Origin: Pyrobaculum calidifontis JCM 11548
Lineage (GTDB): Archaea > Thermoproteota > Thermoprotei > Thermoproteales > Thermoproteaceae
Length of the DNA stretch: 32,000 nucleotides
Assembly (NCBI RefSeq): GCF_000015805.1
Contig: NC_009073.1
Span: 150,001-182,000, forward strand
Reading direction: 5' to 3'
Under the pieces are notes generated by a model, which saw only the letters and a program-made list of their open reading frames with translations, was not told the origin of the DNA and did not search any database. Positions 1 through 32,000 of the stretch are shown piece by piece. The position numbers and the translations under genes are program-made. The number at the start of each line of letters is the position of its first letter. Position 1 is the stretch's first letter.

Positions 1-673
1 CCAACTCGAGAAACTCGTCGAGAGTCAAATCTCTGCCCTTCTCCATGGCCACCTCCGCCTCGGGAAGCGCCCTCTTTACCACCACCTTCTCGGGCCGCCA
101 CGGCGAAATCTTCAAAGCCTCGTCAATGTTCTCCTTCAGCGGCACCCTACGCCCACGCCTAAGCGAATAGTCCTGGGTAAATATTATCTTAGGCTCGGTG
201 AGCTCTATCCTGTCGGCCACAGCCTTGGGCGAAAAGCCCGCGAAGACCGTCGTAGAAATCGCGCCTATTCTCGCCGCCGCCAGTATAACCGCCACCGCCT
301 CGATAGAGTTCGGCATGTACACCATCACTCTATCCCCCTTCCTCACGCCAGCGGCCCTTAGAGCCGCGGCGTAGTCGCAGACGAGCTGGTAGAGCTCCCA
401 GTAGGTTATTTTTCTCTCTACGCCGAGCTCTGGGCTGTAGTAGATGTAGGCGGGCTTGTCGCGGTACTTCCTAATCTTGTAAGACACGGCGCTGAAGCCC
501 GCGTTTGTGTACCCGCCCACAAACCACTTAAACGGCTTAGGCGGCTCCCACTCAAAAATTTTGTCAGGCCACTTAGCCCAGTATATGTCCTCGGCCGAGG
601 CCTCCAACACCCGCCGCCAGTAGGTCTCTGGGTCTTTCAGCGACAGCTCGTAGTTAGGGAAGAAGCTTCTCAT
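1..673 (-). CDS. AMP-forming acyl-CoA/acetyl-CoA synthetase family protein, N-terminal part (gene runs off the window start)
   Basis: Open minus-strand frame from ATG at 673-671 to the window edge; absent from the ORF track because it is open-ended. My translation is MRSFFPNYELSLKDPETYWRRVLEASAEDIYWAKWPDKIFEWEPPKPFKWFVGGYTNAGFSAV...GDRVMVYMPNSIEAVAVILAAARIGAISTTVFAGFSPKAVADRI. This has the N-terminal layout of ACS-type adenylate-forming enzymes and resembles the N-terminus of 11185-13056. Confidence 0.8.
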   Translation of the reverse strand, partial: MRSFFPNYELSLKDPETYWRRVLEASAEDIYWAKWPDKIFEWEPPKPFKWFVGGYTNAGFSAVSYKIRKYRDKPAYIYYSPELGVERKITYWELYQLVCDYAAALRAAGVRKGDRVMVYMPNSIEAVAVILAAARIGAISTTVFAGFSPKAVADRIELTEPKIIFTQDYSLRRGRRVPLKENIDEALKISPWRPEKVVVKRALPEAEVAMEKGRDLTLDEFLEL

Positions 674-787
674 AGCGGTACTATCATCATCTGTTATAAG
701 TATTGTCGTTCATTATATATAATTAAAAACTGTTAGAAGCAAAGTACAAAAGCAGAACAGATGAAAAAGTGTATGTTAGATATCTCA

Positions 788-1234
788 CTAGGGCAAAATG
801 TCAGGCGTAAGAAGCCACTTGACTACCCACTTCGGCGTACGCGTCAGCGCGACTACGCCGGAGTATCTAAACTCGACTATGGGCACCTCTGTGTTGCCAA
901 CCACGAGGAGCGACGCCAGGCGGGAGAGGTGGGGCAGATGGCCGACGATCATCACTTCGTCGAGGGTGCTAAGCCTCTCGGCCCAAATGGCAGGGTCGTC
1001 GTTTGGATTTAGCCCGTCTTTCTCCTCTGCCCTCGCCCCCAGTACTTGGGCGAAGATTTCCGCAGTCTGCCGAGCTCTCTTTTTCCCGCTGTGATACACA
1101 ACGGCCACTTTCACCCCCACCTTCGCCAAATGCGTTGCCACCCGCCTGCTCTCTTCAATGCCCTCCGGCGTCAAGCTACGCTCTGGGTCAACTCTCTCGT
1201 CGAAGGCTTTGCCGTGTTGAACTAGGTATATCAT
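788..1234 (-). CDS. SixA-like phosphohistidine phosphatase (histidine phosphatase superfamily)
   Basis: MIYLVQHGKAF...SLTPEGIEESRRVATHL...VVYHSGKKRARQTAEIF...MIVGHLPHLSRLASLL follows the SixA layout (N-terminal xHG catalytic motif, central RA.QT, C-terminal GHLP). ATG at 1234 is preferred over the track's TTG at 1240. The usual RHG reads QHG here (CAA codon). Confidence 0.72.
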   Translation of the reverse strand: MIYLVQHGKAFDERVDPERSLTPEGIEESRRVATHLAKVGVKVAVVYHSGKKRARQTAEIFAQVLGARAEEKDGLNPNDDPAIWAERLSTLDEVMIVGHLPHLSRLASLLVVGNTEVPIVEFRYSGVVALTRTPKWVVKWLLTPDILP

Positions 1235-1288
1235 GAACAAGGGGGTGTGTGCTAGTTTAAAGCTTTAAAAGAGGCCGTTGTAACTCAT

Positions 1289-1573
1289 GTGCGCGTCACT
1301 GTAAAAATATTTGGGCCCAAGTACTTTGGTCTGCCGCAGTACGACGTTGTAACACACGTCTTTGATCTCCCAGACGGGGCCACGGTGGGGGACGTGGTAG
1401 ACCTTTTGGAGAAGATGTACCCAGGGCTTAGGGGGAGGATTCTGAGGGGCGAGGAGATAATCCCTATGCACGACATATGGGTCAACGGGCGCTCTATCCA
1501 GTTTCTCCAAGGCCTCGCCACGAGGCTAAAAGACGGCGATGTTGTACAACTGGTGCCCCCCTTCGGCGGCTAG
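1289..1573 (+). CDS. MoaD/ThiS-family ubiquitin-like beta-grasp protein ending in Gly-Gly
   Basis: 94 aa, GTG start about 22 nt after GCTTTAAAAG. MRVTVKIFG...DGATVGDVVDLLEKMYP...VNGRSI...[15 protein letters not shown] is the canonical MoaD/SAMP-type pattern with a C-terminal diglycine. Confidence 0.75.
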   Translation: MRVTVKIFGPKYFGLPQYDVVTHVFDLPDGATVGDVVDLLEKMYPGLRGRILRGEEIIPMHDIWVNGRSIQFLQGLATRLKDGDVVQLVPPFGG

Positions 1574-2514
1574 GCCGGCGCCCAGCGCACCACTTCGCCC
1601 TCAATCCGCCGCACCTTCCCCATCTCCTCTAGGTAGAGCAGGTGGCTGTACGCCTCTCCCACGGCGAACATTTTATTATACACGTCGAATTGGTCGAAGG
1701 GCCCTGCATCCCAAGTTATCCTCTTGGCCACTTCGTAGGTGGTCATGGGCTCCTTTAAGACCGACAGCACTTCGGCCAAGCGTTCTTCGTGGTGTTGAAT
1801 AAGCTGGTCTACTCTGTCCGCCAGATTTGGGATCTCCTCGCCGTGCGCTGGGAGGCCCCTCGCCTCCAGCCTAGTCTTGCGTAGGCTGGACAAGTACTCC
1901 TTTAGGGGGTTAAAGCCGGGCTTGGGGTACCACGAAATGTTCGGGGTAATCTTGGGCAGTACGTGGTCGCCGGTGAAGACGGCGCCCTGGGACATGTACA
2001 CCGTGTGGCCTGGGGTGTGCCCGGGGGTGTGCACCGCCCTCAGGCCGCAGTCCAGCTCCTCGCCGTCGCGGACTCCCCGCCAGGGCAACTTCCACACGTC
2101 TTCAAACGCCCTCCGGTACCTAGACATGGGGTGGAGCTTGAGGTAGGCCTCGTAGACCTCAGGCGGCGCGCCGTGCCTCTTGTACTCCTCGGCGTACATC
2201 TTGGCCAACTCGTCGAAGGAGGGGGCCGCCCATCCCAACTCCTCTGCCCCTATGTAGAAGTCGGGCGAGGCCACCTCCGCCAAGAACTGGGCGAGAGTTA
2301 TGTGGTCGGCGTGGAAGTGCGTGAGAAAGACCTTGGCAACCTCCTGCGGCTTTATCCCAATGGCCTTAAGCCCCCTCAAAAGGGCCAGCGCCGCCTCGTA
2401 GGTGGCAAGGCCCACGTCTACAAGCCCAAACCCGTCGCCGCACTTCACCACGTAGACGTTGACATGGCCGAGCTCCATGCCGGGCAGGGGGACCTTTATC
2501 CTCGAAAAATACAT
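1570..2514 (-). CDS. MBL-fold metallo-hydrolase with a C-terminal winged-helix-like tail
   Basis: HxHxDH motif ([12 protein letters not shown]) and downstream HTPGHTPGH and GDHV metal-ligand motifs. The C-terminal ~70 aa (TTYEVAKRI...[15 protein letters not shown]) looks like a wHTH. 4-nt convergent overlap with the Ubl gene. Confidence 0.8.
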
Positions 2515-2538
2515 AGAACCACATCCCCACGCCTATTT

Positions 2539-3228
2539 ATGCATTTCCCGCTCCCCCAGCCAGACGTCTCTGCGACATTCAAACGCCGCCTCAACAGATT
2601 CCTCGGCGTGGCAGAGGTGGAGGGGGAAGAGGCGCTCGTCCACATCCACGACCCCGGCCGCCTGGCCGAGCTGTTGTTCCCCGGCTCCACCGTGTGGCTT
2701 AGGAAGAAGGCGGGGGGAAAGGCCCCCTACTACCTCCTCGCCGTGGAGTTGCCGGAGGAGCTCGTCCTCGTGGACTCAGCGATGCACAACAAGATAGCCA
2801 CGTGGCTCGTGGAGGAGGGGCACGTGTTTAAGGGGTACTCCGTGGCGAAGACCGAGCCCTCCTACGGCAGAGGGCGCTTCGACCTACTACTGAGGAGGCC
2901 CGATGGGGGGCTGGCCTTGGTGGAGGTTAAGGGTGTCACGCTTGAGGTGGGCGGAGTCGCGCTTTTCCCCGACGCGCCGACGGCGAGGGGAGCTCGGCAC
3001 ATGGAGGAGCTCGCGAGGGCCGCGGCGGAGGGCTACGAGGCCCATGTCCTCTTCCTAGTGCTCAGGAGGAGGGCCCGCCTCTTTTCGCCCAACTGGGCGC
3101 TAGACGCCAAGTTCGCAGAGGCCTTGGCCAAGGCGGCTGACGCGGGAGTGAAAATCTCCGCGGTTAAGCTGGAGATGTTCAAGTGGGGGTTGAAATTCGC
3201 GGGGGAGCTACCCGTTAAGCTTAGATAA
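2539..3228 (+). CDS. sfsA: SfsA-family nuclease-like DNA-binding protein (sugar fermentation stimulation protein homolog)
   Basis: From the internal ATG at 2539 of track ORF 1963-3228: [27 protein letters not shown]...[23 protein letters not shown]...GRFDLLL...LVEVKGVTL...[16 protein letters not shown]. These are SfsA hallmark blocks. The 5' part of the track ORF is antisense to the MBL gene and was discarded. Confidence 0.85.
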
Positions 3229-4056
3229 GAGGTAGCGGTAGACTGTGCCCCAAATCTTGTCGTCGTCGCGTATCTTGTTTTCAAAGTTCTCATAGCCCGC
3301 CCAGTCCCTAAACGCCTCCTCTGTGGCCTCGTCCCAGACGCCGGTCACCTCGCCCCTGTAGAAGCCTAGCTTTTTCAAAGCCCTCTGCACCTCCGCCGCC
3401 ACATCTCTCTTTGACACAACGTCGCTGGGGTCCTCCCTTTGCAGTAGAGTGAGCTCCCAAATGTGGAAGATTCTCTTCAGCTCTTCCACCGGGTTTGGGT
3501 GGTCGTCTACCCTAATGTCCACGTAGGTGTCTGACAAGCCGAGGTATCCCCCGCCGGGCCTGAGCACAAGCAAAGCGGCTGACTGCCTCCCTCTGCGGTC
3601 TCCGCCGGCCCTGTCCCCAGCCTCTAGAGCCGCCAAGAGCTTGTCCACCAGCTCCCCCCTCTTTGTCTCAAAGGCCTTGGCCATGGCCTCCAACACCTCG
3701 GGCCCCGCCAGTATGTTCCCCAGCGCCGCGTATCCGTTGCCCACGATGTGCCCAGCGTAGTACGGACACTTGCCCCCAGTGTGGACGTACGCCTCGCCTC
3801 TGGCGTTGACTACCCCGACCTGCCTGATCTCCCTCTCGGCGTCTTGCGCCAAGGCCTTTTCCAACGCCTCCCTCGGGGAGCGGTGTTGGAGGAGCGCGAG
3901 TATTACTCTCCCAAGCCTGGGGTTTGCATAACACTGCGTGGCCACGGCGCCTACGCCGGCCTCTGCGTGCGGCACCACGGCACCCACTGCGACGAATTTA
4001 GACGCCACAGCCACGCCTACGTCGACGCCGTCGCTTGCCACTATGGAGAAGGTCAC
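3208..4056 (-). CDS. DUF1028-family (Ntn-hydrolase-like) protein with a C-terminal peptidoglycan-binding-like repeat
   Basis: MTFSIVA...[33 protein letters not shown] is the typical DUF1028 N-terminus (Thr/Ser after Met). The C-terminal [30 protein letters not shown] matches the PG_binding_1-type helical repeat. Confidence 0.72.
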
Positions 4057-4092
4057 ACTGATTTATTGATTTATAGGGGATATAAAGATAAC

Positions 4093-4902
4093 ATGGAGCT
4101 GAGAAAAGGCGTAAGGCTGTTGAGGGGTTCTCCCAACACCTTGGTGGTTGGGGAATACGTCGTAGACCCCGGCCAGCCGGCGGAGAGGGCGGCTGAGGTG
4201 TTGCAGGCGGCGGGCCCCGCGCCTAAGGTGTTGCTCACCCACTTCCACGCAGACCACCTCACCGCGGTGCCCCCAGGCGCCGAGGTCTACGCGCCCTGGG
4301 GCGAAGAGCTCTTCGTGGCCAGCGTCCGGGCGAGGCTCTTCTTCACCCACGGCGTTTATGTAAACAACGCGGTGTACAAGGGCGGAGATATAAAGGTGTC
4401 CGGCGTGGTGAAAGACGGCGAGAGGGTAGGCCCCTTCGAGGTAGTGTCTCTGCCCGGCCACACTTTTGGCCACGTGGGGTACTACGTAGAGGGGGTGCTG
4501 TACGCCGGCGACGCGTTGTTTGGGGAAAAGGTGCTCGAGAAATACGGCGCGCCCTACCTCATGGACGTAGACGCCTTTCTAGCCTCCTTGGACAAGATAA
4601 TGGCGCTTGAGCCAGAGGTCTTGGTGATGGGCCACGGCCCCGTGGTAGGTAGCCGGAAGAGGGCGGCGGAGCTGATTGAGGCAAATAGGCGCTACGTGGA
4701 AAGGGCTGTGGAGGCCGTGGCCAAGCTGTTGCCCGGCGACTTGACTAAGCTGGCCGTGGGCTTGTTGAAGGAGGTGGGTGGGGAGAGGGGGTGGGAAAAT
4801 GTGCTACTGACGATGACCACGGTTAGGGCTATCTTGTCTAAGCTGTCTAGCGAGGGGCGTGTTTACTTAGATGAAGAGGGCACTTGGAGGAGTAATCTAT
4901 AA
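4093..4902 (+). CDS. MBL-fold metallo-hydrolase
   Basis: Internal ATG at 4093 (MELRKGVRLLRG...) of track ORF 3748-4902; the upstream part is antisense to the DUF1028 gene. Motifs [18 protein letters not shown] and GDALF are present. Confidence 0.75.
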   Translation: MELRKGVRLLRGSPNTLVVGEYVVDPGQPAERAAEVLQAAGPAPKVLLTHFHADHLTAVPPGAEVYAPWGEELFVASVRARLFFTHGVYVNNAVYKGGDIKVSGVVKDGERVGPFEVVSLPGHTFGHVGYYVEGVLYAGDALFGEKVLEKYGAPYLMDVDAFLASLDKIMALEPEVLVMGHGPVVGSRKRAAELIEANRRYVERAVEAVAKLLPGDLTKLAVGLLKEVGGERGWENVLLTMTTVRAILSKLSSEGRVYLDEEGTWRSNL

Positions 4903-5020
4903 TTATAGATAATTATAAATTTTGCCTGTATAAAAATAGAAGCTTCTCTAAACTTTCTTAGCTTCATTTCTCTATATTTTTCTATAGAAACATTTAAAAA
5001 CATGCTATATTGTACTCTCT

Positions 5021-7759
5021 ATGGGTAAGTATGTGTACAGCTTCAAAGAGGCCGACTATCGGAATAAGAAGCTGTTCGGCGGTAAGGGGGCCAGCTTGAT
5101 TCAAATGAGCCAGCTCGGCCTCCGCGTGCCGCCCGGCTTCATTATAACCACCGAGGCGTGTAAGAAGTTCTACGAGCCTAGGCGAGAGGAAATCGCCGAG
5201 CTGGAGGCAGCCCTTCTGAAAAACCCGCCGCCGGAGGTGAGAGACCAAGTCATCGAAAAACTCCACAAGGTTATAGACAGCCTTGAGTTGCCTCAGGAGA
5301 TTTGGAGAGAGGCCGTGGAGTACATGAAGAGGCTTGAGGAAGAGACTGGGAGAAAATTTGGCGATCCTAATGCGCCGCTTTTAGTGTCTGTGAGAAGCGG
5401 CGCCGCGGTCTCCATGCCAGGGATGATGGACACGGTACTCAACTTGGGCCTAAACGACGAGACTGTGAAAGGTCTCGCAAAGTGGTCGGGCAACGAGTGG
5501 TTTGCCTACGACGCCTACCGGAGGTTTTTGCAGATGTTCGGCAAAATTGTCCTCTCCATAGACGAGAAGCTCTTCTCCTCGGCGTGGGAAGAGATTAAGC
5601 GCAAGTATGGGGCAAAGGAGGACCCGGAGGTCCCCTTGGAGGGGCTCAAAGAGGCGGTGGAGAGGTTTAAGCAGATAATTCTCAGAGAGAGGGGCGGCTT
5701 CCCGCAGGACCCGTGGGAGCAGTTGAGGCTGGCTATAAAGGCGGTGTTTAAGTCGTGGATGAGCCCCCGCGCCATTTTCTACAGGATAATTGAGAAAATA
5801 ACCCCCGACGTGGCGGACTGCACCGCCGTCAACGTGGTGACAATGGTCTTTGGCAACGTGGGGTGGGACTCCGGCACGGGGGTCGTGTTCAGCAGAGATG
5901 TGGCCACCGGCGAGAATAAGCTGTATGGAGAATTCTTACCAGTGGCACAGGGAGAGGACGTGGTGGCTGGCATAAGGACTCCCATGGACATCGAGGAGTT
6001 TAGGAAGAGGTTCCCGCACCTATACGACGAGCTTTACAGGGGGGTGAAGTTGCTTGAGCGCGTCAACAAGGACGTCCAAGACGTGGAGTTCACAGTGGAG
6101 AAAGGCGTCTTGTACTTCCTCCAGGCTAGAAACGCCAAGATGACGGCGTTGGCCAGGGTAAAGACGGCTGTGGACATGGCCAAGGAGGGGATTATAACTA
6201 GGGAGGAGGCCATCCTCTACGTTAAGCCGGACCACGTCCTCCAGCTCTTATACCCGCGCATAGACCCCAAGGCCAAGGCAAAGCCGGTGGCCCAGGGCCT
6301 CCCCGCCAGCCCAGGCGCAGTGTCTGGGCAAGTGGTCTTCCACCCCGACGATGCAGTGCGGTGGGCGGCTGAGGGGAAGCGGGTGATATTGGCTAGGGTG
6401 GAGACTAAGCCCGACGACGTGCACGGCTTCTACGCCGCGGTGGGCATTCTCACGAGCAGAGGCGGGATGACTAGCCACGCCGCGGTGGTGGCGAGGGCAA
6501 TTGGGAAGCCCGCGGTGGTCGGGGCAGAGAGCGTAGAGATACACGAGGAGGAGAAGTACCTCAAGATAGGCGACATAGTGGTCAAGGAGGGGGAGTGGAT
6601 AACCATCGACGGGCACACGGGCAACGTCTACATAGGTGTCGTGCCCACGATAGAGGCCGAGCTGATCCCAGAGCTCGAGGAGCTTCTGAGCTGGGCTGAC
6701 CAAGTGCGGAGGCTCGGCGTTAGAGCAAACGCCGATTTGCCCGACGACGCGGCCATAGCGAGGAAGTTTGGGGCAGAGGGCATCGGCTTGTTGAGAATTG
6801 AGAGAATGTTTAGAAAGCCTGAGAGACTTGAGCTACTCCGGAGGATAATTCTCGCGGAGAGCGCCGAGGAGAGGAGGCCATACTTAGAGAAGTTGTACAA
6901 GGCGTTGAAGGAGGACTTTAAGGAGGTGTTCCGCATAATGGACGGCCTGCCCGTAATTGTGAGACTGATAGACCCGCCGCTCCACGAGTTTCTGCCAAAG
7001 CCCGAGGAAGTGCTGGAGCAGATTTACCAGAGGAAGATGCGCGGTGAAGACGCCTCGGAGCTCGAGAAGTTGTACAAACGCGTAAAGGCGTTGCAGGAGG
7101 CTAACCCAATGCTCGGCCACAGAGGCGTGCGGGTCGGCGTCACGCACCCCGACTTCTACTACTACTTAAACAGGGCCATTCTAGAGGCCGCGGCGGAGCT
7201 GAAGAAGGCCGGGCACAACCCCGTCGTGGAGATCATGATACCGCAGGTGGCAGACGCGAGAGAGATAGTGTTTGTAAAAGAGAAGAGCATAATACCTGCG
7301 CTTAGAGACGTGGAGAAGGAATTCGGCGTGTCTCTCAACGTGAAAATAGGCACAATGGTGGAGACTGTGCGCGCCGCGTTGACCATAGACGAAATAGCCA
7401 AGCATGTGGACTTCATAAGCTTCGGCACCAACGACTTGACGCAGGCCGTGTTTAGCTTCAGCCGCGACGACGCTGAGAACAAGTTCATACCGCAGTACCT
7501 AGAGCTAGAGATACTAGACGCAAACCCCTTTGAGACGCTGGACGTCAAGGGAGTTGGAAAACTAGTAGAATACGCAGCTGCCACAGCCAAGGAGGTGAAC
7601 CCCTCCATAGAGGTGGGAGTATGCGGCGAACACGGCGGAGACCTCAAGTCCATCTACTTCTTCCACAAGACCAAGGTTGACTACGTAAGCGCGTCGCCGT
7701 TTAGAGTGCCTCTGGCGAGACTAGCCGCCGCCCAGGCCGCAATACTGCAGAGCAAATAA
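5021..7759 (+). CDS. ppdK: Pyruvate, phosphate dikinase
   Basis: 912 aa with all three PPDK modules: N-terminal ATP-grasp (GGKGASLIQM), central phosphohistidine swivel domain (GGMTSHAAVVARAIGKPAVVG) and C-terminal PEP/pyruvate TIM barrel (FGTNDLTQ, CGEHGGD). Preceded by an unusually A/T-rich 118-bp intergenic region. Confidence 0.97.
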   Translation: MGKYVYSFKEADYRNKKLFGGKGASLIQMSQLGLRVPPGFIITTEACKKFYEPRREEIAELEAALLKNPPPEVRDQVIEKLHKVIDSLELPQEIWREAVEYMKRLEEETGRKFGDPNAPLLVSVRSGAAVSMPGMMDTVLNLGLNDETVKGLAKWSGNEWFAYDAYRRFLQMFGKIVLSIDEKLFSSAWEEIKRKYGAKEDPEVPLEGLKEAVERFKQIILRERGGFPQDPWEQLRLAIKAVFKSWMSPRAIFYRIIEKITPDVADCTAVNVVTMVFGNVGWDSGTGVVFSRDVATGENKLYGEFLPVAQGEDVVAGIRTPMDIEEFRKRFPHLYDELYRGVKLLERVNKDVQDVEFTVEKGVLYFLQARNAKMTALARVKTAVDMAKEGIITREEAILYVKPDHVLQLLYPRIDPKAKAKPVAQGLPASPGAVSGQVVFHPDDAVRWAAEGKRVILARVETKPDDVHGFYAAVGILTSRGGMTSHAAVVARAIGKPAVVGAESVEIHEEEKYLKIGDIVVKEGEWITIDGHTGNVYIGVVPTIEAELIPELEELLSWADQVRRLGVRANADLPDDAAIARKFGAEGIGLLRIERMFRKPERLELLRRIILAESAEERRPYLEKLYKALKEDFKEVFRIMDGLPVIVRLIDPPLHEFLPKPEEVLEQIYQRKMRGEDASELEKLYKRVKALQEANPMLGHRGVRVGVTHPDFYYYLNRAILEAAAELKKAGHNPVVEIMIPQVADAREIVFVKEKSIIPALRDVEKEFGVSLNVKIGTMVETVRAALTIDEIAKHVDFISFGTNDLTQAVFSFSRDDAENKFIPQYLELEILDANPFETLDVKGVGKLVEYAAATAKEVNPSIEVGVCGEHGGDLKSIYFFHKTKVDYVSASPFRVPLARLAAAQAAILQSK

Positions 7760-7803
7760 CGCACTTACGAAAACGGTTTTAAAACCACGCCAATTTTATA
7801 CAC

Positions 7804-7944
7804 ATGTGGACGAAGCTTAAGAACTTCATAACTGGGGTCTGCCTACTCCTAGCGCCGTACCTCGACGTCTGCAAATTCGGCGCGCCTAAGGCGCAGAGCG
7901 GAGTCAAAGAGACGCGCGAGACCCGCTGCACCAAGATCAAGTAA
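7804..7944 (+). CDS. Small hypothetical protein (46 aa)
   Basis: Not in the track (<60 aa). ATG is about 24 nt after GGTTTTAAAACC. Translation is MWTKLKNFITGVCLLLAPYLDVCKFGAPKAQSGVKETRETRCTKIK. Its TAA overlaps the next gene's ATG (TAATG at 7942-7946), suggesting translational coupling. Confidence 0.35.
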   Translation: MWTKLKNFITGVCLLLAPYLDVCKFGAPKAQSGVKETRETRCTKIK

Positions 7945-8210
7945 TGCTAAATTTTATTGAGACATTCCACCGAGAGGTAGCCAAGAGACTCGACGCAGTG
8001 GACTCGGCAGGCGAGGCCGCGGGGCTAATGGAGTGGGCAAACGGCAGAGTGGGGAAATGCGACGTGTACTTCCTCTGGTTTCCAGCCACCAAGAGGCTCG
8101 TATACGCCGTAAAATGCCCCGCGGGGCTGAGGGAGGGGGAGGTGGAGGCGAAAAGCCACGTCGAGGCAGTTGCACACGTGGAGAAGATAATCGCAAGCCT
8201 TAGGAAATGA
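7944..8210 (+). CDS. Hypothetical protein (88 aa)
   Basis: The ORF has host-like codon usage. It is linked by start/stop overlaps to both neighbours (TAATG upstream, ATGA at 8207-8210 downstream). I recognise no motif. Confidence 0.55.
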   Translation: MLNFIETFHREVAKRLDAVDSAGEAAGLMEWANGRVGKCDVYFLWFPATKRLVYAVKCPAGLREGEVEAKSHVEAVAHVEKIIASLRK

Positions 8211-8905
8211 GAGTCGCCGTCCTCTACACAGGCGGCAAAGACAGCCACTACGCCCTGCTAAAGGCGTTGGAGGAGGGGCACGAAGCCGCCTGTCTCATCA
8301 TCGCGCTCCCCCGCCGCGCCGACTCCTACATGTTCCACACAGTGAACATAAGGTGGAGCTTAATACACGGCGATGCCATGGGCATACCTCACTTCGCGGT
8401 AGAGGTAAGTGGGGAAAAGGAGAGGGAAGTGGAGGAACTCGGCGAATTGCTTGCCCAGTTGCGCAGAGACTGCCGATTTGACGCATTGGTCTCAGGCGCC
8501 GTGGCGTCCCGCTACCAGAAGGAGAGAGTAGACAAGTTGGCCAAGCTCCTGGGCGTCCGCCACCTGGCCCCCCACTGGGGGAGAGACCAAGAGGAGCTCC
8601 TGCGGGAAGAGGCGGCCCACATGCGGTTCATAATCACAGCCGCCATGGCCATGGGCCTGGGGCCCCAGTGGCTGGGGAGAGCCGTCACGCCCGACGCAGC
8701 CGAGGAGCTAATCGCCCTCAGCCGGCGGTACGGCTTCTCGCCCGTCGGCGAGGGAGGCGAATACGAGACGTACGTTGTGGAAAGCCCCCTACTCCGGGTG
8801 GAGGTAAGCGGCACGGCGCACTGGCACCCCAGCGGGTGGGGGTACTACGAGATAAAAGAGGCAAAGGCGGTGAGGAGAGAGATTCGCAGTAGCCACGCTC
8901 CATAG
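8207..8905 (+). CDS. PP-loop ATP pyrophosphatase of the MJ0570 / diphthine-ammonia ligase (DPH6-like) family
   Basis: N-terminal MRVAVLYTGGKDSHYALLKA is the SGGKDS PP-loop. The C-terminal GEGGEYETYVV block is typical of this family. Confidence 0.8.
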   Translation: MRVAVLYTGGKDSHYALLKALEEGHEAACLIIALPRRADSYMFHTVNIRWSLIHGDAMGIPHFAVEVSGEKEREVEELGELLAQLRRDCRFDALVSGAVASRYQKERVDKLAKLLGVRHLAPHWGRDQEELLREEAAHMRFIITAAMAMGLGPQWLGRAVTPDAAEELIALSRRYGFSPVGEGGEYETYVVESPLLRVEVSGTAHWHPSGWGYYEIKEAKAVRREIRSSHAP

Positions 8906-8949
8906 AAACTTCTCAGTAAGTTGTTTTGGCACCGGCGCCGCGTCTGCCT

Positions 8950-8964
8950 AAAGCCTTTGCTCTC
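8950..8964. repeat. Left copy of the 13/15-nt direct repeat bracketing the first PaREP2-like gene
   Basis: AAAGCCTTTGCTCTC here versus AACGGCTTTGCTCTC at 10821-10835. The core CTTTGCTCTC is identical (8955-8964 and 10826-10835). Confidence 0.45.
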
Positions 8965-10820
8965 TTCGGTTTGTTACTTTCAGCGAGGTCCCCCTACAAA
9001 GTTATAAACAGCGACTTTTTAATGCCGCGGAGCGGCAGAGATATGTCGCCGTCTAAAGTAGCTGGAGACGGCTGGGACGAGCTCTGCCGACACCTGCGGA
9101 ATATCCACCATCGCTACATGGAACTTGCTAGGTTTCATAGCGAGAGGTGCAACTTCCCTGGGGCCCATTGTAAGCGGCCGTGGGGCAGGGAGTACACAGA
9201 GGATGATCTGAAGCTGATGTGGAAGTACATAGAGTACACAGAGCCTCTGTGTTGCAAACTGATGAAAGGGCTGGCGGGGGTAGAGTATAGGATAAGAGAG
9301 CTTGGGATAGAGAGCCTTAAGAGACATGGTGGCTTAGTCAAAAGGTCGGTGGCGCACAGCGAGATTACAAAGTGGCACCTAAATAAGCCGGTGCTTGTTT
9401 ATCTAACGCTATTGGACACGGAGATGCGTGTCACGTGGAGAGAACTTGACGAGACGTCGCTACGGAGTCAGCAGAAGGAGTTTATGCAATTTGTGGATGG
9501 GGCTCATGGTGCCAGGGATACGAGGGTGGGAGTCTTCGATATAGATGTGGACTACAAGAGACTGTGGCTTGAGATACCGCTAGTAGAGCCGGTATCGCGC
9601 ATGTTGGGCCAGAGAGATAGGGCGCCTGTGGCGTTGTTTAGAAACTTGGGCTGGTTGCTCAGTGACGATAGACGAGGTAGCTTGAAGCATAGTGCCAGTA
9701 ATCCTGGCCAAATTGCCTTACGGCTTTTTGACTGGATTGCCTTGGCGAAATACGCCATTGAAGTATTGAACTTATCCCCTAATAAGCCTCTGGTATTTAA
9801 GCTGGCGGTCCGCCAAGCCACAAAGACTGTGATGAGCATAAGCCCTACAGTGGAAATGTGGCCGGTCGGCACAGCGGCTGAGGTCATTAGGGGTCTCTAT
9901 AAGTGGTTTGGAATTACGCTGGGCAGAACGGAGGGAGTGCTCGTGCGGGGCTACGCCGTGCTAAAGGCGTTGAGGGAGGCGGCGTTTAAAAGGAATGGCA
10001 GAGTGTACGTGGTTGACGACGCCGGCGCTTGGATTGCCTTCAGCAACGCCGTGGGGACGCTCGTGCTGGGGGATGGCAATATGTATAGGACAGAGCTGAG
10101 AATTGCGGCAAAAACTACGCCGAAGAAGACGTTTAAGGGGGAGACTTCTCTGGCGAGTGAACTAGCCGAGGCTGTAAAAGGTATTCTCGCGGGGCCATTT
10201 ATACGTCTCAGGCCGTGGCACATGCGTCTCCTACTGCCTATTGCGCCGAGCCCTGCGTTTGGGAAAGCTTTGAATCTTTACACGTCGCTGGCTAGAAACC
10301 CTGTAGCGGCCCTTGTTGAACTAGGTAATGCTAAATATCTACTTTACCGTTATGATAACAGATTTGGGGTAAAAGGCGTAACAGCTGTCGAATTGTACGA
10401 AACGTTGAAGAAATTAGATATAGAGGTAAAGCTAAGGGGCAACGCGGTCAAATTTACGCCAAAACAGCTAGAGGAATTAGCGCAGAGAGGTGTCTCCGTA
10501 CGGTTTTTAGACGAGATAGAAAAGGTGGCGGCCAGAGAGATGATCAGGAGGTTAGAGAAGGCTAAGAAGAGGGCTGGCAGGGCGATGAAGCCGCAACTCG
10601 ATGTCGAGTCTGTTAGGCGTGTGTTAGTAGAGATGGCAAAGATCGCCAGAATCATTGTAGCACAGTACAAGCGCGGAGAGTACATCAGGATAATTCCCCA
10701 TGATAAGACAAAGGCGTGCGAAATAAAGGCTATGCTTTTGTCTGTGGGCATAAGGAGTTCGCTATTACGGCATAAAGGAGAGGTGAGGGTATATGAAAAG
10801 AGATCCCTAGAAATAATCAA
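8965..10820 (+). mobile_element. Candidate single-gene cassette (PaREP2-like gene with its own TATA box) between direct repeats
   Basis: Bracketed by the 13/15 direct repeat. Contains TTATAAA (9002-9008) and the whole conserved part of the gene. Codon usage is visibly more A/T-ending than in neighbouring genes, especially in the 3' third. The similarity I could trace to the second copy stops at 10818. Mobility is inferred, not shown. Confidence 0.3.
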
Positions 10821-10866
10821 AACGGCTTTGCTCTCCATAAAGGCTGAAGCCCCGGCCGGGATTTGA
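9043..10866 (+). CDS. Large conserved hypothetical protein, PaREP2-like multi-copy family (paralog 1), with two LAGLIDADG-like motifs
   Basis: Alignable over its full length with 28359-30191; roughly half the positions are identical in the blocks I aligned by eye (e.g. FRNLGWLLSDD, RLFDWIALA, DWFGITLG, GAWIAFSNAV, WHMRLLLP, IRIIPHDK). ATG at 9043 is chosen because both paralogs then begin about 25-26 aa before the shared ELARF block, and TTATAAA at 9002-9008 predicts a TSS near 9030. The track's TTG at 8926 and ATG at 9022 are less likely. The stop TGA (10864-10866) lies inside the antisense tRNA-Cys. Confidence 0.8.
   Translation: MSPSKVAGDGWDELCRHLRNIHHRYMELARFHSERCNFPGAHCKRPWGREYTEDDLKLMWKYIEYTEPLCCKLMKGLAGVEYRIRELGIESLKRHGGLVKRSVAHSEITKWHLNKPVLVYLTLLDTEMRVTWRELDETSLRSQQKEFMQFVDGAHGARDTRVGVFDIDVDYKRLWLEIPLVEPVSRMLGQRDRAPVALFRNLGWLLSDDRRGSLKHSASNPGQIALRLFDWIALAKYAIEVLNLSPNKPLVFKLAVRQATKTVMSISPTVEMWPVGTAAEVIRGLYKWFGITLGRTEGVLVRGYAVLKALREAAFKRNGRVYVVDDAGAWIAFSNAVGTLVLGDGNMYRTELRIAAKTTPKKTFKGETSLASELAEAVKGILAGPFIRLRPWHMRLLLPIAPSPAFGKALNLYTSLARNPVAALVELGNAKYLLYRYDNRFGVKGVTAVELYETLKKLDIEVKLRGNAVKFTPKQLEELAQRGVSVRFLDEIEKVAAREMIRRLEKAKKRAGRAMKPQLDVESVRRVLVEMAKIARIIVAQYKRGEYIRIIPHDKTKACEIKAMLLSVGIRSSLLRHKGEVRVYEKRSLEIIKTALLSIKAEAPAGI
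10821..10835. repeat. Right copy of the 13/15-nt direct repeat
   Basis: AACGGCTTTGCTCTC begins 3 nt after the last nucleotide of the block shared with the second paralog (GAAATAATC, 10810-10818). Confidence 0.45.
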
Positions 10867-10958
10867 ACCCGGGACTTCCGCGCCGGCGGCTCTACGGGTC
10901 TGCAGCCCGCCGCTCTAGTCGGATAATTAGCCCTCTAACCACGCTGAGCTACCGGGGC
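10848..10958 (-). tRNA. tRNA-Cys (anticodon GCA) with two non-canonical introns
   Basis: Minus strand: GCCCCGG TA GCTC AGCGTGGTTA [GAGGGCTAATTATCCGACTA] GAGC G GCGGG CTGCAGA CCCGT AG[AGCCGCCGGCGCGGAA]GTC CCGGG TTCAAAT CCCGG CCGGGGC T. After removing a 20-nt D-arm insert (10916-10935) and a 16-nt variable-region insert (10876-10891), the cloverleaf is complete. TATA-like AAATTTAAAAATT lies upstream. No CCA is encoded. Intron borders are ambiguous by a few nt. Confidence 0.78.
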
Positions 10959-11184
10959 TATCTCTTTTCCTTCCTCAATTTTTAAATTTACTGCCGCGTT
11001 TCCCTAGGTTACAGGTAGCCGCCTTTAGGAGACCGGCACCATGTGTTACGTCTAGTGGAGGCAAGCCTTAGAGTCTGGCCGCTCTCGTTGTTCGCCGAGC
11101 CTCAGTGGTCATGTCATCTCTATTTTATTGCATGCCTCGATGCGAGCGAACGACTTGCGCTCTTCTGCGCGCAGTATTGGAAAA

Positions 11185-13056
11185 TTACTGCCGTCCTATT
11201 GCCTTTTTGATCTCTTCTACGGCGGTGGGGTTTTCGAGAGCTGAGAGGTCGCCTGGGCTTTTTCCCAGGAGAATTGCCCTTATTACCCTCCTCATGATTT
11301 TGGCGTTTCTAGTCTTGGGGAGCTCTTTCACGAAGTATATCTCCTCCAAGGCGCCGTACGCCTTGCCAAGCGCCTTCTCCGCCAGCGCTGCCAGCTCTCT
11401 TTTAAGCTCTTCGCTTGGCTGAAAGCCCTGCTTTAACACTACGAAGGCCACTGGCACCTCGCCCTTGAGCGGGTCGGGCTTGCCCACCACAGCCGACTCG
11501 GCCACTGCGGGGTGGGAGTTAAGCACGCCCTCCACCTCGGCGGGGCCTAGGCGCTTCCCAGCCACCTTGAGCGTGTCGTCTGCCCTGCCCACGATGTAGA
11601 AGTAGCCGTCTTCGTCTACCACAGCCGCGTCGCCGTGCGCCCACACCCCCGGCCACTTGGACCAGTACGTCTCTAAATACCGCTGGGGGTCCCTCCAGAA
11701 GCCCCTAGTCATGCCAGGCCAAACGGACAGCACCACCAGCTCTCCCTCAACCCCCGGCGGCGCCGGCTTTCCGTCTTCTGTAAACACGGCGGCTTTTGTC
11801 CCCGGCGAGGGGCCGTTGAAGGATGTGGGCTTTATGGGCTTTACCACGTAGCACCCCAGTATGCCTCCGGAGATCTCTGTGCCGCCTGAGTAGTTTATTA
11901 TGGGCGCCCTCCCCCTCCCGGCCTTGTGCAGCCACCACCAGCTCTCGGCGTCTATGGGCTCCCCAGTGTTGCCGAATGCCTTCAGCTCGCCCGCCCCTTC
12001 CCCAGGCTCTGCCCCAATTGTGCGGAGGTGTCTTGTGAGCGTGGCGGCCATGCCGAGCACCTTTACCTTAAACCGCTCTACGAACTTCCACACCCTGTCT
12101 TTGGGGTAGTCGGGGGCTCCCTCGAAGAAGGCCATGGAGCCCCTCAGCAGATACGCCGAGAAGACGAGCCACGGCCCCATCATCCACCCCATGTCTGTGA
12201 CCCAGGTGAGGGTCTCCCCCCTCTTGAGGTCGAAGTGGAAGTAGACGTCGGCGGCGGCCTTTATGGGGAACCCCCCGTGGACGTGCACTGTGGCCTTGGG
12301 CTTCCCAGTGGTGCCCGAGGTGTATATGAGCATCATGGGGTCCTCCGCCTCGGTGACCTCCACGTAGTCTCCGCCTGTGCGAAAGACCTCGCCCAAGTCT
12401 ACGTAGTCCTTCCTCTCCCTGGCCCTCGCGTGGAGCACCACGGCCTCCACAGACTTGGCCAACCCGGCCTCCAGCTCGGCCAACATGTCCACCTCCCTCC
12501 CCCTCCTATACGACACATCTGAGGCAAAGACGAAGCGGGCCTCGCTGTCCTCAAGCCTAATTCTAATGGCCTCTCTGCCGAAGCCGCTGAAAAGCGGCAC
12601 AAAAATCCCCCCAGCCCTAATGATGCCGAGCATCACAGGCACAATTTCGGGCACCATGGGCATGTAGACGGCCACTCTATCCCCCTTTCTAAGCCCCGCC
12701 CTCTTCAGCCAAGAGGCCACTGCCCTTGCCTTGTAGAGCACGTAGGAGTAAGACCACTCGGCCGCCGAACCGTCTTCCCCCTCCCACTTCACCAGCGGCT
12801 GGGCGGACTCCTCCACCTGGTCGCCGATGTTTAAAAATCCTCCCACAAACCAGCGAGGCCACTGAACACCGCGGGAGAGGTCCAGTACTTTCTCATAACG
12901 CCTGGCCCACCTCAGCCCCAGGACGTGCGACTCAAACCAAGACCAGAAGTCCCCCGTGTAGGTATATTCCAGGAATTTCTCAAGCGGCTCCCCCCTCTCC
13001 GCCAGAGTCTTAGCCACGTTGGACTCCTCCAAGTGCTCTCTTTCGGGCTTCCACAT
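11185..13056 (-). CDS. AMP-forming acetyl-CoA/acyl-CoA synthetase
   Basis: 623 aa with the adenylation motif LIYTSGTTGKPKATVH, GEPI...WWW, YSGGTEISG, a GD...DEDGYFYIVGRADD hinge and the C-terminal LPKTRNAKIMRR lysine motif. Confidence 0.9.
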   Translation of the reverse strand: MWKPEREHLEESNVAKTLAERGEPLEKFLEYTYTGDFWSWFESHVLGLRWARRYEKVLDLSRGVQWPRWFVGGFLNIGDQVEESAQPLVKWEGEDGSAAEWSYSYVLYKARAVASWLKRAGLRKGDRVAVYMPMVPEIVPVMLGIIRAGGIFVPLFSGFGREAIRIRLEDSEARFVFASDVSYRRGREVDMLAELEAGLAKSVEAVVLHARARERKDYVDLGEVFRTGGDYVEVTEAEDPMMLIYTSGTTGKPKATVHVHGGFPIKAAADVYFHFDLKRGETLTWVTDMGWMMGPWLVFSAYLLRGSMAFFEGAPDYPKDRVWKFVERFKVKVLGMAATLTRHLRTIGAEPGEGAGELKAFGNTGEPIDAESWWWLHKAGRGRAPIINYSGGTEISGGILGCYVVKPIKPTSFNGPSPGTKAAVFTEDGKPAPPGVEGELVVLSVWPGMTRGFWRDPQRYLETYWSKWPGVWAHGDAAVVDEDGYFYIVGRADDTLKVAGKRLGPAEVEGVLNSHPAVAESAVVGKPDPLKGEVPVAFVVLKQGFQPSEELKRELAALAEKALGKAYGALEEIYFVKELPKTRNAKIMRRVIRAILLGKSPGDLSALENPTAVEEIKKAIGRQ

Positions 13057-13102
13057 GGGTTAGAATTGAATAAAGTTTTAAAAAGTGTATCGACTTGTTA
13101 AT

Positions 13103-14233
13103 ATGCTTGACGAAGAGCATAGGTTAATTTTAAAAAGTGTGAGAGAATTCACAGAACTACATGTTAGACCTAGGGCCAGGGAGATAGACAGGGGTGTCTA
13201 CCCCAGGGAGATATTGAGAAAGCTAGGCGAGTTGGGTCTCCTAGCGCCCACAATCCCGCCTGAGTTCAACGGCGGCGGCTCAGACACCTTGACACAGGTA
13301 TTGGTGGTGGAGGAGCTGGCTAGGGCAAGCCCCGGGGTGGCCACAATTATGGAAATTCAGAGCTCCATGATAGCGGAGAATATATACGCCATGGGCAACC
13401 CCCGGCAGAGGGAGGAGCTTTTGCCCAAGTTTGCCTCCGGCGAGCTCATATGCGCTTTTGCTCTTTCTGAGCCTTGTTGTGGTAGTGATGCTGGGGCTAT
13501 TGAGACTAGGGCTGTGCGTGTGGGTGGTGAGTGGCGTATTTCTGGGGTTAAGATGTGGATTACCAGTGGCTTGTACGCAGACTACTACCTAGTCTTTGCC
13601 CGCACTGGCCCCAAAGAGGCTAGGCACAAGGCGATAACCGCCTTCCTAGTGAAGAGGGGAAGCTGCGTAGAGGCTACTCCAATAGAGGTAATGGGCGTGA
13701 GAGGCACAGGCACCGCCGAGGTAAAATTCAACGAATGCCCAGCCAACGACGACGACATAGTAGGAAAAATAAACGAAGGATGGGCCGTTGTAGTTCATGC
13801 ATTGAACGTGGGTAGGGCGGCTATATCTGGCGTGGCTGTGGGTATCGCCAGGGGGGCCTTTGAGGAGGCACTCTCCTGGGCCAGGGGTAGGAGGCTGTTT
13901 GGGAAAACGCTCATAGAGTTCCAGAACACCCAGTTTGAGCTAGCTGAGATGTACGCCGCCATTGAGACGGCGAGGACTTTGACGTACTACGCAGCATATC
14001 TGTACGATGTGAAGTCTCCCGACTTTGTAGCCATGGCCCATGTGGCAAAGCTTCAGACGGCGAGAATTGCGGTGGACGTGGCGAGGAGGGCTGTGCAACT
14101 CGAGGGCGGATACGGCTACAGCAAGGAGAGTAAGGCGGAGATGTTCTATAGAGATGCCAAAATTCTTGAAATCGGCGAGGGCACAAACGAGGTGATGAAG
14201 TACGTCTTATTCAAACTCCTGGAGAAACGCTAG
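13103..14233 (+). CDS. Acyl-CoA dehydrogenase
   Basis: MLDEEHRLILKSVREF..., ALSEPCCGSDAGAIETRA, KMWITSG and the C-terminal RDAKILEIGEGTNEV are ACAD family blocks. ATG at 13103 (about 25 nt after AAAGTTTTAAAAAG) is preferred to the track's GTG at 13085. Confidence 0.92.
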   Translation: MLDEEHRLILKSVREFTELHVRPRAREIDRGVYPREILRKLGELGLLAPTIPPEFNGGGSDTLTQVLVVEELARASPGVATIMEIQSSMIAENIYAMGNPRQREELLPKFASGELICAFALSEPCCGSDAGAIETRAVRVGGEWRISGVKMWITSGLYADYYLVFARTGPKEARHKAITAFLVKRGSCVEATPIEVMGVRGTGTAEVKFNECPANDDDIVGKINEGWAVVVHALNVGRAAISGVAVGIARGAFEEALSWARGRRLFGKTLIEFQNTQFELAEMYAAIETARTLTYYAAYLYDVKSPDFVAMAHVAKLQTARIAVDVARRAVQLEGGYGYSKESKAEMFYRDAKILEIGEGTNEVMKYVLFKLLEKR

Positions 14234-14562
14234 CTGTTTAACAGCAGGTAGAAGGCCGGCGTCACGTACTTCATAGACGCCACTTTCTGCGCGGTGGGCG
14301 GAAGCGGCTTGGCTATTGTGGCAATTTTGTCCGTGGCCATGTACTTCCTGTACTTGTGCTTGAAGTCGAGGGTAGCCTCCTCATACACAATGGCGTAGCC
14401 CTCCGCCACAAGCTCGTCTAAGACGGCCTCCACCGCTATGGGCGTAAGCTCCGCCTTCTGCTTCAGCTCACGCAGAGCGATTACCACCAGCGAGTATATA
14501 GTTTCCACGTCCCCCGACTCCACGGCCGCAAGCGCTGAGGCCACTAAAGTCTTCAAATCCAC
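14230..14562 (-). CDS. Hypothetical protein (110 aa), downstream partner of the P-loop NTPase
   Basis: The ORF starts 27 nt after the stop of 14590-16293 on the same strand. Helical N-terminal half; the segment EAVLDELVAEGYAIVYEE is wHTH-like. No recognisable family. Confidence 0.55.
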   Translation of the reverse strand: MDLKTLVASALAAVESGDVETIYSLVVIALRELKQKAELTPIAVEAVLDELVAEGYAIVYEEATLDFKHKYRKYMATDKIATIAKPLPPTAQKVASMKYVTPAFYLLLNS

Positions 14563-14589
14563 GAAAAGGCAACAGACCCAGTATTTATC

Positions 14590-16293
14590 TTATGTGCAGA
14601 ACTGGTGTGGTCTGTACTTCTCTACTAGTCTACCATACCCCGCGGCCGTCAGCGCCACTTCCAGCTGGCGCAGGGCTTCACAGCCCCTAGCCCTAGCCGC
14701 GGCGGCAAGCGCCACTTCTACCACCACGTCTCTACACGCCTCTCCACACGCCTTGTAGAGGGCCTCTGCGTCGCCCACGTATTGTACATACTTGTCGACG
14801 AGCGCCCCGCTTGCTCTGCCCATTTTAGAGGCCTCGGCGAGGGCGTACACTATCAAGTCCCTAGGCACAACGGCGGCCGCCTCAACGAGAGACAAGGCGA
14901 GCCCCCTGGCCTCAGGCCCGCCCCTCGACAGAGCCAGCTCCACGTAGTCTCTAAACGGGGTCACGTCCACCCTCCGCCTCTTAGCCTCCTCATTGAGAAA
15001 GGCGAGGAACTCAACCCACTTGTCCTCCCCCAGCTCCTCAGCCCTCACGCTGGCGTAGTAGGCGGGGCCCTCGGGCAGAGGCGGAAAGTCCAGCGACAGC
15101 CGGTACGGGTGCACAATGGCGTTGACCAACTCCTCCCCCATGGCGCCGCCTCTGCAAAGCCGCGCGAGCTTCCCCACGCAAGGGCTTTCCCCAAGGGCCA
15201 GGCGCAGAACGGCCTCTGCCAAGTCGCTATAGGCGCCGTGGGCTATCACAAACCCCTTCAGCAAGAGGCGAAGGTCGACCTCCCGGCGCCCTCCTCCCAG
15301 CTCCTCTGCCACTTTTACCAGGGCCTCTTCGCAGAGGGGCCCCACCCGCCTTAGAGAGCGCACATACCACCCAGGCCTTGTAAAACGCCTAAGGCCATCT
15401 GCGGCTTGTAGCGCGAGCACCTCCACGTACTCCCTGTGGGGGCTTGGAATTTTTCTAGCCAGCGAGACTAGCCTCTCCGCCACCCTCACCTTTGCCTCAA
15501 CCTCCTCGTAGTGCGCCACCTCTGAGAGGAGAGGCCCCGGCAGGCGGCGGTGGGCTACCACATCGGCGAAGCGGGGGCCAGCGTAGACCGCCTTGACGTA
15601 CTTCTTCAGTTTTTCCACAAAGGAGGCGCGCGCCACCTCCACCAGCCCCTCGGGGTCCTCGTCGCAGTAGCGCAATGCCTTCGCCGCGTAAAGCGCCATG
15701 TAGTAGCCCCCCTCGCCCCACTTAGACACAGCCGCTGCCACATACTCGGCGTAGCTATCCCCGCAGTAAACCTCCGCGTTTTCCTCAAAAATTCTCCTAG
15801 CCACATCCTCAGACTGGCCAACTCTAACTTTGACAAATTTACGTAGATATGCACCGCATCGGACGGCGAGCTCCCGGGGGAGAACTAACACCACGGGGTA
15901 GCCCCTCCTCTGGAGGTAGGCGGAGCGGGCCGCAATTCTCTGGCAGCCGTCCCTCCACAGAGTTGCGTACTCCACCCACACGTCTGGCTCTTCGTAGAAC
16001 TGGGGCGGCAGCGCGTCAAAGAAGCCAAAGGCCCACTTCGCCCTCTCGGCCACTTTTAAATACTCGGCGAACGTGGCAGTGTCCACAGAGAGATCTATCG
16101 CCGCGGCGCCTTCTCCCACTGCCGTGTACATGGCGGTAAAAACGGCGGCGGATTTCCCAACGCCGTGAGGCCCCAAGACGAGGACGGAGGAGCCCTCCTT
16201 CAGCAGTTTACGCACCTCTTCCACTAGGGGCGTTGGGACTAGCTTTACGCCGCCCATGTAGACTTCGCCGCGCCGCAGAGACAGCACGTACAC
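14590..16293 (-). CDS. P-loop NTPase with a long helical C-terminal region (STAND/AAA-like architecture), function unknown
   Basis: Walker A LVLGPHGVGKSAAVF near the N-terminus and a candidate Walker B AFGFFDA. The remaining ~400 aa are Ala/Leu/Arg/Glu-rich and look all-helical. GTG at 16293 sits about 20 nt from a TTAAATAT box (minus-strand reading of 16310-17). An alternative ATG is at 16257. Confidence 0.75.
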   Translation of the reverse strand: MYVLSLRRGEVYMGGVKLVPTPLVEEVRKLLKEGSSVLVLGPHGVGKSAAVFTAMYTAVGEGAAAIDLSVDTATFAEYLKVAERAKWAFGFFDALPPQFYEEPDVWVEYATLWRDGCQRIAARSAYLQRRGYPVVLVLPRELAVRCGAYLRKFVKVRVGQSEDVARRIFEENAEVYCGDSYAEYVAAAVSKWGEGGYYMALYAAKALRYCDEDPEGLVEVARASFVEKLKKYVKAVYAGPRFADVVAHRRLPGPLLSEVAHYEEVEAKVRVAERLVSLARKIPSPHREYVEVLALQAADGLRRFTRPGWYVRSLRRVGPLCEEALVKVAEELGGGRREVDLRLLLKGFVIAHGAYSDLAEAVLRLALGESPCVGKLARLCRGGAMGEELVNAIVHPYRLSLDFPPLPEGPAYYASVRAEELGEDKWVEFLAFLNEEAKRRRVDVTPFRDYVELALSRGGPEARGLALSLVEAAAVVPRDLIVYALAEASKMGRASGALVDKYVQYVGDAEALYKACGEACRDVVVEVALAAAARARGCEALRQLEVALTAAGYGRLVEKYRPHQFCT

Positions 16294-16353
16294 GTATTAT
16301 GCACAGCGCATATTTAACGCCCCGTGTTTAAAATATATATAACGTTTGCGAAG
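16294..16353. promoter_or_regulatory. A/T-rich divergent promoter region
   Basis: 60-bp gap containing ATATTTAA (16310-16317, serving the minus gene) and GTTTAAAATATATATAAC (16326-16343, serving the plus gene). Each box lies about 20-25 nt from its start codon. Confidence 0.6.
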
Positions 16354-17133
16354 ATGTATGTGTCTTCGGTGTTAGAGGCCGGGGTGGCTGGCAGCCGCTA
16401 CCTCCGCCTACTGCTTAAACAAAACGAAGTCAAGGTAGACGACGCCCTCGGCAAGCTGTACCACCTCCTCGCAGAGCTCGGCTACTTCGTGAAGAGAGGC
16501 GACAAGTACAGGAGGACTAACAAGGCGCCTCCGCCTATCCCAAGCAAAGTCCTCGGCGCAATCTTCGACGACGTGATTGTGCCCCACCTCCTGGGAGAAG
16601 GCGTCAGGCCGAGCCACGAGACGCTGTTCGCCGCAACTGCGATATTCCAAGGCCTGAGGGCCAGGGCGGCGGGCAAGCTGGGAAAAATGCCCCTCGTGCT
16701 AGTGGCCGGCTGGCTCCCCTGCGGCTTTTCCACAGAGGTGGCCGCCGCCACGGGGGCCGACATCGTGATATTAGACGAGAACTGGGAAGTGTTGGCCCTT
16801 GAGGAGGAGAGAGTGTCAATACTGCCCCTAGAGCTTGAAAGAGTGCTAGAGCCCGTATCGCCGTCCCTCTTCATAGCCTTCGAAGTGGGGAGGCTAGAGG
16901 ACTTGGCCTTAGACAAGTATGGAAAATTCTCAGCCGCAGTTATCTGCCACAGAGGGGTAGACGCGAAGAGAGCCAGAGAAGTGGCAGAGAAAGTCTACAA
17001 AGTACGCTTCCTCGGCGCCCTGGGCCTCTTCGCAGACCTCCTCGCAGAGGCGCTCGGATTAGGCCAAGTGGGCGAATGCGCCGGCAAAATATACTACAAA
17101 GACGCAGACCTCTGTATAATGGATGCCACGTAG
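16354..17133 (+). CDS. Hypothetical protein: N-terminal wHTH-like segment plus a Rossmann/class-I-methyltransferase-like domain with a degenerate glycine loop
   Basis: ATG at 16354 (MYVSSVLEAG...) is preferred to the track's 16324 on TATA spacing. LGKLYHLLAELGYFVKRGDKYRRT resembles a winged-helix recognition unit. PLVLVAGWLPCGFSTEVAAATGADIVILDENWEVL resembles MTase motifs I/II, but the GxGxG loop is not canonical. Confidence 0.62.
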   Translation: MYVSSVLEAGVAGSRYLRLLLKQNEVKVDDALGKLYHLLAELGYFVKRGDKYRRTNKAPPPIPSKVLGAIFDDVIVPHLLGEGVRPSHETLFAATAIFQGLRARAAGKLGKMPLVLVAGWLPCGFSTEVAAATGADIVILDENWEVLALEEERVSILPLELERVLEPVSPSLFIAFEVGRLEDLALDKYGKFSAAVICHRGVDAKRAREVAEKVYKVRFLGALGLFADLLAEALGLGQVGECAGKIYYKDADLCIMDAT

Positions 17134-17611
17134 AAAATATGCAGTGTCTTTCCTCGGGGTGGGTGGAGTGGGCAAGACTACTTACATATACCGCCTGTTG
17201 GGCCTTTCTAAAGAGCCTAGGGTGACGAGGAGGCCGCGGTTCTACGTGCTGAGGGTTGGGGACATGGAGCTCTTCTTGCTAGACGCCCCAGGGCAGTACG
17301 CAGCAGAGGTGGCCGCGCTTTACAACGAGGCCGTTAGGAAATACGCCGCGCAGATTGACCTAGTCGCCTACATGTACGACCTCACCGCGCCACACACTTT
17401 AAACGACCTCTTCCAAATAGAGGTAAGACTGGCCTTCAACCCCCGCAAAATCCTGATAGGCAACAAGCGAGACTTGGCAGAAGAATTGGGCATATACACA
17501 GAAGGCGAAGAGGCGGCGAAAGCCCTCGGCGCGACGCGCGTGTACTACGCCTCGGCATTGAAAGACGACCCAAACACCCTCCTCCACATAATACTGGAAA
17601 ATCTACAGTAG
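17123..17611 (+). CDS. Ras-superfamily small GTPase (minimal, 162 aa)
   Basis: All G motifs are present in order: G1 GVGGVGKTT, a switch-I Thr region (VTRRPRF), G3 DAPGQ, G4 GNKRD and G5 SALK. The ATG overlaps the stop of the upstream gene by 11 nt (17123-17133), so the two are co-transcribed. Confidence 0.85.
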   Translation: MPRRKYAVSFLGVGGVGKTTYIYRLLGLSKEPRVTRRPRFYVLRVGDMELFLLDAPGQYAAEVAALYNEAVRKYAAQIDLVAYMYDLTAPHTLNDLFQIEVRLAFNPRKILIGNKRDLAEELGIYTEGEEAAKALGATRVYYASALKDDPNTLLHIILENLQ

Positions 17612-18544
17612 CTGAGTCATCCAGGGGAGGTTGCGCGCCGGCGGCGGCTTCAGCGTCTTCAACATCTGCGCCTCTCTTACGCTCTCCTCCTTACGCCTCC
17701 TCGCCTCCTCATCGCCCTGCGGCCCCGCCGGCAACTCGCTCGGCCTGCCCCCAGACATGTTTACAAATGTAAAATAGCCATCTGCCACAAGCCTCCTGCC
17801 CCTCACCCCGAGGGCCTCCACTGCGAACCCCACTTCAACGCTAGTCCTTCCAACGTACGTGACGCCGGCCCTTATTGAGACAATGTCACCCACGTAGATG
17901 GGCCTTCTAAAAGCCATGCTGTTGACGCTGGCCGTCACATATATGGAGGGGTAGAACCTTAAAGCGGCGATAGACGTCACTTCGTCCAGCCTAAAGAGAA
18001 GCCTCCCCCCGTACATCAACACTCCGTCTAGAGAGTCCTCAGGCATTGCGATAAAGTGGCTCAACGCCTCCCACCCGGGGTCAGCCCTCTCCTCCCTCCT
18101 CAGCGCCTCGTCCACCCTCGCCCGCCACTCCTGGAAGTATTCACACAGCCGCTTAACCTCGCCCGCACATGTAAGCGACTTGCCGACGGGGACGGGCCTC
18201 CCCTCCCCATCCACTTTCACAAAGACCATCCTGCCAACTGTGGCTAAACGCGCCTCGCCGCCCCTAGAGACGTACGCCTCCACAAGGACCCCCATGCTAC
18301 TCCTCCGCACATTGACCACCCACCCCCTGTAAGTCACCAAGTCGCCCAGCCTCACCGGGGAGACAAAATGCGTCTTATCCAAAAACCCCAACACAACGTT
18401 GCCCTCGGCGAACTTCATGGCAGTAATAGACCCGGCGTCCACCAGCCAGTGGAGCATATATCCACCGTATAGATTCCCCAGAGGGTTGACGTGCCGCTGC
18501 GAAACCCACGCCACGTACTCCGTCAAAGTGTCCAACACGTCCAC
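17603..18544 (-). CDS. Acyl-CoA thioesterase, tandem hotdog-fold domains
   Basis: Two repeated hotdog units (HVNPLGNLYGGYMLHWLVDAG...VSPVRLGDLVTYRGWV and MYGGRLLFRLDEVTSIAA...RRPIYVGDIVSIRAGV), as in ACOT/YciA-type thioesterases. GTG start is about 24 nt after GCTTAAATG. 9-nt convergent overlap with the GTPase gene. Confidence 0.85.
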   Translation of the reverse strand: MDVLDTLTEYVAWVSQRHVNPLGNLYGGYMLHWLVDAGSITAMKFAEGNVVLGFLDKTHFVSPVRLGDLVTYRGWVVNVRRSSMGVLVEAYVSRGGEARLATVGRMVFVKVDGEGRPVPVGKSLTCAGEVKRLCEYFQEWRARVDEALRREERADPGWEALSHFIAMPEDSLDGVLMYGGRLLFRLDEVTSIAALRFYPSIYVTASVNSMAFRRPIYVGDIVSIRAGVTYVGRTSVEVGFAVEALGVRGRRLVADGYFTFVNMSGGRPSELPAGPQGDEEARRRKEESVREAQMLKTLKPPPARNLPWMTQLL

Positions 18545-18603
18545 AGACCCCCAAAGCTAGGCGCATTTAAGCTTACCGTCGTAACGATGTCGATGTAAAA
18601 CGG

Positions 18604-18716
18604 TGGAGCCCCGGCCGGGATTCGAACCCGGGACCTCCCGCTGTCTCGGCAGAGTGCCTACGAGGCGGGCGCTTTGGCCCAGCTGACGCTGTCCGACCGG
18701 GCTGAGCTACCGGGGC
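18604..18716 (-). tRNA. tRNA-Thr (anticodon CGT) with a D-arm intron and a canonical 37/38 intron; CCA encoded
   Basis: Minus strand: GCCCCGG TA GCTC AGCCCGGTC G[GACAGCGTCAGCTGGGCCAA]AGC G CCCGC CTCGTA[GGCACTCTGCCGAGAC]A GCGGG AGGTC CCGGG TTCGAAT CCCGG CCGGGGC T CCA. Introns are at 18674-18693 and 18643-18658. TATA-like AAAATTTATTAAG lies about 25-30 nt upstream. Confidence 0.78.
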
Positions 18717-18842
18717 CTGGGCAGTGGTACTACGCTCTTAATAAATTTTTCCGCATAAAAGCCGGGGAACCGCCTTTCATCGGCCCGCACATCTGCGGCA
18801 CTCCGGCGGCACTCAAGAGAATAAGCAGACGCGTTAAAATAT

Positions 18843-19460
18843 TTAACGGGCGACAGCCTTGGCCAACTTCTGCTCGTAGTACTCAACAATCTTCTTTTTC
18901 ACCTCCTCGAAGTGGCTCGGCAACTCCTCCGGCGGCAAGCCGCGTTGTAGATACCGGCTAAACCTGGCCTTATACGCCTCGGGCGCCTCCTCTTTAAGCC
19001 TCTTGGCGTACTCGGCCACGTGCTCTCCCCTTATCCTCTCCTCGCTTGGCACCACCTCCTCTCCATGTGGCACCTCCACCCCTGCGTCGATTACGCCTTT
19101 CATGACTGCGAAGACTCTAGCCCCAGGCGTAGGCCTGTGGAGACCTATGTCTAATATAGCCTCTTTGATGCCCTTGGCCCTTGCCTTGTACCCCACTATT
19201 AGGCCGAGCAGGTATGCCGCAGAGGTGTTGTTCTCGTCGCCCTTCCAGCCGAACTTGGAGAGGACACGTGTGTCAAGTCCCACCACTGTCTCATCGCCAT
19301 GCGGCCTCGCGATAACTATCTGCGCAATTAGGTGCTTATTGGTCTTGCGGACCACTAGGCGGGGCTTCCTCGAGAGGAGGAGCTTCCTCCTCTTCCTATA
19401 GTTCGTAACTCCCTCCCTCCTCCGCCGAAACGGGACCTTATACCTAGCCCCCCTCGCCAT
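18843..19460 (-). CDS. rpl18: 50S ribosomal protein L18 (uL18)
   Basis: [28 protein letters not shown]...[15 protein letters not shown]...[13 protein letters not shown] are archaeal L18/L5e signature blocks. Confidence 0.95.
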
Positions 19461-19461
19461 G

Positions 19462-19905
19462 TTACTTCACAGGCTCCTTCGTCAGCTTGTGCTCATTTAT
19501 GTACGTCTTAAGGTGTCTAAGGTCGCGGAAGTAGTTGCCCTTAACCATTCTATACAACTGGCGCCACGTGGCGGGGTCCAGCTTCCCCTGCCTCTTCAAA
19601 GTGTTTAAAAACCTGCGCATGACCCGCATCTTGTTAACCCAAGCCTCCTCCTCGTCCAGCCTCCTCCCCTTCCTACTGCCCTGGCCCCTCCTCCTACCCT
19701 TCTTCTTCTTCTCGTGCAACTCCCTCCAACGGCCCCTAGAGTTGCCCTTCTCAGGCTCAGCCCAGATAAGGCCCTCGTCTATAAGCGCCCGCACGTCGTC
19801 CTTTGTCACCACCTCCTCCAGCCTGCCGACGGCCTCTGGCGAAATTTTCACCCGGCTAACCCCAACGCCGAGGATCTCCGCAGCCAGCCTCTTAACGTCG
19901 ACCAT
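19462..19905 (-). CDS. rpl19e: 50S ribosomal protein L19e
   Basis: [21 protein letters not shown]...[26 protein letters not shown] is the typical eL19 pattern. 1-nt spacer to the L18 start. Confidence 0.95.
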
Positions 19906-19907
19906 GG

Positions 19908-20360
19908 CTACTGCTGAGGCTGAGCAGTATTTAACTCTTTCTTCAACAACTCCACCACCTCTTTGCCGGGGTTAAGCACGTAGAACCCCAGCTCCCTCGC
20001 CTTTTTCACAATCTCCAGCCTCTTCCTAAGCCCCACAGTCCTCCCAATCCTCACCGCGTGCACCTTGGGGTCCAGACCCGCGAGGTCCTCAGGCCTGTGG
20101 ACAAGGACTTCCACAAAGCCGCTTGGGTGAAGGCCGCGCACGGCGGCCGGCTTCCTGTAGCCCACCTCCACGGGCTTCGGCCACCCCTTCCACTTCCTCC
20201 TAATCTTGTTGTCTAAAGTCCTCTGATTCCTCCACCCGCTGTCCTCAATACGCTTGTACCTCCACTGGTCAATCCGGACAAACTCCGGCTTCCTCCGCTT
20301 CATTTGTAACCTCAGCCTCAAAAGCCTCTTAAGTGGCTGAGGAAGCTCCCTCCTAGGCAC
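19908..20360 (-). CDS. rpl32e: 50S ribosomal protein L32e
   Basis: KRRKPEFVRIDQWRYKRIEDSGWRNQRTLDNKIRRKWKGWPKPVEVGYRKP is the eL32 core. The track ORF extends to 20540 and overlaps S8. I place the start at GTG 20360, about 24 nt after TTTAAATAG and downstream of the S8 stop. ATG 20303 is the alternative. Confidence 0.88.
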   Translation of the reverse strand: MPRRELPQPLKRLLRLRLQMKRRKPEFVRIDQWRYKRIEDSGWRNQRTLDNKIRRKWKGWPKPVEVGYRKPAAVRGLHPSGFVEVLVHRPEDLAGLDPKVHAVRIGRTVGLRKRLEIVKKARELGFYVLNPGKEVVELLKKELNTAQPQQ

Positions 20361-20410
20361 GACTACCAAACTACGCCCCCTATTTAAACTTAAAGCCGCA
20401 AAAGGCGGCC

Positions 20411-20803
20411 CTAGTAGACGTAGGCCAAAAGGACGCCGCCAATCTTCTTCTCCTTTGCCTCCAAGTGCGACATCACTCCCTGGCTCGTAGAAATCACCAA
20501 GATGCCGATCTGCCTCGCTGGGAGGTACTTCTGTTCCCACTCCACGATCTCTCTGTACTTCACCGGGAAGCGGGGCCTAATTGCGCCGATGTCGTTGATC
20601 TTGCCGAGAAGCTGAACCACGTACTTCCCACCCCTCCCATCGTCTATGTACTCAATCTCGCCCACATAGCCGTACCTCTGTAACACCCTCAGCGTGTAGT
20701 ATATCAACTTGTTGACTGGCCAAATCACCACCTGCCTCTTGCCCATGGCCTCCGCGTTTTTAATCGCCGTGAGGGCGTTGGAAAGGAGGTCCAACATTAC
20801 CAT
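20411..20803 (-). CDS. rps8: 30S ribosomal protein S8 (uS8)
   Basis: [33 protein letters not shown]...[23 protein letters not shown]...[14 protein letters not shown] are uS8 signature blocks. TATA-like GTTTTTAAAG lies about 24 nt upstream. Confidence 0.95.
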
Positions 20804-20833
20804 AGGCCCCCGGGAAAGCCCACTTTAAAAACT

Positions 20834-20998
20834 TTAGTAGTACTTCTTAAACCCCAAGACGGGCGCCACCTCTCTAAAACACCTCCTACAGAGGTACAGG
20901 CCGTACTTCCTAATCACAGCCTCCCGCGTCCCACACCTGAGACACCTAATTTTGCTCTTCCCATAGGGCCTCTCCTTAGGCGGCTTTGTAGAAGGCAC
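20834..20998 (-). CDS. rps14: 30S ribosomal protein S14 type Z (uS14), 54 aa
   Basis: Not in the track (<60 aa). My translation from GTG 20998 is (M)[53 protein letters not shown], with the CxxC...CxxC zinc ribbon of archaeal uS14. TTTTTAAA lies about 25 nt upstream. Confidence 0.9.
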
Positions 20999-21029
20999 GA
21001 AGGGGAAAAAGGGCCTCCTTTAAAAATTT

Positions 21030-21929
21030 TTACGACTGGAGAAACAGCTCGAAGTTGCGCTGGAAAATCTCGTCAAGCCTCCCCGTCTGCATGAGGTTCT
21101 CAATGACCTGGTCCACCACCAGCTTCAAGTCCTGCGCGCACTTGGGCATAGCCACGGAGATGTAGCCAGCAGTGCCGGGGATCTCGAAGGAGATCTTCAA
21201 GTCGGGGAACTTCCTCACAAGCGCCGTGGCGATAGACCTGTCCAAGATAATGGCGTCCACGTCCCCCCTCCTCAACACCTCAACCATGTAGGGGTACACC
21301 TTGTCGTACCGCCTCACAGCCGCCTTGCCCGGCTTCTCCAAGTTCTCCGCCGCCCACTCCTCGTGAGTAGTCCCAATTTGAACACCCACAGTCTTGCCGT
21401 AGAGGTCCTCCACCCTATTAATGTCGGTGCGCTTCGCCAAAGTCACAACCACCACCGACTCCAGGTAGTACGGCATGGAGAACTCCAGAACTTTCTCCCT
21501 CTCAGAAGTCCACGTGATGGCACTCAAGGCCAAATCCACGTCGCCGTTCCTCACCGCCTCCAAGAGGCCGGCGAAGCGCATGTCCCTCACCTCCAGCTGA
21601 ACCCCAAGCGCCTTGGCAATCTCCCTGGCTATGTCTATGTCCCACCCCACTATCTCGTTCCCCCTAACCCACTCCCAAGGCGGCCACGTGGCGTCTGTGC
21701 CAAGGATAAGCTTCCCCCGCTTCTTGATAACGTCCACAGAGACGGGGCACTGAGACGCGGCCTGAGGCGTCGTTGAAGGAGCAGTGGCTGTGGCAGTCGC
21801 CGGCGCAGTGGTGGCCGTCTGCGCCGGAGCTTGAGGAGTAGTTGCTTGAGGCGCGGTATATACGCCCAAGAGGTATCCCAACAACAAGCCAACCACCAAC
21901 GCCACTATTGACGCCACTACGCTTTTCAT
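21030..21929 (-). CDS. ABC-transporter solute-binding protein, family 3 (polar amino-acid type), membrane-anchored
   Basis: Start at ATG 21929 (MKSVVASIVALVVGLLLG..., a TM anchor) about 22 nt after TTTATAAA; the track's 22046 start is rejected. A Thr/Pro/Ala-rich linker is followed by KLILGTDATWPPWEW...GWDIDIAREIAKALG...LSAITWTSEREKV, typical of SBP_bac_3. No permease or ATPase gene is adjacent in this window. Confidence 0.85.
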   Translation of the reverse strand: MKSVVASIVALVVGLLLGYLLGVYTAPQATTPQAPAQTATTAPATATATAPSTTPQAASQCPVSVDVIKKRGKLILGTDATWPPWEWVRGNEIVGWDIDIAREIAKALGVQLEVRDMRFAGLLEAVRNGDVDLALSAITWTSEREKVLEFSMPYYLESVVVVTLAKRTDINRVEDLYGKTVGVQIGTTHEEWAAENLEKPGKAAVRRYDKVYPYMVEVLRRGDVDAIILDRSIATALVRKFPDLKISFEIPGTAGYISVAMPKCAQDLKLVVDQVIENLMQTGRLDEIFQRNFELFLQS

Positions 21930-21970
21930 GGCAATACACTTAGCTGGGTTTATAAAGATGGAGTCGCCAC

Positions 21971-22792
21971 CTATGGGAGAGTGATATTCGCAGAAACGCC
22001 GTCTACCACAGCCGTCAACGTTGCGGGCGAGCCCGGCAGGGGGCACGTAAGCGCCGCAACTTCACCCGCCTTCAAAGCCCTTGTACACGCCGTCACGTCG
22101 CCGCTGGCGGCTATGCGTAGCTCCACCTCCGCGTCGCGCTTAGCCGCGGCGACGACTGTGACGAAATCTCCGCCAATCCGCACGGCCTCCAGCCTGACCC
22201 CCTCCACCACTTCGACCTTCAGCGACTCATAGAGCGCGTTGAACCACGCCGACCTGTTAAACACGGGCTCAAACCTGTATACCACAAACGAAGAGTCGGG
22301 CCCAGAGGAAGAGGAGACGTAGCCCCACCGCTTGTCTAGGCAAAACTCCTCCCTCCAAGCCCCACTTGCGACGTAGCAGACCTTCCCAGCGGTCTCGTTC
22401 AACTTTTTATAGCTACCCGGAGGCACCGACCTGAGTTTGTCTATGAGGTCGGCCAAAGTGGCGCGCGACGAGAAGCAGTCGAGCCCCCTGCCGCCCGCCT
22501 CACACGTCCTCTCGTACCCAATCTCTCTGTCAAACACCACGACAAGCCTCTTGCCGCGGTACACAAACTCGCCATAGCCGCGCCTGTCCTTTCCCTCAAC
22601 TGTCACATACATGTCGAAGAACCCATACTTGCCCCAAACCCGCGCCCAGGCAGAAAAGTCGCTGGGCATCCCCTCGAGGCGGAGGAAAACCTCGTACTCA
22701 GCCAATCTCTCAAAGACGGGGCCAAGAAATAAGAAGAGAAAAACCGCGGCGACAGCTATGGTCACGACGCGCCTCATTAGGCGTTGCGGCAT
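21971..22792 (-). CDS. Hypothetical membrane-anchored/secreted protein
   Basis: 273-aa ORF with an N-terminal hydrophobic anchor (VVTIAVAAVFLFLFLGPVF) and host-like codon usage. No recognisable family. Confidence 0.6.
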   Translation of the reverse strand: MPQRLMRRVVTIAVAAVFLFLFLGPVFERLAEYEVFLRLEGMPSDFSAWARVWGKYGFFDMYVTVEGKDRRGYGEFVYRGKRLVVVFDREIGYERTCEAGGRGLDCFSSRATLADLIDKLRSVPPGSYKKLNETAGKVCYVASGAWREEFCLDKRWGYVSSSSGPDSSFVVYRFEPVFNRSAWFNALYESLKVEVVEGVRLEAVRIGGDFVTVVAAAKRDAEVELRIAASGDVTACTRALKAGEVAALTCPLPGSPATLTAVVDGVSANITLP

Positions 22793-22949
22793 ATCTAGAG
22801 GTGGAGACCTCCAGTGGGTACTTCAAACGACAAGGGCACCCACGGGTGTAGCCCAATCCACTTCTTTATCCCATTGTAACCCACGCCGAGCCCCATTGTG
22901 TAGCTAACGCCGTTGTAGTAGTGCCATCCTCTTGTGGCATTTGTGCACA

Positions 22950-23141
22950 CTATGTCCCAGAGGAAAACCCCCTCTCATTGCTGGTCCACAAATCTGCGCC
23001 AACAACCCCGTTAGAGGCCAAAAGGTCTTCGCCGGTGTAGTTGCCGCCTGGCGCCTTTGCCGACACTAGCAAAACGGATATTATGACAACTATAAGGTAT
23101 ATAAATATTTTTAGAAGTTTTAGTTTTCCTTCTGAGGACAT
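22950..23141 (-). CDS. Small secreted/membrane protein, possibly the 5' part of a frameshifted gene
   Basis: ATG 23141 (MSSEGKLKLLKIFIYLIVVIISVLLVSAKAPGG...) about 15-20 nt after TATATAAAT. The frame ends at 22950, just after a G5T4 run. A protein-like frame continues to 22795 in another frame (see findings). Confidence 0.45.
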   Translation of the reverse strand: MSSEGKLKLLKIFIYLIVVIISVLLVSAKAPGGNYTGEDLLASNGVVGADLWTSNERGFSSGT

Positions 23142-23178
23142 GAGGGTTAAATTTATATAGTTTTTAAATTTTTCGCTT

Positions 23179-23928
23179 ATGAAAGAGCTACGGCCCGTAC
23201 TTCGACCCTCTCCGCTACTTCGTCTCACGCGTCAGATATCAGCAAGTTTCACTAGGGCTCTGCCGGGCGCGGGCATTCACCAGCATGTAGTAGTTTCTTT
23301 TTCAGAGTGGCGTCTGATTAGTGAAATACTATCTCTGATTGGCGGAGTGCTTTTACTTCTGACGTCGGTGTACTTTTTTACGCTTTTGCTGTCTTCTCCC
23401 GACGCTCGGTCGAACCTCGCTGTGCTCGGCTTTGTGGGCCTTCTCTTTCTGTTGGGTATTGGCTTGGCGGTATTTTCTGTCAGCCACCTCAAAGATGTAG
23501 TAAGGTTGTGGTGGTGTGGGAGAAAGTTGGTAAAGAGCGACGACTTTGGCGGTCTTCTGTGTAGGCCCGGCCGCATAAGGTTTTGGAGGACGACAAAGGG
23601 GACTGAGTTCACTGAGTTTGAGCCGTCTGGTGACCCCCGTCTTGGCCCTCCGGAGCCCGGCCCCTACTACTTCAACCGCTCCAGTGGCGGCTTCGTCTAT
23701 GGGTGCCGCGTGGAGGAGGGGCCCTGCCGGGGCCTCCTCTTGGCCGTCTTTGACCCCTCTAAGGCGTGTTCTCTCCAGGGCGAGGTCTCTGCCTCGAGTA
23801 AGGAGGGCGACTGGGCTAGGGGGGTGGTTGAGCCGGCTGGGCCGGGGCTTGTGAGAGCTAGACTGGAGTGCAACCTCGTCAGAGCAAGGGGGCGAGGCTT
23901 GTGCTATATGAGTATCCGTATGAGGTAG
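23179..23928 (+). CDS. Hypothetical membrane protein (two predicted TM helices)
   Basis: 249-aa ORF. Hydrophobic stretches ILSLIGGVLLLLTSVYFFTLLL and LAVLGFVGLLFLLGIGLAVFSV. The C-terminal half is Gly/Pro/Arg-rich. No family recognised; start uncertain. Confidence 0.5.
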   Translation: MKELRPVLRPSPLLRLTRQISASFTRALPGAGIHQHVVVSFSEWRLISEILSLIGGVLLLLTSVYFFTLLLSSPDARSNLAVLGFVGLLFLLGIGLAVFSVSHLKDVVRLWWCGRKLVKSDDFGGLLCRPGRIRFWRTTKGTEFTEFEPSGDPRLGPPEPGPYYFNRSSGGFVYGCRVEEGPCRGLLLAVFDPSKACSLQGEVSASSKEGDWARGVVEPAGPGLVRARLECNLVRARGRGLCYMSIRMR

Positions 23929-24173
23929 AGCTGGTTTCGTGCAGGGAGAGCGGCGCGGTGGAGGCCGTGGTGGATTTGCGCGGTTTTGAGAAGCCTGTGT
24001 TCGTAGTAGGCGCCGGTGAGATAAGCATAGACAGTATTAAGGAGTTGACGGAGACGAAAATCGCCGGGCTTTGCGCCAGCATCTACATGAGGCTCGTCTT
24101 AGATAAACCCCACGCCGTAGACGTAGAGGCCAAAAAACGCATCTCCCCTGTTAATGTGCCACAACAGACATAG
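23868..24173 (+). CDS. Hypothetical protein (about 100 aa)
   Basis: GTG-initiated ORF overlapping the previous ORF by 61 nt in another frame. The segment LVLYEYPYEVELVSCRESGAVEAVVDLRGFEKPVFVVGAGEISIDSIKEL looks protein-like. Start uncertain. Confidence 0.42.
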   Translation: MQPRQSKGARLVLYEYPYEVELVSCRESGAVEAVVDLRGFEKPVFVVGAGEISIDSIKELTETKIAGLCASIYMRLVLDKPHAVDVEAKKRISPVNVPQQT

Positions 24174-24541
24174 GCCCCTCAACGCTAGGCAACAACTGCG
24201 CTTTGTCGCGGCTTGTTAGATGAAGAACACGGGCCTCCTTAGGCGCGTAGCGGCGGCCTCTGCGGGCGAGGAGGCGCCACGTACGGCCGCCATCTGCGGA
24301 AAAGCGACTTCACAGCCTAACGGCTCAGTGGAGACTGTGGCCGACTTGTGGAGGTTTGACGAGCCGTAGCCGCGGAGAAGATCGACATCCCGCGTAGAAG
24401 GTCGTGGAGACTCTTGTCGCTGGGCTTGTTGAGGCGCATCTCTTCGTCTTGTCGTACTCCCCGATGTGGGGGCCGTGGGCGCGTGGATAGCGCAGAGGGC
24501 GGCGGGGGCCATCTATTTAAGCTGGGTAATAACAAGCGTGT

Positions 24542-25639
24542 ATGAAGGTGGCGGTGGTCGGCGGAGGCATCGTCGGCCTCTTCGCGGCGTATTTTCTGAG
24601 GAGGGAGGGCGCCGAGGTCGTGGTGGTGGAGCAGGGCGAGGTGGGCGGGTGGTCTAGGGCGGCGGCGGGCATTCTGGAGTTCACCAGGTTTGTGATCAAT
24701 AGGATCAACGTGCGGTCCTACCCCCTGAACTACTTCAAGATGGCGCTGAGGGGAAACGCAAGGGTGAAGACTTGGGACTGGAGGTGGATCTCCGCTTATC
24801 TAAGGGCCTGGGGGAGGGAGCCGCCGCAGGAGATGTGGGAGGCCGTGAAGGCGCTTGGGGAGTTCTCCCGAAGGCACTACCGGGCCATGGCCGAGGAGCG
24901 CAACGACTTCGACTACGCCGAGGAGCCGCTCTACGAGGTGGGCGTCGACGTGGGGAAGGCGCTGGAGGAGGCCAAGAGGGACCCCCTCGCCCCCCGCGTA
25001 GAGGCGGGGGAGTGCTGCGGCAGAGAGGCCCTGGTCTACCTAGACGCCGCGAAGCTGTCCACAGACGCCTTCGTGGAGAGGATGAAGAGGGAGCTGGAGG
25101 GGGTGGAGTTCGTGAGGGCGAGGGCGGCGGAGGTGGCGGGGGGAGAGGTGTGGCTGGAGGGCGGCGGCGTGGTTAAGGCGGATGCGGTGGTGGTGGCGGC
25201 TGGGTACTGGGCCAGGAGGCTGGGCATACCCGTGGCCCCCTTCAAGGGCTACGGGTTTAGAACCACTGCCAAGGCGGGGAAGATGTTCGTGGACATGTCT
25301 AAGGGAGTGGCCGTGGTCCCCCTATCCAGGTGGACAAAGGTCACCGGGCGCTTTGACTTAGACGGCACGGGGGACCACCGCCCTGCTGAGAGGGTGCTCA
25401 AGAGGGCGAGGGAGGCCTTGGGCGACTTCCAGGCTGTCGACATGGCGGTGGGCTACCGGCCCTGTACCCCAGACGGCTTCCCAGTGGTAGACAGAGTGGG
25501 GTCCGTGGTGGTGGCGACGGGGGCCTGCCGCCTCGGGTGGACCTACGGCCCAGCCCTGGGGAGGCTGGCAGCAGACCTGGCCCTTGGGAAGAGGGGGCTG
25601 GACGCCCTCTCAGCCGCCAGGTTCTTTAGACGCCTGTGA
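24542..25639 (+). CDS. FAD-dependent oxidoreductase (DAO / glycine-D-amino-acid oxidase family)
   Basis: N-terminal dinucleotide fold MKVAVVGGGIVGLFAAYFLRREGAEVVVVE, 365-aa length and a C-terminal G..R.GW..GP block typical of the DAO family. CTATTTAAG lies about 25 nt upstream. Confidence 0.88.
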   Translation: MKVAVVGGGIVGLFAAYFLRREGAEVVVVEQGEVGGWSRAAAGILEFTRFVINRINVRSYPLNYFKMALRGNARVKTWDWRWISAYLRAWGREPPQEMWEAVKALGEFSRRHYRAMAEERNDFDYAEEPLYEVGVDVGKALEEAKRDPLAPRVEAGECCGREALVYLDAAKLSTDAFVERMKRELEGVEFVRARAAEVAGGEVWLEGGGVVKADAVVVAAGYWARRLGIPVAPFKGYGFRTTAKAGKMFVDMSKGVAVVPLSRWTKVTGRFDLDGTGDHRPAERVLKRAREALGDFQAVDMAVGYRPCTPDGFPVVDRVGSVVVATGACRLGWTYGPALGRLAADLALGKRGLDALSAARFFRRL

Positions 25640-26159
25640 GAAGGGCCGAGGCGACTGCCCTCACCAGCGGCACTCTCCCCCAGTTGACCTCCACGCCGTG
25701 CTCCTCTGCGAACTTCTCAAGGGACTTCAAGGCGGGGTCTATTCCAAACCTCGCCGCGGCCAAGGCGAAGCTCCACACGAACCCCGGCAGAGCTGACTCT
25801 GCAAAGAGGCAGCCGCGGCGGGCCTTGAACCACACCTCTTTGACCACCCTGGCCGCGTCCCGGGCCACGATCTTAAAAGTGTCGAAGAGGTAGAAGGCGG
25901 AGAGGAAGTCGGCTGTCTCCCTCGGCGTCTTCACCCTCACAGCGTCGTTAAACCACTGGTTCTGCCACACCGAGGCCTCCACCACCTTGTAGGCCAGCGG
26001 CGTCTCCACGTGTAAGACGAGCGTGGGGTAGCCGTTCCAGTGGTAAACCACCCGCCGGGCGGTTGCCTCGACAGCTTCGCCGCCGATTATGAAGACGAGG
26101 GGTAGGCTCGTGGAAATTTGAGAGGATAGGGAAAAGGGGTCGTCGAATTCTAAAAACAC
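25626..26159 (-). CDS. Hypothetical protein (about 177 aa)
   Basis: ORF directly downstream of the peroxiredoxin gene. I prefer GTG at 26159-26157, which overlaps the peroxiredoxin TAG by 1 nt (TAGTG), over the track's ATG at 26213 lying inside the peroxiredoxin CDS. No family recognised. Confidence 0.58.
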   Translation of the reverse strand: MFLEFDDPFSLSSQISTSLPLVFIIGGEAVEATARRVVYHWNGYPTLVLHVETPLAYKVVEASVWQNQWFNDAVRVKTPRETADFLSAFYLFDTFKIVARDAARVVKEVWFKARRGCLFAESALPGFVWSFALAAARFGIDPALKSLEKFAEEHGVEVNWGRVPLVRAVASALLTGV

Positions 26160-26812
26160 TACGCCTTGACCACCGCCTCGTACTTCTTTGTACAGAACCA
26201 CCAAGTCTTGCACTCGATGCCGGGCTCGGAGAGCCTCTTGGCGGCGTTTTCCACTGTGGCCGGCGGCGGGACTATCACCGGCTCGCCGGGCTTCCAGTCG
26301 GCCGGCGTGGCGACGCCGTACTTGTAGCTGAACTGTATAGCGTCGATTATCCTCAAGATCTCGTCAATGTTGCGGCCGTTGGTGTAGGGATAGGCGGCGA
26401 ACCAGGCCAACTTCAGCTCGGGGTCAATAAGCGCCACGGTCCTCACAGTGAGGTGCTGGCCGGGCGGGATGGCGTTGAAGAGGTTGGCCACCTTCATGTC
26501 CACGTCGGCGATTATGGGGAACGGCACCTTGACGCCCCAGTTCTGCTCAATCTGCCTCTTCCACTCTATGTGGGAATACACGCTGTCCACCGAGAGGCCC
26601 AGCAGCTCCACGCCTCTCTTCTTAAACTCCTCGTACTTCCTCGAGAACGCCACAAACTCCGTTGTACACACCGGCGTGAAGTCCGCCGGGTGGCTGAACA
26701 GCAACAGCCACTTGCCCTTGTAGTCCTTGAAGCACTTTGGCCCATGGTCGGTGTTGAAGCACAGATCCTCAGGTATTTTCATCCCCAGGTATGGACCCTT
26801 TGCCTCTGACAT
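26159..26812 (-). CDS. Peroxiredoxin (archaeal Prx6/1-Cys-like subfamily)
   Basis: WLLLFSHPADFTPVCTTEF contains the peroxidatic Cys motif, followed by LGLSVDSVYSHIEW and RNIDEILRIIDA. The C-terminal extension contains Cys residues. GTTTAAAAATG lies about 25 nt upstream. Confidence 0.95.
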   Translation of the reverse strand: MSEAKGPYLGMKIPEDLCFNTDHGPKCFKDYKGKWLLLFSHPADFTPVCTTEFVAFSRKYEEFKKRGVELLGLSVDSVYSHIEWKRQIEQNWGVKVPFPIIADVDMKVANLFNAIPPGQHLTVRTVALIDPELKLAWFAAYPYTNGRNIDEILRIIDAIQFSYKYGVATPADWKPGEPVIVPPPATVENAAKRLSEPGIECKTWWFCTKKYEAVVKA

Positions 26813-26910
26813 GCCCTCCTTCTAGTCATGCATTTTTAAACATTTCTACCCCGAAAAAATTTCGCAAAATAAAGGCGTGGGGCAAACGCATGTGTACCTG
26901 TATGTGCACA

Positions 26911-27438
26911 TCAGAGACAGACCCTGGCCGTTGGAAGGACGAAGGGGCCGATCCGCTCGTAGCGGCCCTGCAGATACGCCAGCGCCGTCAGCGCCGCCGC
27001 CGCGGCGTCCACCAAGTCCCCGTGCCCAACCCCCAGCCACTCAGCCACGCGGCGCCGGGAGAGGCCCATGGCCCTCAAGCTGGTCAGCGGGTGGACCTCC
27101 ACCACCTCAGCCCCAAGCGCCTGGCTCAGCCTAATGCCCCGCTCAGTCAACAGCCTCATAGGCCCCATAAGCGGCGGCAGAAGCTTGTACCCCCTCCTCC
27201 TCAGCTCCACCTCAACGTCCCGGAGCCCCCTGCCCCCCTCCGGGAGCGAAAGCGGCGCATCTATCGCCACAACCCTCGGCCGCGCCAGAGAGGCCACGCG
27301 CAGGACCTCCCCATCGCCCCCCGCCAGCCCCATGTAAAACACCTCGCACCCCCTCAGAGCCACCACCGCGGTGGGCCTCCTCACCGCCAAGTCGATGCCA
27401 ACGACAGCCACGTTTAAAATTGCTGTCAATTTAAACAT
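26911..27438 (-). CDS. RNase H-fold predicted nuclease-like protein (DUF429/COG2410-like)
   Basis: VVGIDLA...VVAIDAPLSLPEG...RDVEVELRRRGYKLLPP...MRLLTERGIRL...VEVHP follows the pattern I associate with DUF429-type RNase H-like proteins. Assignment is by motif pattern only. Confidence 0.55.
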   Translation of the reverse strand: MFKLTAILNVAVVGIDLAVRRPTAVVALRGCEVFYMGLAGGDGEVLRVASLARPRVVAIDAPLSLPEGGRGLRDVEVELRRRGYKLLPPLMGPMRLLTERGIRLSQALGAEVVEVHPLTSLRAMGLSRRRVAEWLGVGHGDLVDAAAAALTALAYLQGRYERIGPFVLPTARVCL

Positions 27439-28170
27439 ATGCCCACAGCCGTTGTGACCGGGGGCTCCACGGGAATAGGCGCGGCCACGGTAAAGGCCCT
27501 GGCCAAGGCGGGCTACAACGTGGCCTTCACCTACCTACGCAACAGAGACAAGGCGGAGGAGGTGACCAGAGAGGCGGCGTCCCACGGAGTGAGAGTAATC
27601 CACCGCGCCGCCGACGCCACCTCCTGGGAGGAGATGGCACAATTCGCCGAAGAGGTCAAAAGGCAGTTCGGCAGAGTAGACGCCCTCGTCGCCAACGCAG
27701 GCGGCCTGCCAGAAAGGCGCACCCTCGACGAGTCAGCCCTAGACTACTGGCGCCGCGTAGTAGACCTAAACCTCACCAGCGCCTACATAGCCACAAAGCT
27801 CTTCACCCCCCTCATGGAGAAAGGCGTCGTGATATACGTCAGCTCAGTCGCCGCCTACACCGGCGGAGGAAGAGGCGCCTTCGCCTACGCCGCGGCAAAG
27901 GCTGGGTTGCTCGGCCTCACCAGGGCACTCGCAAAAGAGCTCGGCCCCAGAGGCATCAGAGTAGTTGCAGTCCTCCCCGGCCTAATAGACACCCCATTCC
28001 ACCAAAAGGCAGGGACGGGAGACATCCACGCCTGGGCCGCCAACGCGGTGTACCTAAGGAGGGTTGGGACGCCTGAGGAGGTGGCAGAGGTAATAGCCTT
28101 CCTAGCCAGCGAAAAAGCCTCCTACATAAACGGCGCCTTCATAGACGTCAACGGAGGCTGGTACGGGTAA
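27439..28170 (+). CDS. Short-chain dehydrogenase/reductase (FabG-like 3-oxoacyl reductase family)
   Basis: TGGSTGIGAA cofactor loop, the NAGG motif (VANAGG), the catalytic S...YAAAKAG triad region and a PG.I.T motif. Confidence 0.92.
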   Translation: MPTAVVTGGSTGIGAATVKALAKAGYNVAFTYLRNRDKAEEVTREAASHGVRVIHRAADATSWEEMAQFAEEVKRQFGRVDALVANAGGLPERRTLDESALDYWRRVVDLNLTSAYIATKLFTPLMEKGVVIYVSSVAAYTGGGRGAFAYAAAKAGLLGLTRALAKELGPRGIRVVAVLPGLIDTPFHQKAGTGDIHAWAANAVYLRRVGTPEEVAEVIAFLASEKASYINGAFIDVNGGWYG

Positions 28171-28201
28171 AAACTTATAAAACACGGAAAACGAAAGCAC
28201 A

Positions 28202-28311
28202 GCCCCGGTAGTATAGCCCGGACTAGTATGCGGGCCTGACGACATAGTCGGGCCAATCGAGCCCGTGACCCGGGTTCAAAAGGGGGACCCCGGAGAATCC
28301 CGGCCGGGGCG
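28202..28311 (+). tRNA. tRNA-Val (anticodon GAC) with a canonical 37/38 intron and a T-loop intron
   Basis: GCCCCGG TA GTAT AGCCCGGACTA GTAT G CGGGC CTGACG[ACATAGTCGGGCCAATCG]A GCCCG TGAC CCGGG TTCAAA[AGGGGGACCCCGGAGAA]T CCCGG CCGGGGC G. Introns are at 28242-28259 and 28281-28297 (borders +/-1-2 nt). No CCA is encoded. Confidence 0.75.
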
Positions 28312-28358
28312 TGGGGCACCCATATTATTATCAATCTTCCATTTATAATTGAGAGTTT

Positions 28359-30191
28359 TTAGTTTTTTGTAAATGGTGATGCCAAAATTGTTTGATAATG
28401 AATCAGCAAAAGAGCTTTGTGTAGAGGAATGTAAAGTGGGTGAAAAAAGTGGGGGGCTATCCTACGGATTATTTCTACCGACTTTTGTTCGTGTATTCTT
28501 ACCTCCTTTTTCTTGTGTAGTATTGTGGCTCTTATCCCCACTGCCCTTAGCTTGGCCGCTATTTCTTCCACCTTAGACTTGTCGTGTGGAATTATCCTGA
28601 TGTAGAGCCGGCCTCTGTCTGTAGCCGCCACTATTCTCGCCATTTTGGCCACTTCCTCTAACACCCGCCTAACGGCGTCTAAGTCGGGCGTCGGCAACGC
28701 TGGCCTAACTTCTCTCACCGCATCTTTCTCCATGTCGTTGAGGAATCTGACGGTGAAGCCACGCCTCGCCAGCTCCTCAAGCTGGGCGTAGGTGAGTAAC
28801 AACAAGTTCCTCTTGAACCTCTCCTTTATCCCAAGCCGCTCTAGGGCGTTATACAGCTCTACGGCCCTCCCCCTTCCAATCACGAACTCGCCACCGCCAT
28901 TATGTGTAAGCAGATATGTAATGCCGTTGACCTCTACTATAGCGGCCGCTGGGTAGTTTGCCAGCGTCTCAAATAGCCTGGCCGTCTTCTCCAAGGCCGG
29001 CGTAGGCTGAGTTGGCAAAAGCAGGCGCATGTGCCATGTCTGTAGTCTTACGTAGTCTCCGGCGGTTGTTCCGCCGACAGCATCGGCGAGCTCCTCCAGC
29101 AGACTCGTCTCTCCTGCCAGCGTGGCCCTGGGCGTCGTCTTAACGGCTATCCTCACCTCATACGGCAACACGTAGCCGTCGCCGACGACCAACATGTCGA
29201 CCGCGTTGCTAAAGGCAATCCACGCCCCCACATTGCTTACGACGTACATTCTTCCGTCGAGCTTAAACGCATCCTCTCTCAACGCCTTCAACGCGGAGTA
29301 GCCCCGCATTAGCACCTCCTCTGTACTTCCCAACGTTATTCCAAACCAGTCGTAGGCGACAAATAGCGCTTCGTAGGTAGCGCCTGTGGGCCACGCCTCA
29401 ACTGTGGGATTGTCGCCGTGCCTTGTCTTAGTCACCTTGCGAATTCTCAGCGTAAACGCCAGGGGCGCCTTTGGCGTAATCCCCCTCTCCATAGCGTACT
29501 CTGCTAGGGCAATCCAGTCGAACAGTCTCACCGCAACTTGGCCAGGATTACCAGCGGCATGTCCAAGGTTTTTACGCCAATCGTCACTCAACAGCCAGCC
29601 CAAATTCCTAAACAGCACAATCGGTGTCTTGTCTCTTCCGCCCAGTAGTTTAGACGCAGACTTCGGTAGCGGCACCTCAAGCCACAGCCGCTTGTACTCC
29701 TCGTCCACCTCATACGTCTCTACGGGGACGCCAGCCCGCCCAGTCTTCCTCGCCGTTTCTTCCAGCTCCTCCCCCCTCAGCCCATTGCCTATGGGCACAT
29801 CGTCGTAGAAGATGTACAATCTCTTCTCCCACAGCACTATCGTGGCGTATACTGGCTTCTTGAGGTACAGCGTCACTATCTCGTGGTCTGGCCTTGATTT
29901 GTCCGGCCTCGTCACTCCCACTCTATAGCCCTTTTCCAGTCCCTTAATCCCCAGCTCCCGGAACTTACACTCGGCCTCCGCCAGCGCCTTGATGAGATTG
30001 CCGCACAGCGACGCCGTGTCCTCAATGTACTGCCACATCAGCCGTATATCGGCTTCGGCGTAGCCGCACGCGCGGCCGGGGAGGCGGCACTTTCCACTCC
30101 TAAACCTTGCCAACTCGACATAGCGCCTGTACCCCTCCAGCTGGCGTTGACACTCCATTTCCCATATTCCTGGTTCACTTTTGCAAGCCAT
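28359..30191 (-). CDS. Large conserved hypothetical protein, PaREP2-like multi-copy family (paralog 2), with two LAGLIDADG-like motifs
   Basis: Collinear with 9043-10866. ATG at 30191 (MACKSEPGIWEMECQ...) aligns with MSPSKVAGDGWDELC... of paralog 1; the track's start at 30227 is TTG. The last ~31 aa (PHFFHPLYIPLHKALLLIHYQTILASPFTKN) have no counterpart in paralog 1 and look like read-through into flanking DNA. Confidence 0.8.
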   Translation of the reverse strand: MACKSEPGIWEMECQRQLEGYRRYVELARFRSGKCRLPGRACGYAEADIRLMWQYIEDTASLCGNLIKALAEAECKFRELGIKGLEKGYRVGVTRPDKSRPDHEIVTLYLKKPVYATIVLWEKRLYIFYDDVPIGNGLRGEELEETARKTGRAGVPVETYEVDEEYKRLWLEVPLPKSASKLLGGRDKTPIVLFRNLGWLLSDDWRKNLGHAAGNPGQVAVRLFDWIALAEYAMERGITPKAPLAFTLRIRKVTKTRHGDNPTVEAWPTGATYEALFVAYDWFGITLGSTEEVLMRGYSALKALREDAFKLDGRMYVVSNVGAWIAFSNAVDMLVVGDGYVLPYEVRIAVKTTPRATLAGETSLLEELADAVGGTTAGDYVRLQTWHMRLLLPTQPTPALEKTARLFETLANYPAAAIVEVNGITYLLTHNGGGEFVIGRGRAVELYNALERLGIKERFKRNLLLLTYAQLEELARRGFTVRFLNDMEKDAVREVRPALPTPDLDAVRRVLEEVAKMARIVAATDRGRLYIRIIPHDKSKVEEIAAKLRAVGIRATILHKKKEVRIHEQKSVEIIRRIAPHFFHPLYIPLHKALLLIHYQTILASPFTKN

Positions 30192-30490
30192 GCCCCGTCC
30201 AACACACCCCCCATGTTGAACAAACAAAGGCGCACCTCCACTCGGCGCTATCTAAGCGTCTCTGCGCTATGTGTACTTCGTCGCCACCTCAGCCACTTGC
30301 TGGACAGTGCTGTGCCGGACTCCAGCCCTACGAGGTACACCCTCCGTGTGGGAAGCGCCGCGGTGCGCTACTTCCCAGCGGCTAAGGTGGCCATAATCTT
30401 CGCCAAGACGCCCAGCGAGGCAGAGGCCGTAGCCGCGCTGTGTAAGCCACCATAATTCATCCAGAGTAATCCCATATATTGAATATTTTG

Positions 30491-30510
30491 CCTACTTGCA
30501 CGCAAGTAGG
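30491..30510. repeat. Palindrome 1: CCTACTTGC-ac-GCAAGTAGG
   Basis: Perfect 9-bp arms with a 2-nt centre. Confidence 0.9.
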
Positions 30511-30551
30511 GCGGTGTTGCTATGTCGTTTTTACGCGCCGTCGCCCCCTTC

Positions 30552-30574
30552 GCCTACTTGCATCGCAAGTAGGC
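30552..30574. repeat. Palindrome 2: GCCTACTTGC-atc-GCAAGTAGGC
   Basis: Perfect 10-bp arms with a 3-nt centre, using the same half-site as palindrome 1. Confidence 0.9.
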
Positions 30575-30605
30575 AAGGCGCCTCCCCCACCAAGAAAAAC
30601 GGCGA

Positions 30606-30625
30606 CCTACTTGCAAACAAGTAGG
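30606..30625. repeat. Palindrome 3: CCTACTTG-caaa-CAAGTAGG
   Basis: Perfect 8-bp arms with a 4-nt centre, using the same half-site. Confidence 0.9.
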
Positions 30626-30663
30626 CAACTCGTTCAATATAAGGGGGTTGGGCCTGGCGGGCC

Positions 30664-30852
30664 GTGGATCACTCGGCCGACGTGGCTAGGGCTGTGGCGG
30701 CCGGCGTCTTGGGGGTGTACATTGTGTGGAGGGCGGCGTCGGTGCTCATGGGCCGGGAGCATCTGGGCGCGGCGGGGGCGAGGTGGTTGAGGAGTTTCTT
30801 GCGTGGACCGTGGTCTTCGCCGCGGTTACGCAGTAGTTGCCCAGCGGCTTAG
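30664..30852 (+). CDS. Small hypothetical protein (62 aa), possible single-TM peptide
   Basis: GTG start about 24 nt downstream of the right TATA-like box. G/C-rich third positions. Hydrophobic core VARAVAAGVLGVYIVWRAASVLM. Weak evidence. Confidence 0.3.
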   Translation: MDHSADVARAVAAGVLGVYIVWRAASVLMGREHLGAAGARWLRSFLRGPWSSPRLRSSCPAA

Positions 30853-30896
30853 GACGTGGGAAGAAGAACTTGACGGTGGCTAGTCGGGAGCCGCAT

Positions 30897-31208
30897 GTGG
30901 AGGCGGCTGAGCGTGAGCTGACTCATAGGCTGTACTCTCTGGGCATCGACGTTGAGCCCTCCGTGTTGGCCGCCTACGTGGAGAGGTACGGCGAAAAGGC
31001 TTTCAACGCCGTGGTGAGAGATGTGGCCAAGGCCCTTGCCGCCTCGTACCGTGTGCCATACGCCGCCGGCGAGGCGGAGGAGTTGATGAAGGAAGTATGT
31101 CCTAGAACAAGCGTCAGCCGCCCTCAGGGCGGCAAAGGAGGCGGCGGCCAGGGGAGAAGACGTGAGAGAAGTCTTAAGGCACATTCTACAACAATAGGCT
31201 ATACGTAA
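30897..31208 (+). CDS. Hypothetical protein (about 103 aa) with a basic Gly/Arg-rich tail
   Basis: The part of track ORF 30837-31208 from the in-frame GTG 30897 reads VEAAERELTHRLYSLGIDVEPSVLAAYVERYGEKAFNAVVRDVAKALAASY...EELMKE and looks like a genuine helical protein. It is followed by GGKGGGGQGRRRER. A hairpin plus T-run (31209-31231) follows the stop. Confidence 0.42.
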   Translation: MEAAERELTHRLYSLGIDVEPSVLAAYVERYGEKAFNAVVRDVAKALAASYRVPYAAGEAEELMKEVCPRTSVSRPQGGKGGGGQGRRRERSLKAHSTTIGYT

Positions 31209-31345
31209 GACGGCGTTTTTAAACCGTCGTCTGCTATATGGCGGCATGTGTCTGCGCTTCAGCAAGGAAGTTGGCTAAATTCTACATGGGGCTGACTGCA
31301 AAGGAAACGTCCTTGCTTCCTTGGGAAAACTCATCGGGGGAGGGG

Positions 31346-31394
31346 ATGATGAGAGGGAACTCAGGGGACAGATGCCCGCCACCTGGCTCACTGA
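31346..31394 (+). ncRNA. Candidate C/D-box sRNA (weak)
   Basis: ATGATGA (31346-31352) and CTGA (31391-31394) are spaced to give a 49-nt unit. They are flanked directly by GGG/CCC and further by GGGGAGGGG / CCCCTCCCC complementary runs. Internal C'/D' boxes are poor (CAGATGC, GGGA). Confidence 0.25.
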
Positions 31395-31845
31395 CCCACC
31401 CCTCCCCCTCTTCACCTACAGACAGACGTATTAAAGTTTTCTCTGCCGACTAAACCTACGAGACCCACGGAAAGGGAGTAGGAGTCGGAACGACGCGCCT
31501 AAGCTAAGAACTCCATAGAATCTAGTTATGACAATTTCACCTCTCTTGATGCTTTCGTAGTGTCCGTGGCTGCAGGCATAGTTGTAGCACCTGGCGCAAC
31601 GTCTCACACGTCTAGCCATATCAAGCACGGGGCCTACATCGCCAGCTCCTCTCGGCACCAGTAGCGAACGTTCTACCGGCATTCCACGGGACACGTAGCG
31701 GCGACCTCACGTCGGTGAAGTATATAAGTGCAACCACGGCACGTTCTCTTATGGGCGGGGGCGAATCTGCGACAGCGGCCGTATATTTGCTAAGCGCCGG
31801 GACAGTGGGCAGGTGCAGCGCCTTTGGAGCCGCATCTGACAAGCC

Positions 31846-32000
31846 ATGTCAGTAAACCGGGCTCTTCTCGCCATCCTGATCATTTACCACGTCCTCTTCC
31901 TAGCGTTTCTGCCAGTGGGCAAGCCCCCCTACTCAGAGGCCCTGCTCGGCTACCTTGCGGCGTATCCGCTAATCTACTTGATATACCTAATTGCCGTCTC
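31846..32000 (+). CDS. Membrane protein, N-terminal part (runs off the window end)
   Basis: ATG 31846 with an in-frame stop just upstream (31837-39). MSVNRALLAILIIYHVLFLAFLPVGKPPYSEALLGYLAAYPLIYLIYLIAV... is strongly hydrophobic and open to the window edge. Confidence 0.5.
   Translation, partial: MSVNRALLAILIIYHVLFLAFLPVGKPPYSEALLGYLAAYPLIYLIYLIAV

Follow-up and report, generated by a model that had tools for sequence, protein, structure and literature searches.

Two paralogous genes in a 32,000-nt stretch of the Pyrobaculum calidifontis JCM 11548 genome (hereafter the window) belong to a single clade, seven copies of which were located; each is convergent with a tRNA gene and lies 0–150 nt from its 3' end, and at least six tRNA species are involved. 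The clade is part of a narrow, Pyrobaculum-restricted, multi-copy family of proteins of about 600 amino acids, with many paralogs per genome and per metagenome and a very narrow taxonomic range (79 representatives among 1.84 billion proteins). The explanation that we consider probable is a single-gene selfish element with a preference for tRNA 3' flanks, the mechanism of which we infer.

Results

Both tRNAs that face a family gene in the window are real tRNAs with multiple introns. tRNA-Cys(GCA) lies on the reverse strand at 10849–10958 (discriminator at 10848, acceptor 3' end at 10849), carries introns in the D-loop and in the variable region, gives a full-length tRNA-clan match when cmscan is applied to a small region, and has exons identical to those of tRNA-Cys in three relatives (L028–L030). 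tRNA-Val(GAC), on the forward strand at 28202–28311 with its discriminator G at 28311, has an intron in the anticodon region and another in the T loop, and is called by ARAGORN once the T-loop intron has been removed. The third tRNA, tRNA-Thr(CGT) (18608–18716, reverse strand, CCA encoded), has the acceptor and T-arm sequence of the other two; as an earlier, sequence-only reading of the window had noted, it shares their 3' sequence and has no family gene beside it, its 3' neighbor being a conserved thioesterase-like gene, and it serves as a negative control locus. None of the three was found by Rfam at gathering thresholds or by default ARAGORN, which misses them because their introns are non-canonical; the calls were made with small-region cmscan, a custom acceptor/T-arm scanner and ARAGORN after intron removal.

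Paralog 1 occupies positions 9043–10866 of the forward strand (607 aa from ATG 9043; the mechanical ORF, 8926–10866, opens at TTG 8926) and is 100% identical to the 607-aa protein P0001. It runs tail-to-tail into tRNA-Cys, with which it overlaps by 19 nt (10848–10866): the codons A-P-A-G-I and the stop (10849–10866) lie antisense over the T arm, the acceptor stem and the discriminator, and the TGA falls inside the antisense T loop. The earlier proposal that the tRNA dictates the final codons of the gene is borne out by the sequence for these five codons and the stop. The conserved family core of paralog 1 ends at about 10839; in the AlphaFold model the last helix ends at residue 602 (codon 10846–10848), and residues 604–607 are disordered (pLDDT < 50). 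Between the dph6 stop at 8905 and the tRNA 3' end at 10848, the insert consists of the family gene alone.

Paralog 2, on the reverse strand at 28359–30191 (610 aa from ATG 30191; mechanical ORF 28359–30227 from TTG 30227), converges on the forward-strand tRNA-Val(GAC), in agreement with the earlier description. Its conserved part had been said to end at 28467, but the tblastn alignment reaches 28443, where the core approximately ends. The spacer between tRNA-Val and the core (28312–28442, reverse strand) includes the non-conserved ORF tail with its stop codon at 28359–28361. It opens with a pseudo-copy of the tRNA 3' end, TGGGGCACCCA (28312–28322), and contains TTTACATTCCTCTACACAAAGC (28414–28435, reverse strand), which matches at 17 of 22 positions the inner end of a ~225-nt repeat of other family members and occupies the position equivalent to that end, just 3' of the core. 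The spacer is weakly similar to that at tRNAi-Met (z 4.2) and, in a shuffle test, to the ~225-nt repeat (z 2.2), to which the Leu spacer showed no similarity in the same test; our visual impression that every spacer derives from this repeat was thus only partly upheld. A synteny breakpoint relative to a closely related contig (L004) lies at the 5' end of paralog 2 (30228–30236, about 30232): the region 27000–30232 is wholly common to the window and L004, nothing beyond 30232 is collinear, and the 5' half of the gene is 67–90% identical to its counterpart, compared with 97–100% for the 3' half and flanks.

The sequence-only reading had placed a discrete cassette end next to the tRNA 3' ends, with its boundary at the string GAAATAATC. 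The adjacency to tRNA 3' ends holds at seven loci and at least six tRNA species, all of them convergent; the boundary does not. As reported, GAAATAATC is present at 10810–10818 on the forward strand, where it encodes E590-I591-I592 of paralog 1 in the middle of the C-terminal helix, and its reverse complement is at 28467–28475, where the E-I-I codons of paralog 2 are read from the reverse strand. Similarity had been thought to stop after this string, but the homology within the family is 7–8 codons longer: tblastn alignments with a P. calidifontis homologue as query reach 10839 and 28443, the conserved core in an alignment of 30 sequences extends some 8–10 residues past GAAATAATC, and residues 586–602 of the paralog 1 model (KRSLEIIKTALLSIKAE) form one helix. 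A cassette boundary at GAAATAATC is wrong; the string is internal to the protein's last helix.

Beyond the window, tRNA-adjacent copies were located at tRNAi-Met (L019/L020), at tRNA-Leu (L003, with an Rfam score of 53 bits for the tRNA, and L037), at tRNA-Val (L040) and at two tRNAs of ambiguous anticodon identity, Tyr or Thr in L002 and Phe or Glu in L039; the related loci derive mostly from a single metagenome assembly and short contigs. The tRNA-adjacent copies group together in the NJ tree. By our own estimate, which assumes about 46 tRNAs and about 2,600 genes, some 1% of genes would be expected to have a convergent tRNA as 3' neighbor, and against this chance expectation per gene a single clade sits at six independent tRNA loci. 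The clade to which the window copies belong is associated with tRNAs. Its placement beside different tRNAs is repeated and orientation-specific and is accompanied by empty sites, a feature of tRNA-flank-targeting elements, which suggests that the clade may target tRNA 3' flanks. Scans of genome contigs and viral contigs found no relative.

A search for empty sites at the orthologous tRNA-Cys and tRNA-Val loci, as the sequence-only reading had advised, found the gene absent in relatives. In three Pyrobaculum MAGs dph6 is followed directly by tRNA-Cys, without a family gene; tRNA-Val stands without one at L043, and at L045 there is no tRNA-Val beside the SDR gene. In both empty-site comparisons the tRNA has the opposite orientation to that in the window, and simple insertion therefore does not describe the difference between the filled and empty states; neither a target-site duplication nor an exact insertion junction could be defined, and no event of transposition or homing was seen. 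In related strains, orthologues are found at the same tRNA (Val in the window, L004 and L040; Cys in the window, L001 and L041). A relative that is 94% identical in nucleotide sequence carries a frameshifted copy, and frameshifted or truncated copies occur at L041, L019, L015, L016 and L018; the dN/dS of about 0.41 is based on only 31 differences. An exact-protein look-up with the window SDR returned 100% identical contigs only, hence no strain polymorphism. The family is probably mobile, and we take the frameshifted copy, this dN/dS and the synteny break with mosaic identity at paralog 2 as signs of selfish behavior. What follows tRNA-Cys on its 3' side varies among L028, L029 and L030; in L030 this region holds CbiA and T2SSE genes and is probably an integrated element.

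No integrase or other element gene adjoins either window copy. The window neighbors scanned with Pfam are PPDK, dph6, an acyl-CoA synthetase, an acyl-CoA dehydrogenase and the SDR, and no integrase domain is listed among the called neighbors in L031–L045. The exact 14-nt tRNA 3' end occurs in the window only in the three tRNAs themselves, and neither exact search nor self-BLAST of the window revealed a second tRNA 3'-half copy beyond the gene. Pseudo-copies of the tRNA 3' terminus do exist just downstream of tRNA-Val (GGGGCACCCA), of tRNAi-Met (CCCCCGCTTCCA) and of a tRNA-Gly in L039, in tandem with the tRNA and not flanking the family gene. The classical integrase-type element implied by the earlier reading has no support: an integrase and a flanking duplication of the tRNA 3' half are missing, and the insert at the Cys locus is one gene.

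Fourteen copies of the other family type carry the ~225-nt repeat (the P. calidifontis copy is L025), with nhmmer E-values ranging from about 1e-10, for partial copies at contig ends, to 1e-71, and none of the 14 has a tRNA in the flanks examined. The repeat is present as an inverted pair in L005, L015, L016 and L025, and the inverted-repeat form is a unit of about 2.45 kb; at L025, the ends of which are located approximately and not to the base, a TSD is not evident. At the flanks of the window copies, nhmmer --max detected no ~225-nt repeat, and these copies thus have no terminal inverted repeats of this kind. Three identities of the repeat were rejected: the 3' end of a convergent gene (a long ORF is absent), a CRISPR leader or repeat (each copy stands alone, its flank is conserved and it bears little resemblance to a CRISPR repeat) and a structured RNA (RNAalifold energy of about −10 kcal/mol, almost no covariation on either strand and no Rfam hit).

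The family protein has no family match in sequence and profile searches of Pfam, NCBIfam, PHROG and PDB, and no transposase domain (DDE, HUH and similar) was found in it with any domain library. The PaREP2-like label given to it earlier is not supported: hmmscan of both paralogs and P0013 gave no Pfam match even at E ≤ 10, and 30 family members gave no PaRep match at E ≤ 1. Among 104 homologues, the only one with a precomputed Pfam domain is a chimeric fragment. The protein is conserved along its full length and its AlphaFold model has a pLDDT of 88, a domain-only model being poor (pLDDT 53). In Foldseek searches of two libraries, LAGLIDADG/DOD homing endonucleases appear repeatedly among the best hits, which are weak (E ≥ 0.015). 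Matches to LAGLIDADG_3, all under the 22.5-bit cut-off, occur in five family members (P0264, E 0.004; P0244, 0.04; P0254, 0.08; and two of 30 aligned members, E ≥ 0.2), and Pfam LAGLIDADG_1/2/3 gave nothing above the gathering score. Two invariant acidic motifs, LGWLLSDD (D208/D209) and LxLGDG (D344-G345), end helices 196–205 and 327–344, respectively, and in the alignment and the AlphaFold model each is followed by a beta hairpin; against I-CreI LAGFVDGDGSII, hhalign aligned 12 columns only of the second motif, with a probability of 0.4%. We consider it probable that the family protein consists of LAGLIDADG-like modules that contain conserved acidic residues, which makes it plausible that it is a DNA endonuclease whose putative nuclease activity drives the spread of the family.

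Discussion

The family takes two forms, a unit bracketed by inverted repeats and a derived clade without recognizable repeats, every located copy of which is convergent with, and immediately 3' of, a tRNA gene. The derived clade may insert at, or be selectively retained at, the tRNA 3' flank, with the 3' side of the gene, in the form of a degenerate right-end spacer, abutting the tRNA terminus. Paralog 2 retains a spacer of 131 nt, and paralog 1 would have lost its own, so that its ORF enters the antisense of tRNA-Cys, uses the TGA in the T-loop complement and gains from this read-in a five-residue disordered tail. Family copies might also serve as dispersed repeats for recombination, which would account for the break in synteny at paralog 2 as well as for the mosaic 5' half of this gene.

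The same loci could have arisen without any self-targeting if, in Crenarchaeota, rearrangement and integration are generally concentrated at tRNA flanks, where a dispersed family ends up and survives and recombination between paralogs and tRNAs shuffles the copies. In two Staphylothermus species a synteny break adjoins 44% of tRNA ortholog pairs (PMC3218864), and this figure, together with the variable regions 3' of tRNA-Cys in L028, L029 and L030, the break and mosaic gene at paralog 2 and a tRNA orientation that varies between species at the Cys and Val loci, is consistent with such passive accumulation. We nevertheless judge it unlikely, as all seven loci share one convergent orientation and a close adjacency, the tRNA-adjacent copies are one clade whereas none of the 14 repeat-flanked copies has a tRNA in the examined flanks, and the insert at the Cys locus is nothing more than the family gene. 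We consider very improbable an ordinary, vertically inherited host gene with a functional reason for its tRNA adjacency, such as that of a tRNA-related enzyme or of a shared terminator; it would accommodate a well-folded protein conserved over its whole length, a dN/dS below 1 and the orthologues that remain at the same tRNA across related strains, but it is at odds with the absence of the gene from orthologous loci in other Pyrobaculum species, the many paralogs per genome or metagenome, the frameshifted and truncated copies, the inverted repeats that flank other copies and the very narrow taxonomic range.

The 3' halves of tRNA genes are the classical att sites of archaeal integrative elements, and the copies could be remnants of tyrosine-integrase elements that recombined with a tRNA 3' half, the family gene being the cargo nearest the attachment site. 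The tRNA 3'-terminus pseudo-copies at tRNA-Val, tRNAi-Met and the tRNA-Gly of L039 and the probable integrated element in L030 would agree with such an origin, which is made very improbable by the lack of an integrase or element gene beside the window copies and of a second tRNA 3' half beyond the gene, by the single-gene insert at the Cys locus and by the tandem arrangement of the pseudo-copies, which leaves the gene unflanked. Collaborative homing joins a free-standing HEG to a neighboring intron (phage psbA / F-CphI type); here, a LAGLIDADG-type endonuclease would cut intron-less tRNA genes near the T arm, and repair would co-convert the gene and a site-protecting T-loop intron. Four of six partner tRNAs (Val, Tyr/Thr, Phe/Glu and iMet) have similar T-loop introns at the same position, and these introns lie about 17 nt from the tRNA 3' end that faces the family gene; the fold evidence points to LAGLIDADG, and the mechanism of tRNA intron transposition in Thermoproteales is stated to be unknown (PMC4090602). 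This scenario is nonetheless very unlikely: tRNA-Cys and the tRNA-Leu partners have no T-loop intron, the tRNA-Arg(TCT) of L002 carries such an intron but faces the 5' end of the gene, the repeat-flanked copies are without tRNA and the nuclease fold is tentative. We regard as similarly unlikely its boldest form, in which a free-standing LAGLIDADG-like endonuclease would recognize the conserved tRNA T-arm and 3' end and the clade would home with the T-loop intron, as the DNA-level driver of large-scale tRNA intron 'transposition' and tRNA-gene rearrangement in Thermoproteales.

A single-gene selfish element at tRNA 3' flanks, the reading that we prefer, has partial parallels among known systems. 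Archaeal integrative elements of the SSV/pNOB8 type, with a tyrosine integrase, likewise represent foreign DNA by tRNA 3' ends, with empty sites in relatives and variable 3' regions; the family differs from them in having neither integrase nor flanking tRNA 3'-half duplicate, in an insert that can be a single gene of about 1.9 kb and in the use of at least six tRNAs by one clade. The flanks of tRNA genes are targeted by Tn7-like/type V-K CAST transposons in bacteria and by Ty3 and the Dictyostelium TRE elements in eukaryotes, which the family resembles in its orientation-specific placement beside many tRNAs and in the TIRs of related copies, whereas it comprises one uncharacterized protein and no homologues of TnsA/B/C/D, Cas12k, integrase or reverse transcriptase. 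Like free-standing LAGLIDADG HEGs, it would be a single selfish ORF beside a conserved target gene, and the protein's acidic-residue motifs and alpha-beta-beta-alpha-beta-beta-alpha secondary structure are reminiscent of LAGLIDADG enzymes, the fold assignment being weakly supported; the introns that several partner tRNAs have close to the family gene recall collaborative homing. The protein is, however, roughly three times the size of a typical LAGLIDADG enzyme and has additional modules at its N and C termini, and many family copies have long inverted repeats, with which we know of no homing endonuclease gene. The paREP families of Pyrobaculum, among which PaREP2b has been termed 'putative transposons' (PMC3558965), are similarly genus-specific, multi-copy, hard to assemble and tied to interspecies indels and rearrangements, but the present family has no Pfam PaRep2a/2b/PaREP1 match, and a tRNA association is described for none of the paREP families in the literature surveyed.

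Mobile DNA classically lands at tRNA genes, and the known archaeal elements do so by means of an integrase whose recombination involves the tRNA itself; in the present family, one integrase-free gene is found at six or more tRNAs in constant orientation. If its placement is targeted, it would represent a novel mode of tRNA-gene homing in Archaea and offer a handle on tRNA loci as rearrangement hot spots in Pyrobaculum. Should the protein be a nuclease that acts on tRNA genes, the unexplained spread of introns among the tRNAs of Thermoproteales would become open to experimental test. An overlap between a protein ORF and a tRNA gene such as that of paralog 1 and tRNA-Cys would escape annotation, because default tRNA finders miss such tRNAs.

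3' ends of the two family genes

Paralog 1, the family gene convergent with tRNA-Cys, occupies an open reading frame at 8926–10866 on the forward strand, probably starting at ATG 9043, and its 607-residue product is identical to the homologue P0001. The stop codon is the TGA within GGGATTTGAACCC, and the final codons, A-P-A-G-I and stop (10849–10866), are antisense to tRNA-Cys(GCA). This tRNA gene (10849–10958, reverse strand, discriminator at 10848) was recovered as a full-length tRNA-clan match by small-region cmscan and by a custom acceptor/T-arm scan, and its exons are identical to those of tRNA-Cys in three relatives. Paralog 2 (28359–30227, reverse strand) converges on tRNA-Val(GAC) (28202–28311, forward strand), its stop being separated from the tRNA by 47 nt. 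tRNA-Thr(CGT) (18608–18716, reverse strand) has no family neighbour, and all three tRNAs share the 14-nt 3' end ATCCCGGCCGGGGC.

The sequence-only reading described the convergence, the antisense-tRNA tail, the solitary tRNA-Thr and the 9-mer GAAATAATC in both genes accurately; its cassette boundary at that 9-mer was wrong, as these nucleotides are the E-I-I codons and homology extends further. The conserved core of a 30-sequence family alignment runs about 8–10 residues past E-I-I, as ..SVEAIRKxxPHFF, and a P. calidifontis family member was aligned by tblastn up to 10839 in paralog 1 and 28443 in paralog 2. In the AlphaFold model of paralog 1 (pLDDT 88, pTM 0.80), residues 586–602 (KRSLEIIKTALLSIKAE) form one terminal helix that ends exactly at the tRNA boundary, with C-terminal disorder limited to residues 604–607. 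Since core, tblastn alignment and helix all extend past the 9-mer, paralog 1 is a full-length family member whose short, unstructured tail is encoded by the antisense strand of the tRNA gene.

Default ARAGORN and Rfam at gathering thresholds detected none of the three tRNA genes (window 1–32000) because of their multiple non-canonical introns. With introns allowed, ARAGORN miscalled tRNA-Thr as Cys and predicted a 726-nt intron for tRNA-Cys; for tRNA-Val, which has introns in the anticodon region and T-loop, deleting the T-loop intron lets it call Val(GAC). The window reads as Pyrobaculum-like: Rfam recovers PyrR204, a Pyrobaculum H/ACA-like sRNA (18757–18814, reverse strand), at 72.7 bits, which exceeds the gathering score; the sRNA precedes tRNA-Thr by 41 nt and has its orientation. 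A cluster (30471–30645) lying 260–400 nt upstream of paralog 2, inside a 48-nt imperfect inverted repeat, consists of three palindromic hairpins of nearly identical sequence, CCTACTTGC-n2/3-GCAAGTAGG (30491–30510, 30552–30574 and 30606–30625), possibly operators or a small repeat element; hairpin-like motifs of similar kind precede the family copies in loci L039 and L040.

Repeat-flanked and tRNA-adjacent forms

The C-terminal tails of many homologues proved to be translations, in three frames, of one downstream DNA sequence, a repeat of ~225 nt with inner end TTTACATTTCTTTTGTCAAAGCGGCGCC and outer end AAATGGATATATAGAACTATATAG. It lies 3' of the family gene in 12 loci and, inverted, 5' of it in six, including a P. 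calidifontis copy (L025). There, a ~2.45-kb unit (3645–6091) consists of the 225-nt repeat (3645–3867), a leader of 134 nt that contains a promoter-like box, TTTTAAAA, a 1839-nt ORF (4001–5839) and the inverted repeat (5868–6091), the two arms being only ~70% alike. The unit's insertion point lies between trpC and a cation-efflux gene; the outer end of its repeat is palindromic, and three GTCAAA(A)GC motifs occur within the repeat. Coding as an ORF and folding as a structured RNA were both ruled out for the repeat. Solo repeats whose inner side has no family gene occur at L008 5586–5826, where the solo copy precedes a repeat-flanked gene in direct orientation, and at L023 876–1011; the repeat may also be an independent small element. 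It is absent from the window, where the sole trace is a 17/22 match to its inner end at 28414–28435.

All repeat-less copies with a readable 3' flank are convergent with a tRNA (L006 and L014 are left unclassified): tRNA-Cys (paralog 1, L001, L041), tRNA-Val (paralog 2, L004, L040), Tyr or Thr (L002), tRNAi-Met (L019/L020, gene truncated), Leu (L003, L037) and Phe or Glu (L039). Mapping family members to tRNAs, as the sequence-only reading had proposed, gave at least six tRNA species, and the tRNA-adjacent copies form one clade in a crude NJ tree. By our own estimate about 1% of genes would have a convergent tRNA neighbour by chance, so the association with six independent tRNA species in one clade is far beyond chance, in a sample drawn mostly from one assembly and from short contigs. 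L002 carries a second tRNA, tRNA-Arg(TCT), whose 3' end points at the family gene from the upstream side.

The spacers between core and tRNA are related to one another and to the ~225-nt repeat in part only: Tyr scores z 8.0 against the repeat and 7.6 against the Phe spacer, Val scores 4.2 against iMet and 2.2 against the repeat, and Leu is unrelated to the others or the repeat. Since the similarity is only partial, we infer rather than observe that the spacers would be a degenerate right end of the element.

The protein family

There are 104 close homologues, nearly all from hot-spring metagenomes and two in P. calidifontis; among 1.84 billion representative proteins, searched exhaustively with a profile, only 79 members were found. 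Even with the threshold relaxed to E<=10, Pfam gave no match, to its PaRep models or any other, so that the label PaREP2-like is not supported; NCBIfam, PHROGs and PDB sequences gave none either. Foldseek gave no significant match; among the non-significant hits at the top of its PDB and viral lists, homing endonucleases of the LAGLIDADG/DOD type turn up repeatedly, as do intein-bearing proteins. Five members have sub-threshold LAGLIDADG_3 matches, hhalign against I-CreI was not significant, and in alignment and model the invariant LGWLLSDD and LxLGDG motifs each end a helix followed by a beta hairpin. We regard a LAGLIDADG-like architecture as moderately probable.

Gene-free loci and rearrangement

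Empty sites, which the sequence-only reading proposed to look for, exist at both tRNAs, which are inverted there relative to the window. Three Pyrobaculum MAGs carry PPDK, dph6 and tRNA-Cys in order without the family gene and with varying DNA 3' of the tRNA; in the window the gene is the sole DNA from the dph6 stop (8905) to the tRNA-Cys 3' end. A P. arsenaticum MAG has an SDR gene and tRNA-Val without the family gene, and another species lacks tRNA-Val at this locus. L041 (94% nucleotide identity) has the window-like Cys arrangement with a frameshifted family gene; dN/dS is ~0.41 against a 98%-identical copy, from only 31 differences. Synteny with the close relative L004 breaks off at 30232, where paralog 2 has its 5' end; the 5' half of this gene is 67–90% identical to L004 (97–100% elsewhere). 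This mosaic and the break indicate recombination between paralogs.

On the 5' side of tRNA-Cys, an acyl-CoA synthetase-like gene (11185–13056, reverse strand) is missing in L041 (window ~11125–12908), a second indel at this locus. Directly 3' of tRNA-Cys in L030, a Pyrobaculum MAG, a run of small same-strand ORFs (6830–12500) with CbiA/ParA-like and T2SSE-type ATPases resembles an integrated plasmid or virus; this is the tRNA beside which paralog 1 stands in the window.

Origin of the tRNA association

The best-supported reading takes the family to be a selfish element made of one gene, with a clade that would have inserted, or been retained, at tRNA 3' flanks in fixed orientation; at paralog 1 the spacer would have been lost afterwards, the frame then running into tRNA-Cys. 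The insertion junction was not definable to the base in the loci compared. The sequence-only reading implied classical tRNA-targeting integrative elements, and the copies might be remnants of an integrase element, but neither an integrase beside the window copies nor a tRNA half-site flanking the gene was found, and that model is therefore unsupported. Other rivals to the selfish element are an ordinary host gene, passive accumulation of copies at rearrangement hot spots (PMC3218864), and collaborative homing with T-loop introns, which are present in four of the six partner tRNAs.

Those of tRNA-Val (28272–28296), Tyr/Thr (L002 7853–7878), iMet (L019 7617–7641) and Phe/Glu (L039 4312–4336) are similar in sequence (consensus roughly AGGGnnnnCCCyGAGA) and identical in position. 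The L002 tRNA-Arg(TCT) intron (5706–5728) shares the T-loop position with a different sequence, and in L030 tRNA-Cys an intron resembling these sits elsewhere in the T arm. Such likeness across different tRNAs fits the reported Thermoproteales 'intron transposition'; the mechanism by which such introns spread is stated to be unknown (PMC4090602). Some tRNAs are followed, 1–11 nt past the real 3' end, by a short pseudo-copy of that terminus, in many cases with CCA after it, at Val (window 28312–28322, GGGGC-G|T-GGGGCACCCA), iMet (L019 7595–7608, CCCCCGCT-A|CT-CCCCCGCTTCCA) and Gly (L039 ~4650–4662, CCCGGCCGCCGC-A..CCCGGCCGCCAC); earlier recombination events at the tRNA end may have left these traces.

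Follow-up and report, generated by a model that had tools for sequence, protein, structure and literature searches.

Three palindromes beside a LAGLIDADG-like gene family in Pyrobaculum: a candidate operator array

Introduction

LAGLIDADG enzymes recognize palindromic or pseudopalindromic targets of ~20–22 bp, in which two arms of ~9 bp surround a central four. I-TevI, a GIY-YIG homing endonuclease encoded in a phage intron, acts as an autorepressor at a single operator in its own promoter. To our knowledge, few regulatory sites have been defined in archaea and almost none in Pyrobaculum. In the archaeon Sulfolobus solfataricus, the Ss-LrpB control region carries three regularly spaced palindromic boxes that are bound cooperatively before the regulator's own gene (PMC1802622). 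In bacteria, the transcription factor WhiA, a descendant of LAGLIDADG homing endonucleases, occupies the promoter of its own gene (PMC3240954, PMC3781837).

Here we describe a 171-bp module of three palindromes in a 32,000-nt stretch of the Pyrobaculum calidifontis JCM 11548 chromosome (NC_009073.1, positions 150,001–182,000; hereafter the window, numbered from its first nucleotide). Among known architectures, the Ss-LrpB control region is the closest to this module. They have in common three similar, regularly spaced dyad boxes in an archaeal control region, a proposed one in the case of the module, and the spacing in the module is compatible with the same kind of binding to one face of the helix and wrapping of DNA. 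They differ in that the boxes of the module are 20–21 bp long and G+C-rich, whereas those of Ss-LrpB have 15 bp and an A/T centre, and in that the spacing of the module is wider (about 5–6 turns). Moreover, no Lrp-family gene adjoins the module, and no recognized transcription factor family, Lrp/AsnC or other helix–turn–helix (HTH), was found in the adjacent products.

The 610-aa protein encoded to the left of the module is closest to WhiA and to the classical LAGLIDADG enzymes. Its likeness to WhiA consists in a predicted LAGLIDADG-type fold, a free-standing chromosomal gene, extra domains and a site in front of its own gene that might serve autoregulation. However, WhiA has lost the catalytic residues whereas both acidic residues of the 610-aa protein are invariant; an HTH at the C terminus accounts for most of the DNA binding of WhiA, and none was detected in the 610-aa protein; and the latter, an archaeal protein of a family of about 600 aa, has no match to the Pfam WhiA model. 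Sites of the I-CreI, I-DmoI and I-OnuI classes resemble the palindromes in size and in their layout of 8–9 bp, a centre of ~4 bp and again 8–9 bp, and the 610-aa protein has two LAGLIDADG-like motifs and structural matches to these enzymes. Unlike their genes, the 610-aa gene is outside any intron or intein and leaves its presumed target uninterrupted, and its product is two to three times larger, with no Pfam match at threshold. The mechanism considered below, a homing-type endonuclease that occupies a site resembling its target in its own promoter and does not productively cleave it, is the one known from I-TevI, although here the protein would be LAGLIDADG-like and chromosomal and the sites are three. 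A multi-operator control region linked to an undescribed archaeal LAGLIDADG-like family would be unexpected.

The three-palindrome module

Re-reading of the sequence located three palindromes with the common half-site CCTACTTG(C), set between inverted A/T boxes. The elements of the module are as follows.

30473–30489, no strand: left A/T box, CATATATTGAATATTTT, 12% GC, inverted partner of the right box
30491–30510, no strand: palindrome P1, CCTACTTGC-AC-GCAAGTAGG, 9+2+9, 20 bp
30529–30533, + strand: T5 run inward of P1, mirror of the run at 30595–30599
30552–30574, no strand: central palindrome P2, GCCTACTTGC-ATC-GCAAGTAGGC, 10+3+10
30595–30599, − strand: T5 run just after P3, GCCGTTTTTC, flagged as terminator-like by a scan and also present in the related locus L061
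30606–30625, no strand: palindrome P3, CCTACTTG-CAAA-CAAGTAGG, 8+4+8, 20 bp
30633–30643, + strand: right A/T box, TTCAATATAAG, a probable TATA element

The earlier note on this DNA had described three perfect palindromes with a shared half-site at these positions, and they are indeed present there, with P3 being perfect only as 8+4+8 (one mismatch if read as 9+2+9). The sites are 20, 21 and 20 bp long, all six half-sites within the locus are identical, and the pattern CCTACTTG-N2-6-CAAGTAGG occurs three times in the window, each time at the module, against 0.00 occurrences expected from 100 shuffles. Re-measurement of the distances between the CCTAC starts of P1, P2 and P3 returned the 62 and 53 nt given in that note; between the dyad centres there are 62.5 and 52.5 bp. 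The outer A/T repeats are inverted copies, as had been reported, with 10 of 11 positions matching between CATATATTGAA (30473–30483) and TTCAATATAAG (30633–30643), and exactly 7 nt separate each box from the palindrome nearest to it. The symmetry of the module extends to 48-nt arms (30471–30518 and 30598–30645) that are 77% complementary. The spacers between the palindromes have 61% GC, so that the sole A/T stretches are those of 11–17 nt.

An identical sequence is present in three independent public contigs of metagenome or mock-community origin. The search for dispersed copies of the palindrome that the earlier note had suggested was run on representative genomes, one per species, of 185,579 species, a set in which the window's own stretch is evidently masked. 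The exact 9-N2-4-9 palindrome gave 48 single scattered matches there, none of them in an archaeon, Pyrobaculum included, and it had no match in viral contigs. A pattern search of the window revealed no second copy of the module. In what could be searched, the module is single-copy and not a dispersed repeat. A CRISPR-like mini-array was ruled out, there being only three repeats, which are of unequal length and palindromic, and no cas genes nearby.

Homologous modules in related loci

The loci of nine relatives of the 610-aa gene were compared with the window. A homologous three-dyad module was found upstream of the gene in L055, L059, L060, L061, L067 and L068, all of which have genes at least 71% identical to it, and in all six relatives it has the same place and orientation with respect to the ~600-aa gene as in the window. 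The module is absent from the more distant paralogs, namely those of L056 and L057, P. calidifontis P0025 and the second family member of the window (paralog 1); therefore, autoregulation through such sites would not be a trait of the whole family.

The arm sequences vary by locus (CCTACTTGC, CCTACCCGTG, CCATATGC, CCTATA and CCCATCTG), with dyad symmetry being retained. L061, which is a different chromosomal locus, has three good dyads of 21 bp each with the half-site GCCTACCC(G), its type of site being CCTACCCGTG-A-CACGGGTAGG. In the five other loci, the central dyad takes the forms CCATATGC-CTT-GCATATGG and CCTATA-G-TATAGG. In these five of the six relatives the outer dyads show partial decay, and the three-site array is therefore not universally maintained; L067 retains a perfect outer dyad, CCCATCTG-GTTG-CAGATGGG. 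Symmetry is best retained, with other arms, at the central (P2) position, where six of the seven loci have at least 7 of 10 complementary pairs (null probability 0.024, from random 23-mers of the window). The degenerate motif CCYAYNTG-N2-6-CANRTRGG was found at these modules only, across about 130 kb of Pyrobaculum loci.

Centre-to-centre spacing of the dyads is 61.5–64 bp in all six relatives, even though the spacer sequences are only about 50% identical. The single deviation is the 52.5 bp in the window, which is 10–11 bp, i.e. one helical turn, shorter. An array of sites on one face of the helix that binds one symmetric protein would be predicted to show just such features: spacing kept in whole turns of duplex DNA, half-sites that are identical within a locus, and arms that vary jointly from one locus to the next.

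The adjacent 610-aa protein and its family

The only gene that consistently adjoins the module, a candidate for the binder's gene, encodes the 610-aa LAGLIDADG-like protein.

28359–30191, − strand: 610-aa LAGLIDADG-like gene, product a putative binder of the module

It had been taken for a PaREP2-like paralog. No match to Pfam PaRep2a or PaRep2b was obtained with any of 48 family members, and the protein appears LAGLIDADG-like instead; at threshold, it belongs neither to PaREP2 nor to any curated Pfam LAGLIDADG family. The family is narrow. The first search retrieved 108 proteins, and when 1.84 billion protein representatives were searched with a profile, no more than 80 came up as relatives or fragments, every one of this Pyrobaculum-type family; a paralog 48% identical to the 610-aa protein is encoded in the window itself (9043–10866, + strand). 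Nothing was found for the family in Pfam, NCBIfam, PHROGs, PDB sequence searches, or phage or plasmid collections. Neither the protein nor its separate domains matched the Pfam LAGLIDADG models even at E ≤ 10, and sub-threshold matches to LAGLIDADG_3 (E 0.004–0.08) were confined to three distant relatives.

Two motifs, NLGWLLSDD (197–204) and LVxGDG (334–339), which are about 135 residues apart, are invariant in the 48 sequences. The putative catalytic residues Asp204 and Asp338 are invariant in the family alignment and Lys351 is nearly so. In the AlphaFold model (pLDDT 86), both motifs end predicted helices (191–200 and 321–338) that are followed by beta hairpins. Foldseek searches of the PDB with the whole model and with residues 180–450 placed LAGLIDADG enzymes on top, with weak scores (E 0.2–0.5, TM 0.25–0.41); the matches were I-DmoI, bI3 maturase, I-WcaI, I-OnuI, PI-SceI and WhiA. 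In BFVD, the domain model matched LAGLIDADG/I-SceI-type endonucleases and intein-bearing proteins with probabilities of 0.85–1.0 and E values of 6e-4 to 5e-2. Predicted structure and motifs together lend moderate support to a LAGLIDADG-type fold, which we consider quite probable.

The ~600-aa family (in the window, 28359–30191 on the − strand and 9043–10866 on the + strand; in the relatives, L055–L068) is restricted to Pyrobaculum, has several paralogs per genome and four conserved N-terminal cysteines, and is undescribed, its members being annotated as hypothetical. Its genes often have a tRNA gene directly at the 3′ end, for which the following tRNA-Leu genes are examples.

L061, 4626–4710: tRNA-Leu at the 3′ end of the family gene
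L057, 7867–7951: tRNA-Leu at the 3′ end of the family gene

Likewise, paralog 1 of the window is abutted at ~10850–10960 (− strand) by a probable intron-containing tRNA that was missed by ARAGORN. Such tRNA genes at the 3′ ends of ~600-aa genes may indicate hot spots of integration or rearrangement. Downstream of the 610-aa gene, the metagenome or mock-community contigs L050, L053 and L054 break off some 100 nt past the SDR gene (window ~28290), and in L059 an inserted ABC-transporter operon separates SDR from the 600-aa gene; these contig breaks and the insertion point to a variable or repeat-rich junction.

Genes and promoters on the two sides

The right side of the module is occupied by two short reading frames.

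30664–30852, + strand: small divergent gene, decayed; the N-terminal 38 aa match a ~100-aa family (P0190–P0193)
30897–31208: 103-aa ORF, frameshifted copy of a 94-aa gene

The 62-aa ORF that starts at GTG 30664 has homologues of 56–102 aa (P0190–P0194) that all have this start codon in common; P0190–P0193 begin with MDLS or VDLS, and P0194, like the window ORF, with MDHS. Since the start codon is conserved in the homologues, GTG 30664 is, by sequence comparison, the genuine start of this small gene family. In the window, one G is missing from the G-run near 30773–30777, the remainder of the family sequence is read in the frame of ORF 30726–30836, and there is a TAG (30834) where the relatives have Tyr. 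Because of the frameshift and this stop, the small gene is probably a pseudogene in this genome. The counterpart of the 103-aa ORF is the 94-aa gene at L069 6001–6285, downstream of a 1111-aa gene, and DNA similarity to L069 begins abruptly at 30888, a position that by this criterion marks a rearrangement junction. Thus, with both ORFs frameshifted, the right flank appears as a junction of decayed fragments. The products of these two ORFs, which had been put forward as candidates for binding the palindromes, were rejected as binders, both being frameshifted copies of other genes; no regulator match was found for the 610-, 62- or 103-aa products in Pfam, NCBIfam or PHROG.

Relatives have, on the module's far side, a conserved ~100-aa gene of unassigned function (...LRLKWRGLLGTRAFG...SWLVFCVDYW).

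L055, 5188–5493: ~100-aa far-side gene
L059, 3750–4052: ~100-aa far-side gene
L060, 4061–4360: ~100-aa far-side gene
L067, 2392–2697 and 2908–3213: ~100-aa far-side genes

This gene has its own TATA (CCCAATATAAG) in the relatives and is absent from the window, so that the ~100-aa protein of L055-type loci was rejected as a universal binder.

The A/T boxes had been placed about 20–24 nt from the start codons on either side. Measured from the centre of the box, the distance to the start codon is 26 nt for the right box (to GTG 30664) and only about 18 nt for the left one (to ATG 30460; 12 nt from edge to edge). The two sides are therefore not equivalent. Judged by what is generally known of TATA-to-start spacing for leaderless mRNAs in archaea, a rightward leaderless promoter at the right box is plausible because of the 26 nt that separate it from a conserved start. 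The left box could be a TATA-like element for leftward transcription with no conserved start behind it. The 30-aa ORF opened by ATG 30460 does exist, but it finds no support as a leftward gene: the syntenic relative L055 lacks most of this stretch, the ORF is not conserved, and the left box is situated too near to its ATG.

The leftward transcript had been expected to run into a 610-aa gene with no TATA box of its own. That view did not hold up, as there is a conserved element immediately before the gene.

30192–30236, − strand: proximal element, about 45 nt directly upstream of the ATG of the 610-aa gene

The DNA sequence of this element is almost invariant among all the close paralogs, even at L057, which has no module; therefore, the 610-aa gene has a proximal element of its own. 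In-frame stops within this stretch in L059 and L061 make it non-coding, and it is probably the core promoter or leader of the 610-aa gene. A metagenome scan with its conserved 26-nt pattern found the L055 contig only.

Interpretation of the module

On balance, we regard the 171-bp module as a cis-regulatory array of protein-binding sites (operators) in the divergent control region of the 610-aa gene (leftward) and the gene that starts at GTG 30664 (rightward), and we hold this reading to be somewhat more probable than all others taken together. It rests on the sites being real, non-random, single-copy and conserved beside one gene family. Of the bidirectional promoter with three operators proposed in the earlier note, the operators thus survive as the best reading and the rightward promoter as a plausible one, and the leftward 30-aa ORF falls away. 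Three dyad sites with identical half-sites would bind the same two-fold-symmetric or pseudo-symmetric DNA-binding protein. With 5 and 6 helical turns between the centres of P1–P3, the array would present all its sites on one face of the helix, so that the protein could bind cooperatively, bridge the sites or wrap the DNA. A distance of 7 nt separates each outer site from its A/T box, and it is there that the BRE, the promoter element to which TFB binds, would be expected; a protein on the outer sites would therefore control whether the archaeal initiation factors TBP and TFB can reach the promoter, on the right side at least. Both the binding of a protein to these sites and the regulation of transcription by such binding are what we infer. 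Several features argue against an array: a rigid dimer would not easily accommodate lengths of 20, 21 and 20 bp, the 610-aa gene has a conserved proximal element of its own, and the rightward gene is frameshifted here.

As to the binder, the adjacent LAGLIDADG-like protein is a tentative candidate, as an autoregulator. The 8-4-8 layout of the sites fits what the LAGLIDADG class recognizes, a match that is suggestive only of a link between this protein and P1–P3. It is conceivable, at similarly modest odds, that the ~600-aa Pyrobaculum family, with its two LAGLIDADG motifs and intact catalytic residues, recognizes its own upstream palindromes in one subclade, either as an autoregulator or as a nuclease that cuts the locus and triggers gene conversion or rearrangement. 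The module offers a compact and testable case, with three sets of identical half-sites in helical phase and with natural variants, at the related loci, in which the two arms have changed jointly. Were the neighbour the binder, it would be the first archaeal LAGLIDADG-type protein found to work at its own promoter, and a lineage-specific multi-copy family now annotated as hypothetical would gain a function.

Two other readings accept the dyads as functional and assign them to different agents. The palindromes might form hairpins in RNA or single-stranded DNA on the strand of the 610-aa gene, as parts of a long 5′ leader or a small RNA or as hairpin-plus-T-run terminators that insulate the divergent units. 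Arms that change on both sides between loci would suit such hairpins, and so would the terminator-like GCCGTTTTTC that follows P3 on the gene-sense strand in the window and in L061. At non-Watson–Crick positions of that strand, T-G exceeds A-C by 18 to 8, counts that are phylogenetically non-independent and are accompanied by 42 other mismatches. A single strand of the module folds far better than shuffles (z = −6.8 and −7.5), but this is a trivial consequence of its inverted symmetry. Hairpins would not need the six identical half-sites seen in the locus or spacing kept to whole helical turns of the duplex, the loops of P1 and P2 would measure only 2–3 nt unless the stem opens, a leftward promoter at the right box would start inside P3, and the module has no Rfam match at gathering thresholds or at E ≤ 1; this reading seems unlikely to us. 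We give even less credence to the palindromes as cleavage or homing targets of the adjacent LAGLIDADG-like endonuclease, the breaks driving gene conversion or rearrangement of the locus in a manner comparable to that of HO at the yeast MAT locus. Sites of 20–21 bp with arms of 8–9 bp and a centre of 3–5 bp do have the size and layout of LAGLIDADG targets, the putative catalytic residues are invariant or nearly so, the three sites are homogenized within the locus, and the right flank is a patchwork of frameshifted fragments in a locus rearranged between relatives. However, intact sites beside the enzyme's own gene would be self-destructive, and homing endonuclease genes, as far as we know, interrupt their own target site, which the 610-aa gene does not; besides, the activity is putative and the fold assignment is of moderate strength.

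A replication origin or iteron region, be it one of the chromosome's multiple origins or that of a captured element, would likewise show repeated inverted sites of the protein-binding type flanked by short A/T stretches, and the host has four mapped origins (PMC5333045). Nevertheless, the plasmid- or virus-type origin offered in the earlier note as an alternative is very improbable: the G+C-rich spacers and short A/T stretches leave no AT-rich unwinding element, no initiator gene (orc1/cdc6, whiP or rep) was found in the window or among the genes called on the extended contig, the module accompanies one gene family to different chromosomal loci (L061 versus L055), and searches of phage and plasmid collections returned nothing for the 610-aa protein. 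The lowest probability of all, a very small one, goes to a MITE or another mobile element bounded by terminal inverted repeats, or to a functionless relic of an inverted duplication. The partly complementary 48-nt arms would be in keeping with such an element or relic, but the MITE offered in that note fails on copy number, no other copy being present in the window or in any representative genome, and the flanks (...GTAATCC on the left, GGTTGGG... on the right) show no target-site duplication. In the relatives, moreover, the module has a fixed place and orientation beside the same gene with its spacing conserved. The operator array thus remains the reading that we prefer.

Small RNA-like elements in the window

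To the right of the module, at ~31335–31410, the window has a repeated element, GGGGGAGGGG-ATGATGA...CTGA...CCCCTCCCCC, that resembles a C/D-box sRNA with a long terminal stem. It has no Rfam match and folds no better than shuffles (z = −0.95). In syntenic relatives the element is present in two copies with opposite orientations.

L055, 3639–3662 (− strand) and 4396–4419 (+ strand): C/D-box-like element
L059, 2184–2207 and 2945–2968: C/D-box-like element

Farther to the left, just upstream of a ribosomal protein cluster, the window encodes the H/ACA-type sRNA PyrR204 (18757–18814, − strand; Rfam RF02802, 72.7 bits), which belongs to a Pyrobaculum-specific family.
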